The notes: generated by a model from the sequence alone, not told the origin. A stretch of 64,000 nucleotides of DNA from an uncultured virus (IMG/VR IMGVR_UViG_3300020578_000048) (IMGVR_UViG_3300020578_000048); one strand, 5' to 3'; positions 1 through 64,000 are shown, counted from the stretch's first letter. Made by a program: numbers and translations.

Positions 1-235
1 AGACCAATGATCCTGTGCCAGTTTCATCTGTGATCACATTGGCCAAATTGGCACTGGTGGGATCAGATAAGAATATGGCCACATTGGCAGCCAGACCAGA
101 TATACCAGTCATCACAGGCAAATTAGTGGCATTAACCAAATTGGCAAAACTGGGAGTGTCAATATTTGGGGTAATCAATTGTGGTGCTATGGCAAAGACC
201 AATGATCCTGTGCCAGTTTCATCTGTGATCACATT
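1..235. repeat. Identical 40-nt direct repeat (1-40 and 196-235; 195-nt / 65-aa period) inside the fibre gene
   Basis: agaccaatgatcctgtgccagtttcatctgtgatcacatt occurs at both positions. Confidence 0.9.
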
Positions 236-1864
236 AGCCAATTGCGCACTCGTGGTATTTGCCATAACAGACAATGGATCTTTAGTATAGACCACAGTGC
301 CGCCGGTGCTGACGTTGACATTCACATGATCACTACCAGAAAAATTAACGGAATTGGTGAAACCAACACTTTTATGGTTAAAAATATCAAGATTAGCAAA
401 GTTTAGTGTAGAAGAAATTCTAAAATTACCAATGTTACCAGATTCTATGTTGCTGACTCTGACAGTGGTGGAATTGATAGCAGAATTAAGAGCTAAGTCT
501 GCAAGGCCTCTGGTATTTTGTTCAATTATTAAATTGCCTTGAATGGCTAATTCTGCCGCAGTGGCTCTGTTAATCTCGCTGGTGAGACTGGTGTTTAGTG
601 CAGATACTATGGCGTTTATTGTAGCCATTATATTAGAGCTGCCTCCGGAAAGAGCAGCTATCTGATTCAACATTGTGGCTGCAAAATTATTAAAATCATT
701 AGTAAGTCCAGACACATTGCCACGTATGTCTGTGTCTTCGGCCAATCGCACATTGGCTTCGTCTGTGATATACTTGGTGGTGAAGGCCGTGGTCTGCACT
801 GTGTTATCAGGAAATAGCACGTTTCCGCTCAATGGCACAGACTGCCCTGAACTCAGAGCAACTTTAAGACCCATGACAGGATCTATGAAAATTCTATTAT
901 TGCCCATGTGTATGCTGCTGCCACTGAGATAAATGTCTCTAAATGCTGCACTGGGCGACCCTAAATCAAAAACCAAATGTTGTTGTGGCACTAGATGTCC
1001 GGGAACTCTCACAGTACCATTATTAAACAACTGCATTTCATATACTGAGTTAGATAAAAACCATTTGTTGGCCTCCAATGTGGCAATTTTCACATTGGCT
1101 GCATTAATCCCAGCAGCCAACACCGCATCCGATAAAATTCTGGCTGAGTTGGCTGCTGTGATATTACTTGCTAAATCATAATCATAACCAAATCTTAAAA
1201 CTGCTTCTGCAGCCAAATTGGCTTGAACACTGTTGATATTGTTCTGTAAAACCACATTGTTGGAAATTCTGTCAAAAATTTCTATGGCCAGTGCATTATT
1301 CCAAAAAGATATGCTGCTGTTTATGGCTGTGTCTGCTGCGGCTCTGGTGTTGGCCTGCGATGTCAGAGCCAGGTTAATTGAGTTTTCCATTAACACAGCA
1401 CGAGCAGTTTCTGCGATGATGTTGGCAGACAATGAATTAATTTGTGCAGTGATCACATTGGCAAATGTGGGCTGATAGTTCAATGCCGACCACAAGCGGT
1501 CAAGAGTGCTTAAATTGGTACTAAATAGACTGCTGTTGCCCACCAGAGTACTCACATTACCACCAATGTTTGACACAGTGTTGGCCAAAGCCGAGACCTG
1601 GGCGGAAATATCGCTGGACAAACTCAGCGCATACACATTAGACCAAAATTTACTGTACACATTGGCGAAACTCTCCACTATGACATTAGTGGGCACAATA
1701 AAGCCTCCGGGAGTTTGGCCATCCTGTATTCTAATGGTATCTAAGGTGGTGTCCACCAATATTTCACCCAGAGGACCGGTGTAATTGATCAAATCAGCAG
1801 TGGTACCAGATTTTAAAATTATTTGTCTGGCTGTGAGATTAAGTGATTGGTTGTTTAAAGTCAT
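1..1864 (-). CDS. Tail fibre protein, runs off the left edge (Mtd-N-like N-terminus, TDETGTGSLVF repeats)
   Basis: Not in the ORF track. Manual translation from ATG 1864 (ATGA overlap with the upstream stop) gives MTLNNQSLNLTARQIILKSGTTADLINYTGPLGEILVDTTLDTIRIQDGQTPGG. The same frame was spot-checked at about 930 (GSPSAAFRDIYLSGSSIHMG) and at 1-60 (TSANLANVITDETGTGSLV). Confidence 0.8.
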   Translation of the reverse strand, partial: MTLNNQSLNLTARQIILKSGTTADLINYTGPLGEILVDTTLDTIRIQDGQTPGGFIVPTNVIVESFANVYSKFWSNVYALSLSSDISAQVSALANTVSNIGGNVSTLVGNSSLFSTNLSTLDRLWSALNYQPTFANVITAQINSLSANIIAETARAVLMENSINLALTSQANTRAAADTAINSSISFWNNALAIEIFDRISNNVVLQNNINSVQANLAAEAVLRFGYDYDLASNITAANSARILSDAVLAAGINAANVKIATLEANKWFLSNSVYEMQLFNNGTVRVPGHLVPQQHLVFDLGSPSAAFRDIYLSGSSIHMGNNRIFIDPVMGLKVALSSGQSVPLSGNVLFPDNTVQTTAFTTKYITDEANVRLAEDTDIRGNVSGLTNDFNNFAATMLNQIAALSGGSSNIMATINAIVSALNTSLTSEINRATAAELAIQGNLIIEQNTRGLADLALNSAINSTTVRVSNIESGNIGNFRISSTLNFANLDIFNHKSVGFTNSVNFSGSDHVNVNVSTGGTVVYTKDPLSVMANTTSAQLANVITDETGTGSLVFAIAPQLITPNIDTPSFANLVNATNLPVMTGISGLAANVAIFLSDPTSANLANVITDETGTGSLV

Positions 1865-2367
1865 ACGGTTCCGCCATCAATTTTTAAGAAATCCTGCCCC
1901 TCTGGTTCATCTTCTTGTGGTTGCATGTCTGCAAAGTAAGCAGGCATAACCATGAGATCCAAGGGAACACCAAAATTATCATCGATATATACTGGTCTTT
2001 GTTCATTACTAATGACATCAATGCTTCTAAACGTGATTTTATAGTGTCGTTTGGTCAAAGTGTCCAACATGGATCTGGTCAACACAAAATGACCCTGTCC
2101 CCGAATTTTATTTGACCAAACCAATCCCAAACTGTACTCAGTGAGCTGATCTTGAGGATTTTGCACATCTACTTGTATGAGTTTTTCTGTCATGTTTATG
2201 GGTTTTTGATCTTGGTTTCTCACTCGCACCTGCACAGTGTTGTCTATGCCTTGATAAACCACTATGGGTCTGCTGTACATGATGCTGTTCCTTCTGTTTG
2301 TGACCGCAGAGTCTGGTAGTTGCAGATAAATAATTTGGTCATATAAATAAGTGGTGACTGTGATCAT
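1861..2367 (-). CDS. Virion structural protein, possible Ig-like/BppU-like fibre adaptor
   Basis: 168 aa; IVVYQGIDNTVQVRVRNQDQKPINMT pattern; TAAATA late motif 6 nt upstream; translationally coupled to the fibre gene. Confidence 0.5.
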   Translation of the reverse strand: MITVTTYLYDQIIYLQLPDSAVTNRRNSIMYSRPIVVYQGIDNTVQVRVRNQDQKPINMTEKLIQVDVQNPQDQLTEYSLGLVWSNKIRGQGHFVLTRSMLDTLTKRHYKITFRSIDVISNEQRPVYIDDNFGVPLDLMVMPAYFADMQPQEDEPEGQDFLKIDGGTV

Positions 2368-2380
2368 TACTACTATTTAT
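2342..2380. promoter_or_regulatory. Overlapping divergent T4-type late promoters
   Basis: TATAAATA on + at 2342-2349 (before the 2387 gene) and ATAAATA on - at 2374-2380 (before the 2367 gene). Confidence 0.65.
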
Positions 2381-2386
2381 TGACTA

Positions 2387-2758
2387 GTGCAAGAATTTAT
2401 TAATCTGACGAAAACCTATCCTTTTATCACTTATCTCACTTATGGTGGAGCGGATTATATAGGAATAGTGCAAAATTCCAATGATCAAATCACCACCATT
2501 TATGATTTTGGTTCGTTGAAAACTCTAGATCAAAAAACCAAATTTCTTAATTTAGGTGAACAATGGTGGTGGGAAAGCAATAGATCCATGCCTATCAATG
2601 TGTTTCTTAAACAAGAATGGCAAGAATTTCGATTCTCCATGAGAATACTGATCAGCAAAGACGTGAATATTCACGTGGGCCCACTGATGAATCTCAAGGA
2701 CATGACCAACAAACGCGGCAAACGTAGATCTATAACTCTGATCAAACGCTTGAGCTGA
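2387..2758 (+). CDS. Hypothetical phage protein
   Basis: 123-aa ORF filling the gap between minus-strand genes, with its own late-promoter motif. Confidence 0.75.
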   Translation: MQEFINLTKTYPFITYLTYGGADYIGIVQNSNDQITTIYDFGSLKTLDQKTKFLNLGEQWWWESNRSMPINVFLKQEWQEFRFSMRILISKDVNIHVGPLMNLKDMTNKRGKRRSITLIKRLS

Positions 2759-2760
2759 GG

Positions 2761-3327
2761 TCAGATCTGTGACAATAAATTCATATGCACTACCACTAGA
2801 TGTGCGTAGGCATAAGAATGCGACCTCTTGAAATAATAAGCTCCGGTTAGATCTGGATCCCACACAGTTTTCGCCACTTCGGCCCAGATTTTGCCGATCA
2901 AATGACGTTTGGCAGGGCGTATCACAGCTAGAAACATGGCCAAACGATCAATTGTGTTCACTGGTTCGGGCATGTTTAACAAACAGGCATGATGGTTGCC
3001 CACGTGTGTCAATAATTTGCAAAATGCCGGATCATAAAGTCTGGACCAATCTGGTTGTGCCAGCACCAGTTCCTGCAAATGTGCTGAGTCTTTGACTTGT
3101 TTATAAATGCTTACATTTAAAAAATCTAACTTGATGTAGCCTCGTGCTTGGGCCTGTTTATAAGGAATAGTGCATTTACCAGTCAAGGGATCGGTGGGAA
3201 TGTCTGTGACATAAACACCAGTGTTGTGTGGAGTCACGGGATCAATCATGGCCTGTGCATGATCGATCACATTTAATATCTGCTGTCTGTCACCGAAATC
3301 TATGTCTATGTCGCTGGAAAACTTCAT
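2761..3327 (-). CDS. Miniature DNA polymerase III alpha (DnaE/PolC) catalytic-core protein
   Basis: Ordered DnaE motifs SDIDIDF, HNTGVYV, GYIKLDFLN, LAVIRPA and YYFKRSHSYAYA in only 188 aa. Confidence 0.8.
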   Translation of the reverse strand: MKFSSDIDIDFGDRQQILNVIDHAQAMIDPVTPHNTGVYVTDIPTDPLTGKCTIPYKQAQARGYIKLDFLNVSIYKQVKDSAHLQELVLAQPDWSRLYDPAFCKLLTHVGNHHACLLNMPEPVNTIDRLAMFLAVIRPAKRHLIGKIWAEVAKTVWDPDLTGAYYFKRSHSYAYAHLVVVHMNLLSQI

Positions 3328-4004
3328 AGACCTGCTTGAGCCATGACTTTTTCTGCGAACTCACGATCTTGGGGACTGAATTGGAATTTTTCAATCCAGA
3401 CCGTGGGATCCAAATAAGGCATCACCATGCTGGCATGGTCATCAGATAAAGTATTGACGAATTCCTGTCCAGACTGAGAATTATACACAGCCCAAGCACT
3501 GATTTTTCCCTGTGTGATGTGTGTGCACACTATGTTTTTATTTGCACACACAAAATAATCACTATGTCCATTGATGAAATCTGGTTTTTGTTGGCAATAA
3601 TCCATCATGGTGGCAATGCTACGTGTAAGAGCATCCACGTGATTTTCTTTAAGCAGATACTGTGCCAACCACTGACTGTATAGTTGATCACTGCACCAGT
3701 GATCAATTTTTTTTGAATTTTTTAATAGCCATCTAGCATATTCTATGAAATTCAAGGCATTTATGTCATGACAGTAACGACCAAATTTCACAAACGCCGT
3801 GTAGTAGGCACTGCGAGAAAACTCTTCGTAAGTCTTGGGTTGAGCCTTGATGGTGTCTTTGATAAAGGCATTATAGGCTTGAAATCCCCATTGCACCCGA
3901 ATATCATGTTGTTGTTGAAATCTACGACGTTGTTCACAACTGTGTGCATGTAAAGTGTGTTCTGTTCGAAAAGTCTTCATGCAGTGATGGCATTGAAAAG
4001 TCAT
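3324..4004 (-). CDS. Zinc-finger protein in the replication block
   Basis: N-terminal CHHCMKTFRTEHTLHAHSC; ATGA coupling on both sides. Confidence 0.65.
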   Translation of the reverse strand: MTFQCHHCMKTFRTEHTLHAHSCEQRRRFQQQHDIRVQWGFQAYNAFIKDTIKAQPKTYEEFSRSAYYTAFVKFGRYCHDINALNFIEYARWLLKNSKKIDHWCSDQLYSQWLAQYLLKENHVDALTRSIATMMDYCQQKPDFINGHSDYFVCANKNIVCTHITQGKISAWAVYNSQSGQEFVNTLSDDHASMVMPYLDPTVWIEKFQFSPQDREFAEKVMAQAGL

Positions 4005-4459
4005 AATTCTTGATTGATTTTTTTATCATCCCAGCCCAGATCTCTGGCCAACTGTTTGACTTGCTCTGTGCTGTTTATTTGCACAAGTATTTGTATTTCT
4101 TCAGCTCGTAGTTCTGGATAAAGATCCTGAAAAAACTTACAACTTTTTTGATTTTGTTTTTTTTGCGCAGATAACCAATAATGGAATTGATTGCCCATGC
4201 CAGGGCTCACAGTGGTCAGCAGCAGCCATTGCAGCTCGGGATGTGCACTGAGATCAAAAAAACCCAGATTCACATATTCATTTGTGCTGCGTAGATACCA
4301 TTCTTGAAGTTCTGGAATACCTGTCACACTGGCAGCATATTTGATCAGCAGATAGAGACTGATTTGCCGACGTTGTGTGTGTGATAGATTTTGAAAATAC
4401 TGTCTGTTTTTACCATCAATGGCCTGCATCTGATCACGCAAAGGAATTTTCTCAGTCAT
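4001..4459 (-). CDS. Putative clamp-loader small subunit (T4 gp62-like)
   Basis: Likely start MTEKIPL at 4459. NEYVN...HPELQWLLL...HYWL and a helical C-terminus resemble the gp62 family; replication context. Confidence 0.5.
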   Translation of the reverse strand: MTEKIPLRDQMQAIDGKNRQYFQNLSHTQRRQISLYLLIKYAASVTGIPELQEWYLRSTNEYVNLGFFDLSAHPELQWLLLTTVSPGMGNQFHYWLSAQKKQNQKSCKFFQDLYPELRAEEIQILVQINSTEQVKQLARDLGWDDKKINQEL

Positions 4460-4460
4460 G

Positions 4461-4970
4461 TCACCATGCCTTGCTGTAGTCAATGACTTCGTTTTGCTTG
4501 GTGACTTCTTTGACAAAAAAAGCACACATGGGATTTTGAATATGTGTGTCCAACGGCACTGCCAGCATCTGTCCAGATTTCAATTTGGGAAAATACCATT
4601 TGACATCTTGATAAATGTCTATGATTTCCACAGTGTGGAATTCTGGTCTAAAGCCGGCCATGGGATTGAAACAAAACACACTGAAACCTCGATCGTTTAT
4701 GTCAGTCAAAGACACCACTTCTAGATCTCCAAAATCCGGTTCTCCAATTAACACATGCCAATCCACAGGCATCCTCAAGGTATATGGACCAATTCGTAAC
4801 ACCAAAGCCGGACTGTTGAAGCTTTCTAGAAAAATCAAAGGTATGTAAAAATAATCCAGGTTTTTGGGATCGCTATTGTCTAACACGCAAAAACGCAGAT
4901 CTTCCACTTCACTGGGAATGTCGTTGAGGTCATGAGATTTATTGGTATCTAAATTGAGAATTCTGGACAT
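4461..4970 (-). CDS. Hypothetical protein, possible inactive Hint-fold
   Basis: 169 aa, beta-rich; YTLRMPVDWHVLI...SLTDINDRGFSV resembles the intein block B region without its catalytic residues. Confidence 0.45.
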   Translation of the reverse strand: MSRILNLDTNKSHDLNDIPSEVEDLRFCVLDNSDPKNLDYFYIPLIFLESFNSPALVLRIGPYTLRMPVDWHVLIGEPDFGDLEVVSLTDINDRGFSVFCFNPMAGFRPEFHTVEIIDIYQDVKWYFPKLKSGQMLAVPLDTHIQNPMCAFFVKEVTKQNEVIDYSKAW

Positions 4971-4976
4971 AGTGTA

Positions 4977-6434
4977 TTATAAGTACTCCACAGGGCGAAT
5001 GTCAAATCTATATTTTTGTTCTTTATAATAAGCCTTGCGTTGTGTGAGATGTCGTTTGGCAAATTTACAAGTGGAGGTTATGTCCCAGATCATCACATGA
5101 TCCTTGTCTGAAGCCTTACGAAGTCCTCGACCTATGCTTTGAATCACCCGAATAAAACTCTTGCCGGGTTCAACAAGTACCAAATTAAAAATTCGTGGTA
5201 TGTTAATGCCCACTGAGGCAATGCCATAGGTGCAGACCAATACTTTGTCTTGGGTTTCTGATATTTCATCATATTGTTCCTGTCTGGTTTTGGTTTTAGT
5301 TTCGCCACTTAAAAACACTGCTTCGGGTATCAAGTCTGCCAGAGCCTGGCCTGCAGCCACTCTGTCCACCAAAATCAATGTGTTTCCTCGATCTTTGATG
5401 TCTGTCATAAGGTCAGCTATTTTTTGTAATCGTTGTGGATCTTCCAATAAAAATTTCAATTCTGTTTGATAATTGGCAAACTGTTTATGATCCACCAACT
5501 GCAAAATATTGACCTGACAGTGAGCCAAAATTCCTTGATTTTGAAGGTCATTGGCAGTGAGCCTGTCAATCACATGTCCCAGTCCACAGGTCAATGACAA
5601 TTGATCGTGTGTTTCCTTGGGCACAGTGCCGGTCAATCCCCAACGTATGGGCACACGACTCAACACTGTGCTCAACATGGTTTTTAATGCCGCTGCTTTG
5701 ACCTGATGTGTTTCATCCACTATCACTGCCACTAAATTTTTAAACAGATCATGCTGATCTGGATCATGGCCCTGAGCACGGACTGTTTTGATCAAAATGT
5801 TTAAACTTTGCCAGGTACAAATGGTGTGCTGACCGGTCAACTGTTTTTCATCACCAAAATACACAGCCACATTAAGTCCCAGGTTTTCATAATCCACCAA
5901 AGTTTGTGTGACCAGACTTTTGCTGGGCACTATGATCAAACTGCGCCCATGGCATTGCACACTATGACTCAACACTGCTGTAATCAAGGTTTTACCACTG
6001 CCTGTGGGTATTTCTTGTATGGATTGGGGATTAGACAAAAATTTATTGATCACTGTGACCTGATGATCACGCAAAGTGATGGGCTGACCAGCCAAGGCAT
6101 GATGTGAGTTCCAAGTTTTATGTGAGAAACTGGTGGCATTCACACTGTGAAATTCAAAATCAGTGGCATAGTTTCGTTGATCATCTAATTCACACTCATA
6201 ACCATTTTCTTCCAAAATTGGCATGATGTCTGGTAATAGATTGATGTAACTGGTGCCGCTCAAATTAAAAAAAGTCACTTTGCCGTCCCATCTGCCCAAT
6301 CTGGCTGCAGGAGTGAATCTGGCACCGGGGATTTCGTATTTGAATCTGTTACTCAATTGTCTTCTTATGGCCACATCAAGACCCAAAAATTTCACATTGA
6401 CTTCATCTGCTATTTGTATCACACAGTGTTTCAT
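4977..6434 (-). CDS. uvsW: Superfamily 2 DNA helicase, UvsW-like
   Basis: YEIPGARFTP..RLGRWDGK N-terminus, PTGSGKT Walker A, VIVDETH, GLTGT, QSIGRGLR. Confidence 0.9.
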   Translation of the reverse strand: MKHCVIQIADEVNVKFLGLDVAIRRQLSNRFKYEIPGARFTPAARLGRWDGKVTFFNLSGTSYINLLPDIMPILEENGYECELDDQRNYATDFEFHSVNATSFSHKTWNSHHALAGQPITLRDHQVTVINKFLSNPQSIQEIPTGSGKTLITAVLSHSVQCHGRSLIIVPSKSLVTQTLVDYENLGLNVAVYFGDEKQLTGQHTICTWQSLNILIKTVRAQGHDPDQHDLFKNLVAVIVDETHQVKAAALKTMLSTVLSRVPIRWGLTGTVPKETHDQLSLTCGLGHVIDRLTANDLQNQGILAHCQVNILQLVDHKQFANYQTELKFLLEDPQRLQKIADLMTDIKDRGNTLILVDRVAAGQALADLIPEAVFLSGETKTKTRQEQYDEISETQDKVLVCTYGIASVGINIPRIFNLVLVEPGKSFIRVIQSIGRGLRKASDKDHVMIWDITSTCKFAKRHLTQRKAYYKEQKYRFDIRPVEYL

Positions 6435-7468
6435 TGAAAATCACTTATGACCATGAACTTTTCTATCATTTGCATGATGCGCTGTCTGGTGTATCCCATC
6501 ATAAACACATTGTCTGTGATCATCACAGACTTTTCAGGATCTGGCATGGTGTCTGATGACATTTCCACGTATTCCAGTCCCAAATCAACCACTGCTTGAC
6601 GAATTTGTTCAACTACTGCTCTTGGACGCAGGTAAACACACACCGATTGCCTGTGACTGTGATTCATGTAAACCCGAAAATCTTGCCAACAAACATCGGC
6701 CAAACTCTGTACATGGACTTGTCGTTGAGTGGCCAATTGTGCTGCCAGTGCATGTGTGCCATAGTGTTTTTCCAACAGTTGATTGTCCACTGTGTATCCA
6801 CACACAGTGCTGAGGTCTATCAACTGTGTTAAATTGGCCCAGTTAAAACCCACACGTTGATTCAAATAGTCTGTCAAATATGACTCAGCATTGGTGATTG
6901 TGATGGCACCGTCTTTTTCAGTTAATTTTATCTGAAAATCTTGATGTTTTAAAATTTCTTCCACCATGGTGGCCAGCTGTGGGTCACAGTCAAACCCGTG
7001 CTTTTCAGCTAGATCATGAATCCACATGATTCTGGGTTCAACAGCGTCACAGATCCAGTGTTTGGCAGTCTTATCAAACACACACTGTCCGGGTATTTCG
7101 TGCCCTTGACGAAGATCAAGGATGATTTTTTCATCATAGGCAAACTTGATGATGATCTTATTCTGTTGAACTTGCACAGACTTGCTTCTGTCAATGTGTC
7201 TGATGGGCAATCTGAATTGAGCATTTTGTAAATGATTAGTGATGTCAATGTCATTTTGAGCCCATTGTTTGCGATATTTCACCACTATTTTATGAGCTAA
7301 CACAGCCTGGCGATCTGTGAACCCTTGTTGACGCTGTACTTGTTCTGCCAGGCTCTCACATATGTTTACATCATATCTGGCCAATTTAATCAAAGTTTTG
7401 GAAGGCCATGTGATGCCCACTGGTCCCAGTAACATGATTAGATCTTCAATGTAAGTATATTGTTTCAT
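6431..7468 (-). CDS. Hypothetical protein, helicase-associated
   Basis: 345-aa ORF coupled (ATGA) to uvsW; first gene after a consensus sigma70 promoter. Confidence 0.7.
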   Translation of the reverse strand: MKQYTYIEDLIMLLGPVGITWPSKTLIKLARYDVNICESLAEQVQRQQGFTDRQAVLAHKIVVKYRKQWAQNDIDITNHLQNAQFRLPIRHIDRSKSVQVQQNKIIIKFAYDEKIILDLRQGHEIPGQCVFDKTAKHWICDAVEPRIMWIHDLAEKHGFDCDPQLATMVEEILKHQDFQIKLTEKDGAITITNAESYLTDYLNQRVGFNWANLTQLIDLSTVCGYTVDNQLLEKHYGTHALAAQLATQRQVHVQSLADVCWQDFRVYMNHSHRQSVCVYLRPRAVVEQIRQAVVDLGLEYVEMSSDTMPDPEKSVMITDNVFMMGYTRQRIMQMIEKFMVISDFQ

Positions 7469-7474
7469 GGTTAG

Positions 7475-7503
7475 ATTATAATACCATTGTATTTAACAGT
7501 CAA
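7475..7503 (-). promoter_or_regulatory. Sigma70-type promoter TTGACT-N17-TATAAT with a TAAATA late motif in the spacer
   Basis: -35 at 7503-7498, -10 at 7480-7475, ATG at 7468. Confidence 0.8.
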
Positions 7504-7527
7504 AAAAAAGCCCACATCAGTGGGTCT
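7502..7527 (-). terminator. Intrinsic terminator
   Basis: CCCAC-TGAT-GTGGG followed by C and T8 on the minus strand, just after the 7550 stop. Confidence 0.65.
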
Positions 7528-7549
7528 GTAAAACTACAAATGATCACAA

Positions 7550-8092
7550 TCACACTTGTGTTTTTTCACGCTGAGATTTTTTTTCATGATCACCAACCAC
7601 ATTCCACAACACCTGTTCCACCAACTGATTCAAAGTCAGGTCTTTGCCATGAGCCATTTTCATCAGCTCAAACATTTCTTTGTCCGACAATTCCAAAGGC
7701 ACAGTGACTCTGTGATCATAGAACTTGTGATCTCTTATGGCCTCTGCTTTGACAAAGAAATCTTCTGGAACTTCTAAGTCAACAAAATTGACATCGTCCC
7801 AAGCTTCTCTAAGGTCGCTGTCATGAGCAGTTGCTGCTTTGAAGTAAGCATCACGTGCATCGGTATCGGGATTGAACCAACGATAAGCACGATTATTTTG
7901 ATAATCGCAGACTTCTAACACATGCACTGACATGGTGTCCAGGCTCACTGTGGCATTAAAACTATGCCCTTGATGGTCACCGTTCCAGCATGTGAACACA
8001 TGAGCACTGTCACCAAAACAGTTCCAACCAAAACGATCCACTTCTGACAACTGAAACTTGGTCAGAGCAAGAAAACGTTCAAACAGTTTCAT
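7550..8092 (-). CDS. Hypothetical protein with a C-terminal ribbon-helix-helix-like segment
   Basis: VTVPLELSDKEMFELMKMAHGKDLTLNQLVEQVL at the C-terminus; AGGA upstream. Confidence 0.55.
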   Translation of the reverse strand: MKLFERFLALTKFQLSEVDRFGWNCFGDSAHVFTCWNGDHQGHSFNATVSLDTMSVHVLEVCDYQNNRAYRWFNPDTDARDAYFKAATAHDSDLREAWDDVNFVDLEVPEDFFVKAEAIRDHKFYDHRVTVPLELSDKEMFELMKMAHGKDLTLNQLVEQVLWNVVGDHEKKSQREKTQV

Positions 8093-8118
8093 GATCAGTC
8101 CTGTTAAAAGTCAGTAGT

Positions 8119-8487
8119 TTACTGTGATTGGTTTGTGTTGTCAACCGCACCGGTTTTGAGCACATTCAACAGTTGATTGTTTATCAAATCTTGCTCACGG
8201 CGTTTTCTTTTGTGATCATTGTCCTTGGGCATGAGCATTTGATCATATCTACGAGCCCAGAGTATGCCTCGAAGCCAGTAATCCAACTGATCAATGGTGC
8301 CCACAAACAACATGGCATCTCTGCTGTACAAGGGCAAGCTGGTTTGATCTTTGGGCATCACAGACACATAGTCTGCCATTCCAGGCACGGAATGAGCCAC
8401 ATCAGGTGGTGCCAACTGTAAACCAAGGCCATCACAGATGACTTCTAGGCTTCTGATCTTACTGATCAAAGCAAACCCCGACATCAT
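8119..8487 (-). CDS. Hypothetical protein
   Basis: 122 aa; GGGAG Shine-Dalgarno upstream. Confidence 0.7.
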   Translation of the reverse strand: MMSGFALISKIRSLEVICDGLGLQLAPPDVAHSVPGMADYVSVMPKDQTSLPLYSRDAMLFVGTIDQLDYWLRGILWARRYDQMLMPKDNDHKRKRREQDLINNQLLNVLKTGAVDNTNQSQ

Positions 8488-8576
8488 GTATCTCCCATAA
8501 GCACATACTCACTTTTGTCAATGACATGAACAATTCTTTCACTCATGACCACATCAATATAAACATTTATTTCATT

Positions 8577-8921
8577 TTACCATGATGAATTATAAAATAC
8601 CTTGAGACCCATGAACAAATCTGCTCGTGCTTGTCTACAAAGTTCTAAGTCCTGTGCTCGGTAATGATCGCTACTGTTTTCGCCAAAAAACAATCCTGTG
8701 GTATGGGGCAATCTACCATTCGCGATGTCTTGTTCTAACTGATCTATGTCTTGTCTAGTCAACTCAAGTTCCACACCGTTGAAATAGCCTGTGCCCCCAC
8801 GAGATTCATGCAGACGCTGCATCCAGCCATGCAAATATGGATGCTTTCTTCGATAACCAATTTCATGGCGAGATTCACTGCCCGGGTTAAGAGCAGTGTA
8901 TACAAATTGATCTAGTCCCAT
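8577..8921 (-). CDS. Hypothetical phage protein (MGLDQ...RKH..LHGWM...YNSSW type)
   Basis: 114-aa ORF with a pattern commonly seen in phage early proteins. Confidence 0.7.
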   Translation of the reverse strand: MGLDQFVYTALNPGSESRHEIGYRRKHPYLHGWMQRLHESRGGTGYFNGVELELTRQDIDQLEQDIANGRLPHTTGLFFGENSSDHYRAQDLELCRQARADLFMGLKVFYNSSW

Positions 8922-8925
8922 GATC

Positions 8926-9138
8926 TCATCCCAAAAATCGCTTTCTTATGTCTGTTTGCACAGCTTTTATCGCTCGATTCCATCCATCATCGTCACTAAT
9001 CCATTTGATCTTGTTCAATTCTGCAGCGTAGTCTTCGACCAGTCTACGCACAATGGCCTTGGGATAAGCGTCCCCGGGATATGACAAGTCCACATCCCGG
9101 GCAGCCTGTTGGGCAATTTGTCTAGTTAGATTGTTCAT
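8926..9138 (-). CDS. Hypothetical protein
   Basis: Likely start MNNLTRQ at 9138, overlapping the upstream TGA. Confidence 0.6.
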   Translation of the reverse strand: MNNLTRQIAQQAARDVDLSYPGDAYPKAIVRRLVEDYAAELNKIKWISDDDGWNRAIKAVQTDIRKRFLG

Positions 9139-10172
9139 GCTGCCTTCATACAAGTTGATTGTGCCAGTGCCTGCCATTTGTCTGGAAAACTTCTGCGAAG
9201 ATCGGCAATTTTAGTGGCCATTCTCAAGCTCATTTCACGCAGATGATTCTGTTTGCAATCCATAAATGCTATGATTTCTTCAGCTTCGTTGTTGGAGAAA
9301 TTGTAATCTGCGAACAAATCGCCAGTGCCAGCAATTTGTCGAATACGCAACAACTTGTCACGCATGGTGTCCAATGTCAAGTCTAAATAGTGACAACGAC
9401 TTTGTAGTGCATCGAGGTGATCGCGCAATTTCTGAGACTTCATGGCGGTGAAGTTCAAATTTGTGATGAAAATCACACTGCCTCTGAACTCAAAACTGTC
9501 AGGAATGCCTTCACGACGGAGAGCACTGGATTCACTGAGCCACGAGATCTTGCGTTTCTTGCCTGTGTCTAGTGCACCTTTCAGCAAATTCAAACTGACA
9601 TCATCCAACAAAATACTGTCACAGTCATCAAACACCAGCACACAGTTCTTATCGGAATACTTGTACAGGGTCTGATACAAGCCAATGGGAGTGGCACTGC
9701 CTTTGACCACTTCTGCACGAAGCCTGCGACCGGCCAAATGATCAATCAACTGAGCCTGTTCTACTTCACGTTCCACAGAAAAACTCTTGCCCACGCCAGG
9801 GGGGCCAGACACAATCATGGCACGTATTTCTCCGGCAATGCAGGCCTTGGTCATGTCATTGAGAATTTCAAAACGCTGAGCTATTTCAGTTATGCGCTCA
9901 TCATCCGAGAGTGTGATCTTGTTGATTTCTGCCACCGCCACGCACACCGGAGGCTGTGTGTCTCCGTTGACAAACTCGTAGCTCATCACCGAAGGCACAC
10001 TGACACGAATAACATCCGGAAAATTTTTAAAATGTCCGTTGTTACGTACGGTGACGAAACCGCCACGAACTCCAGTTTTATACCCTTCCACTAATTCAAA
10101 ACATTTTCCAGCACAATCTTTGCCTCGATAAACACCAGAGACAATTCGTATTTGTGCTTGATTCATTGTCAC
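9135..10172 (-). CDS. AAA+ family ATPase
   Basis: Walker A GPPGVGKS, Walker B VLVFDDCD, sensor IFITN, ALQSRC arginine finger. Confidence 0.85.
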   Translation of the reverse strand: MTMNQAQIRIVSGVYRGKDCAGKCFELVEGYKTGVRGGFVTVRNNGHFKNFPDVIRVSVPSVMSYEFVNGDTQPPVCVAVAEINKITLSDDERITEIAQRFEILNDMTKACIAGEIRAMIVSGPPGVGKSFSVEREVEQAQLIDHLAGRRLRAEVVKGSATPIGLYQTLYKYSDKNCVLVFDDCDSILLDDVSLNLLKGALDTGKKRKISWLSESSALRREGIPDSFEFRGSVIFITNLNFTAMKSQKLRDHLDALQSRCHYLDLTLDTMRDKLLRIRQIAGTGDLFADYNFSNNEAEEIIAFMDCKQNHLREMSLRMATKIADLRRSFPDKWQALAQSTCMKAA

Positions 10173-10200
10173 ATACCCCCCTATCGTTTATCATGAGTGT

Positions 10201-10229
10201 AGTATACTATCAATTTAAACCCCGAACAA
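10201..10229 (-). promoter_or_regulatory. Sigma70-type promoter TTGTTC-N17-TATACT
   Basis: -35 at 10229-10224, -10 at 10206-10201, upstream of the ATPase. Confidence 0.55.
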
Positions 10230-10413
10230 GCGTAAGGGAATTTTTTTGACCTGATCTGTGTTTGATTGTTGTTATTTACGTAACAACCGTTGTGCCAAAA
10301 CCACAAGTTTTTGTCGTAATTTCGCCACATCTATCATGGCAGGATGTCCAGGACAACGACCTTGTTGCCAATCACAGTCAGCACTGTAGACTTTTTTACA
10401 AATTTTACAACGT

Positions 10414-10740
10414 TCACTGTGGGTTGATGACATGGCGACACTTTCCACGATACTGAAATCCCGGACAAGAACACTGCCATTTGCCTTCGTACTGTGTCAA
10501 CCTATAAATCTGTCCATTGGATCCTTTGACTTCCACATCTGTGGTTTTTGTGTCAGTGATTTTTTTTAGGACTTTAAATTGTCTGCCACGATGATCCCAA
10601 CGCATGGGTTGTTTAAAACGTGTGGCTTTGATTTCTCCTTGGGGCACATAGGCTATGACATGATCCCACGAATCCGTGATAAGATACAAATTATTAGCCA
10701 CTGATTCACGCCACTGTGTTTGTTCCTGAACCACGAGCAT
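10414..10740 (-). CDS. SWIM zinc-finger protein
   Basis: WQCSCPGFQYRGKCRH; probable start MLVVQEQ at 10740 with AGGAG at 10751-10747. Confidence 0.8.
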   Translation of the reverse strand: MLVVQEQTQWRESVANNLYLITDSWDHVIAYVPQGEIKATRFKQPMRWDHRGRQFKVLKKITDTKTTDVEVKGSNGQIYRLTQYEGKWQCSCPGFQYRGKCRHVINPQ

Positions 10741-10772
10741 GTGCCACTCCTGATAGCTAAACACTGACACAC

Positions 10773-10821
10773 AGTGTACAGCATCACATGATCAGTGTCA
10801 ACCTGTGGCGTTTTCGCCACA
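10773..10821 (-). promoter_or_regulatory. Sigma70 promoter TTGACA-N17-TACACT with an adjacent 18-bp palindrome
   Basis: -35 at 10801-10796, -10 at 10778-10773, TGTGGCGTTTTCGCCACA at 10804-10821. Confidence 0.7.
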
Positions 10822-11970
10822 TATCACAGGCATGTGTTTGTGTAAGGTGTCTAGATCCACACGCTCTGGGCGTGGTTGATACCATCCTGCTCCAGTGTAA
10901 ATGTCCATGACCGAGGTAAAATATTCCTGGTACATGTCACTGACCTTGGCCAAACTGAAATTATCCATGGCCCATTGTCTACATGCTTCGGGTCTGATAC
11001 GGTCAATGTTCTTGGCCGCCCAACAAAACTGCTCGAAAGTTCTACAACGATAACCAGTGACACCATGCACGTTATTTTCCACAAAACTACCCCAATCTGT
11101 GCTGATAGTGGGTGTGCCAGACATCAACATTTCAATTTGCACTCCGCCAAACGGTTCCACATACATGGAGGGCACGAAACCACCACGAGCTTCGGCCATT
11201 AATTGTTTGCGCTGGTTTATGTCTGCATAGCCACGAAACTCCACATGAGCAGGTGTTTCCGAATAGCCCATGTCTGATAAACTGCCTTGCCCGGCTATGA
11301 TCAATTTGGCGCCTATGGCCTGGGTGGCTTGTATGGCTATGTGTACGCCTTTGCCATCATATACTCGACCCAGATACAAAAAATAATCTTGCTTGTGTTC
11401 AGGGGCAAAAATAAAATCATCTGGGTCAAAGTAATTGGGAATCACAGATTCGTACCAGTCTTGCCTGCAAGTGCCCACTGATTGCAGACCACAATAGGCA
11501 TGGTAAATGGCATAGCTTTCAAATATTTTGAACCTGGCCCAGTGACCACCGGCATAGCCTATGCCGGGCTCAACTATGATCATGTCGGGATGAGCATCAC
11601 ATATGGGCTTATGACCAGAGCCCCAGAAGGGCAATAGAAAATCCAAAGGCTGTTTTCTGGTATGAATGGCTGCTATGGTATTGGAAAAAAAAGTTTGGTA
11701 AGCATGATCATTTACATCAAATTTGAAAAAGTTTTTACGCCAGTTGTAATTTCCATAAGCTATTTCTAAGTCACGGTCATAAATCACATTCACGTGTTCC
11801 GTGCAAGGTACGTTACTGTCAGGATGACCATAATGTATGATGTCATGTCCTTTGTTCAACATCATTTTGCCAAATTTCCAGACTTTTTGAGTGTAGGCAC
11901 AGGCATTGTATTCCTTATTGGTCACTGTGTGAGGTAAACCCAAGATATGAAAACGAAATTTTGTGGTCAC
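10798..11970 (-). CDS. Glycosyltransferase, GT-B fold (GT4-like)
   Basis: YFLYLGRVYDGKG, EPFGGVQIEMLMSGTP. Confidence 0.9.
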   Translation of the reverse strand: MTTKFRFHILGLPHTVTNKEYNACAYTQKVWKFGKMMLNKGHDIIHYGHPDSNVPCTEHVNVIYDRDLEIAYGNYNWRKNFFKFDVNDHAYQTFFSNTIAAIHTRKQPLDFLLPFWGSGHKPICDAHPDMIIVEPGIGYAGGHWARFKIFESYAIYHAYCGLQSVGTCRQDWYESVIPNYFDPDDFIFAPEHKQDYFLYLGRVYDGKGVHIAIQATQAIGAKLIIAGQGSLSDMGYSETPAHVEFRGYADINQRKQLMAEARGGFVPSMYVEPFGGVQIEMLMSGTPTISTDWGSFVENNVHGVTGYRCRTFEQFCWAAKNIDRIRPEACRQWAMDNFSLAKVSDMYQEYFTSVMDIYTGAGWYQPRPERVDLDTLHKHMPVICGENATG

Positions 11971-12524
11971 GAAAACACTCCATAATATGCTTGTCCAAAG
12001 CAGCCAGCTTCTGAAATTTTACTGGTTGTGCCCCAACCGCCCAACCACGAATTCAAAGTTTGTTCAGTGAGTTGATGAGGATGCCCTGGATGTGATGGCA
12101 AATTGATCCATTCAAACAGTCTCAAAACAGGTGCGGCCAGCAGAGCATTGGCTATGATCAAACCGGGATCGTGAGTGTGTTGCAGACAATTGTAGATCCA
12201 GACCTCGTCCCATCCTGTTTCTGTGATGTCTTCACCATTGATCACATCTACCACTATGTTTTTACTAAGATATCTTTGTCTTGTCCACGCGGGATACTCA
12301 ATGGGATCAATGATTTTTCCACGTCCTAGATCTTGACATTTTAACAGCATGCTGGAGGGACCACCACCTATGTCCAAGATGTTTTTGTTTTTTACTAAAA
12401 AACTGTAGTGACTTCTCACCAAGCCCATGCATCGACCATACACATAGTGTTTTTGATCTTCATCAAAGGTGTTTGTGCAATCTCCCCAAAAGTTTTTTTC
12501 GAATTCCATGTCGGTGTTCATCAA
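11967..12524 (-). CDS. SAM-dependent methyltransferase
   Basis: ILDIGGGP motif I; YNCLQH. Confidence 0.8.
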   Translation of the reverse strand: MMNTDMEFEKNFWGDCTNTFDEDQKHYVYGRCMGLVRSHYSFLVKNKNILDIGGGPSSMLLKCQDLGRGKIIDPIEYPAWTRQRYLSKNIVVDVINGEDITETGWDEVWIYNCLQHTHDPGLIIANALLAAPVLRLFEWINLPSHPGHPHQLTEQTLNSWLGGWGTTSKISEAGCFGQAYYGVFS

Positions 12525-13018
12525 TGTTCTCTTATTTTGTAAGCCACATGATCATGACCTATTTGTGTTTGATGCACAATTCTATGTCCTAGTACATGTT
12601 CAAATTCTTTAATGGCTCGCTGACAATCCATGCCAGGACCTCGGCACCAGATAATTTCACCTGGTTCAGGACCCAACATTTGTTCACTGATTTGCATGAT
12701 ATCTATCAATGTATCGTAGTCAAATCTAGTGTGTATGTGCACTATGTCTACCTGCCAATTCAGTCTCTGACCTAAACTGATGGTTCTACAAAATTCCTGT
12801 GCATTCATGTTAAAAAACTCAACGTTTGACAATGACATGATATTTCCATATATCTGTGAGAGGTATTTATGATCAGGATCCACTGACACCAGATGTTTAT
12901 TGGGAAATTTTTTAGCTAGGACCTTGACCAACTCACCTGTTCCAGAGCCGAACTCTAGATAATTTCCCGGATACAACAGCATGGACCCATGTACATGCAT
13001 GAAAAGATCTGTGTTCAT
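12521..13018 (-). CDS. SAM-dependent methyltransferase-like protein
   Basis: YLEFGSGTG, VSVDP. Confidence 0.7.
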   Translation of the reverse strand: MNTDLFMHVHGSMLLYPGNYLEFGSGTGELVKVLAKKFPNKHLVSVDPDHKYLSQIYGNIMSLSNVEFFNMNAQEFCRTISLGQRLNWQVDIVHIHTRFDYDTLIDIMQISEQMLGPEPGEIIWCRGPGMDCQRAIKEFEHVLGHRIVHQTQIGHDHVAYKIREH

Positions 13019-13842
13019 ATTTTAGTATAGCTGTGAGTAAAACTGACATCATGAAGAAATCTATTAAAGAACATGCCAGCCGGATCTATCCAACTGAACA
13101 ACCAATTACGAGTATCACCGGGTCTGTGAGACCACAATGTGTTTTCGGGAAACTCCATCAACACCACTCGTTTATCTACTCTTGGGTAGCAATTTGCCAT
13201 GTGCATGGGACCACTGTTTACACCTATGAATCTCGATGCAGTGGCTATTTCTTTAATTGTGCCCCAATAATCATACTTACCACGGTAATCTATAGTTCGG
13301 CCGCCTAGCGGCACATCATCAGCTGACCCAACCTGTATTATGCGAAAATCTCGGTAATTGTCCAGAACAGCATCAATGACCTCTCTGGTCATGATTCTCA
13401 AATGATCTTCGCCGGACTGATGTCTGATGGCAGGTTCTCCATCTCTTGTACGATCACTTCCTTGTGTGTGCACCACAATTTTTTCCGGTTCAATGGCCAG
13501 ATCCTCATACACATATAATCTACTATGACGCAAGGGCATGTCTTCTAATCCCAAGTTCACACACATGTACTCGGTTTGACCAGTGGCAATGGGCAATTTC
13601 ATTTTATTGACATAATTTTGTCGTTGCTGATGAATTCTACAGTCTGGTATCAAGTTGATCACTGGTAAATCTTGTGCTTGACTTTCAGGCCAGTGTTCTA
13701 CATATGGATTATGCTTGAATGCCCAAATTCTGGGATCTGTGATCACACACCGTTCACCGGTCAATTTGTATAGGTTTTCGGGCACGGCCGTGGTGGATAT
13801 TTGATCACCAATGTGTATGAAATTAAAATGTAGTTTGAACAT
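13015..13842 (-). CDS. Glycosyltransferase, GT9 (heptosyltransferase)-like
   Basis: HIGDQI near the N-terminus, IIQVGS, FIGVNSGPMHMA. Confidence 0.75.
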   Translation of the reverse strand: MFKLHFNFIHIGDQISTTAVPENLYKLTGERCVITDPRIWAFKHNPYVEHWPESQAQDLPVINLIPDCRIHQQRQNYVNKMKLPIATGQTEYMCVNLGLEDMPLRHSRLYVYEDLAIEPEKIVVHTQGSDRTRDGEPAIRHQSGEDHLRIMTREVIDAVLDNYRDFRIIQVGSADDVPLGGRTIDYRGKYDYWGTIKEIATASRFIGVNSGPMHMANCYPRVDKRVVLMEFPENTLWSHRPGDTRNWLFSWIDPAGMFFNRFLHDVSFTHSYTKI

Positions 13843-13854
13843 TTGATTATATCA

Positions 13855-14568
13855 TCACTGCACAACTAAATCAAGGTATTTACTGGCCATACGCAGTCTT
13901 GTGGCCAAATCAGTACCGGGCCAATGCACCAGCCAGTCACCGGACTGCCACTGTCCGGAATTGCCCAGTCTGTCACAATCACTGTTGTAGTGATATAGAC
14001 TGTAATCAAAACTATTCATGTATCTTTGAGGTAGCAATTTCACCTGTGACCTATAAGCAGTGGTGACTTGTATGTGTTCTCCTCTGGGCCATCTTGGGTC
14101 ACTGGTACCAGGAAAACCCAGCATGTTGCTGATGCTCCATTGTTCTTGATCCCAGTGTCTGAGGCCATTGGGTTGATCTGCAATCACTGCTTTCAGTATA
14201 TTTTTACCTGCCTGAGAATTTTTCACTAAAAAACTACAGGCATTTAAACCATTGTTGTCTACACAAATCATAAAATCATAATCATTGTCTATACGATGTT
14301 CAATTTTTATTGAAAAATTTGTGATCATGGTGTCTGTGCCCAGCCACCATAACCAAGATATGTCAGGCACGGCCTCTAACATGTCCAGTGCCACATATAT
14401 TTTTTCATATTGTGTCATGGCCATGCCGGGCCTGGCAGTGTCAAAGTCTTGTGTTCGATTATAGTACACATAACCGTGCTGTTGACAATAAGGTACTTTG
14501 TTTTTATCCCAAGTCGTGTCTGCCAAGGGTTGGTAAGTGGCATCATTATGACTGGCTATGGCATACAT
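13855..14568 (-). CDS. Glycosyltransferase, GT34 (MNN10/GMA12)-like
   Basis: KVPYCQQHGY, WLWWLGTDTMITN, GLNACSFLVKN, EQ, GDWLVHWPG; probable start MYAIASH at 14568. Confidence 0.75.
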   Translation of the reverse strand: MYAIASHNDATYQPLADTTWDKNKVPYCQQHGYVYYNRTQDFDTARPGMAMTQYEKIYVALDMLEAVPDISWLWWLGTDTMITNFSIKIEHRIDNDYDFMICVDNNGLNACSFLVKNSQAGKNILKAVIADQPNGLRHWDQEQWSISNMLGFPGTSDPRWPRGEHIQVTTAYRSQVKLLPQRYMNSFDYSLYHYNSDCDRLGNSGQWQSGDWLVHWPGTDLATRLRMASKYLDLVVQ

Positions 14569-14599
14569 GTGTGGTGACCTTAAAAAAATTATCTTTGCT

Positions 14600-15490
14600 C
14601 TATTTACTGAATTTCCACAGGGGAATTTTATTTTGTTCAATCAAAGATTCTTGTGCTGTGACAAAAATATCAATCCATGAATCAACTGAAAAATTTTGCA
14701 AGTAAGGGGCATGTTGTTTCCGCAGTTTGTCCCAAGACCTTAATTTCACAGCATCTTTCATTTTAATACCTTGATCTTTAAGATCATGCAATTGTTGGTA
14801 TCTGCTCCGTATGGTTTCATAATCTTTATGATAGGCAAATATTTTAAATTTGTTTTGATTCATCATCAAAACCAAACTGAAAAAACGTTCTTGTATAAAA
14901 GGAAAATACCAAAGTTCTGGGGCATGTGAATATCCGGCGCCAGAACTCAGCACTTGCTGTATTGAGTCTGGCAATTTGGGAATCACAGACAGAAATTCAT
15001 GAGCTAAAGCCAGATATTGTTCCCAAAAATGTTTACTGGCCACACAGGTACAGGCCATTACATTGGTCAATTTATGGTTTGGCAAAAAAAGCAAACGCGG
15101 ATCCAGCCCCATGATTTCCAAAGCCGGTTTCATGATGGTTAACATTTGGTGTTTGTGATAATGTTCTCCATGTTCCCACACATTAAAATACAAAAACAAA
15201 CTATAAGGGTCATGATTAAAAAAGTACACATCATATCCGGGATTTTGTTCTATGATTTCATGCACAGCAGCTCCAGTCAGCCCAGAGTGTTTTGATGCAA
15301 AAGCCTGGCTGAAACTGCCCCAATGATCTAAATTTAGATCACTGGCTCGATGGTACAACAATAAATTCACCCAGTATTCTCTGAATTCTGGGTGCAAATT
15401 TTCACAATTGTCAAAAGGTTCAAAGGCAGGGTCCAACTTGTTAATCTGCGATTTGTCATAATAGGTTTGGAAAATTTTGTAGTTTAGCAT
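14600..15490 (-). CDS. Putative glycan-biosynthesis protein
   Basis: 296 aa; KIFQTYY, FREY, YDVYFFN, FIQERFFS; lies inside the glycosyltransferase cluster. Confidence 0.5.
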   Translation of the reverse strand: MLNYKIFQTYYDKSQINKLDPAFEPFDNCENLHPEFREYWVNLLLYHRASDLNLDHWGSFSQAFASKHSGLTGAAVHEIIEQNPGYDVYFFNHDPYSLFLYFNVWEHGEHYHKHQMLTIMKPALEIMGLDPRLLFLPNHKLTNVMACTCVASKHFWEQYLALAHEFLSVIPKLPDSIQQVLSSGAGYSHAPELWYFPFIQERFFSLVLMMNQNKFKIFAYHKDYETIRSRYQQLHDLKDQGIKMKDAVKLRSWDKLRKQHAPYLQNFSVDSWIDIFVTAQESLIEQNKIPLWKFSK

Positions 15491-15507
15491 TGATTTAAAT
15501 TTTCTAA

Positions 15508-15587
15508 GAATATTTTATATGAAAAAGGCTTTTAGAAATAACGGTGGTGGCTATTTGATCACCACTGTGTATAAAATTAAAATGTAG
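15508..15587 (-). pseudogene. Orphan copy of the 5' end of the GT9-like gene
   Basis: 15544-15587 matches 13790-13833 at 41/44 nt and reads LHFNFIHSGDQIATT; no start codon. Confidence 0.65.
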
Positions 15588-15614
15588 ATCCGGTGGTGGG
15601 AATAATAACTACTG

Positions 15615-16319
15615 CTACCATTGTCTGCTTATACCTTCGGTTTCATGAAAACAAGTGATACGATTAACACAAATACCACGTAGACCATAGCGTCTCATAT
15701 AGTCATTAGTACGTTGCCAAAGATTAGCATCTGAGGGACTAGCAATACCCATCATTTTTACTAGATCCCAATAACGCAATGGTATTCGTGAAAAATTCAT
15801 ACATGTTGTACTATGTATCACACTACAAGGCTCAGGTCTATAATCATGATATTGATCATTGTTAGGCAGGGGAGGTAAAATCACACCTTTAACATGTCGT
15901 GCTCTTGTACAGACAAAATCGGCTTGGAATTGTTCTCTAGCCAAGTTAATTTCTGACAGATGATTGTCTGTCCAATAGTCATCATGATCTAATTTAGCCA
16001 CATAGTCATAGCCATGTTGTTGTATAACATCCAGCCCATGATTGGTTGCTGCTACTCCACCCGAGCACCATAATGCTTCACCATGATAACCAGCATCACG
16101 TTCAGCTGCCACTGGTAAATTTTCTAAATAGATTTTTTCTTTAGGATATTTACTAACTATGTCACGGAGTTCTTGATCTGGGTCATACCGATCACCAATA
16201 ATAAATACATGAAAATCTTGATGAGTTTGAGCAAACACACTATCCAGGGTGCGCGGCAGTAAAGTAGTCATTGCTCCGTCAGGGCGGCAGTATGTGATGA
16301 TAAGAATGGCTATTTTCAT
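15615..16319 (-). CDS. Glycosyltransferase family 2
   Basis: IAILIITYCR, LDSVFAQTHQDF, YVAKLDHDDYW (DxD). Confidence 0.9.
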   Translation of the reverse strand: MKIAILIITYCRPDGAMTTLLPRTLDSVFAQTHQDFHVFIIGDRYDPDQELRDIVSKYPKEKIYLENLPVAAERDAGYHGEALWCSGGVAATNHGLDVIQQHGYDYVAKLDHDDYWTDNHLSEINLAREQFQADFVCTRARHVKGVILPPLPNNDQYHDYRPEPCSVIHSTTCMNFSRIPLRYWDLVKMMGIASPSDANLWQRTNDYMRRYGLRGICVNRITCFHETEGISRQW

Positions 16320-16356
16320 TGATTTACATTTTTTTGAAACATGTCCATTGTTTACT

Positions 16357-17469
16357 TTAGTTTGGACTCAAATGATTTTGAATAAAGTCAAAAATACGCG
16401 ACTGTTGTTGTTTATAACTTATCAAACTGGGCAAGTAAGCCTTTGTATTTCGTGAGTATTCTTGTAATAAATATTTATTTTCGTAAAATTGTTTTATACC
16501 TTTGACAATATCAGACAAATGATTACTAATAAAAAAAGTATTGGGCGGAATTTGATACTTAGTTGCCGACTGTCTATAATCTGTGGTCAATAAAACTGCG
16601 CCTTGTATAACTGCTTCTATGCCTAAGGGCCACCCATTGAAGTCAATGCCAGTTTCAAGATTGAGATACATGTTAATATGTTTTTTATAAAACTCGCCTA
16701 ATGTTTTATAATCTATAGCATCAAAATGTTTGATATGTGGCGACCGAGTACAATTTCCAACTGAGTAAAAATCAACAGCATCATCAGGATAATTGGTTTT
16801 GTAAAATTCAGCAATATCCAAGTATGCTTTTTCGCCTTTTATATGTCCAGACCCTAGACTTGAAAAGCATACACCCAAGCGTTCTCTATCTATGTTTGTT
16901 ATAATTTCCTCATCTTTGTTTAATAGAGTCCCAAGCAAGGCTTGGATATGCGGTCTATTTCCAACCCACATTGTGGTATCTGGATGAGTAGTTACTAATC
17001 GTACAGCAGGATCTATCTTGGTTACACCATCGGGGGCGGCTAATCCACCGCCTGGGTATAAATGTATAGATTGCCTGTCGAATGGGAATTTATAATCTCT
17101 ATTAAACGATGTATAAACGTTTAAAAAAATATGATAAACAGCATCATAGCGACTTATATCAAAATCTGTTCTTGTTGTTAGAACATAACTTCCAGGATGT
17201 GTGTTATTAAATCTTATACCATCAACTCTGTGATTTAATCGATTGTGATGATTATACTGTGGATCAAATATTAGAATGTTATAGTTGTTATGTAAGTCAT
17301 CGTATATAGCATGATCGAAGTCAAACCCGAAAGGCACTCCAGCATAATTGTTAATTTTATATACCAAGATATCTGCTTGATATTCTTTAATAAAACTAGT
17401 TATTTCTACATTACGCCATCGGCTATACATATTAGGATATAGACAATCTACTACCAGAATATTTGATAT
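16357..17469 (-). CDS. Glycosyltransferase, GT-B-like; probable ATA start at 17469
   Basis: LYPGGG, HIKG, GWPLGIEAVIQG; frame open 13 codons upstream of ATG 17430 to an ATA 7 nt after AAGGGA. Confidence 0.7.
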   Translation of the reverse strand: MSNILVVDCLYPNMYSRWRNVEITSFIKEYQADILVYKINNYAGVPFGFDFDHAIYDDLHNNYNILIFDPQYNHHNRLNHRVDGIRFNNTHPGSYVLTTRTDFDISRYDAVYHIFLNVYTSFNRDYKFPFDRQSIHLYPGGGLAAPDGVTKIDPAVRLVTTHPDTTMWVGNRPHIQALLGTLLNKDEEIITNIDRERLGVCFSSLGSGHIKGEKAYLDIAEFYKTNYPDDAVDFYSVGNCTRSPHIKHFDAIDYKTLGEFYKKHINMYLNLETGIDFNGWPLGIEAVIQGAVLLTTDYRQSATKYQIPPNTFFISNHLSDIVKGIKQFYENKYLLQEYSRNTKAYLPSLISYKQQQSRIFDFIQNHLSPN

Positions 17470-17483
17470 TTTTGTTTCCCTTT

Positions 17484-18116
17484 TTAATCGGTCATCTCAT
17501 ATGCCAAGCGCCGAATCACATAACAATTGCCTTCAACATAGTCAGGCGAAAATCCTCGAGCACCATGAATATTAGGCACGGTACCATAAGCATGATAACG
17601 CCGGGGATCTAGGTTCTTGACTATGGCATCTACCGCAGGTCTTACCCCTGGACAATTTCTGTCGTTATAGTCATCGAATACTATCCAGCCATTAGGTATC
17701 ACTAATTCACTATACCATTTCCAGTCTTGCTCAACCCCTGCACTAGTATGATCTCCATCTATAAACAGTAGATCTACACTTAGGTCTTTAACACTATCAA
17801 AAACAGATTGTTCGTGACTGTTGCCTAACACATACCTGAAATTGTTACCCAATGGGTTATTGGCTTCGATGTTAAACTTTACAATACTAGGATGTACCAA
17901 GCTACCTAGATCAATACTGACCACACTGACACCGGGTCGTTGTAGCATTAGAATAGCACTGGCTCCAGCGTAACAACCAATTTCTAAATAAGTAGGTTCA
18001 GCACTTGGTAAAGGTAAATCATATAAAATATGAAAATGATGGTGAAATGTTTGCCCACCGATGCGTTCAGTAATGTCTTCTACAATTTTAAGAGACTGTG
18101 CGGTAGTTGTAATCAT
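17484..18116 (-). CDS. Methyltransferase (Methyltransf_24-like)
   Basis: YLEIGCYAGAS, DLLFIDGDH, GWIVFDDY. Confidence 0.9.
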   Translation of the reverse strand: MITTTAQSLKIVEDITERIGGQTFHHHFHILYDLPLPSAEPTYLEIGCYAGASAILMLQRPGVSVVSIDLGSLVHPSIVKFNIEANNPLGNNFRYVLGNSHEQSVFDSVKDLSVDLLFIDGDHTSAGVEQDWKWYSELVIPNGWIVFDDYNDRNCPGVRPAVDAIVKNLDPRRYHAYGTVPNIHGARGFSPDYVEGNCYVIRRLAYEMTD

Positions 18117-18712
18117 TGCCTCGGTCTCGCGGGATTTCCTATTAATGTGCAGGAATCAGTATAACTGTGTCTTACCATAGATCCTGCGCTGACTTTAATA
18201 TCCTTACCTAATGTAATTTTTGGAATACAATATGCGGCTGTACCAAAGAAACAGTTATCTCCTATATTGCAGTTACCCATAGTACCGCAGTATGGACTCA
18301 AAGTCACGTAATTACCAATTCGGGTATCGTGTGATATATAATTATACACATTCAGCGTAACAAAATTTCCTACAACAGCATCACCTAAGATTGTAGTAAA
18401 TGGAGAAACAGTTACACCTACTCCTAATTTGGCATGAGCCGACACATGGCAAGAACTGTGTATAAAATTGCCCCAACGGTTTTCGTTTTGTTCAACAAAA
18501 ATCTTTTTTATATTTATATCTCCTACGGCCATGATAAACTCAGCGTCAGGGAACATACCAGGTTGTATTTTTGAGTACATTGGATATTTATGATATGATT
18601 CACAATTAAATGGCAGTGTACTAACTACTGCAACTATGTCATGTCCATCACTTTCTATGTAACTGACAACTTCTTTGGCATGTCCACCAGATCCAAATAT
18701 TACATATTTCAT
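18113..18712 (-). CDS. Sugar N/O-acetyltransferase (PglD/NeuD family)
   Basis: IFGSGGHAKEV, hexapeptide repeats, ISHD, GNPAR. Confidence 0.9.
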   Translation of the reverse strand: MKYVIFGSGGHAKEVVSYIESDGHDIVAVVSTLPFNCESYHKYPMYSKIQPGMFPDAEFIMAVGDINIKKIFVEQNENRWGNFIHSSCHVSAHAKLGVGVTVSPFTTILGDAVVGNFVTLNVYNYISHDTRIGNYVTLSPYCGTMGNCNIGDNCFFGTAAYCIPKITLGKDIKVSAGSMVRHSYTDSCTLIGNPARPRQ

Positions 18713-19341
18713 TGTTGATAAACCTTGTATTTGCTAAGATCCGGATATGCATGTTCTATATCCGGTAAGTGTTTTTTACTACCATCTTCGGTATTGTAAA
18801 ACTGATTCATCAGTAGTAAACCCCGTGCAGCTAGTTCAGGCATCATGTAAAAATTCCAACCCAGCATGTCGAAATGGTCATCGTGATAACTACACTCGCG
18901 CCGGCCACTGAACCTAGCACGTTTAAACCAAAGCATTGCGTTATAGTCGTCGGTTAAAATAGCACCACCTTTGCTGAGTTTGAAATGTTTGTATGGACCA
19001 GTAAAACTTAAACACATATGTGTTCCTGGAATATACATATCGGCAGTAAACCTAAGAGCAGAGTCCCAAATTTTGGTTGGCTTTAACTGATATGCACCTT
19101 TGATAGTTTTACCTTCTACTATTTCAAATCTTACCTTTGCTCCAGCATGAATAATTTCGCATGGTACTGAAGGATATGTTCTACAAGGTATAGTAATAGT
19201 TTTATCTTTTACTCCAAGATACATCAAGCAAAGAAATAGTGCATTGCTTTGATTATCAACAGTAATCGCATATGGTGCTCCGGTATAATCTGCTAGGGCA
19301 GATTCGAAGTCTTCGGTGACTTTATAGACGCCTTGTGCCAT
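18709..19341 (-). CDS. DegT/DnrJ/EryC1 sugar aminotransferase, short form
   Basis: FESALADYTGAPYAITVDN.SNAL, TYPSV, WDSA, CLSFTGPYKHFKLSKGGAILTDD, GWNFYM. Confidence 0.85.
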   Translation of the reverse strand: MAQGVYKVTEDFESALADYTGAPYAITVDNQSNALFLCLMYLGVKDKTITIPCRTYPSVPCEIIHAGAKVRFEIVEGKTIKGAYQLKPTKIWDSALRFTADMYIPGTHMCLSFTGPYKHFKLSKGGAILTDDYNAMLWFKRARFSGRRECSYHDDHFDMLGWNFYMMPELAARGLLLMNQFYNTEDGSKKHLPDIEHAYPDLSKYKVYQQ

Positions 19342-19344
19342 TTC

Positions 19345-19503
19345 TTACTCTTTGTCTTTAGGACGATCATTTTCCAACAAGTCTTTAATTACTCTAATTG
19401 CTTTTCGGCTGGTATCATACACATACTCTCGAGTTTCTTCGTCTGTGGTAATTACCAAAATGAAGCCATTGGTGGCACGTCTAATTTCGATTGATTCAAA
19501 CAT
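19345..19503 (-). CDS. Small hypothetical protein (52 aa)
   Basis: Manual translation MFESIEIRRATNGFILVITTDEETREYVYDTSRKAIRVIKDLLENDRPKDKE; AAGGGT upstream; below the ORF-track cutoff. Confidence 0.75.
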   Translation of the reverse strand: MFESIEIRRATNGFILVITTDEETREYVYDTSRKAIRVIKDLLENDRPKDKE

Positions 19504-19532
19504 GATTGACCCTTGATATTAATAAAATTCAA

Positions 19533-19561
19533 ATTATAATAGATTTTCTAATCTTTGTCTA
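19533..19561 (-). promoter_or_regulatory. Sigma70 promoter TAGACA-N17-TATAAT heading the glycosylation cluster
   Basis: -35 at 19561-19556, -10 at 19538-19533. Confidence 0.7.
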
Positions 19562-19564
19562 TGG

Positions 19565-20788
19565 TTATAAGCGTTTTTCTCTACCAATGTCCGATCTTTT
19601 TTGTCTTGTTCGTATTGGTGTACCGGGTGGTCTAATATCAACCGGTTTATCGCTTACTACATTAGGGACCCTGACTGGTCGAGGTTTGGCCACTGGCTCT
19701 TCACCAGGTAGCTTTTCACCAGACGCAGATCTTGTTGTGCCTTTGATTTCTGTCTGCGGGTAAGCCATTCTACGCACATCTTTGATGTTAGTGATATAGG
19801 CTGTGCTTATGTGCAACCTAAGTCCTTGCTTTACAAGATCATTGGCATTTTTAAAAAACACAAACATTGGTGGTGTTTTATCTAAACCAATGTAAAGCAC
19901 ACCTTCATCTTTCTTTTTACTAATATAATAGTTGAAATTAGTCTCAGCGTAAAACTTTAGTGTATTGGATAAATTTCCACTTTCTATAGCATCAACAATG
20001 GGCTTGACATTCTCGCCTTGAAAAATCTTACTAACTACCGAATTAACTAATCTTATGTATTCGGGTTTCTTTTCAGCATCCAGACCTTGGCTTATGGTCA
20101 CTGCTGTGGGCAAATTCAATCCACTGCCCTTTACCACGTAGCCTTGCTGTGTTAAGAAATTATTAAGGTCGATGGCTGCTTGTTCATATCCCGAGCCCAC
20201 TGTGACTTCTTGGTCACTGAATCTAGCTGCACCAGCATCTGTGGTTTTGACTTCAATGTCTTTGCCATCAATTAGCAAGTCACCTTTACCTTCTTGTTTA
20301 CTGATATTTTTGCTCAGCACACTGAGCCCGAATTCTCCTTTACCTTGACCAAGGAAAGAAATACTCATTAGATCATCAACTAATTCTTTTATTGCTGGGT
20401 TAGAATCATAACCAGTGACAAAATCGCTGATTATGAGTTTTTTTCCACTCAGTAGTTTTTTTCTATCAACCAAACGATCTTCTCGCCATAACTTGAATAA
20501 TTCTTCACGCTGTTCGGGAGTCATGTCTAAACTCAACACATATCTGGCGATCAATCTTTGTGCTGCTGACACAGTGGGATCTTGTATACGGGTCAATTCT
20601 GTGTTGATAAAACCCATTTTACCACCAGCATGCACGTGACGCAGAAGATCTTCAATATCACGCAATATTTTAATGCTTTCCTCGCTGGGCGGCAGTGTTT
20701 TTATTTTAGCAGCCAAAACGGTTTTTATCGCATCTACTTCACGACTGTTCACATTTTCAAAAAGCAGCAGTAATTCACGCATGTGCAT
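19565..20788 (-). CDS. Putative PD-(D/E)XK nuclease, late-expressed
   Basis: GKGEFGL...KGDLLIDGKDIEVKT; TAAATA 6 nt upstream. Confidence 0.6.
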   Translation of the reverse strand: MHMRELLLLFENVNSREVDAIKTVLAAKIKTLPPSEESIKILRDIEDLLRHVHAGGKMGFINTELTRIQDPTVSAAQRLIARYVLSLDMTPEQREELFKLWREDRLVDRKKLLSGKKLIISDFVTGYDSNPAIKELVDDLMSISFLGQGKGEFGLSVLSKNISKQEGKGDLLIDGKDIEVKTTDAGAARFSDQEVTVGSGYEQAAIDLNNFLTQQGYVVKGSGLNLPTAVTISQGLDAEKKPEYIRLVNSVVSKIFQGENVKPIVDAIESGNLSNTLKFYAETNFNYYISKKKDEGVLYIGLDKTPPMFVFFKNANDLVKQGLRLHISTAYITNIKDVRRMAYPQTEIKGTTRSASGEKLPGEEPVAKPRPVRVPNVVSDKPVDIRPPGTPIRTRQKRSDIGREKRL

Positions 20789-20797
20789 AATTATTAT

Positions 20798-21055
20798 TTA
20801 GTTTTGTAGTGTTTCTATAAGATCAATGTGTAGTTTGTGTTTGACTTTTAAATATTCCAATTCAAACTGATCACACACGATGCCAAGCTGGTCTGGACGA
20901 TGTTCAGCATAAATATTCAGTCTGATCATGTCGGCCAGACCATTTAGACTGTCCTTGTGTTCTTGAATGTCCACCACATGACGACAACCACGATGTGTTT
21001 TCATCGAGTCCCATAAATCCAACAGCTCCAGTGCTCTCTGTTCCAGTGGTGTCAC
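20798..21055 (-). CDS. Hypothetical protein
   Basis: Probable GTG start at 21055 overlapping the uvsY TGA. Confidence 0.6.
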   Translation of the reverse strand: MTPLEQRALELLDLWDSMKTHRGCRHVVDIQEHKDSLNGLADMIRLNIYAEHRPDQLGIVCDQFELEYLKVKHKLHIDLIETLQN

Positions 21056-21504
21056 ACTGAATAATCTTCCATGCCTGAGGTCTTGAGTCTGATCAAATGT
21101 CCAGACATCCATTGACGGCTTTCGAGACCTTTCATTATGCCCAGATAACGATTTCTGATCAAGGCCACTTCATTGATCAAGGTCTCATAATCACAGACTT
21201 CATCGGTGCCCTCGGCATATTTTTCCGCATCTCTGCTGCTCAAAGCACGATTGTAGTTTTCCAAAAATTTTTGAAACTGTTGTTTTTTCACGCGACGTAA
21301 TTGTATGTTAAGATAATTCAACACAGCTTCAATTTCTTGCAGTTGGTTGAATCTGTGTTCAGTGATGCCGGGTAATCTGCTCACACTGCGCTCCACACTG
21401 CCAGAAATTTGGCATTCTTGTTTGGCCGACACCAGCTCTGCCTCATAGTAAGCAATAAAGTCAGGAATGTTGGCAACATCCTGTGTCACACGATTGTACC
21501 ACAT
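21052..21504 (-). CDS. uvsY: Recombination mediator, UvsY-like
   Basis: 150 aa helical; YNRALSSRDAEKY, YLGIMKGLESRQW; near uvsX. Confidence 0.75.
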   Translation of the reverse strand: MWYNRVTQDVANIPDFIAYYEAELVSAKQECQISGSVERSVSRLPGITEHRFNQLQEIEAVLNYLNIQLRRVKKQQFQKFLENYNRALSSRDAEKYAEGTDEVCDYETLINEVALIRNRYLGIMKGLESRQWMSGHLIRLKTSGMEDYSV

Positions 21505-21506
21505 GG

Positions 21507-21731
21507 TTATTCATCATCTTGATCTTCTTCCACGTCAGCATCTCCCACGTATTCTTTGTGTGCACGTGTTAAAAATACATCTGTGTCTTTGATCACGGTC
21601 AATTCGGAATCATCTAACACATCCACTAGCACACTCATGAGATTGTCAGCAGCTTCTTGGCGATCACGCTGTGGAATGTATTGTTTGAGAATGGCATAAC
21701 ACTCTGATAAAAGTTCTGCATCAATGGTCAT
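21507..21731 (-). CDS. Small acidic hypothetical protein
   Basis: 74 aa, coupled ORF with an acidic tail. Confidence 0.7.
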   Translation of the reverse strand: MTIDAELLSECYAILKQYIPQRDRQEAADNLMSVLVDVLDDSELTVIKDTDVFLTRAHKEYVGDADVEEDQDDE

Positions 21732-21910
21732 GATAATTTGTCCTTGAATTTTAAAATTTTGCTCATGCGTTTTAATGTGCGTGTCACTGAATCAATGTTG
21801 TCATTGGTTTCAATCTGCTCTCTGAGTTCTTTTATGTTGGCCTCTATCAAATCAATGTATCTGATCAACTTGTCAATCCGATCCTCTAAATTTTTTAAAG
21901 AATCACTCAC
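21728..21910 (-). CDS. Small coiled-coil protein
   Basis: 60 aa with a heptad pattern; overlaps the stops/starts of both neighbours. Confidence 0.6.
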   Translation of the reverse strand: MSDSLKNLEDRIDKLIRYIDLIEANIKELREQIETNDNIDSVTRTLKRMSKILKFKDKLS

Positions 21911-22983
21911 GTGTGTGTCTCAGAATTTTCAACATGTTCTGAACATGTTGTAGAAACCACACGGACATTGATGCAATCTTTCATTATAACATGTAGACAG
22001 TCGTCTTCATTTCTTTCCCAGGCCTTTCTAAATTTTTTAATTGTGCCACCGTCACTGACATCATATCGTAGACTGTTGCCGTCTTTGTGCAGTAGGCCGC
22101 GGCTTTCAAATAAATCCACCAGTCCAGAAGTGGGACTCATGCCTGTTTCATATGGTATTTTAATTTGCACTGATTCAAAGGGTTTGGCATATCTGGTTTT
22201 CATGATTTTACAACTGGACCTTATGCCACGCACTTCAGAAATTTTATTTCCATCTTCATCTTCTTTGAGTTTGAGTTTTTTCATTGCCACCACAATTGAA
22301 CTGGCATAGATAAACCCTTGACCACCACTGATTTTATCATCGGGATCAAACATGTCTTGGCTTGAATAAGTGTGATTGGTGGCCACCAATCCTATATTTA
22401 AGTTTCCAAACATGTTCACACAATTTCGCACCAGAGCTGTGAGAGCCTTGGGTTTACGACCCATGTCACCTTTGAGATCACCGGCTTCAAATTGACTGAC
22501 ATCAGTGGGAGTCAACAACATGCCCAGGCTGTCAATGACAAACAACACTCTGGGCCTGTCTGTCACAGGCAGTGTGCGGTATTCTTTGACAAAATCATTG
22601 ATGACTTTGGCCACGTCATCAATCATGGCCATGTTCAATTTCAACAGTTTTTCTTCGCCAGTGTCCACACCCAGAGAATTTAACCATTTTTCATCCAAGG
22701 CATTTTCTGAATCAATCAATATGGGGAAAATATTCTGTTGTTGAGCTTGGCGTATTAAATTGCCTGCTGCGATAAAACTTTTTCCAGATCCTGGCTCACC
22801 AGCCAGCACTGTGACTTTGCCAAGAGGCACTCCACGATTAAAATCACCAGAAATCAGGTAGTTTAAGGCATAATTTCCTGTGGAAATCCAGTCTGTAGGG
22901 TCGTTAAATCCAATGCTAACGCCTTCAATACTCTTAGTTATGCTTTTGCGAAATTTACTCAAATCAAAAGGTCTTTGTGCCAT
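21907..22983 (-). CDS. uvsX: RecA-family recombinase, UvsX-like
   Basis: ISTGNYALN, GEPGSGKS, IDSENA, VIDSLGML, NHTY, SGGQG. Confidence 0.93.
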   Translation of the reverse strand: MAQRPFDLSKFRKSITKSIEGVSIGFNDPTDWISTGNYALNYLISGDFNRGVPLGKVTVLAGEPGSGKSFIAAGNLIRQAQQQNIFPILIDSENALDEKWLNSLGVDTGEEKLLKLNMAMIDDVAKVINDFVKEYRTLPVTDRPRVLFVIDSLGMLLTPTDVSQFEAGDLKGDMGRKPKALTALVRNCVNMFGNLNIGLVATNHTYSSQDMFDPDDKISGGQGFIYASSIVVAMKKLKLKEDEDGNKISEVRGIRSSCKIMKTRYAKPFESVQIKIPYETGMSPTSGLVDLFESRGLLHKDGNSLRYDVSDGGTIKKFRKAWERNEDDCLHVIMKDCINVRVVSTTCSEHVENSETHT

Positions 22984-23195
22984 TATTTTGTTCCTTTTGG
23001 ATATTCTTTTGGCTGTACTACAATTTCAGTCCTACCAATGGCCTGTAGCCAGGTATTCAGTCTGTGTATGATAACACTATCATCACATGGGTTGTCGAAG
23101 TTAATATTGCAGTCCATGACTGTGTCTCCGATACCGTCTTCGCGACTGGAAAAATTCAATGAATAACTCTCATTGATCTTATGTGATTTGGCCAT
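22983..23195 (-). CDS. Hypothetical protein
   Basis: 70 aa; AGGAG Shine-Dalgarno. Confidence 0.7.
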   Translation of the reverse strand: MAKSHKINESYSLNFSSREDGIGDTVMDCNINFDNPCDDSVIIHRLNTWLQAIGRTEIVVQPKEYPKGTK

Positions 23196-23217
23196 TTAAT
23201 ACTCCTAGATAATGGGT

Positions 23218-23237
23218 GGGACGGAGTTATCCGTCCC
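23218..23237. other. Perfect 8-bp hairpin after the gp32-like gene (no U-tract)
   Basis: GGGACGGA-GTTA-TCCGTCCC. Confidence 0.6.
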
Positions 23238-23246
23238 TGTTACTGC

Positions 23247-24278
23247 TTAGGATTTTTGGCGATTACGAATCATGGCCAAAATGTCTTCTGCTCGCTGTGT
23301 GCTGGTTTTCACAGGCTCATCCTGATTTTTTACAGGCACACGCACAGTGGCAGTGGTGTCTGTTTCATTTGTGTCAGGATCTGGTGCTGGATCTGCACTG
23401 CGAGGACGTACCAAATTCAACGGTGGCTTGGGATCGGATCGTGGCTGTGATTCTGTTGTGTCATTGGCATCAACCTGAGAGTCAGACACCACAACACCAG
23501 CTGGTTTGTAATACTGACCCCAGCGAGCAGTGTCATAGGCCTCGCCGTTCACACTGGCTTCAAACATTTCTTTGATGATCTTGAGTTCAGTGACACCGGG
23601 TTTTTTGGGAAGAAAATCTCCCAGGTTGAACAAACCATATTGGTCAATGGCTGCTCGATCTGTGGCACTGAGTGCTGTTTCGCGTCTGGCCCATTTACTG
23701 GTACTATAGTCAGCGTATCCACCCTTGCTGGTCTTGGTGATGGTGAAATCCAGACCACGACTTTCATCAGTGGGAAGATTTTCTAACTCAGGATCCATGA
23801 GAGAACTTTTGATCAAATTATAAATTTGAGGACTGATGATGAATCTGCGAATGGGATTTTCTGGTGTGTTATCTTCTTTCATGGGATTTTCACGAACAAA
23901 ACCTTGAAATAGATAAGATTTTTTCTTCCAATATTTACGACCCATTTCTTCAAGTGAGGGATCTTTGAACCAGGGCCTGACTTCTGCCAACACAGGACAA
24001 GCTGTGTCCTTACCATACATTTCCATGCAGGGCACCTGCACAATCACAGGTTTGGAATCTGCTTGACCCATGATGCCAGAAAATGACAGCCTGATCATTG
24101 CTCGTTCCACCCAGAAAAAAGCATTTTTGGGATCAGCATCTGCTAAAAATCGCACTTTGGCGGAGGTGTTTTCTTCTATGTTCCAGTGCGGATAAATTGC
24201 TCCATCGCTGTTTGCGGAGCTACTGCTGCTGCGATCTTGCGCAGCCAATCTTGCACGAATTTCTGCCAGTGTAGCCAT
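23247..24278 (-). CDS. Single-stranded DNA-binding protein (T4 gp32-like)
   Basis: MATLAEIRARL, VRFLAD, PCMEM..CPV, KYWKKKSY, GLDFTITKTSKGGYADYSTSKW. Confidence 0.88.
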   Translation of the reverse strand: MATLAEIRARLAAQDRSSSSSANSDGAIYPHWNIEENTSAKVRFLADADPKNAFFWVERAMIRLSFSGIMGQADSKPVIVQVPCMEMYGKDTACPVLAEVRPWFKDPSLEEMGRKYWKKKSYLFQGFVRENPMKEDNTPENPIRRFIISPQIYNLIKSSLMDPELENLPTDESRGLDFTITKTSKGGYADYSTSKWARRETALSATDRAAIDQYGLFNLGDFLPKKPGVTELKIIKEMFEASVNGEAYDTARWGQYYKPAGVVVSDSQVDANDTTESQPRSDPKPPLNLVRPRSADPAPDPDTNETDTTATVRVPVKNQDEPVKTSTQRAEDILAMIRNRQKS

Positions 24279-24341
24279 AATAGTTTTCCTTTCGTTTTTA
24301 AGATGGTCTTAGAGAGAATTAAGATATACCTTAATGTCTAA

Positions 24342-24369
24342 AGTATAACAGTTTTATTTATCTTGTCAA
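24342..24369 (-). promoter_or_regulatory. Dual promoter: TTGACA-N16-TATACT (extended -10) with an embedded ATAAATA
   Basis: -35 at 24369-24364, -10 at 24347-24342, late motif at 24361-24355. Confidence 0.65.
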
Positions 24370-24436
24370 CTGTGTTTTTGATAAATTATGTTTAATGATG
24401 AATGTTCATAAACATGCTGAAAAAATACCCAATCAT

Positions 24437-25855
24437 TTAAGATTTGAGTCCAGCCAATCTCATGAGATCTTCAAATGCAGATTCTTTGTTCATTTGTGGC
24501 GATGCCTGCTGGTACTGAGGATTCGGCATGGCTTGAGTGTTTGAGGTTTGGTCAACATCTGTTTGGTTCTGTGATAGAGAATCATAATTGCTGACATAAT
24601 CGGGATCATTTTCAGACAACCACTGATCTATGATGTCGCGCACATCTGTGTCTGCTCCATATTCCTGAGCGGCCCCGGTTAATAACTTAGCCAATTCATC
24701 GCTGTTTATGATTCCACTCATGGCCTCCAAAGCATCGATTCCATCTTGACCAGCTCTTATGGGTTTAGACATCAATTTATTCAAATTTTGATAATCAATG
24801 ACATCATCATCTTTTGTGATATCTTCTGCCCAGTTTGCGAATTCTGTGACCAAGTGTTGTGAATTTAACTGTGAATTGTAAGCTCTAAACACGTATGGCA
24901 AAGCCATGTTCAACCTTTCATTGTAAATTTTACGCACAAATCTTTCTTGTAGTTCATGCATGTCAAAATCAGATTCTTTGAAATCACTGGGCGAAAAGGT
25001 CTGTGCTTGTTTGTGATATCCTCTACGTCCAGTGAAACTTCGTAACTGCTCACGTAGATCAGCGAACCTAGACCTGGCCACAGTGACCATGTCTGCTGTT
25101 TCGGTGTCTTCAAATACCTGTGATCTGGTACTGCGTATAAAAAAACTCAAGTGATCCATTTCTTCTGCTATGCCAGTGATGTGTTGACCCAGGGCATCAT
25201 AAACATGACCACCATGATTGATGTGTTGTGCCATGGCTCGTCCCAGAGTCAACCTGTTGTGAGGCATACGAAATCGCTCACCTTGAGCTGTTTCTAAAAA
25301 AACACCAGCTATGTGTCTGCCGTGCCTGCCAGTCAGTTCAGGATCCATTTTCATTTTGTGTTTGACAATTAATTTTGTTTCTCCGATGAGTTCGTAACTC
25401 ATGCGATGGCTTTTTATCCAATTTGCAGATTCTTCCAGTGCATTAGATCGTGTGTTTAATGGATTTGATATTTTTGTTGTGCCAGGAATCTGTTCAAAGT
25501 CTCTCTTTAACAGATTGTTTTTGGTTATGTCGCGTACATCAAAAATTAATCTGTGCCTTCGAGCGAATTTTCTCATGCTCAATAAAAAATTTTTCCATTT
25601 AAAATTTTCAGTTTCCCCTGACAATAATTGTTTGTTGAAAATAATCTTTAAATGTTCAGGTTCCACCAAACTAATAGTCACTGAACTTTGAGCTTTACCT
25701 GAGATGTCTTTGAATTTGAAAATAAAAATTCTGGCCTTTTTATAATCATCTGTGGGTTTATATTCATTGGTGTCATCAAGAAATAATCTTAAATCTTGAA
25801 ATCTAGATCTAATCTTGTTAAACAATTCTTCAGCAGTGTAATCTAAGTTATCCAT
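24437..25855 (-). CDS. Putative virion/head structural protein
   Basis: 472 aa with a late motif upstream; adjacent to terminase; ends LMRLAGL. Confidence 0.55.
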   Translation of the reverse strand: MDNLDYTAEELFNKIRSRFQDLRLFLDDTNEYKPTDDYKKARIFIFKFKDISGKAQSSVTISLVEPEHLKIIFNKQLLSGETENFKWKNFLLSMRKFARRHRLIFDVRDITKNNLLKRDFEQIPGTTKISNPLNTRSNALEESANWIKSHRMSYELIGETKLIVKHKMKMDPELTGRHGRHIAGVFLETAQGERFRMPHNRLTLGRAMAQHINHGGHVYDALGQHITGIAEEMDHLSFFIRSTRSQVFEDTETADMVTVARSRFADLREQLRSFTGRRGYHKQAQTFSPSDFKESDFDMHELQERFVRKIYNERLNMALPYVFRAYNSQLNSQHLVTEFANWAEDITKDDDVIDYQNLNKLMSKPIRAGQDGIDALEAMSGIINSDELAKLLTGAAQEYGADTDVRDIIDQWLSENDPDYVSNYDSLSQNQTDVDQTSNTQAMPNPQYQQASPQMNKESAFEDLMRLAGLKS

Positions 25856-25866
25856 GGTAAGTGTAT

Positions 25867-27432
25867 TTATGTTGTCATTATGAATGGCATGGGTTCTAAA
25901 AAATTGTCAAAACTGTCACGTAAGTGAAGGTCTATTTCGGCATCAAAATTTTGTAAAACTGTGGACACACGCAGAGCCAACAGCATGGCCAAAACCAAAT
26001 CATCGGTGTATCCTGTTTTTGCAGCAAAACTCCCTCCTGAGGACACGAAATTTTTCAATTCGCTGATGACATTTTCGCTGTGTATGGTCAGTTTACCGGA
26101 TTCCACCATGTTTTTAAATTTGGCACACACGGTGATTTTGCTGCGATTAGTGGTGGTAAAACCTTTGCGATATCTTCTTGTGGAGCCTGTTCTAACAGAT
26201 TCACTGATAAATATGCCTTTGATGTTTTCTTCGCCTAATTCTGCTATGCTGATCAATGCAGCCTCGCCTATGGTATTGTTTTCCACAGTGTAGTAGATCA
26301 TGTTTTCTTGTTCAGTGTGTTCGTGTATGCGATCACATATGTCACGAAGCACAGTGATTTGTGTGGGAATCGGGCTGCGATTGTGCTGCCATTCCGCCAC
26401 TTGTTCACATTTTGGCAATGACAAAACCTGTATGGCTGCAGGATCACCACCGGTGCCCAAGCTGGGATCTAAAGCCACCACATAAGTTTGATCTGCTCTG
26501 GGCTCCACGTACCAACGCACCTGTCCTTGGCGAGTAATGACATTGCGTGGCCGCATGGACAAAAGAAAAAGAGGATTGATCAAAGTCTCTTCATCTCTTA
26601 CAAATTCACATTCCATTTCTCTACGAAATCTTGCTTCTCCCAATTGTGCACGCTGCTCTGTGGCCCAGTGTTCATCGCGTTCCGGGTGTTCATGCCAATA
26701 AGCTCTGAAGGCTCGAAATCCGTTAGCCCCTAACTCTGTGACATTGCCATATTCATCTAAATTTTTATTTGCCAGATTCCAAATATATGCAAATTGATCT
26801 TCGTCGCTGTTGGGAGTACTGGTGATGATGGCTTTGCCGCCAGTGGCCAAAGTGGGCGACACGCTGGTCCAAAATTCTTTGGCCATGCCGGGCCGCACAT
26901 AAGCCAACTCGTCACTGTACAACAAACTGATACTCATGCCTCGACCCGTAGTTTCCGTGGTGGTCTGTGACACTATTCTACTGCCGTTGTCAAAATCCAT
27001 ACTGCCTTTATTATACGTGGTCACACCTGCTCTGATATGATCAGGCACGCTTTCATAAGCGTATCTCACTCGCTGCATGATTTCTTGTGCACCGCCGTAT
27101 TTGTGAGCTGCTATCAACACAGTGGAATCGGGCACAAACATGGCATACCAAAGCAAATAACCTGCTGCCGACGTGGTTTTTCCTGACTGCCTTGGCATGA
27201 GACTGATGCTGAATCGGTATTTGTGATAGGTACTGATCAAACGGCGTTGATATTCATAGGGCCGATACAGCATGCGACCTTTTATGGGATGTTGAATATA
27301 GAAAAAATTCGAGAGAAAATACTCCGGTCCTGTGTCGGAATTCACACAGGCCATGAATTCCTTTATTTGTGATTCTGTATAAGTTTGAGCAGTGTGTGGC
27401 CGTTTGATCAGAGTATAATCTAAAGGTTTCAT
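25867..27432 (-). CDS. Terminase large subunit (T4 gp17-like)
   Basis: PYEYQ, PRQSGKTT Walker A, LLYSDELA Walker B, ITSTPN, ALDPSLGTGGD, TVENN, TDDLVLA. Confidence 0.95.
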   Translation of the reverse strand: MKPLDYTLIKRPHTAQTYTESQIKEFMACVNSDTGPEYFLSNFFYIQHPIKGRMLYRPYEYQRRLISTYHKYRFSISLMPRQSGKTTSAAGYLLWYAMFVPDSTVLIAAHKYGGAQEIMQRVRYAYESVPDHIRAGVTTYNKGSMDFDNGSRIVSQTTTETTGRGMSISLLYSDELAYVRPGMAKEFWTSVSPTLATGGKAIITSTPNSDEDQFAYIWNLANKNLDEYGNVTELGANGFRAFRAYWHEHPERDEHWATEQRAQLGEARFRREMECEFVRDEETLINPLFLLSMRPRNVITRQGQVRWYVEPRADQTYVVALDPSLGTGGDPAAIQVLSLPKCEQVAEWQHNRSPIPTQITVLRDICDRIHEHTEQENMIYYTVENNTIGEAALISIAELGEENIKGIFISESVRTGSTRRYRKGFTTTNRSKITVCAKFKNMVESGKLTIHSENVISELKNFVSSGGSFAAKTGYTDDLVLAMLLALRVSTVLQNFDAEIDLHLRDSFDNFLEPMPFIMTT

Positions 27433-27698
27433 GGCTCCTTAAACCAATAGGGTCTTGAGAACCATAATTTAAACCACTCTGGGGTTCCGGGTTTTATATC
27501 ATGCTGTTTCATGATATTGACTTTTTCCATGGCAGTATGACTGATATTGGTGATATTTTCAGGCAAAGGTTGTTTCACAGTGTCGATTCCTGCCAATTGT
27601 TGTAAGCCACGCAAATCATCATGGTCCAGCACAGCATCAGGTATGTTGACTGTGGATGTATCAAAGATATCTTGTGCCATGATTTTATATTGTTTCAT
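27429..27698 (-). CDS. Hypothetical protein
   Basis: 89 aa; KPGTPEWFKLWFSRPY; coupled on both sides. Confidence 0.75.
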   Translation of the reverse strand: MKQYKIMAQDIFDTSTVNIPDAVLDHDDLRGLQQLAGIDTVKQPLPENITNISHTAMEKVNIMKQHDIKPGTPEWFKLWFSRPYWFKEP

Positions 27699-28444
27699 TG
27701 ACTAATGCCACATTTACCAACAGGACCATTGTTTGATGTAAAACCAGGACATCTGGTTCTTGACTGGGATGATGCCATTTGTTTCAAGGCTGTTTGTGTT
27801 TTTATCCCTATTTTATTCCAGGGTTGAAATTGACTTTTTAATTGGCCATGTTCATGGTAAAACAAAGTCACGCCGCTCATGTTTTGATCAGGAACTATGA
27901 TTGTTCTTGTGACATGATCAAACACACCCCGATCATTGTCGCCAAATGTCACCACCGAAAATTCATCATCTAGTTTCCTCAAGGTTTTAGCCGAGGCAAA
28001 TGTATTTTCAACATCACTAAGATCTATGCTGCCTTTGAAGGCTTGGGATGGTCCTGCCAATGTGGCTGCTGCTGTGCCTGCCACTGCGGCTTGACCTGCT
28101 GTTTTTAAAAACCCCCTACGTCCGGTGTCTATTTCACGCAATTTGGTCATTTCTTCTGGGCGTTTACCAAAAGTATCGTGTACCAAACTATCTAATTTTT
28201 TATGAAATTTTAATTCTTCCGCAGCAGAAGCATTTCTGGCTTCTGTGACTTGACGTTTTGGTAAACCTTTGTGTGAAGTGCTGGCGAAGTCCTTGACGTC
28301 TTTTTTACTCATGGTCTTTGCTGCTTTCTTTAGTTCAGGGCTGGCACCTTTGACTTTCTCGCCTTTTTGCATGGCATGTGCCATGCCCATGAACTTTTGT
28401 TGTTGCTGACTTACTGCCTTTTCGGCAACATGAGTTTCATCTAT
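27695..28444 (-). CDS. C-terminal part of a putative head-internal polyprotein carrying an internal Tat signal (-1 frame continuation of 28441..29580)
   Basis: Frame is open upstream of ATG 28390 through IDETHVAEKAVSQQQQKF to the A10 run; contains GRRGFLK, an Ala-rich h-region and SQA. Confidence 0.65.
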   Translation of the reverse strand: MDETHVAEKAVSQQQQKFMGMAHAMQKGEKVKGASPELKKAAKTMSKKDVKDFASTSHKGLPKRQVTEARNASAAEELKFHKKLDSLVHDTFGKRPEEMTKLREIDTGRRGFLKTAGQAAVAGTAAATLAGPSQAFKGSIDLSDVENTFASAKTLRKLDDEFSVVTFGDNDRGVFDHVTRTIIVPDQNMSGVTLFYHEHGQLKSQFQPWNKIGIKTQTALKQMASSQSRTRCPGFTSNNGPVGKCGISQ

Positions 28445-29580
28445 TTTTTTTTTGACTTGTCGGCAATGGCCTTTTTCATTGGCTCTTTTTTATCGCCGTC
28501 TTTGTCCATGTCTAGAAAATCTGGTTTTTTGCCTTTACTTTCAACCTTAAACGCTGCTAGTTCTTCATTTAAGCGACGCTCAATTTCTGCTAGTGCCTTT
28601 GCTTCACGCATGACCATTGGATTGTCGCCACCGGCAACCTTAGGGAAACTATTTTTTGGACGATGCATATCGTTGCCCTGTGCCAACTGAGGTTCTAGCC
28701 CCTGCACTTCCACAGCAGGTTCATTGGCATAATCTGATTCCACACTGACCTGCATGTGGCCTTCGGGGGCAGGTCGTCTGCCTAGTCCACTAAGTTTTAA
28801 CAATCTAGCCAGTTCTTCAGCAGCCTCACCTTGTGCAGTAACAGTTAGACTCTTATGACCGGTACGAGTGTCTGTGCTGGCATTGATATTCATGCCTGAT
28901 TCTTGTTCAGGTTTACCGCTCATCATAGTTTGACCACAACATTCTTCTAGGTCAGCAGCCTCGTTCATGCGTGATTCTTGTGAGTAGGCACTCATGGCTC
29001 CTTGATAACATTTTTCCAGATCAATTTGTTCATTGATATTTTTACTGCGTTGCCAACTGGCAGCATTTAGTACTCTCACACCAATTTCCTCACCATATTG
29101 CGTGACGAAGGCCATGAAATTATCTTTTATCCATTGTTCTTGTCCCGGAGCATGATTTTCATACACAGATGTCTTGAAAGTACCTGTGGTTTGTTCGTCT
29201 GCATGCAGCTTGTCTTGGGCTTCTTTCACAGGATATTTTTCACCGTCTACTTCAAACTCATTTTGACCAGCGGCTCTGGCATTAGACAACTCACCCGTAA
29301 ATCTGTTGCCCTCGTTGGCTTTTTTCTTGGCTCGCCTTTCTGCTTGTTTTGTGTCAGCATCTTTGCTGGTGTCCTGGCCCGGCAAATCTTTTTTGGTATA
29401 CTGAATACCTTTTTCTGTTTTTTTGGCAGTGTGTCCGGTCATGGTATCACGTGCGACGTGATCACTGTTTCTGCCATGTTCGAGTTCTTGACGGTCACGC
29501 AAGTCATCTAATCTGCCCTCTTTCAGCACAACTTTACAATCAATGCTGTCTAATTTTATCAGTAACTGTTTTAAATCCAT
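28441..29580 (-). CDS. Putative prohead core / internal head protein
   Basis: Highly charged 379 aa; repeated hydrophobic-x-E sites; DMDKDGD motif; head-gene context. Confidence 0.6.
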   Translation of the reverse strand: MDLKQLLIKLDSIDCKVVLKEGRLDDLRDRQELEHGRNSDHVARDTMTGHTAKKTEKGIQYTKKDLPGQDTSKDADTKQAERRAKKKANEGNRFTGELSNARAAGQNEFEVDGEKYPVKEAQDKLHADEQTTGTFKTSVYENHAPGQEQWIKDNFMAFVTQYGEEIGVRVLNAASWQRSKNINEQIDLEKCYQGAMSAYSQESRMNEAADLEECCGQTMMSGKPEQESGMNINASTDTRTGHKSLTVTAQGEAAEELARLLKLSGLGRRPAPEGHMQVSVESDYANEPAVEVQGLEPQLAQGNDMHRPKNSFPKVAGGDNPMVMREAKALAEIERRLNEELAAFKVESKGKKPDFLDMDKDGDKKEPMKKAIADKSKKK

Positions 29581-29581
29581 G

Positions 29582-30160
29582 TTATTTTCCTTTAGGCATG
29601 ACTATGGTATTTTGTTTTGAACCCACTGGGCTCAAAGATCCCATGGGTTCTGATTGAACAGGAGCGGATGGCGATTCACGGCCGGCTATGATGTAACTTC
29701 GTGTTTTTAGATTTTTTTTCAAATCATCAGTTCGTTGGTCACCCACCAAATGTTGAACGGATTCTGACTCTAATTTAGAATTCAGCAACAGCGATTGATT
29801 TTTTTCTTCATGAGTCTCCGGAGGTGTTTCATAATTTTGTTCTTCCAGTTTGGTTCGTACCAAGACCTGGCCGTTTGTGATGTTTAAATGTTGTGACACC
29901 AATTGAGCTATCTGTGGAGTTATAGTGGGATATTTCAAACTAACTTCAAAAATCATAATCTCGCAGGGACCCATGGTGAGAAAATCTCTGTGTTGTTGGA
30001 TGGGCAATCTGCGAACTGCGCTCATGTTTTCCACCACATAAACATTTAACCCAGATTTGACTTTGTCAAGTTCCTTTTTTGTGAGATCACAGTTGGCCAC
30101 TTTTACCACAAATTCGTAAGGTTTGTGCAAATTCATCACATAATCTGAATAAGGTTTCAT
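29582..30160 (-). CDS. Hypothetical structural protein
   Basis: 192 aa; late motif upstream at 30178-30187. Confidence 0.65.
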   Translation of the reverse strand: MKPYSDYVMNLHKPYEFVVKVANCDLTKKELDKVKSGLNVYVVENMSAVRRLPIQQHRDFLTMGPCEIMIFEVSLKYPTITPQIAQLVSQHLNITNGQVLVRTKLEEQNYETPPETHEEKNQSLLLNSKLESESVQHLVGDQRTDDLKKNLKTRSYIIAGRESPSAPVQSEPMGSLSPVGSKQNTIVMPKGK

Positions 30161-30180
30161 TGTGCAGATCCTGATTTTAT

Positions 30181-30693
30181 TTATTTAGTGTTTTTTCCAG
30201 AATTTTCACAGTCGGTGTTTGTGATCTGTCTAAACAACCTATTTCTGTCTATGACCATGGCCTCTACATCAATGGCAGTGTGAGTCACAGTGTTTGAGGT
30301 TTGGTCCAGTTTTAGTTTTTTCAATTGCAAATCCACTACCCGGAGTTTTTTATCAATTTTGGCCTGTCGAGCCGTGATGGCATGACCCAATAACATGCCA
30401 GCAGTTTGTAGAATTTGACCACTGTATCTGGCTTCAACATTCATGCCTAAATTCATGAGATCTTCAAACTTTTCTTTGGCCAAATCTGCAAGTTCGTCTA
30501 ATTCTTGATCAGTACCATCTAAATCATTTTGACCGGGTAAAGCTTGATCTATTCTGTCCATGATGCTTTGAGCACGAACAATGTCTTGGTGTTTGTTTGA
30601 TAATTTTTTTAATTCATCCATGACGGAGACATCCCCATTATGATTATTATCCGGGCATGCTAGATCAAACAACTGTTCTAATGGTTTGGTCAT
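30181..30693 (-). CDS. Helical protein, candidate terminase small subunit
   Basis: Start MTKPLEQLF 5 nt after TAAATA; two long helices; IDRNRL tail; near terminase. The function is inference. Confidence 0.4.
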   Translation of the reverse strand: MTKPLEQLFDLACPDNNHNGDVSVMDELKKLSNKHQDIVRAQSIMDRIDQALPGQNDLDGTDQELDELADLAKEKFEDLMNLGMNVEARYSGQILQTAGMLLGHAITARQAKIDKKLRVVDLQLKKLKLDQTSNTVTHTAIDVEAMVIDRNRLFRQITNTDCENSGKNTK

Positions 30694-30697
30694 GCTG

Positions 30698-31132
30698 TTA
30701 TTTATTTTTTGTTTGAACATATATGTCATTTTCGGACACCACACGAAATACAAGTCCTTGTTGTTGACACCAGGCTCGAGCAGCTGACCATTTGGCCAAA
30801 TTCACGGCCACAGCCGCACGATCCCTTGTGCTGCGAGCATTTTCCATGGTGGTTTCCTTGGAAGGTTTTATTTCTATAACTTCGCGGTGTTGCACTTGAT
30901 TTTTATCCACGTAAAATATAAGAAAATCAGGTATATACACAGTGTTTTTACCAGTGAAAGGATGACGATAGGGGATCATGAAAGGTTCACTGGCCCAATT
31001 TATCACACTGGGGTTTTGGTCACAGAACAGACAAAACGTGAACTCCCAACTGGATCTGTAATGAGGTTGTCTTTTTCCCACATATTTTTTAAGATTTTTA
31101 ATGGTATAGATACCTTGAGCATATTTACTCAT
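30698..31132 (-). CDS. Head completion nuclease (T4 gp4 / TnsA-like)
   Basis: KYVG...YRSSWE, WASE, IPYRHP, YIPDF, IEIKP, NLAKWSAA, FRVVSE. Confidence 0.9.
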   Translation of the reverse strand: MSKYAQGIYTIKNLKKYVGKRQPHYRSSWEFTFCLFCDQNPSVINWASEPFMIPYRHPFTGKNTVYIPDFLIFYVDKNQVQHREVIEIKPSKETTMENARSTRDRAAVAVNLAKWSAARAWCQQQGLVFRVVSENDIYVQTKNK

Positions 31133-31142
31133 GATTGAGTGT

Positions 31143-31523
31143 TTACACTAACAAAGTGCGTAGCAGATACTTGCTGACTTTGGGTCTGTTTTGCACACCT
31201 AAATAACTGGTTCCCACTCTACTGATGTTAAAGAACATGTTGAGATAGGTCATGATTTCGGATTTATCCATGTTTCTTATTTTATCAAACACCATCATGG
31301 GATCTTGATTTTGTGCCAGACTAGTGTAAATCACAGTGCTGGCCAAAATTCTGGCCGATTGGCGATTGCCGGTCACTCTTTCAAAATAAGACAATATGGT
31401 GTTGTTGAGTTCGGGAGGTATTGAAAAATTTGGCTGCATGACATTTGTGAAAAACTTTTGCGCAGTGCTGTTGGCATCAAATCCATTGTTCACGGTGGTC
31501 AAATTAGATGGCATGTTTGTCAA
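31143..31523 (-). CDS. Hypothetical structural protein
   Basis: 126 aa within the tail operon. Confidence 0.65.
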   Translation of the reverse strand: MTNMPSNLTTVNNGFDANSTAQKFFTNVMQPNFSIPPELNNTILSYFERVTGNRQSARILASTVIYTSLAQNQDPMMVFDKIRNMDKSEIMTYLNMFFNISRVGTSYLGVQNRPKVSKYLLRTLLV

Positions 31524-33235
31524 TCGCCCAATTGTGACAGTTGATTTCGCAGTTTTTCAAGTGTTTGACTCTCACGATAATGCGAGGTAGTGGCCAGTTC
31601 TATTGCAGTTGGCTTAGGTTTTAACTGTATATTCACATCATTGATTAGAAACACTTGGTTTCTTTCCCAATTTAAGTGTTGGGGTGTACCTGAAGGGTAT
31701 GGATTAGTTGCTGCCCTAAGATCTGACAACTGACTTTCGAGTTGTGCTCTACGTGCAATTTGACTATCTAAATTATTTTTTTCCTCAGTCACTCGCAGAC
31801 CCGTCGCAATTATTTGATATTCCAGCGCTTCACGTTCTAGTGCTCTACGGTCAATGTTTGCTCTCGGGTCAATTACCCCAGATGTTTTTGAAACCGGAGC
31901 TGGTTCTGAACCTGGAGGTTCTTGCACAAGCTGGTCAAAAGGACTGACAAATTCATCTCCAGTCTCGGGATTAATTCTTGTTCCTGGCGTTTGTCCTAAT
32001 GCAGGTTGATAAAACACAGTGGCTCCTGGTGCTGGACCTCTTTGTGGACCTTGACCTATCTGCATGTCTATATTGTCAAGACCAGCATTTGTTCTCATTG
32101 CTTGGCCTGATGCTAGATCATCAGCATCGGCTTGATTAGGATCAACTGATTGTGCGACTTTAGGTAATCCTCCATTAGGAAGTTGTACTGAACCAGTTGA
32201 TACAACCAAACCACGTCTAGACCCGGCGCCACTTGTGGCCCCGGCCATGCTGGTTATCAAGCCCTGACTGACAATCCCAGCCACTTCATTGGTCAAAGCT
32301 TTTCCCAAATTTACACCTCTCGCAGCATTTACTCCGCGTGAAGCCAACATCACAGCCGCAAGATAATTACCTTGTTGTAAAGCAGTCAATGCTGAACCAG
32401 CAGTGCTCAACAAGCCACCACTGCCAAAAATACTACGATTAACAGGAGGATTCCTCAAGGGACTGGGTGTGAGATCATGGTACTCTAGTAGAGCAAAACC
32501 ATCAGGACTTTGATTTGAAATGACACCATCTTGGTAAAGTACACTTTCATAAGACACTGTCATCACACATTCCAGTGTGTTGGGATCTGCAGAGTTGACA
32601 TGTGTGCCATGTCTGAATGTTTTTATTAAAGGATTGATCAAAATATACTCTGAAAAACTTTTAAGATGCAGACTATATATGCGTATGGCTCTGATAAAGT
32701 TACCGGGGTCTTCTTTTCTACGAGTGTAGCCAAAATTACCCACACTGTCTTCTTGATACTTGTGAGGTATGTGATAAGAGGCCGTGGTAGAAGATTGATT
32801 TAAATCACCGTAATCACTGTCTCGATAATAATATCTAAAATAGTCATAATAAAAATTTCTCACCACATTGGCACTGTCGTCATGAAAAGTCATAGACACA
32901 TCATCATAACCAATTTTACTTTGTACTAAATTGGGTCTATTATAGGCATTATAATTTTTCACTGTGTAGGTATATTTGGGAAGATCGCTGCTTTTAGTCA
33001 TTAGACCCAATTCCACTTGACTGCTGCGACCTGTCAAATACCTGCTGGACAACTGTGAATTTATGTCAATAAACACATGAAATAAAAAAGCATTTTTTGG
33101 AATTAATCTGTAACTACCACCACCAATGAAAATTTTACTGGCATGTTTGTAGTCACTGAGCACATCCGTGGTGCCCATTTCATTAAACACTTGACCAGCG
33201 TAGTTAATACCTTGTCTTAATATATTCCTAATCAT
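31520..33235 (-). CDS. Tail-tube-like baseplate protein (gp48/gp54-like) with a C-terminal extension
   Basis: KSSDLPKYTY...NAYNR...YDDVSMTFHDD...INPLI...MTVSYE tube-fold pattern; follows the tube gene. Confidence 0.65.
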   Translation of the reverse strand: MIRNILRQGINYAGQVFNEMGTTDVLSDYKHASKIFIGGGSYRLIPKNAFLFHVFIDINSQLSSRYLTGRSSQVELGLMTKSSDLPKYTYTVKNYNAYNRPNLVQSKIGYDDVSMTFHDDSANVVRNFYYDYFRYYYRDSDYGDLNQSSTTASYHIPHKYQEDSVGNFGYTRRKEDPGNFIRAIRIYSLHLKSFSEYILINPLIKTFRHGTHVNSADPNTLECVMTVSYESVLYQDGVISNQSPDGFALLEYHDLTPSPLRNPPVNRSIFGSGGLLSTAGSALTALQQGNYLAAVMLASRGVNAARGVNLGKALTNEVAGIVSQGLITSMAGATSGAGSRRGLVVSTGSVQLPNGGLPKVAQSVDPNQADADDLASGQAMRTNAGLDNIDMQIGQGPQRGPAPGATVFYQPALGQTPGTRINPETGDEFVSPFDQLVQEPPGSEPAPVSKTSGVIDPRANIDRRALEREALEYQIIATGLRVTEEKNNLDSQIARRAQLESQLSDLRAATNPYPSGTPQHLNWERNQVFLINDVNIQLKPKPTAIELATTSHYRESQTLEKLRNQLSQLGD

Positions 33236-33249
33236 GTGTGATATTTTAG

Positions 33250-33283
33250 AAAAAAAAGACCCAAATAAATTTGGATCTTTTTT
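33250..33283 (-). terminator. Intrinsic terminator after the tail tube gene (possibly bidirectional)
   Basis: A6-GATCCAAA-TTTA-TTTGGGTC-T8 on the minus strand. Confidence 0.7.
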
Positions 33284-33305
33284 ATAACATGTCAGTGACC
33301 ATTCA

Positions 33306-33923
33306 TCACAACGTGGCCAGTGCTCCGCGTGAAGTAGTCACACGTGTACCTATGCCAGCACCTCCTGGCACTTGAGTGGCATTGTCAAATCTAATTGACA
33401 ACTGAATGGTCACTGGATCATTGTTTTGATAATTCAACTCCTGATAGTTGGCATCTTTTATGTAACAACCCACTATTTCCCATGTTTCCAAGACTCTGGG
33501 TGTCACGGCACCATTTCCACCATCTAACATTTCGCAGCGCATGTTAAATTTATAATCTCCACCTGCTGCGGCAGAACTCTGTTCCATGAAATCAAATTGT
33601 TTTTGCAGTTGTAGACCCACCAATCTGGTCACATTACCTGGAGCATCATCTCTTATAGTGGTGCTGATATCGCTCCATGTGTGTTTGCCAGCTAATCGCA
33701 CTGTACTGTTGTACACATGTATGTCCACGTCTTGAAAACTAACTTGTGGCCTATTAAAACTCTGCACTTGCTTGGTCAACTCCAACACATCCACTCCGTT
33801 TCCAAAGTTTTCAAAAAACACCCTGAACCTGTATTGAAGCTTGGGCATGAGCAGGCCTTGAGCCGAAGCACTTTGATTGGTGCGCAATGGCACTGTGAAC
33901 TTACTCATACTAAGCACTGACAT
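33306..33923 (-). CDS. Tail tube protein (T4 gp19-like)
   Basis: PKLQYRFRV, LAGKHTWSDISTTIRDD, ETWEIVGC, IQLSIRFDNA; directly after the sheath. Confidence 0.85.
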   Translation of the reverse strand: MSVLSMSKFTVPLRTNQSASAQGLLMPKLQYRFRVFFENFGNGVDVLELTKQVQSFNRPQVSFQDVDIHVYNSTVRLAGKHTWSDISTTIRDDAPGNVTRLVGLQLQKQFDFMEQSSAAAGGDYKFNMRCEMLDGGNGAVTPRVLETWEIVGCYIKDANYQELNYQNNDPVTIQLSIRFDNATQVPGGAGIGTRVTTSRGALATL

Positions 33924-33986
33924 AGGATTCCCCTTTTATGTGATTATTTATCATTATTTTTACCATTATTCAACACGTGACATTTT

Positions 33987-36900
33987 TTAACCCACACCTG
34001 TGGTGGCTGAAGTGGTCTGTGTGCCAGCTATGGCTCCGGGATTTTTTAATCTTATGGGAATATACACAAATTCCACCGCTTTCACGGGTTCTATTGCCAC
34101 ATCCACATAAAGTTCATTTCTGGCTATTCTATCAGGAGTGTTATTGGATTCATCACAGACCACAAGATAGTCATAAACACCGCGTTTGGCCACAAGATCA
34201 TTGAGAAGACTTTCCACCAATTGTTTAATTTGGTCTCTGGTGATTTTATCGTTAGGCTCAAATAAGAATTGGTTGGCCACCGATGCTAATAAAGTGCGGA
34301 GATAGTTGACCAATCTGGCCACGTTAATGCGATCCATGGCACTGCCACTGCCGGTGGTACTTCCTGTGCTGGCCACAGTGGGTGCACGAGTTTTTTGACC
34401 AAACACCACCAGCCCAGTGCCGTTTATCAAAGTCAAGGGGTTAATTTTATTTTCATACAACAAATCTCTTTGGTTCATGTTGGTGCGTGTTACCACAAAC
34501 AATCCTGTTCTAGCATTGATGAATCCTAAATTTATGGCATTGTCAACTAGACCACGTCTAGTGCCGGCAGGTGCAAACCACTGGTAACTTACTTGATCAT
34601 TATATAAAAATGTACGCAACATCACGTGACTGGCGGGCACTACTATTTCGTTGCCAGCTAAATCATTAGACAAAGCACTGGGATAATACAAAGCCAAAAA
34701 AGGCGTGTTGTTGATGGCCACATTGTTGTTGTAATCTAAAATATCATTTGTATTGTTGGGCAAAGTCATGGGCAAGTCGCCAATGATGAACCCTGTTTGC
34801 GATCTGTCATTGTTTAAAGCAATCAAATTGGGTATTAATTCTGGATAACCCGGGGCTGCTAAGAGATTGAATGCATAACCATCTTCGCGTATTTCAAAAT
34901 TACTATCCACAGCAGCTTTCATGGCCTGGATCACTTCGTGGCGTTGAGCATGTTTGCCCATGGCTGGCTGCTGATTGGTTTTCCTGCCTAATTCAGATAC
35001 CCAAGTGGAAGTTTGTAAAGGCATGATGGCCAGTTCAGGAAAGGAAATACGATTAAAATAATCTTTGATGTATCTCTTGACAATGTAACCACTTCTTCTG
35101 GTGTTGAACAACAGCGTGCCACGTGGATACAATCTATAATTCGGACAGTCCGCATCCACGTAGTCACTTTTTAACATTTTTGTAATGTCAGGAAAAATAC
35201 CTGCCACAGGATCTATGACACCGCCTATGGACATGAGATTGCTGTCAAGGTCAGCGTCCCACCTTGCGTCTGCAAACACTATGCCATTTTGGCTGATATC
35301 ATCTAAATTATCAATCGTAATCCAAGTCTTTCCTGGTTTATGATAGCGGTATAACCGGGGGAAATTTTCTAAATCACTAGTGTCTAACCAAAGGTCTCCA
35401 CTTTCTAACATAGTGTTGTCTGACTGTGTTTCTGGTTGGCTGAAACTCACAATCACTCCCTTGGGATCAGTTTGACTGAGATCATATCCTCTAGCGTCTA
35501 TGGTCACATTGTGATATCCTCGCCATCCCAAACTGTCACTGATCATGATATCCACTTGAGTGGGTTCATCCCAGTACCATAATTTACCATCAGCAGGTGC
35601 GGTGAAAGGTGTGCTGGCGCTGTATGTGTACACAGCTTCAGACCAGTTGGTCAAGTTAATACTGCCGGGCACCACGTTGGGTGTGACTCCCACTGTGCTG
35701 GTGGTGAAACCCACATTGCTCACAGGAGTGCCTGTGACATTGTTCAAAGTAATAATCCCACCCGATCTATGCATCATGCTGACTGCACCCGAAGGTTCCA
35801 TTTGAGCTGCCACATTGGGAATGTTTAACGCAAGCACAGCAGTCACAAATGCCTGAGCCTGTGGCCTTGCCAAATTCGTGTCAATAGGGCCCACAGTGCA
35901 GGTGTACACTGTGGGTGGTGTGACACTAGGATCTTGGCCGGGTTGACTAGGTGTGATTGTGAATTGATCTGTGGCATTCAAAATAAAATTGGTCTGACTG
36001 CCTGTGACTTTGGTTTGACCACGAACTCTTTGATAGTAGATTTTGAACCCCACGTTGCCATTATTGGCAGGCAGTTGTTTGGCAAACAAAGCATTCAAGC
36101 CCAAATTCAAACCTCCACCTGATGTGTCTAAATTATAGTTGGCATGATACGCATTTTCATATACAGGCACAGCAACTTTTTGCCACAGAGCCGTGGTGGT
36201 ATTGTATCTTTTCACATCTAAATTCACGCCCAGGCCTTGAGCGGTGTTGTTAATCCACACACTGTTGCGTGGTCTAGGATTGGCACTGCTTCTTCTCCAC
36301 AAAGGTGCACTGGCAAATCCACCATGAAAAACCACAGCAGGCTGAAACACTGCTAGACCTCTCCAACGTTGATCAGTGACATTCCATGCCCAAGTGGTAC
36401 CATTCACAGTCACAGTGGATGTCACCGCTGTGTTTGCAGGATTGGAAGGTATAGTTCCCAATAAACCAATTCTTGACAAAGGAGAGCCACTTCCATCTTC
36501 TAAGCGCAGCTTTTGGTCGGCGGGTGCTGAAACTCCATTGCTCTTGCTGTCATTATTGATTCTAATACTGAGTCTGTCATCAACCACATCAAAAAACACG
36601 CCATTGGCGCTGTTCAACCCCGGTACGGTACCGCCCAGAAGCGAGGCCAGATTGGCCATTGATGGCACTGTGGCTCCTATGTTCACAGCGACATTGTTCA
36701 CTAGAAAATCAACACCCGGTGCCATCACTCCTGAAATATTGGCACTCACACTGGTCAATGAACTCACCACAACCGGTGTATGGTACTGCCAGTTGGCACT
36801 GCCCAACTGATTCCATGTATTGTCGACTCTGCTCTTATGAAAAACATAATTATTGTTGTCAAACACCGTGATGGCATAATCTCCTTGTCTGCCTATGCTC

Positions 36901-37448
36901 TGCAAAGGCACAGCGGGCACAGTAGATCCTTGAGTGTCATTCACGTCTGAGATCACGATGGGAATTCGATTCACAAATGGAGCTTCAGAAAAATCCAAAG
37001 TGTCATCAAATTCGTAAATTCCCCAGGTGCTGGTGCCTGTGTTCAACCAATTTGTGCCATTGGCAGCTTGACCTGTGGGCCTAATGGCAGTGCCCTTCAA
37101 ATCAGACAAGTCAATGTCAGCTCGCATGACAAAAGCTCTATTGCCAATGCCCATGGCACTGTGTACAGCCATTAGGCCATACTCATTTAATTCACTGCCG
37201 TGCATGGGAGTGTCATTGACAGAACGCTCAAAAAACGGAGTACCAAACAGCGTTGCTAATTCTCGTTGACTGGTCACACCTATAATTTTTCCTGCATTTT
37301 CTTTTCGAGTACCCGGAGCTATGCCATTGCTTATGGTTTTATTTTCTTTGGTGGCAATGATGACAAAGGGTACGGTGCTTATGGCAGATGGTAAGTATTG
37401 ACTTTCATCAATGACTGTGATTTCTACGCCCGGTGATACAAGAGCCAT
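33987..37448 (-). CDS. Contractile tail sheath protein (gp18-like), enlarged
   Basis: MALVSPGVEITVIDESQY, WFAPAGTRRG, INPL, FGQKT, DRINVARL, FLFEPND, VVCDESNNTP, IEPVKAVEFVYIP. Confidence 0.95.
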   Translation of the reverse strand: MALVSPGVEITVIDESQYLPSAISTVPFVIIATKENKTISNGIAPGTRKENAGKIIGVTSQRELATLFGTPFFERSVNDTPMHGSELNEYGLMAVHSAMGIGNRAFVMRADIDLSDLKGTAIRPTGQAANGTNWLNTGTSTWGIYEFDDTLDFSEAPFVNRIPIVISDVNDTQGSTVPAVPLQSIGRQGDYAITVFDNNNYVFHKSRVDNTWNQLGSANWQYHTPVVVSSLTSVSANISGVMAPGVDFLVNNVAVNIGATVPSMANLASLLGGTVPGLNSANGVFFDVVDDRLSIRINNDSKSNGVSAPADQKLRLEDGSGSPLSRIGLLGTIPSNPANTAVTSTVTVNGTTWAWNVTDQRWRGLAVFQPAVVFHGGFASAPLWRRSSANPRPRNSVWINNTAQGLGVNLDVKRYNTTTALWQKVAVPVYENAYHANYNLDTSGGGLNLGLNALFAKQLPANNGNVGFKIYYQRVRGQTKVTGSQTNFILNATDQFTITPSQPGQDPSVTPPTVYTCTVGPIDTNLARPQAQAFVTAVLALNIPNVAAQMEPSGAVSMMHRSGGIITLNNVTGTPVSNVGFTTSTVGVTPNVVPGSINLTNWSEAVYTYSASTPFTAPADGKLWYWDEPTQVDIMISDSLGWRGYHNVTIDARGYDLSQTDPKGVIVSFSQPETQSDNTMLESGDLWLDTSDLENFPRLYRYHKPGKTWITIDNLDDISQNGIVFADARWDADLDSNLMSIGGVIDPVAGIFPDITKMLKSDYVDADCPNYRLYPRGTLLFNTRRSGYIVKRYIKDYFNRISFPELAIMPLQTSTWVSELGRKTNQQPAMGKHAQRHEVIQAMKAAVDSNFEIREDGYAFNLLAAPGYPELIPNLIALNNDRSQTGFIIGDLPMTLPNNTNDILDYNNNVAINNTPFLALYYPSALSNDLAGNEIVVPASHVMLRTFLYNDQVSYQWFAPAGTRRGLVDNAINLGFINARTGLFVVTRTNMNQRDLLYENKINPLTLINGTGLVVFGQKTRAPTVASTGSTTGSGSAMDRINVARLVNYLRTLLASVANQFLFEPNDKITRDQIKQLVESLLNDLVAKRGVYDYLVVCDESNNTPDRIARNELYVDVAIEPVKAVEFVYIPIRLKNPGAIAGTQTTSATTGVG

Positions 37449-37551
37449 GTCAGTTTCCTTTTAATGATGTCTTATTCTTATTTATTGTGATCCACTAAAA
37501 AACTCCAAGTTAGTGACACCTTTCCACGGACCTTTTAGATTAAATACACAC

Positions 37552-37893
37552 ATGTCCAGACCCATGTGTGTGATCTGTGCGGTGAGGCCCGCAACAGTGA
37601 ATTATCGCAGGAATAATTCGGTGTACTATAGAAAATACTGTGCCAGCTGTATAAACAAAAGCCGGCGTATCACGCAATCGGTGCCTCTATGGCAAAGATC
37701 GGGTTACAAAAAATCACATAAATGTGACCGCTGTAACTTTCGTTTCAAACTACCCCAGCAGGCTGTGATATATCACATAGATCACGACATGAACAACGTC
37801 AACTGGAATAATCTACGCACCGTGTGTTTGAATTGTCAGCAAGAAGTCATGATCAAACGCTGGATTCCTGGTAATTTACCACCAGATTTTTGA
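37552..37893 (+). CDS. Zinc-binding HNH-like protein
   Basis: CxxC pairs; YHIDHDMNNVNWNNLRTVCLNC; ATG 5 nt after TAAATA. Confidence 0.7.
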   Translation: MSRPMCVICAVRPATVNYRRNNSVYYRKYCASCINKSRRITQSVPLWQRSGYKKSHKCDRCNFRFKLPQQAVIYHIDHDMNNVNWNNLRTVCLNCQQEVMIKRWIPGNLPPDF

Positions 37894-38521
37894 TCTGAAC
37901 ATAGAGATCTTCTATGCTGCCATTATTTTTCACCACAATGTCATGATCAATATTCAGCCAAGACCACTCACTTTCATGCACCTGAGGGAATTTGACCCGC
38001 ATGAGATTGGTTAAATCATTGTGATATGTGGGCGATTTTACATCATTGCGCAAGGCCTCATGTACAAAATGATACCAATAAGGACTGGGTTCTCGCTGTA
38101 TTGCACACAATATGCCATCACATTCCCTGATCATTTGTGCTTCATTGTTGAATCTCACATCTGTGATCACTATATGATCGGTATTGGACAAAATTTTTTT
38201 AGCCAAACTGTGTATCCAAATTTCATTATGAAAATTTTGTCTCAACACGTCTGTGCCCAAGATCTGCAACACTGACCTAGGCGTGATATCAGTTTGTCCT
38301 AATTTTTCTGACCACCAGGAATCCACTTGTTCACGCCAGATTCTGCTGCTGCTGGTACGCCCTTCCAACATCACACGATCCCATCCAAATATCACACTGA
38401 CCACGTCTTTCAAATGTGCAGCGAAACTTTCTCTACGAAAGCCATGATAATTCACCAGATAGTCGGCCACTGTGTCTTTGCCTGAATTAATAAATCCCGA
38501 TATGCCTATGATTTTACGCAT
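37853..38521 (-). CDS. Deoxynucleoside monophosphate kinase (T4 gp1-like)
   Basis: IIGISGFINSGKDTVA, SFAAHLKD, TPRSVLQILGTD, VITDVRFNNE, HESE. Confidence 0.9.
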   Translation of the reverse strand: MRKIIGISGFINSGKDTVADYLVNYHGFRRESFAAHLKDVVSVIFGWDRVMLEGRTSSSRIWREQVDSWWSEKLGQTDITPRSVLQILGTDVLRQNFHNEIWIHSLAKKILSNTDHIVITDVRFNNEAQMIRECDGILCAIQREPSPYWYHFVHEALRNDVKSPTYHNDLTNLMRVKFPQVHESEWSWLNIDHDIVVKNNGSIEDLYVQIKNLVVNYQESSV

Positions 38522-38568
38522 CACAGGTATTTTAAGCGAAAATTCAGTTAAAATCAATGAACACTAAG

Positions 38569-38946
38569 TCAAACTCCATATTGGTTACGTTTGACTTTGG
38601 CCACGGGACTCACTGAGTTAACCATTTTTGATTCTTTACTGCCGTGATGTTTCACAGGTTGTTTTACATCAGTTTTCACTGCTTTATACGCTTGACGAAG
38701 CATGTGATGTTCTATTTCGCTGTAGGGCACAGCCACATTATTGGTGCTGTACCAAGTTCTTTCATCTATTGGTAGACTTTTATTGGTGCCATCAGCCATG
38801 GCTGAAGCCATGGCCACACGATAAAAATTCATGTTGCCGTTGGCTTTGTGTCCATCACCAAACACATGTGTGCGATGTAGAGCTCTTTTGTGACTTTTGG
38901 CCAATTTGCCTTGGCGACCTTCACAGACAATTTCAGCAATTTTCAT
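38569..38946 (-). CDS. Hypothetical virion protein
   Basis: Probable start MKIAEIVCE; basic C-terminus. Confidence 0.6.
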   Translation of the reverse strand: MKIAEIVCEGRQGKLAKSHKRALHRTHVFGDGHKANGNMNFYRVAMASAMADGTNKSLPIDERTWYSTNNVAVPYSEIEHHMLRQAYKAVKTDVKQPVKHHGSKESKMVNSVSPVAKVKRNQYGV

Positions 38947-38957
38947 GTCAACAAACA

Positions 38958-40094
38958 TTAACCTATGACAAAACTCAAAGGTACAGCACCATCCACATAG
39001 CGTTTGAGCTCATCTTCTAATTTTTCCATTTGTTCTTTTGCTTCGGCTATGAGTGCAGTGCCATTCATTTGTGTGCCGCCACTGGGACCGGCCAGTTGAC
39101 CAAATTTGCTTCTGGCTTCTCCCAATATGGCTTTGGCCATGCTGTAAGCATATTCTTGCACCCAGGGAAAAATATAAGGATCATTGAGTATCATCACATC
39201 GGGTTTATGATTATAGATGTGCAACATCACAGTTTCTGCAGGTGAGTCTGTGACAGGACTGAAAATTTCGCACCTGTTGACATCAAATCCGGTGACCGAC
39301 ACAGCAGCCAAAGACTGTGTGGCTGTGATGAATATTCTATTAGTGGTCACATCCACTGATTGCACTTGGTATTGGCCATTATAACCCACCACAGCACAAT
39401 TTTTTATTGTCAAAGCTGCGCCTGCTGTGATGTTCATCTGAGTTTGATTGGTGGTGATGGTGATCACACTGCCCACAGACAAACCTGTGGCAGTGATTGA
39501 ATTGGCTCTTATGGGATTGCGACCTGAAGCTGGTATCTTGCGCACCAATGTCAGTTTTCTAGTGGCCGGATTCCAAGTGAAATTAATATGACCGCCAAAC
39601 ATGCGCATGGCCAATTCTTGATATTGAGTGAACAATTCGTAGTTGGCCAGCCCGCCCACACGACCCGCCACCAACATGTAAGTGTTGAGAAATCCCGAAG
39701 CAAAAGGTTCAAATTGACTGGCAGTGGTGCCTGTGACGCTGCCAATGCCTCTGCGGAAAATCTGTCTCACATGAACTATTTCCTTGGGCAAAATGTATTC
39801 CTGAACTTCTGGCAATAGATCTAAAAAAGCATAACTTTCTTCTGCACTGTTAGATGATTTTTGTCTGTATTTAATCAAAGCCTGACGTATGACTAGATCA
39901 TAGTGTTCTTGATCCAGTTCCACATCCACCAAACCATCGCCCAGCCGTAATCTGATGTAATCTCTGATTTGATTTTTGCAATAATCAAGCGAATTTGACA
40001 ACTGACCAGTATCAAAAGCCATGGGACCGGGTCCACCCAAAGACTCAGCTGTGACACTGAGTCTTTCGTTTAGACCACTGGCAATGATGGGCAT
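38958..40094 (-). CDS. Neck protein (T4 gp13-like)
   Basis: YIRLRLGDGLVDVELDQEH, WVQEYAYSMAKAILGEARSKF, GGTQMNG, EMEKLE-like end. Confidence 0.85.
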   Translation of the reverse strand: MPIIASGLNERLSVTAESLGGPGPMAFDTGQLSNSLDYCKNQIRDYIRLRLGDGLVDVELDQEHYDLVIRQALIKYRQKSSNSAEESYAFLDLLPEVQEYILPKEIVHVRQIFRRGIGSVTGTTASQFEPFASGFLNTYMLVAGRVGGLANYELFTQYQELAMRMFGGHINFTWNPATRKLTLVRKIPASGRNPIRANSITATGLSVGSVITITTNQTQMNITAGAALTIKNCAVVGYNGQYQVQSVDVTTNRIFITATQSLAAVSVTGFDVNRCEIFSPVTDSPAETVMLHIYNHKPDVMILNDPYIFPWVQEYAYSMAKAILGEARSKFGQLAGPSGGTQMNGTALIAEAKEQMEKLEDELKRYVDGAVPLSFVIG

Positions 40095-40140
40095 GATTTT
40101 ATCGTAAGTGTTATGCCAGTTATTTATGATAAAATTGAAT

Positions 40141-41319
40141 TCACAAGACCCTGAGCAACACAGTGTCTGTGTTCACGCTGCCGTTGAGTGGTGTGTCAAC
40201 AGCACGAATGTCTCTTAGAAAAGTTCGCAATGACACTTTATTTGCCTTGGACCAGATGGCCAGCTGTTCTTGAGGTTTACGGAGAGTCTTGGTCACACTG
40301 GTCACAGTGTCAAATCCTGTAATTTTAGTGCCTTTCACGCTCAAGGAGCTGTGTTCTTCCGCATGATAGCAACCCAATTTTTTTGTTTTAACATTAAATA
40401 CCCAGAGCTGTTTGGCACCAACAATGTCCACAGGATTCACACTGACCAAGGCCAAGGCCTGATGATCTTTGCAATATCGTAATTTACTGACCAAACGCTC
40501 TCGACTCAGAGGTTTCTTGCGTGGCTTTATTTTGGTGACCTTTTTGAGGTTTTGATATTTTGCAATTCCCACCAAAAGATCAGCCAGAAAGGTAAAAACA
40601 CGTTTATAATCACGAGCCCGATAATGACGAAATGACTCCAAGAGCTGGACATCTTTACCTGCCTGTGCTGACATGAAATTATCAGTGTGTTTTTGCACCC
40701 AGTGTGCGTATTTATACAGTTGTCTAACAGGAACCACATGAGTTGTTAAAAACTCACAAGCATCAAAAGTCACAACATCACCACGGATGACCTGATCAAG
40801 CCAACCTTCCCAGTCGCCTAATAGTTCATGATCACGATCTGTGCTTGATTGTTCCTGAACACGAGTTCCGGTCACCGCCGATTCTGATCTGACAATTTGT
40901 GTGTGCACAGGTTCAAGTTGACTTTGAACATGCACACAGGCCCCGCGCACACGATCAATCACGTATTGACGAATTCTGGGCAGCATGGGCATGCCTTGTC
41001 TGTGGGCCAAAATCAAACTGCACACAGTCATGGGAATATGTCGATCTGGCACCATTTTAAACTGCTTGACTTGTTCTGGATCAAGATCGGTCTGTTGGGT
41101 CAGCCAATGCTCCAACCAGGGACGAGCTTGACGAGTGGAGTAGTGATAGTTGTAATAGTAAAAACTACGGCCCAGACAGTGATCGAAATGTGACTTGCTG
41201 TAGCTCAGCGCAGCTTGTGTGTCCCATTTGGGCTCTGGACCAGTGTGTTTTTCGTCTGCTTGTCTTTGAGTTCTTACTTTTTTTGATGAGCCGGGTTGGG
41301 TGATTAGAGATTTGGTCAT
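40141..41319 (-). CDS. Hypothetical phage protein
   Basis: Probable start MTKSLIT at 41319, downstream of an extended -10 TGTTACAAT (41359-41351). Confidence 0.7.
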   Translation of the reverse strand: MTKSLITQPGSSKKVRTQRQADEKHTGPEPKWDTQAALSYSKSHFDHCLGRSFYYYNYHYSTRQARPWLEHWLTQQTDLDPEQVKQFKMVPDRHIPMTVCSLILAHRQGMPMLPRIRQYVIDRVRGACVHVQSQLEPVHTQIVRSESAVTGTRVQEQSSTDRDHELLGDWEGWLDQVIRGDVVTFDACEFLTTHVVPVRQLYKYAHWVQKHTDNFMSAQAGKDVQLLESFRHYRARDYKRVFTFLADLLVGIAKYQNLKKVTKIKPRKKPLSRERLVSKLRYCKDHQALALVSVNPVDIVGAKQLWVFNVKTKKLGCYHAEEHSSLSVKGTKITGFDTVTSVTKTLRKPQEQLAIWSKANKVSLRTFLRDIRAVDTPLNGSVNTDTVLLRVL

Positions 41320-41394
41320 GTCATTGATCCCAAAAAAGTGACAATAAGCTATTGTAACACACAGATTGGTGTGTGCCATGGCAATCTTGGGTCC

Positions 41395-41416
41395 TGTGTG
41401 GCATTTTTGCCACACA
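41395..41416. promoter_or_regulatory. Palindromic operator-like site
   Basis: TGTGTGGCA-TTTT-TGCCACACA between divergent genes; same core as 10804-10821. Confidence 0.6.
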
Positions 41417-41464
41417 TTGATCATGAACAGAGAATGCCATAAATATCACAACAGGAGAAAAAAA

Positions 41465-42547
41465 ATTCCCAGAATAAGTTTATGGCGAGATGGTCGACAC
41501 AGCAACGACTATCGTTTTTTCGACAGACGCATATCAGAACTCATGAACATGTCTGGCACTGGAGTGCTGTGTCATAAATATCTTGGACCTGCGCTCGACG
41601 CTGAGCCAAATGATCTCACTCAACCACAGCATGTGACTCAAAGCGAACTCAACATTCAAGATCTGTTATTTTTGGAAAATCGTAACAGAAAATACGAAGA
41701 ACACGTGTATAAATTACGTGGCGTGTATCAAGTGACAGATTCCAGTTTTGACCTCAGTCAATTTGGTTTGTTTTTACAAACAGGCACTTTGTTCATGAGT
41801 TTTCACATCAATGACATGATAGACATTCTAGGCAGACGCATCATAAATGGTGATGTGTTAGAGCTAGAACATCTCATGGATTATGAAGTGTTGGATCCTG
41901 ACCTGCCCGCAGCCTTGAAACGGTTTTTTGTGGTGGGAGATTGTATTAGATCCGCAGAAGGTTACAGTGCCACTTGGTGGCCACACATTTGGCGATGTAG
42001 AATCACTCCTTTGGTTGACAGTCAAGAATACAAAGACATCTTAACCAGAATAAAAATCAATGATGATGCTGTGACACCAATCAAGGACATACTCAGCACT
42101 TATCAACGCTACATCAATATCAATGATGCTGTGATCGCACAAAGCGAACAAGATGTGCCTGTGAGTGGTTATGACACCAGTCCTTTATTTCATGTCAGCA
42201 AAGATCAAACTTCGGCCAACTACAAAGTACAAGGCTATTTGACCGGATCAGGACTGCCGCCAAATGGTCTGGCTCGAACCGAAGGCATTGTGTTTCCTGT
42301 GAATGCCACAGTGGGTCAATATCATTTGAGAACTGATTATAGCCCGCCAAGACTTTTTAGATTTGATGGAAGAAAATGGCAAAAAATTGAAGATCAAGTT
42401 CGTACCAATTACACCAACAACAGCACCGACAATCACACTCAACGCAACAGTTTTGTGACAAATTCTCAAACTTATAAAGACGATAGAGATCGCGTCATGC
42501 CACAAAGCCAAAATCTCAAAGACATTCTCAAACCCAAAGCTGATTGA
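41465..42547 (+). CDS. Neck / head-closure protein (T4 gp14-like); probable ATT start
   Basis: IQDLLFLENRNRKY, FDLSQFGLFL, GDVLELEH; TAAATA 41440-41445, AGGAG 41453-41457, ATT 41465. Confidence 0.7.
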   Translation: MPRISLWRDGRHSNDYRFFDRRISELMNMSGTGVLCHKYLGPALDAEPNDLTQPQHVTQSELNIQDLLFLENRNRKYEEHVYKLRGVYQVTDSSFDLSQFGLFLQTGTLFMSFHINDMIDILGRRIINGDVLELEHLMDYEVLDPDLPAALKRFFVVGDCIRSAEGYSATWWPHIWRCRITPLVDSQEYKDILTRIKINDDAVTPIKDILSTYQRYININDAVIAQSEQDVPVSGYDTSPLFHVSKDQTSANYKVQGYLTGSGLPPNGLARTEGIVFPVNATVGQYHLRTDYSPPRLFRFDGRKWQKIEDQVRTNYTNNSTDNHTQRNSFVTNSQTYKDDRDRVMPQSQNLKDILKPKAD

Positions 42548-42548
42548 C

Positions 42549-43991
42549 ATGGCATATTTCTACTCCGGGCAGATCAGAAGATTTTTATCTCAGTTCATCA
42601 GAGTCATGAGCAATTTTGAAATAAACTTAGGCAAAAGTTCACAATCAAACCAAACTCTTCTGCGGGTGCCTGTGATTTATGGGGACAGTCAAAGACAAGT
42701 GTCTGCCATATTGACCAATGTTAGTGAAAATTCTCTGCCCACAGTGCCGGCCATAGCTGTGTATGTGTCGGCTTTGAATTATGATCGTCAAAGAGTACAA
42801 GAACCACAGCATGTGAGTAAAATGCAGCTGAGAACCAGAGCACAAGATCCCATCACAGGTGCCTACACAGAATTTCAAGGTCAAAGACTCACAGTGGAAA
42901 GACTCATGCCTGTGCCTTATCAACTGCAGATAAAAGCAGATATTTGGACCAGCAACACAGATCAAAAACTGCAATTGCTGGAGCAGATATTGGTGTTGTT
43001 TAACCCAAGTTTGGAATTACAGAGCTCAGACAGTTATGTGGATTGGACCAGTCTCAGTTATATCACTTTGAATTCCACCACTTTTTCATCTCGGACGGTG
43101 CCTGTGGGCGCCGAAGACAGCATAGACGTGGCCAACATAACTTTTGATTTGCCTGTGTGGCTGAGTGCACCTGCCAAAGTCAAGCGTCAAGGAGTCATTG
43201 AAAAGATTTTGGCTGATTTCTATGATCCCATGGGCAGCATTGACTGGGCCACTGGTCAATTTGACACAGGCACCAGTGTGTTTTTGACCAGAAAAATATA
43301 CACTCCCATTGACATGAATGTGGTGCTGATCGATGACCAGCTGAAATTGTATTTGAGTGACAACGAAGAGCCTTTTTCAGATCGCATTGATCCCTCGCTG
43401 CCAGTGGGAGACTGGAACGTGGCCATACGAAGTTTTGGCGAACTCAGCGGTCTAGGACGTGGCAGTGACATATTGAAAAATGGTATCAGTCAAATCAGAT
43501 TACAGAATCATCACAGTGTGGTGGTGGGAACTGTGAGTTATCATCCCACAGATCGCAGTCTACTGCTGTTTTCTGTGGACATAGACACTGTGCCAGTGAA
43601 CACCATGCCTCCGGTTACAGCCATCATAGATCCACAGATGTTAAAAATCACTGCTCAGATCTCCTTTCCTGCAGCAGGCACCAGGTTTCTCATACTCAAT
43701 GACATTGGTGATGTCAGCAACAATGACCAAAATCCTTATACTTTAGATGGTGCTCCTGTGTGGGATCGTCTGGGTTATCCCACCTTGGTGGCCAGTGCAA
43801 ACAGCATCATAGAATTCACTGGCTCACATTGGTTGGTGAAATTTGACAGTGCAGCAGTTGGATCTCAGAATGTCATCCATTATGTCACAAACTTGACCAC
43901 AGGAATTCAATACAAATGGCAAAATCAACAATGGCAAAAATCGGTGGAAGGACGTTACGGAGTGGGATCATGGAGTTTCGTCCCAAATTAA
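42549..43991 (+). CDS. Tail sheath stabiliser / tail terminator (T4 gp15-like)
   Basis: YFYSGQIRRF, RVPVIYG, MPVPY, QLLEQILVLFNP. Confidence 0.85.
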   Translation: MAYFYSGQIRRFLSQFIRVMSNFEINLGKSSQSNQTLLRVPVIYGDSQRQVSAILTNVSENSLPTVPAIAVYVSALNYDRQRVQEPQHVSKMQLRTRAQDPITGAYTEFQGQRLTVERLMPVPYQLQIKADIWTSNTDQKLQLLEQILVLFNPSLELQSSDSYVDWTSLSYITLNSTTFSSRTVPVGAEDSIDVANITFDLPVWLSAPAKVKRQGVIEKILADFYDPMGSIDWATGQFDTGTSVFLTRKIYTPIDMNVVLIDDQLKLYLSDNEEPFSDRIDPSLPVGDWNVAIRSFGELSGLGRGSDILKNGISQIRLQNHHSVVVGTVSYHPTDRSLLLFSVDIDTVPVNTMPPVTAIIDPQMLKITAQISFPAAGTRFLILNDIGDVSNNDQNPYTLDGAPVWDRLGYPTLVASANSIIEFTGSHWLVKFDSAAVGSQNVIHYVTNLTTGIQYKWQNQQWQKSVEGRYGVGSWSFVPN

Positions 43992-44404
43992 CAGAAGGTT
44001 GCGGTGCTTTAATCATGGCCAAATCCACAAAACGTGTCATGTTCTTGCTGAGATCCCACAGCAGTCATGCAAACACTTGGTCACTGCCCGGGGGACGAGT
44101 GGAAACACATGAAGACATGGTCACAGCTTTGGCTCGCGAGATTCGAGAAGAACTTGGTGGTCAAATCATAGACGCTGAGTTGGTGTTGATTGAACGCTAT
44201 GTCAGTGACAATAATCGTTTTGTGTATCACACCTATTTCGTGTCAGTGGATCACGAATTTGTGCCCGAACTCAATGATGAACATTGGGGTTATGCATGGT
44301 TACCTGTGTTTATGGCCCCCAGGCCCTTGCATCCAGGACTGGCTCGCAGTTTGGCAGATCACCACACACAAGAAAAAATTAAAAACTTAATGGCTTGGTG
44401 TTAA
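43970..44404 (+). CDS. NUDIX hydrolase
   Basis: WSLPGGRVETHEDMVTALAREIREELG, LNDEHWGYAW, PLHPG. Confidence 0.9.
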   Translation: MEFRPKLTEGCGALIMAKSTKRVMFLLRSHSSHANTWSLPGGRVETHEDMVTALAREIREELGGQIIDAELVLIERYVSDNNRFVYHTYFVSVDHEFVPELNDEHWGYAWLPVFMAPRPLHPGLARSLADHHTQEKIKNLMAWC

Positions 44405-44659
44405 CAATGATAAATCATTTACATAAAGGTACTGTTTGCCATTATTGGCATTTATCCAAATGTTTACACGTTCTGGAGCATTAATCAGTGGTGGAGGACT
44501 AGGACTTACAAATACTGCTCCACCAGAACTAGATAGTGTACTGCCAATCTTGGTCCATGAATCGTCTGTGGCATCATAGATATAAATGATACCATTTACT
44601 GTTATGGTTTGGCCTAACTTCATCATGGGCACTGCTGGTGACTGGGAAAAACTAGGCAT
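44387..44659 (-). pseudogene. Truncated fibre-type gene (N-terminal modules only)
   Basis: MPSFSQSP...GQTITVNGIIYIYD...SW and IWINANNGKQYLYVND, then breaks off into the antisense NUDIX end. Confidence 0.5.
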
Positions 44660-44682
44660 TACTATGAATGGCTTTAAGAATA

Positions 44683-45006
44683 TTAAATGCTAGGCTTAGG
44701 GTATTGATCTTTAACTGCTTTAATAACCGAATAAAAAGGTTCGATTCTTTTAGAAGCATCGTTATTCATCCCGTGCCAAATCATATCTAATTGCTCCCCA
44801 ATTGGCGGGTATCGTCTATCTCGTTGATATTGTTTATTGAGGTAATCTGCTTCTAAAGAAGCTTTTCGAATAAGCACTTGCTGTAAGTCTATGTCAACGA
44901 TATTATCATTAGAATCTTTAGCAATTAAAGATTCGTTGTCATCAATCACATACTTTACAGTAGGATAAAGCTCTAGTACTGCATCATGATCAAATCTGTT
45001 TACCAT
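44683..45006 (-). CDS. Tail fibre assembly/chaperone-like protein
   Basis: YQRDRRYPPIGEQLDMIWH...IKAVKDQYPKP; TATAAATA at 45019-45012. Confidence 0.6.
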   Translation of the reverse strand: MVNRFDHDAVLELYPTVKYVIDDNESLIAKDSNDNIVDIDLQQVLIRKASLEADYLNKQYQRDRRYPPIGEQLDMIWHGMNNDASKRIEPFYSVIKAVKDQYPKPSI

Positions 45007-45021
45007 AAAATTATTTATAAC

Positions 45022-45606
45022 TTAGTTTAACAAATTTATATTCCAAGCAAGGCTGATCCTAGGTTCTCGACTAGTATGGGGAACAACATAGTGTTCAAGC
45101 CATCCAGGAAAAATTAAACCAAGTCCAGGCTTTGGATTAATAATCATTTGCCGTCCGGAAAGTAGTTTGCTATATCTAGCAGCTGGCCTAGGATCTATAA
45201 ACACTATTGCTCCTTGGTTAAATTTTGTTTCTTTTGGAACAGTTATGTAATAACAACCACTTATATCCGATCCCGGATGAACGTGACTTAAAGACATATC
45301 ATTAGCATCAAGACAAATGTACCAGCACTCTACTTTTATTTTGTTTAAATTTAACTTTTCAGATGTAATGTTTTCAAAATATTGAGAACTTACTTCTTGA
45401 ATCATGGTCTTCAACAGCAAAGACCATTCATAATCCAAATCCACTAAGTTAGGTTCCCCGTGTTTTGCTGTTAGGCCAATAGTGCTATAGTTATTATTAA
45501 ATGATATCGAATCATCTGAAATATAATCTATTATACCTTGATGAAAAGTTTGTTGTGAATTTTCAACATGAAACTCCATAACATCTGTTTGAAAACATGT
45601 AAACAT
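45022..45606 (-). CDS. 2OG-Fe(II) oxygenase (TIGR02466-like)
   Basis: SHVHPGSDISGCYY, FIDPR, IFPGWLEHYVVP, RISLAWN. Confidence 0.85.
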   Translation of the reverse strand: MFTCFQTDVMEFHVENSQQTFHQGIIDYISDDSISFNNNYSTIGLTAKHGEPNLVDLDYEWSLLLKTMIQEVSSQYFENITSEKLNLNKIKVECWYICLDANDMSLSHVHPGSDISGCYYITVPKETKFNQGAIVFIDPRPAARYSKLLSGRQMIINPKPGLGLIFPGWLEHYVVPHTSREPRISLAWNINLLN

Positions 45607-45783
45607 TCATGATCCCCAGGCGTTTTTGTTTATGCCCCATTTATTCAATGGGCAATAAGAATTAGATAGCTTAGTCTTTAATGGCATAAAACATTTACAG
45701 ATGTCACATATCTTAAAAGTCGTATTAAATTCTGAACATTCAAGGCAGACCTTATATCTTTCTGTAGAATCTTTGGAAATCAT
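45607..45783 (-). CDS. Small Cys-rich metal-binding protein
   Basis: RYKVCLEC...CDICKCFMPLKTKL...CPLNKW. Confidence 0.75.
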   Translation of the reverse strand: MISKDSTERYKVCLECSEFNTTFKICDICKCFMPLKTKLSNSYCPLNKWGINKNAWGS

Positions 45784-46063
45784 TTTCAACTAGTTCCTTT
45801 GGTGCAATACCAACTCTGATTTTAGGCTCAGTTAAATCTTTTCTAAACAAATATAAAATTGGTACTTCGGCTGGCGGGAATGGTAGCTCGTCGGCTTCAA
45901 TAAAGTATATATTATCGTTTAAGTATTGTCGTAAAATATCTGCTGCATCGGGTATAAATTGCAAGCAAACTTCACAACGTTGTGAGAAAATAAAAAAGGC
46001 TTGGTCTGTTTGTTGTTGAGTTAGCTCTACAGCCTGAGTATATTCAATATTTTTCTTTAGCAT
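45752..46063 (-). CDS. Thioredoxin-fold protein
   Basis: FFIFSQRCEVC (CxxC), FIEAD, VPILYLF (cis-Pro position). Confidence 0.65.
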   Translation of the reverse strand: MLKKNIEYTQAVELTQQQTDQAFFIFSQRCEVCLQFIPDAADILRQYLNDNIYFIEADELPFPPAEVPILYLFRKDLTEPKIRVGIAPKELVENDFQRFYRKI

Positions 46064-46064
46064 T

Positions 46065-47447
46065 TTAATTAGCACAAGAATAAGGTCTACTATATCCAGC
46101 TTCGGCACCAACACATTCGTACGTATTTTGCCCTGCTGTACACGTCCATCTTATTGAAAAATTCTTACCGTACCCGCTTTGTGGATCGCCATAACTTAAA
46201 GGATTAAAGTTGCATGTTTGTTGTCCATTGCAGACACTTTGAAACTGACTAAATCTATTACCTCCGGTGCTGTCAGAGCAACCACCTAGATAATTAGCAT
46301 ATACTACAGAAATTGTGTTAGCGATGACTACAATATCGAATGCTCTATCTGCAGTTCTTCCATGCGAATTAGTTACTCGCAATGTAAAATTCCATGTTTG
46401 GATAGTTGTACCAGCTGAAATGGTACCGGATATTACTCCGGACGAATTTATACTTAATCCAGTAGGCATTGATCCGGACGCTACTGAATATCCTGTTATA
46501 GTTCCAGTTGGTGTTGTTGCTGCGACTGTAGTACTAAAAGAGCCAGTTCTAGCTGTACTAGGTCCTAATTGGCCAGAAGATGTAGACCAAACAGGTGCAG
46601 GCATTATAATTGATATTGAAAATTCTCTGTCTGCAAAATTTCCAGCATTATCAGTAGCTCTCAGAGTAAAACTAACTGATGTTGCCGAACTGTACGAGCT
46701 GCTCACTGTTCCCGAAATAACACCCAAATTTGATAATGTTAAATTCAACGGTAAGCTGCCGGAAACTAACGAATATAGTATCGAACTACTAGCATCTGCG
46801 TCTGTAGCAATTACAGAAATGTTTGCACTGGTGTTAATCTCAACTACAGCGATTTGTCCAGAAGCAGTTTGCCATGCAGGCAACACACCGCAATCTATAC
46901 AATCTAACTTAGTAAATGTCCCACTGGATTGGATAATTTTTACATCAAGTGGTTCTTGAGACACTGTAAAATCTTGTGGAGTAGTGGCAGTAAGCTGCGT
47001 TGAGTTGACCAAACTAACCACAGTTGATGTATATTCATTACCGGCGTTGTCGATGAATTTAATGATTGCATCGTTAGCAAAATTAGAACCATTAATAGTG
47101 AACACTGTCCCGGCTTCACCGTTATAAGTTGCAGGAGTTACTGTGCTGATCGACGGAGGTTGTGCTCCAAAACTACCCCAGCCTACGGAGGTATAGACTT
47201 CAGCGAAACCAGTGGTACTATTGTATCTAATCATACCTGTGTCTGGTGAACCAGGTCGTTGAGCAGTATTGCCTGATGGTAGATCAAAATATCCTGTACT
47301 GGTAGATGCTATATCGTATACAGCAGCAACTCCACCACCGCTGCCTGATGTTTGTACTTCCCAGCGTGATCCAGTCCAGACCCAAGTCACTGAGTTGAAG
47401 GTGTAGGTTTGATTAGTTGCGGGATTAGTGGGAAAATTTAATGGCAT
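46065..47447 (-). CDS. Fibre/adhesin: anchor, IPT/TIG, two Ig (He_PIG-like) repeats and a SUEL-type lectin tip
   Basis: PPSISTVTP..FTINGSNF; two YS..SGS[LM]P..L..S..GVISGT repeats; C-terminal VYANY..C..VCNGQQTC..YGDP..G..K...WTC. Confidence 0.75.
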   Translation of the reverse strand: MPLNFPTNPATNQTYTFNSVTWVWTGSRWEVQTSGSGGGVAAVYDIASTSTGYFDLPSGNTAQRPGSPDTGMIRYNSTTGFAEVYTSVGWGSFGAQPPSISTVTPATYNGEAGTVFTINGSNFANDAIIKFIDNAGNEYTSTVVSLVNSTQLTATTPQDFTVSQEPLDVKIIQSSGTFTKLDCIDCGVLPAWQTASGQIAVVEINTSANISVIATDADASSSILYSLVSGSLPLNLTLSNLGVISGTVSSSYSSATSVSFTLRATDNAGNFADREFSISIIMPAPVWSTSSGQLGPSTARTGSFSTTVAATTPTGTITGYSVASGSMPTGLSINSSGVISGTISAGTTIQTWNFTLRVTNSHGRTADRAFDIVVIANTISVVYANYLGGCSDSTGGNRFSQFQSVCNGQQTCNFNPLSYGDPQSGYGKNFSIRWTCTAGQNTYECVGAEAGYSRPYSCAN

Positions 47448-47449
47448 GG

Positions 47450-48889
47450 TTATCCTATAGTAAAGGTCACTGTGCCTGTACCGGCAGTAATACTACTGAC
47501 TTTGAATCCACCCACAGAATTAGTCACAGCAGTCAAACCTGCACTAAATGTAGCTAAATAAGTACTTGGATATTTCAAAATGACTATTCCAGAGCCCCCA
47601 GCTCCACCATTGCCGTTATAATTGCCAGACAAACCGTTCCCGCCCCCGCCCCCACCGCCGGTATTAACAGTTCCAGAACCAGAGGTTTGGTTTGGGTGAA
47701 CTGCACTAGATCCGCCGCCACCGTTTCCACCTGCTCCCCCTGTATTACCATCTCTATTGCCCCCGCCCCCGCCACCGGCATAGTAAGTACTAACACCTGT
47801 AATGGAGTTGACTAAACCAACTCCTCCTGCACCACCACTTCCACCTGACGCATTACTGCCTACTGCGCCGATTCCTCCACCACCACCACCGGCAACACCA
47901 ACTCCAGGACCAGCGGCTGTTCCTCCTGTGTTTCCTTGACTCGGTAACACAGCTGGAGTATTTCCAGCACCGCCTGCGGCTGATGTGTATTGTGATCCGC
48001 CACCGCCACCAGATCCACCTTCAAGACCAGTCCCAGGATTACCGCTACCACCTTGCCCACCTCCGGTTGAAGTGATTGATATGAAAACACTATCATTACC
48101 CTTTGCGGCCGACGGTGACCCAGAGTTGCTTCCGGCTGTTCCGCCACCGCCTACAGTAATATTGTAAGTAGTATTAGTTAATAAATCACTCATTGTACCA
48201 GTGCGATACCCACCAGCTCCGCCGCCGCCACCGTTGCAACAGGCACCACCACCTCCGCCGGCAATAACAAGATATTCTACGTTAACTGTTGGCGCAATAC
48301 CGAAACTCAGCCATTGTGCCACAGAAGTATTATAAATTTCCCCATAACCGGTGCTGGTATTAAATCGTACTGCACCATTGGGAGGACTAACAGGTCTTTG
48401 TGCTGTGGTTCCCGAACTTAATGCAAGATACCCTGTGCTGTTTGTAGTGACGTCGTATCCTGCACCTGCTGACCCTGGGATACCAGGTGCTCCAGTAGCA
48501 CCAATGGATCCAATTCCAGTAGCACCGGTCGCACCTACATTTCCTATATTGCCCTGTGTACCACCTGCACCTACTGCCTGCATCCATACGCCAGTGGCAC
48601 CAGCCACTACCCAAATAAATTCTTTACCAGATTCCGAATCCAACCAACGTGATCCTATAGTTGGACTAGCAGGTGCTGTGTTTCCATAAGCAAAACTACC
48701 TGCACCAGTCGCGCCTGCAGGACCAGTAGCACCTGTAGCTCCGCTACCGCCTGCAACAATAGCGGCATTGCCCACAGTTGTGCCTGCAGGCAATACTAAA
48801 TTACCATCACTGACAGTTATGGAAACTGTGCTGATGGTTATGCTGTTAGCAGCAGCAAGATCATCTACTCTGAATGCACTATTAGGCAT
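47450..48889 (-). CDS. Glycine-rich fibre/adhesin with collagen-like GATG repeats
   Basis: GATGATG runs; VEYLVIAGGGGG...YYAGGGGG...GGSGIVILKYP. Confidence 0.8.
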   Translation of the reverse strand: MPNSAFRVDDLAAANSITISTVSITVSDGNLVLPAGTTVGNAAIVAGGSGATGATGPAGATGAGSFAYGNTAPASPTIGSRWLDSESGKEFIWVVAGATGVWMQAVGAGGTQGNIGNVGATGATGIGSIGATGAPGIPGSAGAGYDVTTNSTGYLALSSGTTAQRPVSPPNGAVRFNTSTGYGEIYNTSVAQWLSFGIAPTVNVEYLVIAGGGGGACCNGGGGGAGGYRTGTMSDLLTNTTYNITVGGGGTAGSNSGSPSAAKGNDSVFISITSTGGGQGGSGNPGTGLEGGSGGGGGSQYTSAAGGAGNTPAVLPSQGNTGGTAAGPGVGVAGGGGGGIGAVGSNASGGSGGAGGVGLVNSITGVSTYYAGGGGGGNRDGNTGGAGGNGGGGSSAVHPNQTSGSGTVNTGGGGGGGNGLSGNYNGNGGAGGSGIVILKYPSTYLATFSAGLTAVTNSVGGFKVSSITAGTGTVTFTIG

Positions 48890-49259
48890 TTACAGGTTCA
48901 ACCTGATCCCAAGACTGATTTATTTCATTCCAACGATATAAATTACCATCTGTGGGCATTGCTACCGGTGCTTGCCATAAACAAGTGGTTTCATTTAAAA
49001 TCCAACTGGCATAAGGCTTTGGTGGAATAAATGCATCAAATTCTCTGTGGTAGGTGCCCCCAATGTGTGCATAACGTTTTCTAAAATTACCGTTGTAGCT
49101 GGTTTGACGCCAATTGGTGTGGCCACCTGACCAAGCCACCAAAAACTCTATGCCCAATGCCTCAGATTCGTGGCCATCAGAATCCAGCAGCATGTAGTTG
49201 TGTACCACGTTGATGTCAATCACATAATCATTGTGATCTAGTTTAGCAAAGTGTGCCAT
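48882..49259 (-). CDS. Fibre-associated protein (MAHFAKLD family), copy 1
   Basis: WRQTSYNGNFRKRYA, DAFIPPKPYASW, WQAPVAMPTDG. Confidence 0.75.
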   Translation of the reverse strand: MAHFAKLDHNDYVIDINVVHNYMLLDSDGHESEALGIEFLVAWSGGHTNWRQTSYNGNFRKRYAHIGGTYHREFDAFIPPKPYASWILNETTCLWQAPVAMPTDGNLYRWNEINQSWDQVEPVNA

Positions 49260-49273
49260 ACATTTTACGTTCT

Positions 49274-50812
49274 TTAACTATAAATTATTGATCCGTTGCC
49301 ATTGAATGTAATTGTGGTAAAGCCTTCGGCTGAGCCAACGACACCTCCTATCAAACTAACCGGAGTGCTATACACTAAATTGGATTCGTATATTATAACT
49401 CTACCAGATCCACCATTGCCTCCTTTGCCAGTGCTGCCCACGAACGGAGACACAGTGTTATCCCTGCTGGCCGCACCACCCCCGCCCCCGCCTGTGTTTG
49501 CTGTGCCATCAAAGCCATTGGCGTGACCAGGGCACGTAGCGCCTGTGCATGGCACTATTCTGGCACCTGCTCCACCGCCATTGGGACCAATTCCTCCAAA
49601 CCTAGTTGGATTAAGACCAGCCGCACCGCCTCCGCCTCCGCTGTATGGACTGCTGAATTTGACTATACCATTTCCGCCTTTACCACCACCACCACCTCCT
49701 GAGCCAAAGCTGCCTGCAGCACTTTGTCCGCCTCCGCCTCCGCCATATCCTTGTATGGCAAGAGATAGACTGCCAGGATCTGGCATTCCATATCCACCCC
49801 CACCATTATTGCCTTGACCCGGCGTGCCCGCTGCGCCATGTTGACATCCTCTCCAATCGTGGGAAAAAGCGCCACCGCCACCTGATCCTCCTGAACCAGC
49901 TCCTGATTCCCAACAGGCGCCTCCTCCTCCACCATAGGCCGTGTAAGAGCCAAAACTGCTGTTACCACCAGGTCCACCAGTGGACACCCATGCCGGCCCG
50001 GCTCCTCCTCCGCCCACAGCTATGGAAAAAGATTGATTATACCAGTATTCCAAAATTATATTGTCGTTGTAGTCAAGATAACCGCCACCGCCACCACCTC
50101 CGCTCCATTGATAACCAGGAATAGAACCGCCACCACCACCACCTCCGGCAACGAGTAGCACACCAATTTTTTTTGTCAAATTGATTCGCACCAGATTAGA
50201 GGGTGCACTGCTGGCACCTATGCCTTGGCTGTTTACAAAACGCAGTCTTATGGTTGTTTCAACACCACGTTGTGGTGCCTCAAAAGTCCATGAGGAACCA
50301 GTTAGACCACTTGACCAATTAATATAACTTTGACTTTTCATTATGTTGTTCGAACTATCAATGGCTTGTATCTCAGTCAGTGTAGCGCCCCCTGTGTTCA
50401 CAGGTGCTTGATATGGCACAGTGATATTGAAATATAAATTTGTGGCACTGATTCTGGCCACAGTCACAGTGCCCGTGATTGTGGCTGCTCCTGGCACTGA
50501 GACTGCAGTCACAGAGTTGCTGACTGCACTGTTGGCACCGGAACCCACAGCAGTGGTGGCAAACACAGTGAAGGTTTGAGCGCCGCCTGATAAACCAGAC
50601 ACAGTGATTGTGCCACTGGCGCTTTGATTCACTGTGGCCTGCACAGCATTTAAAGAACTACGTGCTGTGTAGGACAGCACAGGAAATCCTCCATTGTTTG
50701 CTGGCGCTGTGTAAGGTACAGTGGCGGTACTACCTGACACTGTGACTGTGCCTATGCTGGGTGCGCCGGGCAGATTGGGTCTGGCTGCCAAAATACCTTG
50801 TGTGACTGCCAT
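49274..50812 (-). CDS. Fibronectin type III plus glycine-rich adhesin
   Basis: PGAPSIGTV...YTAPANNGG...SAVSNSVT (two FN3-like units), then [10 protein letters not shown]...GGSGRVII. Confidence 0.8.
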
Positions 50813-50819
50813 GATGATG

Positions 50820-51587
50820 TCAGGTGATACCGCTGCCGGTGATGAACCACTCCGTGGCAGTGATTTTTATACAAGTGGCCAGACCATTGGCTGCCAGAGA
50901 TCTCGTGCCAGTGCTGCCTGTGATCACCAGTCTCAAAGTGTCAGTAGTGACTTGTATGCTGATGACGCCTGCAGCATTTTGATTGATAAAAGTGATCACA
51001 GTGCCCAAAGGCCAATTCACTTGTCCTGCGCCTGTGCCTGTCTGCGGTATGGTCCAAGTTCTGGCAGTGGTGTCTGAGCTGGGATGCAGTAGATGTCGGC
51101 CTGCATCTGACAATTGTAGAGTGTAATTGGCGCTGACAGTGTTTTGTGGCAGGGTTTCTCCTGTGAGGCCAGTGCTGCCTGTGAGGCCAGTGCTGCCGGG
51201 GGCACCGGGGGCACCCTGTGTTCCGGCTGCACCAGTAGCGCCTGTGGCACCAATTCCGGTTGCGCCTGTACTTCCTTGTGGACCAGTGGCTCCTAGTAAT
51301 CCTGTGCCAACAATGGTAGTACCTTGTGGTAGTACCAAGTTGCTGCCAGTGGCAGAAATGGTAGCGTCACCAATGATCAAGCTGTTGCCTGACAGGTAAA
51401 GATCACGCCAGCGTTGGCTGCTGGTACCTAAGTCAAATGTGCTATTTTGTGAAGGCACAATATTACCAGAACTAACTAGATTAGCTGTGGCAAATATATT
51501 CCAAGTAGTACCGTTCCAAGACCAGGTTTTTCCCCCGGTCACATGTTGTTGTCCTAGAGTGGGCGATGATGGAAATGAAATTGGCAT
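50820..51587 (-). CDS. Short fibre protein with collagen-like repeat and C-terminal adaptor domain
   Basis: MPISFPSSP anchor, FDLGTSSQRWRDLYLSG, GxTG repeats, PQNTVSANYTL...WFITGSGIT. Confidence 0.8.
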   Translation of the reverse strand: MPISFPSSPTLGQQHVTGGKTWSWNGTTWNIFATANLVSSGNIVPSQNSTFDLGTSSQRWRDLYLSGNSLIIGDATISATGSNLVLPQGTTIVGTGLLGATGPQGSTGATGIGATGATGAAGTQGAPGAPGSTGLTGSTGLTGETLPQNTVSANYTLQLSDAGRHLLHPSSDTTARTWTIPQTGTGAGQVNWPLGTVITFINQNAAGVISIQVTTDTLRLVITGSTGTRSLAANGLATCIKITATEWFITGSGIT

Positions 51588-51596
51588 AATACTTAT

Positions 51597-51745
51597 TTAG
51601 TTGAAGGTCACTGTGTCAGTTCCGGCTGTGACTGAGTGAACTCTGTGGCCTGTGTGCCCTGTATGCCTTGATTTTCAGCAAAACCAAAGCCTTGTACGCC
51701 TTGTGGCAAGCTACTTGCTATTAGAGTTCTAACTGATATAGGCAT
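51597..51745 (-). pseudogene. Internally deleted fibre gene
   Basis: MPISVRTLIASSLPQGVQG..QGIQGTQ joined out of frame to TGHRVHSVTAGTDTVTFN-stop. Confidence 0.65.
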
Positions 51746-51803
51746 AATTTTAAACCTTGATTAAATGTAACCAACAATTTTACACACAATTGCATGGTCC
51801 AGT

Positions 51804-54491
51804 TTATAATACAGGAAAGGCTCCGGTGGGCGGGGTGAAGTTAGCTGTGTAGCGAGCGTAGCCTCGGGTGATGCGAACGTCTTGGATGTAACCGTTTAAG
51901 TAATTTTGCGCTGATGGAGCATATCGTGATAAATACAAAATAGATCCAGCAACATAATTATTGGAGTCTGTATATGTAGAACCAACTTGTGTGCCGTTTA
52001 TAAATAATTTTGTTGAAGTTCCAGACCTCGACAGTGCAACGTGATACCAAGTGCTAGTGGTAATTGCTGAAGAAACTCTAACACTCCCGTTTACATAAAG
52101 CTCAAGAGCTGTATTATGTAGCCACAGTACAGGAAATAGAGTTGCATCCACCGCCCTGCCGTCGAAGATGTTTTGATACCCGCTTAATGCGTTAGCGTAA
52201 ATCCAAAATTCAACTGTGAAATCTCCGGTCCCAAATACAAAATTTTGCTGAACAGGAGTTTGTAGCCAATCCCCCGTCCCATCAAACGACATACTGCTCC
52301 CGCCCCACTTGCTCTGTGCGGTACTGATTTTGGCATCTCCCACCGTTTCCAACACATTCTTAGCGGTGGCGTCATAAATACCGGCGTTGGTAAAGTTGAG
52401 GAGAAGTTGAACATTAGATGCGCCTTGAGAAGTTGTCGTGACCGGCGAGGTTGGGGGAGTAAAAATAAGCGTTGATGCGCTAGGTGATGTAACAGATGTT
52501 TGATATTCTGTAGGAACAGAACCTTTTGAAATTCTTAAATAACCCATGCTTCCTGTAAACATATAAGCAAGTAATCGTTCTCCACCGATACGCAAAGCAG
52601 CGTTATTTAATGTTAAGTTTGTTGAATTTGAGGCAGTATAAGCCCTCATGTATCCATTTAGAAATATCCTACCTACACCACTAAGTCTGGTAAAGCAAAT
52701 GTGAGCCCATTCGTTTATTGGAGTAACAACCCCACTTATAAAAGCCCACCCCCCTGTTGTTCCCCAGCCCAATCCTCGACTACTGGTAGTTCCCCCGTCA
52801 CCAATAAACATATCAGTTGAAGTATCAGTGCCAGAAATTAATTTCCAATCATTACCAGAGGCAGAAGTTTTATAAACCCATGCTTCGACACAAAAATCAC
52901 CAGTTCCTATGTTAAGAAGTGCGTCATATGCAACACTCAAATAATCCCCACTACCATCAAAATACCCTGACCCACCATAAGTCGCAGCAGACCACGATGC
53001 AGATGGGTTGAATGGAGAGAAGGGGGTGATGCGAGTATCGCCAGTGATAGTAAGTGTATAATTATTTGAACTGCGATCAATAAATCGATTGTCTTGTAAA
53101 ATTAGTAGCTGAGTGTTGGCGACTGCCGTCAATGGTGCAGTAGGCACCGTGATCGTTGCTCCACTGTATAACGCCGTGCCCTTGATGATTCGGAAGTTAC
53201 TGATATTTCCAGCTAAGGCGTTTCCGCCCACAGTCCAGTACCCTATGCGCCAAGAATTGGTTGTTATAGAAGCTGAACTTGATGAAACATTGTTTACTGC
53301 TACACCGTTGATATAGAAAGAATATACACTACCACCCGTACGGCAAACTGCAATGTGATTCCACTGATTAGCTATTACATAATTGTTAGTTGATGATGCT
53401 GTTAAATTAGTACTGCTGACAAATAAACCTGGCCTTAAATTTGTTGCACTAAACTGAATCATTATGGAATTATCAAGGCTAATATTAGGAGTACTAGTAA
53501 ATAATGCCGGATCGGTCTGAACCTGAGCAGTAATATAAAAAAAGCCTTCAATGGTAAAGTCGCTGGTAGCAAGCGTTAAATTGGTCTGTCCAGTCGGTGT
53601 TGAAATAAGGTCCCCAGTACCATCAAAATAAGCACCCCACCCCGTCTGTGAGAACGGTGAAAATGTGCCCTGTGTGGCATTGCCATTGCGAGTGATCGTG
53701 AAGTTGTTGGTAGATGCATCTAAAAACGTGTTGTTCTGTTTGAGATTAGTACCTGTGCCTGGTAGGTGTAAGGTAACTAGTCGATAAAAAGGATCACCAA
53801 TGACAATGGTGATTTGAAAAGCCTGTGGAGTATCTTGAGCCTCAGCATCTATAGCTACTATAGTAAAGTTGTAAGTAGTGTTTACACTAATACCAGTAAC
53901 AGTTCCCGATAACAATCCTGAACTGCTTAGGGTCAAGCCTGAGGGTAATGTGCTGCCACTTTGCAGTGCAAAAGTCACCCCGGAGTTACTAGTGGCCACC
54001 AACTGTATACTAATAGCAGTGTCTTTTACACCATCAGGCAATGGGCTAGTAGTTGACCAAGTTGGCATGGCGCTGTAATTTAAGCCGTTTACTCTAATGG
54101 CCACACCACCATCTGAATTAACCAAGTACACCGTATAAGTACCTGCTGCTTGTGCTGGCACCTGTGCACGCACTTCTGTAGCACTAATATAACTCACTGA
54201 GGTAACTACTAGAGAGCCAATGATTACCTGACAACCTGTCACAAAGCCAGTGCCCACAATTTTAATATAACCACCAGTGAGTGCCACAGCAGTATCATCT
54301 ATGACTGTGTAGGCATTGTCTGTGATTTGAACATTGGTAATTTTAGGACCGCCACCACCACTGGCTACTATACTGTTACTGGCAGCACTGGTAATCTGCC
54401 CACTATCGTTAACAGTAATATCCGCCGCAGTATAGCTACCTGGGGTAACACCTGTGGTGGCTAGCATTGTTGCTGGAACTTTTGTAGGCAT
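51804..54491 (-). CDS. Fibre/adhesin with IPT, Ig and three LamG (ConA-like) domains
   Basis: Three YFDG.GD...DF[TC][IV]E..Y...W.H...R units. Confidence 0.85.
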   Translation of the reverse strand: MPTKVPATMLATTGVTPGSYTAADITVNDSGQITSAASNSIVASGGGGPKITNVQITDNAYTVIDDTAVALTGGYIKIVGTGFVTGCQVIIGSLVVTSVSYISATEVRAQVPAQAAGTYTVYLVNSDGGVAIRVNGLNYSAMPTWSTTSPLPDGVKDTAISIQLVATSNSGVTFALQSGSTLPSGLTLSSSGLLSGTVTGISVNTTYNFTIVAIDAEAQDTPQAFQITIVIGDPFYRLVTLHLPGTGTNLKQNNTFLDASTNNFTITRNGNATQGTFSPFSQTGWGAYFDGTGDLISTPTGQTNLTLATSDFTIEGFFYITAQVQTDPALFTSTPNISLDNSIMIQFSATNLRPGLFVSSTNLTASSTNNYVIANQWNHIAVCRTGGSVYSFYINGVAVNNVSSSSASITTNSWRIGYWTVGGNALAGNISNFRIIKGTALYSGATITVPTAPLTAVANTQLLILQDNRFIDRSSNNYTLTITGDTRITPFSPFNPSASWSAATYGGSGYFDGSGDYLSVAYDALLNIGTGDFCVEAWVYKTSASGNDWKLISGTDTSTDMFIGDGGTTSSRGLGWGTTGGWAFISGVVTPINEWAHICFTRLSGVGRIFLNGYMRAYTASNSTNLTLNNAALRIGGERLLAYMFTGSMGYLRISKGSVPTEYQTSVTSPSASTLIFTPPTSPVTTTSQGASNVQLLLNFTNAGIYDATAKNVLETVGDAKISTAQSKWGGSSMSFDGTGDWLQTPVQQNFVFGTGDFTVEFWIYANALSGYQNIFDGRAVDATLFPVLWLHNTALELYVNGSVRVSSAITTSTWYHVALSRSGTSTKLFINGTQVGSTYTDSNNYVAGSILYLSRYAPSAQNYLNGYIQDVRITRGYARYTANFTPPTGAFPVL

Positions 54492-54500
54492 GCTGTTTCC

Positions 54501-57500
54501 TTATTTTAACCTGTGTGGGCCGGTGGGCGGGGTGAAGTTAGCGGTGTATCGTTCGGCGTTTGTGATACGCAAATCATCAATGTATCCTGTTATAGGAAAA
54601 GCCAAACCAGCATTAGCTGTTCCAATGAACATTCTACCTGTATTGTTTGTCCAACTTGTAGTAGCAGTACTACCTGCGACCCCATTCTTAAATACCTTTA
54701 TTATGGTTCCATTGTATGTAAAAGCATAATGAATCCATGTATTAAGTTCTATTGTAGAATTACAGGCAGTATCGGCACCATTTGATACCCATCTAATAGC
54801 ATTAGCCGGAGAATTTGGTGACGTTTCAATTCGCCATCCATCAGCGCCACCACCGCCTCCATAAGTGCTGATCACCGTAGCAGCAACACTAGCGCCTGGG
54901 TATGCTTGAAGGTAAATCCAAAATTCAATAGTAAACGATCTAGTTGTAGCATATAATTGATTATGGAGTGGATTAGACGGTATGGCCAAGTAGTCACCAG
55001 TCCCATCAAAATACATAGCCCCGTTGCCATATTTGACCTGTACCGAACTAGTTCGAGCATCTGCCACAGTCTCTACAACATTCCGTCCGGTACGATCTAG
55101 GATGGCTGCGTCGGTGAAGTTTAGCAAGAGTTGAGTGTTGGTGATGGCGGTGAGGGGTGTGGTGGGTGGTGTGAAAGCAGAGGTGTATACGGCAGTGCCT
55201 TTAACGATTCTTAAATTTGAAATATATCCTTTGAATTTTTCTGCGTATCCATAATCAGCTATTAAGAGATTATCAGTAGACGCAGTTAGTGTAGTCGCTG
55301 TAGTCACTGTGCCGTTAGATAGTCCATTTAGGTAATGTGTAAAAGTTGTTCCATTCTTAACAATACTAATGTGACTCCAGGCATTTAGAGGAATTTGATT
55401 AGTTGATGTTAAATTAATTGAACCACCTGCTCCATACAAAACAATTTTCCCTTGATTAGCACCACCACCTAAAATACCATAAGCGTATCCCACCCCGCCG
55501 GCTCCGGTAAATTTTCTAACAATGTGTAAACTCATGTCAGCCGTTGATCCATAGCCAGTAGGATAAACCCATGCTTCAATGGTAAAATTGATAGCTCCAT
55601 CAAGATCTAAATTAGTGCTAGTTGGCCCAACTAACCTATCGTCAGTGCCGTCAAAATAGGCCGATCCACCGTGAACAGCGGGTGAGTACGCTGCGGTGGG
55701 GGCGAAGGGTGAAAAGGCCGCTACTGAGGGGGTGTTTTGTATTGTTAAAGTTTTAGGGGTCGAGCTGTTATCAATAAAGCGATTTGATTGACAAGTTAAA
55801 AGTAAAGTATTTGCATCAGAGGTATATGGAGCAGTTGGAACCGTTATTGTTCTAGCGATACTTGAGAATCTTACGTTTGATATATATCCTTGCGTACCAT
55901 AATTAGCGACCCAATTTATTCCCCCAACTGACAATTGGGTGGCACTGATTGAAGCAGTGCTTGTGCCAGTAGCAACCGAAATACCGTCAATATACAACAC
56001 TGTTTGATTTGTTCCAGTTCCACTTCTAACTAATGCAATGTGATACCACTGCCCAATGTTAAGGTTCCATGTGTAGTTAATTACATTAGTTACTCCACTA
56101 GCACTGATATTAATTTCAACTACATTTGATCCCGATCCTCGTTGAATTGTTAAAGCATCAGTTCCGGCTACCCCAATAACAAATATCCTCTGTGTAGTGC
56201 CAGACCATGCTGTAGGATTATAAAATAGCTCAACTGTAAAATTCCCTGTGCCTACAGCAAAAGCAGCGTTACTGGCATAAATAGACTGATTCCCGCTGAA
56301 ATAATTACTCCACCCCGTCTGTGAGAACGGTGAAAAAGTGCCCTGTGTGGCATTTCCATTTCTAGTGATCAGGAATTGATTTGAGCTGGCGTCCTGAAAC
56401 CCATGATTGTTGTGAGGTTGACGATATTGTAGAGTAAGTAATTGCGTGTTAGTGGTAGCGGTTAAACTAGAGGTAGCAGGTGTAAAGTTAGCTGTATAAA
56501 CAGCAGTTCCTTTGACTAATTTGAAATCTGTGATATAGCCAGTAGTACTGTTAACATAAGTACCGGCACCATTTCTACCACCACCAATGGACAACGGATA
56601 GGTGCCAGGGTAAGTGTAGTTACTATTATCAGCAATAGAATTTGTTTGAATACCATTGACAAAGATTCTCAATGTACCAGATGCTCTAGCTATAACTATA
56701 TGATTCCATTGATACGGTTGTACAGTTTGTGACAGCGTAGATCCAGCACCAGTAGTGTATACATTTAAGTTACTGATACTGTTCATATCAGCACCAGTGC
56801 CACCACTAAAATAGTTACCATCACTAGCATATTGCCAAATCTTAGCACCAGAACCATTGTAACCAGATATATACTGCCACCATTCTACAGTAAAATCACC
56901 TGTGCCAAATTGAAAGTTTGAATAACTGCCAGCAGTGACGTAATCATCGTTACCATCAAAATACATACTACCATTGGCACCGGTATTGATGATACCAAAA
57001 GGATTAAAACTACGCACAGCCACATCACCGTTGCGAGTGATAGTGAAGTTGTTGGCACTGCCGTCTAGGAATCTGTTAGTGTGACAGGTTAATAAACTGG
57101 TATTGGCTACTGCGGTTAATGGTGCTGTGGGAACCGTAATGGTTGAATTACCAACATCATAATAATCTGACGTAATAACACGAAGGTTTGAGATATAACC
57201 GTTTAAGCCACTAGAAACCCCTGTATTTACATAATGACCAATAACAGGAAGTCGTTGTTCTAACGAAACAGAATTAGTCGCAGTGGCTAGTCTAGTCCCG
57301 TCCACCCACATAGCCCAGTTGTTAGAATTATTTCTGCTTATAACTAAGTGATGCCAAGCGTTTCTAGTTGAGGTACTCGATGCTTGCAAAACTGCTCCTA
57401 CACCACCAACACTAAATACAAATTTGTCTGTTGCTCCACTGTAACCAGTATTACTATAATCTATAATCCATCTACCTGATGTACCAGCAGAATATTGAGC

Positions 57501-58796
57501 AAAAAATTGCACATCATTTGCTGTTGTTGCAATGTAAATCCACATTTCAATCGTAAATGCCGAAGTTGCTGGCACCACAGCAGTGGTTCCATACAATGAG
57601 TCATTGCCATCAAAGTAAGCCGACCACCCAGTTCCATACGGGGTAAAGTTTGTAGCACGACTGTCGCCAACCACTGTGATATTGAAATTATTCGCCGAAC
57701 TATCCTTGATCACAGTATTGCCCTGCTCCCCACCTAATAGCAGTGTAGTCAACCTAAAGTAACTATCACTCACAGTGATAGTTACTGTAAATGTACGTGG
57801 CGAATCCTGCAATTGTGCATCGGTAGCACGCACTGTAAAAGTATAAGTGGTATCTACTGTGACTCCAGCCACAGTGCCTGTGATAACACCAGTGCTGGTG
57901 TTCAAGGATAGGCCAGGCGGCAATGATCCCGATGTTATAGTATAACTGGTGGCTTCTGTGGCCACTAAACTTAATGATATTAAAACACCATCATACTGGT
58001 CGGGCAAACCACTAGCAGTTTGCCAACTAGGTAAACTACTAAAAGTAACACCTGGTACGCTAATGGCCACACCACCATCACTGTTAATCACATAAACCAC
58101 ATATGTACCAGCTGCCAGTGCGCCTGTGCCTACTCGTAGCTCTGTGCTTGATATAAAACTTATGCTAGCTGCTGGAGTTTGATTAAAGTATACTAAACAA
58201 CCACTGGCAAAACCTGTTCCGGTTAACTTGATATATCCGCCACTGGTATCCACAGCAGTGTCGTCAATGGCGGCATAACTGCTATCAGTTATAGTTATTG
58301 CGCTAATTTTAGGTGCAACGCCACTGCTAACTACATCGCCAAGTACACGTAATTGTATTTGACTATTAGCAGGAGGAGCGCTAGTAAATATGATGTTACT
58401 GCCGCTAACAGTATAGTCTGTGGTGGGTGTTTGAGTTACGCCACCTATGATTGCCAGCACAGTATGTACTGTTATGCCACCGGTGGCTGCAAAAGTTGTT
58501 GTACTACCATTGCCCGTATAAGTGTAAGTGGTGTGCTGTAGTCCAGCTCCACTGCCACTACCGCCACCAGTCACAGTCACAGTCACAGCACTGCCACTTG
58601 CAGTGGCTTCTACACTGCTGCCTACAAAATCCAAGCTGGTCAAACCATTGGCTATGGTGGTGCCTTCATCACGAATGGCTATACTGGTAGTGCCTGCTAC
58701 ACTTTTGGACCAACCTGATCCAGTATAAGTCCACACTATGTTGTTTTCCACATAGGTTTGGTTTATGGTGGGATTGCTGGGATAGTTTAATGGCAT
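54501..58796 (-). CDS. Large fibre/adhesin with IPT, Ig and five LamG domains
   Basis: Five FT[IV]E.[WF] LamG units separated by TAPLTA..NT.LL and FSPF linkers. Confidence 0.85.
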   Translation of the reverse strand: MPLNYPSNPTINQTYVENNIVWTYTGSGWSKSVAGTTSIAIRDEGTTIANGLTSLDFVGSSVEATASGSAVTVTVTGGGSGSGAGLQHTTYTYTGNGSTTTFAATGGITVHTVLAIIGGVTQTPTTDYTVSGSNIIFTSAPPANSQIQLRVLGDVVSSGVAPKISAITITDSSYAAIDDTAVDTSGGYIKLTGTGFASGCLVYFNQTPAASISFISSTELRVGTGALAAGTYVVYVINSDGGVAISVPGVTFSSLPSWQTASGLPDQYDGVLISLSLVATEATSYTITSGSLPPGLSLNTSTGVITGTVAGVTVDTTYTFTVRATDAQLQDSPRTFTVTITVSDSYFRLTTLLLGGEQGNTVIKDSSANNFNITVVGDSRATNFTPYGTGWSAYFDGNDSLYGTTAVVPATSAFTIEMWIYIATTANDVQFFAQYSAGTSGRWIIDYSNTGYSGATDKFVFSVGGVGAVLQASSTSTRNAWHHLVISRNNSNNWAMWVDGTRLATATNSVSLEQRLPVIGHYVNTGVSSGLNGYISNLRVITSDYYDVGNSTITVPTAPLTAVANTSLLTCHTNRFLDGSANNFTITRNGDVAVRSFNPFGIINTGANGSMYFDGNDDYVTAGSYSNFQFGTGDFTVEWWQYISGYNGSGAKIWQYASDGNYFSGGTGADMNSISNLNVYTTGAGSTLSQTVQPYQWNHIVIARASGTLRIFVNGIQTNSIADNSNYTYPGTYPLSIGGGRNGAGTYVNSTTGYITDFKLVKGTAVYTANFTPATSSLTATTNTQLLTLQYRQPHNNHGFQDASSNQFLITRNGNATQGTFSPFSQTGWSNYFSGNQSIYASNAAFAVGTGNFTVELFYNPTAWSGTTQRIFVIGVAGTDALTIQRGSGSNVVEINISASGVTNVINYTWNLNIGQWYHIALVRSGTGTNQTVLYIDGISVATGTSTASISATQLSVGGINWVANYGTQGYISNVRFSSIARTITVPTAPYTSDANTLLLTCQSNRFIDNSSTPKTLTIQNTPSVAAFSPFAPTAAYSPAVHGGSAYFDGTDDRLVGPTSTNLDLDGAINFTIEAWVYPTGYGSTADMSLHIVRKFTGAGGVGYAYGILGGGANQGKIVLYGAGGSINLTSTNQIPLNAWSHISIVKNGTTFTHYLNGLSNGTVTTATTLTASTDNLLIADYGYAEKFKGYISNLRIVKGTAVYTSAFTPPTTPLTAITNTQLLLNFTDAAILDRTGRNVVETVADARTSSVQVKYGNGAMYFDGTGDYLAIPSNPLHNQLYATTRSFTIEFWIYLQAYPGASVAATVISTYGGGGGADGWRIETSPNSPANAIRWVSNGADTACNSTIELNTWIHYAFTYNGTIIKVFKNGVAGSTATTSWTNNTGRMFIGTANAGLAFPITGYIDDLRITNAERYTANFTPPTGPHRLK

Positions 58797-58803
58797 GATT
58801 GTA

Positions 58804-59163
58804 TTAACTCACTGTGGTCCAGCTCATGGTGGTTTCATCCCACATGTACATTTGTCCATCTGTGGGCATGGGTTCGGGTGCTTGCCACTGTGCTGAGTTT
58901 AAGTCTAGCTGCCAGCTGGCATAAGGTCTTGGTGGCACAAAAGCATCAATGTCTGCATGATAGTGGTAACCAATGCCAGCATAATTCTTTCGCTGGTTGC
59001 CGTTATAGCTGGTCTGCTTCCAGGTTCCACCTAGTATACGTTCAAGGTGTGCAGCACCAATGTGTTCTTTTTCCACACCTGCTGCATCTGAGGTGTCCTT
59101 GTTGTCTACTACCACAACTTGTGTGACTTGATTGTTTGCATCTAATTTGGCAAAATGTGCCAT
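58804..59163 (-). CDS. Fibre-associated protein (MAHFAKLD family), copy 2
   Basis: Paralog of 48882..49259. Confidence 0.75.
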   Translation of the reverse strand: MAHFAKLDANNQVTQVVVVDNKDTSDAAGVEKEHIGAAHLERILGGTWKQTSYNGNQRKNYAGIGYHYHADIDAFVPPRPYASWQLDLNSAQWQAPEPMPTDGQMYMWDETTMSWTTVS

Positions 59164-59166
59164 GTG

Positions 59167-59424
59167 TCAATCTCCTGTTGCTTGTTGAAACTGCTGCTGC
59201 TGTATGCCCATGTCTCGTAGTTGCTCGTCTGTGTAGACGGTTGCAATGCTGTCCTCAAACTCTCGGATCTTGTCAATTGTTTGGTAAACTTCTTCTATGC
59301 TTGGGCATGGTCTGGGATCATCCCACCTAGTAAACACGTTGTTTGATATTTCCCACTTTGCACCTGGACGAAGCAAGTGCATGGCTGTGTCTATGCCTAG
59401 GAATTTGTAGATTTTTGTAGTCAT
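59167..59424 (-). CDS. Small fibre-associated protein (XkdW-like pattern)
   Basis: AMHLLRPGAKWEI...RWDDPRPCPSIEEV. Confidence 0.55.
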   Translation of the reverse strand: MTTKIYKFLGIDTAMHLLRPGAKWEISNNVFTRWDDPRPCPSIEEVYQTIDKIREFEDSIATVYTDEQLRDMGIQQQQFQQATGD

Positions 59425-59425
59425 G

Positions 59426-61201
59426 TTATTGATTGATTTTGATGATTACGATACCGGAGCCACCGTTACCACCTGATGCGCTATTATTTCCGCGCCAAGA
59501 ACCCCCACCACCACCACCCCCAGTGTTTGTTGATCCAGCAGAACCGCTACCACCCGCACCGGCTCCTGCTTGATCGCCTGCATTACCACCACCTCCACTG
59601 CCACCCGGTGCGCCAGAATAAATAGCAGGGTTACCTAGGTCACGATAATACCCACCACCACCACCACCTGCAAATACACCGCTAGCGCCATATAAAGAGG
59701 CAAAAGATGGCCCCGGAGATCCATTCCCACCTGCTCCACAAACAACAGAAGGACTTATAACTCCTGTGCCACCTGATGTGTTAGAACCGCCTCCACCACC
59801 CATTGCGGTTATGTAGTAAGAGGCGGGGCCTTGATTACCGCCGCCTCCATTACTACCTTGATTAACGTTATAAGGACTTGGCGATCCTGAAGGTGCAGAT
59901 GGTGTATTCCCAGTGCCGCCACCCGGTAGCCCACCACCACCTGACCCACCTGACCTACCAGGACCTGGTCCAGCTCCCCCACCACCACCAAACGCAACTA
60001 AAGCATTAGTATATGGATTTCCAGAAGATGGGTTGTTGATTATAGGCGATCCAGATATATATGAATTATCTCCATCAGCACCGAAGTTGTAATCACTTGC
60101 TGCTCCACCATTACCGCCCGCGCCAACCGTTACTGTATATACCGTTCCTGCTGTAATACTTAAGCCAGTTCCAGTTCTAAAACCACCTGCGCCTCCGCCT
60201 CCACCATATCTACTACCACCCCCACCCCCACCAGCAACCACAAGATAGTCAACCAAGGTCACACCTGCGGGGCATCGCCAAGTGGTAGTGCCTTTGAACG
60301 TAAATACGGTTTGTGCGGGTACGGTGTACTTGAGGACGACAATGCCGGAGCCGCCCGTTCCTGAAGCTACTCCAGCGCCTCCGCTTGCGCCACCACCACC
60401 ACCTGTATTTACAGTGCCAGATGTAGTAGTTCCAGTACCTCCAGGCCCAGAGCCACCTCCATTACCACCACCACCTTTTTGTGATGTTGTAGATGTCCCG
60501 CCGCCTAGTCCAGCAGCTAGGCCATAAGTTCCACCACCACCACCACCAGCGTAATAAATAGTAGACCCTGTTATTGATGAAGTTGCAGCTGAACCTCCAT
60601 TCCCCCCTGATGATGAAGTTCCATTAGCACCTACACCACCGCCTCCCCCACCACCACCACCACCAATACTGAAAGGAGATGAAACATATGAAGCAGATCC
60701 CCCAGCATAACCCTGTCCTGAAGTACCCGAGCCGCCCGCTCCGGCTTGTGGTGAAGTGTTGCCAGCACCTCCCCCACCACCAGAGCCGCCAGAATTACCA
60801 GTTTTTCCTGTTCCTGGTTCTCTATAAGAAGCACCACCGCCACCGCCAGTTGCAGAAATAGTAGAAAAAGGCGCTGGCCCTGCAATTGATGATAAATTTC
60901 CGTTACCGCCGTTAGCAGCAGAATTATTTGGCCCGCTAACAGATGTTCCTCCAGAACCAACAGTGATCGTGTAGTCAAAACCAGGAGTTACAGATAAACC
61001 AGTTCCGCTTAGAAACCCTCCCGCTCCTGCACCACCAGCATGTTGATAACCACCACCACCCCCACCAGCCACAACCAAATACTCAACTTCTGTAACACCA
61101 GTAGGGCAAGTCCAAGTAGACGTACCAGTAAAGGTTTGGACAATGGTGAAGCCACTGCTGCGAAAAATTCCTGCTATTAATGCAGACAGTACGCCAGCCA
61201 T
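59426..61201 (-). CDS. Glycine-rich adhesin with a tandemly duplicated Gly-rich domain
   Basis: Start MAGVLSAL at 61201 (TGATG overlap); two TF.GT.TW.CP.GVT.V[ED][11 protein letters not shown]...GGSGIV units. Confidence 0.82.
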   Translation of the reverse strand: MAGVLSALIAGIFRSSGFTIVQTFTGTSTWTCPTGVTEVEYLVVAGGGGGGYQHAGGAGAGGFLSGTGLSVTPGFDYTITVGSGGTSVSGPNNSAANGGNGNLSSIAGPAPFSTISATGGGGGASYREPGTGKTGNSGGSGGGGGAGNTSPQAGAGGSGTSGQGYAGGSASYVSSPFSIGGGGGGGGGGVGANGTSSSGGNGGSAATSSITGSTIYYAGGGGGGTYGLAAGLGGGTSTTSQKGGGGNGGGSGPGGTGTTTSGTVNTGGGGGASGGAGVASGTGGSGIVVLKYTVPAQTVFTFKGTTTWRCPAGVTLVDYLVVAGGGGGGSRYGGGGGAGGFRTGTGLSITAGTVYTVTVGAGGNGGAASDYNFGADGDNSYISGSPIINNPSSGNPYTNALVAFGGGGGAGPGPGRSGGSGGGGLPGGGTGNTPSAPSGSPSPYNVNQGSNGGGGNQGPASYYITAMGGGGGSNTSGGTGVISPSVVCGAGGNGSPGPSFASLYGASGVFAGGGGGGYYRDLGNPAIYSGAPGGSGGGGNAGDQAGAGAGGSGSAGSTNTGGGGGGGSWRGNNSASGGNGGSGIVIIKINQ

Positions 61202-61635
61202 CAAGTCACTCCTGCACCAGTGACCCACCAAGTGTCTGTGGCTACCTTTAACAATGATGCCATGCCTTTGGTGGCCACTGTGCGAGTGCCAGTGCTGCCA
61301 GCTGCCAATTGCAGTGTGGCCGAACTGGAAATAGTCAAACTGCCTGAATTATTGTTTATGACCAAAATAGCTGTGCCAATGGGAAATGCCACCACAGCAT
61401 TGGTGGGCACTGTGAGCGTGGCTGTGCTGCCGCCAGTAAAGTACACATGATCACCTTGATCAGTCAGCGTCAAAGTATAACTGGCATCAGTTTGCGTGTT
61501 TTGCGGAGCACCAATGTAACCTAATGTTTCGTCACCGTCTGGCAATGTGCTGGTTCTGCTGTTGGTAGAACTTGTGCCTTGCAAGGTATGTGTGCCCGAT
61601 CCTGCGGGATTGCCTTGAACTCTTATACTGCCCAT
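61201..61635 (-). CDS. Fibre adaptor protein, paralogous to the C-terminus of 50820..51587
   Basis: PQNTQTDASYTLTLTD...FPIGT...WWVTGAGVT. Confidence 0.75.
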   Translation of the reverse strand: MGSIRVQGNPAGSGTHTLQGTSSTNSRTSTLPDGDETLGYIGAPQNTQTDASYTLTLTDQGDHVYFTGGSTATLTVPTNAVVAFPIGTAILVINNNSGSLTISSSATLQLAAGSTGTRTVATKGMASLLKVATDTWWVTGAGVT

Positions 61636-61648
61636 GTTGTGTTGTCCT

Positions 61649-62122
61649 TTATCCTAAAATTTGCCATGCCTGTGTGTCATTGACAGTGATGCTAGCATTG
61701 TTTTGCAGTGTCACAGGACCAACATCCAGTCTGTTTGAGCCTGTGGTTATGGTGACATTGCTGGTTATCAGTTGTGGATATTCATTGCTGCCACTGCCTG
61801 TGGTATTTACCAAGGTCCAACCGCCTACCAAGGTCCAGCCCGAACCTGAATACACAAACAAGTCACCAAGTTGATCGTTCAACCAAATAGCACCCACACT
61901 GGGACTCACTGGTGCTGAGCTAGACACTGTTACTGTGGCTCCTCCGCCACCACCACCAGAACCTGCTGGGCCTGTGGCACCAGTTATGCCAGTGGCACCA
62001 GTGGCTCCCGTTGATCCTACTGCTACACCAGGGTACCAGATTTTTCCGTTATAGGTCCAAGTACGTCCGCCTGACGTGTATGTTTGACCATTTGTGGGAT
62101 TATTTGGGAATTGTATGGACAT
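61649..62122 (-). CDS. Short fibre protein with anchor domain and collagen-like repeat
   Basis: MSIQFPNNPTNGQTY, GATG repeats, VGPVTL...WQIL. Confidence 0.75.
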   Translation of the reverse strand: MSIQFPNNPTNGQTYTSGGRTWTYNGKIWYPGVAVGSTGATGATGITGATGPAGSGGGGGGATVTVSSSAPVSPSVGAIWLNDQLGDLFVYSGSGWTLVGGWTLVNTTGSGSNEYPQLITSNVTITTGSNRLDVGPVTLQNNASITVNDTQAWQILG

Positions 62123-62143
62123 ATTGTGTGATATTTACTATAT

Positions 62144-62470
62144 TTAAGGCATTTGAAATGGAACTAATGCTGAATAAAACGTAGAATTCCCAGATGACGT
62201 TTCTCTATCAAACATAAAATCAAACCCTAGCGTTACCCTAGGATTATTTCCATAATGCATGTCGGTCCAATGTAATGCATTTTACAAGGAAAGACACTAA
62301 CTAGTCCCGGAACATTAGGCACTCTTACTAATTTCCCGTCATCAAACATTAGCAGCAGTAAAGGTAGTGGTTGAACTAACACGCCACCGCTGACCGGACC
62401 AAGTCCAGGTCTTACCACCGGCTATATAGGTTTGATTAACACTGGGGTTACTGGGAAATGTAATAGGCAT
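62144..62470 (-). pseudogene. Chimeric remnant: fibre anchor N-terminus plus frameshifted 2OG-Fe(II) oxygenase C-terminus
   Basis: MPITFPSNPSVNQTY...ANV-stop, then VPNVPGLVSVFPC and ALHWTDMHYGNNPRVTLGFD...QMP-stop in shifted frames. Confidence 0.6.
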
Positions 62471-62546
62471 AGTTATCTGGTTATTGTGATATTTATCAAT
62501 AAACAAGATTAAATTTGTAACCAATACCCCTCACAATAAATAATTC

Positions 62547-63281
62547 ATGTTCAATAAACCAGTGGTGCTCAAATTTTATAATACTATTCGTGGTGTAGAA
62601 AAAACCATGCCCATTGTTCCAGCTAAACGATTGTCATATGATTGGAAAAAAACTGCTGCTCAAGACTTTAATCAAGCTAGAACTAATAGCCCTGGCCAAA
62701 CTGTAAGAAATATAGTTAATTGTACAGGAATTAATACGCTGCATAGACAAGGGTGGGTTATTAGAGCTTGGCAAGATTTTTACATTAAACCTCAAGGGAT
62801 AGATGGTTTTACTTGGCGTAGTCCAATGGATCAAAAACCCATGAACGACGAGGACTATATTGGTTTCCATGGCCCTGACAGGTTAAAATATTTCAAAAAC
62901 TGGCCAAAACACTCTTTACGTTGTTTAGTAAAGGTTCATACTGGGTGGAGAGTCAAAGTACCCCCGGGTTATATACTTTATCAAGTTCCTATGTTTTATC
63001 AAGATGAAAATAGGTTTACCGCTTGTGCAGGTAGTTATACTGCTGATGTAGGAGTGGCCTATCTCAATGTTCCACTATATTGGCACGCTGTCGACAGCGA
63101 CGAAACAGTAGCAGCAGGTACGCCGTTATGTCATTTAATTTTAGCTCCTGACACTGATTACGGATTTGAAATCTTAGACGAACCAGACCAAGAACAAGAA
63201 ACACTTTTTAAGATTATGACCGGCTCTAGATTTGTTAGAGACTACGGATCTATCAAGGACTTTTATAATAAACTTCGATGA
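62547..63281 (+). CDS. Hypothetical protein, possible dUTPase-like beta-clip fold
   Basis: IVNCTGI...GWVIRAWQD, TGWRVKVPPGY, VAAGTPLCHLI; late motif 4 nt upstream. Confidence 0.55.
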   Translation: MFNKPVVLKFYNTIRGVEKTMPIVPAKRLSYDWKKTAAQDFNQARTNSPGQTVRNIVNCTGINTLHRQGWVIRAWQDFYIKPQGIDGFTWRSPMDQKPMNDEDYIGFHGPDRLKYFKNWPKHSLRCLVKVHTGWRVKVPPGYILYQVPMFYQDENRFTACAGSYTADVGVAYLNVPLYWHAVDSDETVAAGTPLCHLILAPDTDYGFEILDEPDQEQETLFKIMTGSRFVRDYGSIKDFYNKLR

Positions 63282-64000
63282 AAAAACTAGCAGTAATTGG
63301 CAGAGGACTTGTTGGTTGCCTGGCAGTAGGACATTTTCTACGCTGGACCAATTGGCATATAGATTGGATCTACGACCCTAGTTTAGAGTCAAATCCAGTG
63401 GGCGAAGGCACCAACCTCAAAGTGCCCTATGCCTTATACGAATCATTGGCATTTAACTGGAACGATATTCAACAGTTGGATGCTACACCTAAAATAGGAA
63501 TACTTAAACATAATTGGGGAGGTGCAGATTATTTACATCCTTTCCCTAGTAATTCGGTAGCACTGCACATAAATGCCATTTCTCTGCAGAATTATATTTT
63601 TAATAAACTAAAAGACAATGATCGAATAACCTGTGTTGAATCTAATGTAGTAGAATCAAGTGCTCTTGATGCTGATTACGTAATGGTTTGTACTGGGTCA
63701 CCCAAGAACTTCGAAGACAATTTTGAAATTATTTCAAGTATTCCGGTTAATACTTGCTTAGTAAGCCAATGTCCTTGGCCTATGCCAACGTTTAATTACT
63801 CGCTTACTCATGCTCAAAAACATGGATGGACGTTTGGTATTCCTTTAACTAACAGATGCAGCATAGGTTATCTTTATGACCGAAATCTTGTTACTGAGCC
63901 TGAGATACGAAACCAAATCAAAGATATACTAAGTGAATTAAAATTAGAACCATCAGTTCAAAGAATTATTCAATTTCGGAACTATCGACGGCGAGAGAAT
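63278..64000 (+). CDS. Flavin-dependent (tryptophan) halogenase-like protein, runs off the right edge
   Basis: Not in the ORF track. ATG 63278: MKKLAVIGRGLVGCLA...PVGEGT...DATPKIGILKHNWGG...VMVCTG...HGWTFGIPLTNRCSIGYLY. Confidence 0.8.
   Translation, partial: MKKLAVIGRGLVGCLAVGHFLRWTNWHIDWIYDPSLESNPVGEGTNLKVPYALYESLAFNWNDIQQLDATPKIGILKHNWGGADYLHPFPSNSVALHINAISLQNYIFNKLKDNDRITCVESNVVESSALDADYVMVCTGSPKNFEDNFEIISSIPVNTCLVSQCPWPMPTFNYSLTHAQKHGWTFGIPLTNRCSIGYLYDRNLVTEPEIRNQIKDILSELKLEPSVQRIIQFRNYRRREN

Follow-up and report, generated by a model that had tools for sequence, protein, structure and literature searches.

In an uncultured T4-type jumbo myophage, a gene beside the large terminase encodes a charged, modular protein in two reading frames that meet at a run of ten A, and the second of these frames carries a twin-arginine (Tat) signal placed directly behind a hydrophobic-x-Glu (hxE) triplet. 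In relatives, the slip site, the junction between hxE and signal and the arginine pair (RR) itself are conserved, and the Tat signal is swapped for Sec-type ones. As far as sequence comparison can establish it, this architecture is real and conserved and lies on the known route of the T4 internal proteins; it is apparently undescribed, and the delivery mechanism that it suggests is plausible. We propose, tentatively and somewhat short of even confidence, a two-stage delivery in jumbo T4-type phages, in which polyproteins loaded into the head would be cut by the prohead protease into modules, interchangeable cassettes would select host export to the periplasm or the membranes, and a poly-A slip would set the dose.

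The window, that is, the whole stretch of 64,000 nucleotides that was analysed (IMG/VR IMGVR_UViG_3300020578_000048), is part of a PA5oct-like phage of this type. All 24 listed sequencing runs containing the stretch are lake or freshwater metagenomes. In a scan of the window proteins, genes for the tail sheath, tail tube, head closure and large terminase surround the locus, which lies just upstream of the terminase (Table 1), in the head/terminase block where the first-pass annotation had placed it. PA5oct (NC_071039) has its genes between tail tube and terminase in this order as well, and its gp281, annotated ESI-MS/MS (virion-detected), occupies the gene position of ORF A. Pairwise comparison of ORF A with gp281 gave no significant similarity, and their likeness is marginal (5.4 bits versus 4.6 for the best of 500 shuffles); the upstream 192-aa gene matches its PA5oct homolog at 27% over 104 aa (E 3e-10, pairwise). 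No cultured phage matching ORF A or a Tat junction query was found. ORF A is probably a head core or internal protein. Minus-strand TAAATA, which we take from T4 to be a late promoter motif, is absent between 25869 and 30178, and the locus shows no DNA repeat structure of note. Elsewhere in the window, the proteins of 19565-20788 and 38569-38958 (minus strand) have short N-termini ending in hxE (residues 9-11 and 11-13) and are candidates for other head-targeted proteins. Two structural genes, for a phrog_11591 virion protein and a T4 gp15-like sheath stabiliser, lie on the opposite strand (41366-43991, plus), the former overlapping the start of the minus-strand gene at 40141-41424.

Table 1. 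Features of the locus and its surroundings, in window coordinates.
Feature	Position	Strand	Remarks
Large terminase, T4-type	25867..27432	-	Context marker; 52% identity to Pseudomonas phages PA5oct, MIJ3 and Paride
Cargo, 114 aa	27695..28039	-	Beta-meander and C-terminal helix (core of ~75 aa), then a tail with two Cys
Tat-type signal	28040..28132	-	IDTG, RRGFLK (28120-28103), uncharged h-region, SQA c-region
KLRE	28133..28144	-	Putative prohead-protease site, presumed to be cut
Short module, 30 aa	28151..28240	-	Behind QVTE
DUF3008 module	28253..28420	-	-1 frame, behind HVAE (28432-28421)
ORF A, 379 aa	28441..29580	-	Charged modular protein; stops at TAG (28443-28441) directly after A10
A10 slippage run	28444..28453	-	Adjoins the ORF A stop; the frames are joined by one extra A or by a -1 shift
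Upstream gene, 192 aa	29582..30160	-	Homologous to a PA5oct protein annotated virion-detected
Two overlapping TAAATA motifs	30178..30187	-	Possible late promoter; nearest minus-strand copies upstream of the locus

The stretch from 27695 to 29580 had initially been taken for a single reading frame, a view that has to be abandoned, as a real stop ends ORF A and HVAE, QVTE, KLRE, the Tat motif and the cargo all belong to the -1 frame (frame B), which ends at the stop at 27695. Two contigs from other runs cross the ORF A stop without a gap (X6 record 27 and X22 record 11, the latter with 26 substitutions) and the IMG/VR contig L006 is identical, so that the stop is considered genuine; these contigs, together with the conservation of the junction in relatives, rule out an assembly error at the A-run. 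No ATG, GTG or TTG precedes the conserved DUF3008 start in frame B, whose first ATG (28390) falls inside this domain, and a start there would cut off its conserved beginning. Because the slip junction is missed, gene callers truncate such proteins, and the form stored here is one of 231 aa that starts at this internal Met. In four ORF A orthologs without DUF3008 (L001-L004), the frame ends AAA AAG TGA and overlaps, in the -1 frame, the GTG of the next small gene (the counterpart of window 27429-27698), an arrangement in which translational coupling, or an ancestral slip, is possible. The terminase frame of another relative (L082:2200) is interrupted by one stop, which replaces a Tyr of the relatives and is probably a sequence error.

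The A10 run is the longest homopolymer listed for the window. To survey its conservation, metagenome and viral contigs were searched with a phase-free pattern; of the 90 matches, those followed by a DUF3008 start were kept, leaving 12 distinct junctions. One is that of this phage (L478), another has a near-identical frame B (L461), and the other junctions show ~76-85% DNA identity. A run of A9-10 is present in 12/12 and is, in each of these loci, the only coding-strand run of nine or more A; upstream of it, lysine codons in the 12 loci number 206 AAA versus 120 AAG. In eleven junctions the run is followed by a stop in the -1 phase, and the twelfth, on a 1.3-kb contig (L435), has one extra A and is in frame, a pattern that makes programmed slippage at A10 likely. 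The run never falls below nine A, the threshold for transcriptional slippage, which favours slippage of the RNA polymerase over a ribosomal shift. As for the latter, the heptamer of the form X XXY YYZ is A AAA AAA here and A AAA AAG in relatives; the 71 nt downstream fold with a z of -1.45, no clear structure being seen, and the Shine-Dalgarno (SD) energy just upstream of the ORF A stop is -1.6, with no clear frameshift stimulator. The two parts are joined in a single frame in a 636-aa protein (P0072), fused at the ORF A/DUF3008 junction, and likewise in L100, L107 and P0041; the in-frame state may reflect natural alleles, or errors in the homopolymer. L100 shows another -1 overlap at a junction rich in Lys (380-742); the frame that it opens lacks a Met ahead of an x-E site and a Sec-type signal, and a separate slip may control a signal module there.

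The eleven hydrophobic-x-E sites listed at first pass are all present in the sequence, in two frames. Their placement at module starts, which is non-random, stands, whereas the suggestion that they are unusually many does not: ORF A contains 9 triplets, the first ending at residue 21, versus 6.9 in shuffles (p 0.23), and when the upstream part of frame B is included, the count is 13 versus 8.6 (p 0.06). With the count in ORF A at chance level, x-E density was dropped as evidence. All 53 distinct contexts of DUF3008 (PF11450), in 80 loci, start directly behind [LIVMF]xE. The copy in this phage scores 24.7 bits against a Pfam gathering cut-off of 24 and covers positions 1-56 of the 57 of the profile; the family has 159 records, nearly all from cyanophages, the listed rows being annotated as hypothetical. 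The 30-aa module that follows is the last of the protein in L082 and is followed in L168 by a Tat module of another kind; KLRE stands, as had been described, directly before the Tat fragment.

Sites cut by the T4 prohead protease have the form I/L-x-E. A gp21-type head protease is encoded, with a portal and a major head protein carrying LAE at residues 41-43, by G002, a complete relative of 355 kb whose terminase is 65% identical, and such a protease occurs in four of five large related records, G002 included. None was found among the window proteins scanned, nor in five fragments searched for the gene, the latter result carrying no weight. Cutting after Glu is described for the proteases of T4, phiKZ and SPN3US in passages of PMC5694885; excerpts of the T4 literature also state that gp21 is active only on prohead completion and that degradation reduces gp22, gp67 and gp68, proteins of the core, to peptides. 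According to a table in PMC7411985, the SPN3US ejection protein gp53 has the mature N-terminus GWK after AQE; the Sec-type modules of L190, L244 and P0022 similarly start x-E/GW(K/R), a likeness that may be coincidence.

Each element of the proposed signal was recovered where it had been described: IDTG-RRGFLK from 28132, the Ala/Gly h-region as an uncharged stretch of 22 residues, and the signal-peptidase-like SQA-FK at 28048-28034. Read from 28150, the fragment scores 19.1 bits with the Tat profile TIGR01409 (curated cut-off 16.7). The residue before RR is Gly, versus S/T in the S/T-RRxFLK motif; the best 12-residue hydropathy of the h-region is 1.57, versus a median of 1.52 for the cellular matches listed (97); and the putative peptidase I site is S-Q-A, replaced by S-Q-G in one strain variant. 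RR lies 90 residues behind the first frame-B ATG, and the signal is thus not at the N-terminus of the translation product; to bring it there, either a cut or initiation at 28150 would be needed.

The association of this signal with hxE is characteristic of the viral sequences. Viral contigs and cellular genomes were scanned with the same RRxFLKGLGA pattern and distinct contexts were counted, the cellular figures referring to the matches listed: hxE stands two residues before RR in 28/51 viral versus 1/97 cellular contexts, the signal is internal in 29/51 versus 9/97, and an internal signal with hxE no more than five residues ahead of it occurs in 23 versus none. The Fisher value for this contrast with the cellular matches listed (4e-15) overstates independence, since the viral hits are related and the counts are not independent events. 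Conservation of RRxFLK in homologs had been set beforehand as a test, and for this a junction pattern free of RR was used. Of its 52 readable matches, found in 60 loci, 38 are distinct; 33 of these lie behind hxE, and RR is kept in 33/33, written with mixed codons (AGR 31, CGN 35). A second viral pattern placed 40 of 66 distinct contexts in the hxE class, within which 28 have AxA after the h-region, 12 lack AxA, one has a lipobox, and 36 are followed downstream by a later hxE. The comparative expectation of the first-pass annotation holds: the junction [LIVM]xE-x(1-5)-RRxFL is conserved in many related phages with varying cargo, and it is nearly absent from the cellular Tat signals listed. In five relatives (L173, L177, L183, L186, L210) the motif lies only 7-12 residues from the start codon. 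A different class of very long viral proteins (L161, L174, L178, L189, L203, L209, L212) has an internal RRxFLK and an Ala-rich stretch and no hxE, several of them continuing with Pro-Lys instead of AxA; in a separate group of phages, these might serve as anchors that stay uncut.

Signals are also exchanged at a given site. At the orthologous position, the protein of L082 ends before the signal, those of L085, L407 and L435 have a Sec-type signal instead of the Tat one, and the Tat module is absent from close relatives. A regular expression found one Tat and one Sec-type module behind x-E among the 736 ORFs of G002, and thus the signal module is regarded as accessory and rare per genome. The cargoes behind hxE-class Tat signals differ widely and are mostly unnamed. 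One consists of LysM and a lytic transglycosylase (L186), and another follows a Tat signal with a lipobox (L177). A Sec-type lipobox module behind INE was read by eye in L207; judged by sequence features, these three cargoes are of envelope type. In L083 (1-855), a Sec-type signal module bounded by x-E sites lies inside the ORF A ortholog.

The domain of roughly 115 aa with two Cys near its end, as first annotated, corresponds to the 114-aa C-terminal part. A direct search with the 151-aa fragment, over the length range searched, found only this phage's own protein, and phmmer with the cargo against the fetched loci returned only its own copies. A likeness to a domain in six loci was first seen by eye; the profile built from these six aligned with the cargo at an hhalign probability of 62%, and with an HMM from 58 further members the cargo ranks first among non-members (E 0.02 in 15,349 segments). 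It shares 27% identity over 71 aa with the cargo of the ortholog P0041, and is probably a distant member of an unnamed phage domain family. Its first 93 residues are predicted to form a beta-meander and a C-terminal helix (pLDDT 87), the same fold being predicted for a family member (pLDDT 91). Fold searches gave generic matches (best Z 6.9 for the cargo, polo-box domains, rmsd 4.7 over 77 residues; best Z 4.4 for the family member), and no function was drawn from them. BFVD returned no fold match at E 0.001 or better, the PDB sequence search nothing below E 0.2, and the ESM Atlas no match above 0.80.

The family search gave 62 hits, of which four with many repeated stretches were left out. 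Of the 58 examined, 35 have no signal, 18 carry one of Tat type and 5 one of Sec type (P0034 was also flagged as Sec-type but was rejected on inspection by eye); all 23 signals, including 18/18 of the Tat ones, stand behind x-E. In P0010 the module follows a Tat signal and in P0012 the same module start lies directly behind x-E, a pair that speaks for insertion of a signal cassette at the cut site. With 35 of 58 members lacking a signal, export is not required by the domain, and this speaks against a role in the periplasm alone.

From these data we infer a pathway that we regard as the best reading of the locus, at nearly even chances of being right. The late gene would make mostly the 379-aa ORF A protein, and slippage at A10 would yield a longer form of ~628 aa with three more modules, keeping the copy number of these accessory modules low. 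The protein would enter the prohead core, where a gp21-type protease would cleave behind hydrophobic-x-Glu where modules begin; cleavage at KLRE would produce a 145-aa piece headed by the Tat signal. This piece would be ejected with the DNA and moved by the host Tat system across the inner membrane, and signal peptidase I would release the cargo of 114 aa into the new host's periplasm, where it would most likely bind a host envelope or defence protein. In this view the signal, whether of Tat, Sec or lipoprotein type, would act as an exchangeable address label lying between cut site and module.

It had been supposed that the cargo is hidden from Tat in the producing cell. This is not assured, since in Tat substrates of classes IV and V the signal is internal and works without being cut, the one of FecR (class V) lying behind a folded domain, as described in passages of PMC13673990; moreover, nothing masks the motif in the five relatives where it lies close to the start codon. 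The signal might then act in the producing cell, the slip product being exported through its internal signal in the manner of FecR, or after cutting outside the capsid, and the cargo working late, e.g., in exclusion or lysis timing, and never through the virion. We consider this unlikely, though with a real chance of being correct, which the relatives with near-N-terminal signals and the lytic transglycosylase cargo add to; it leaves unexplained, however, why the signal stands 1-5 residues behind hxE in phages and not in cells, and why modules are mostly closed by a further hxE (36/40), and it has against it the restriction of gp21 activity, in the T4 excerpts, to the completed prohead. Less probable still is that the signal peptide is itself the effector or anchor, as an inner-membrane tether or a decoy for TatC, Sec or signal peptidase, with the cargo secondary. 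The cassette is indeed far more conserved than the sequence behind it, the cargo family is often without signal and 12/40 hxE-class signals lack AxA; but 28/40 keep it, one signal has a lipobox, and the interchange of Tat and Sec types before one cargo family fits an address better than a specific inhibitor.

An ordinary Tat-secreted protein, of 151 aa from ATG 28150 or of 231 aa from 28390, is improbable. An in-frame ATG does stand 10 codons before RR, the fragment from it passes TIGR01409, and the 231-aa form is the one stored by gene callers; but neither start has an SD (+0.4 kcal/mol at 28150 and +1.1 at 28390, versus -5.6 for ORF A), weak evidence given that 5/13 ordinary window starts also score above -2, and only 3/29 internal junctions have, within 15 codons, a start with an SD of -5 or better. 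Besides, the Met of 28150 is not kept in L082 or L168, where Lys or another residue is found, and the ATG at 28390 cuts DUF3008 after its conserved start. An equally small chance is given to the frame-B modules being near-neutral passengers of a scaffold-like core protein, chopped up and lost, with the Tat cassette spreading by linker recombination. The degradation of gp22, gp67 and gp68 reported in the T4 excerpts and the absence of the Tat module from close relatives would agree with this, but invariant RR with mixed codons, the confident fold prediction for the cargo (pLDDT 87) and a slip site kept across 76-86% DNA identity would not.

Should the favoured pathway of capsid packaging, cutting and export in the new host prove true, phages would also place proteins in the host periplasm at infection, before phage gene expression, by borrowing host export; a large unannotated set of candidate envelope effectors would be findable by the rule of x-E then signal, and a protease-unmasked type of Tat substrate would be added to those known. 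A literature search covering few subscription papers found no description of a protease-unmasked export signal in virion proteins and no paper naming DUF3008. The excerpts of PMC7824862 do not mention twin-arginine, signal peptide or polyprotein, those of PMC13282480 do not mention twin-arginine, Tat, periplasm, polyprotein or frameshift, and the Tat passage of bioRxiv 2026.09.13.751334 concerns host fimbriae; excerpts of further related literature were also considered (PMC3012670, PMC7318152, PMC10274946). The injected phage proteins in these literature passages act in the cytoplasm.

Several known systems share parts of this architecture. PA5oct gp281, in the same gene order, is likewise a charged protein with many x-E sites and is annotated as virion-detected, but no twin-arginine motif is visible in it. 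Short major and long minor products are made from one gene by slippage at the A9 run of Thermus thermophilus dnaX and by phage T7 gp10A/10B. The present gene would resemble these in giving a short major and a long minor product at an A-run, but here the extension would consist of swappable head-cargo modules. In bipartite thylakoid transit peptides, removal of the first targeting segment by a protease uncovers a twin-arginine signal that serves a second transport. The same two-step unmasking is proposed here, the first step being chloroplast import in that case and capsid packaging and injection in this one.

With regard to Tat substrates, passages of PMC13673990 define class I by a cleaved N-terminal signal and classes IV and V by an internal one (the streptomycete Rieske protein and FecR). 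With class I the signal described here shares RRxFLK, the lack of charge in the h-region and a site like that of peptidase I; with classes IV and V it shares the internal position. Being internal yet apparently cleavable, behind a viral protease site, its layout is found in none of the five classes of that source. The T4 internal proteins IPI-III and Alt carry a capsid-targeting sequence and are processed by gp21, and the known T4 internal proteins act on cytoplasmic targets such as GmrSD and RNA polymerase (passages of PMC9958956, PMC7411985, PMC5694885 and PMC12373910). Like them, the protein described here belongs to a phage type with T4-type head genes (seen in the complete relative), has modules that start behind Glu and a variable small cargo, and is likely to be packaged and injected; unlike them, single proteins with one short N-terminal leader, it would form a chain of modules, extended under the control of a slip and carrying, behind the cut, a signal for export by the host.
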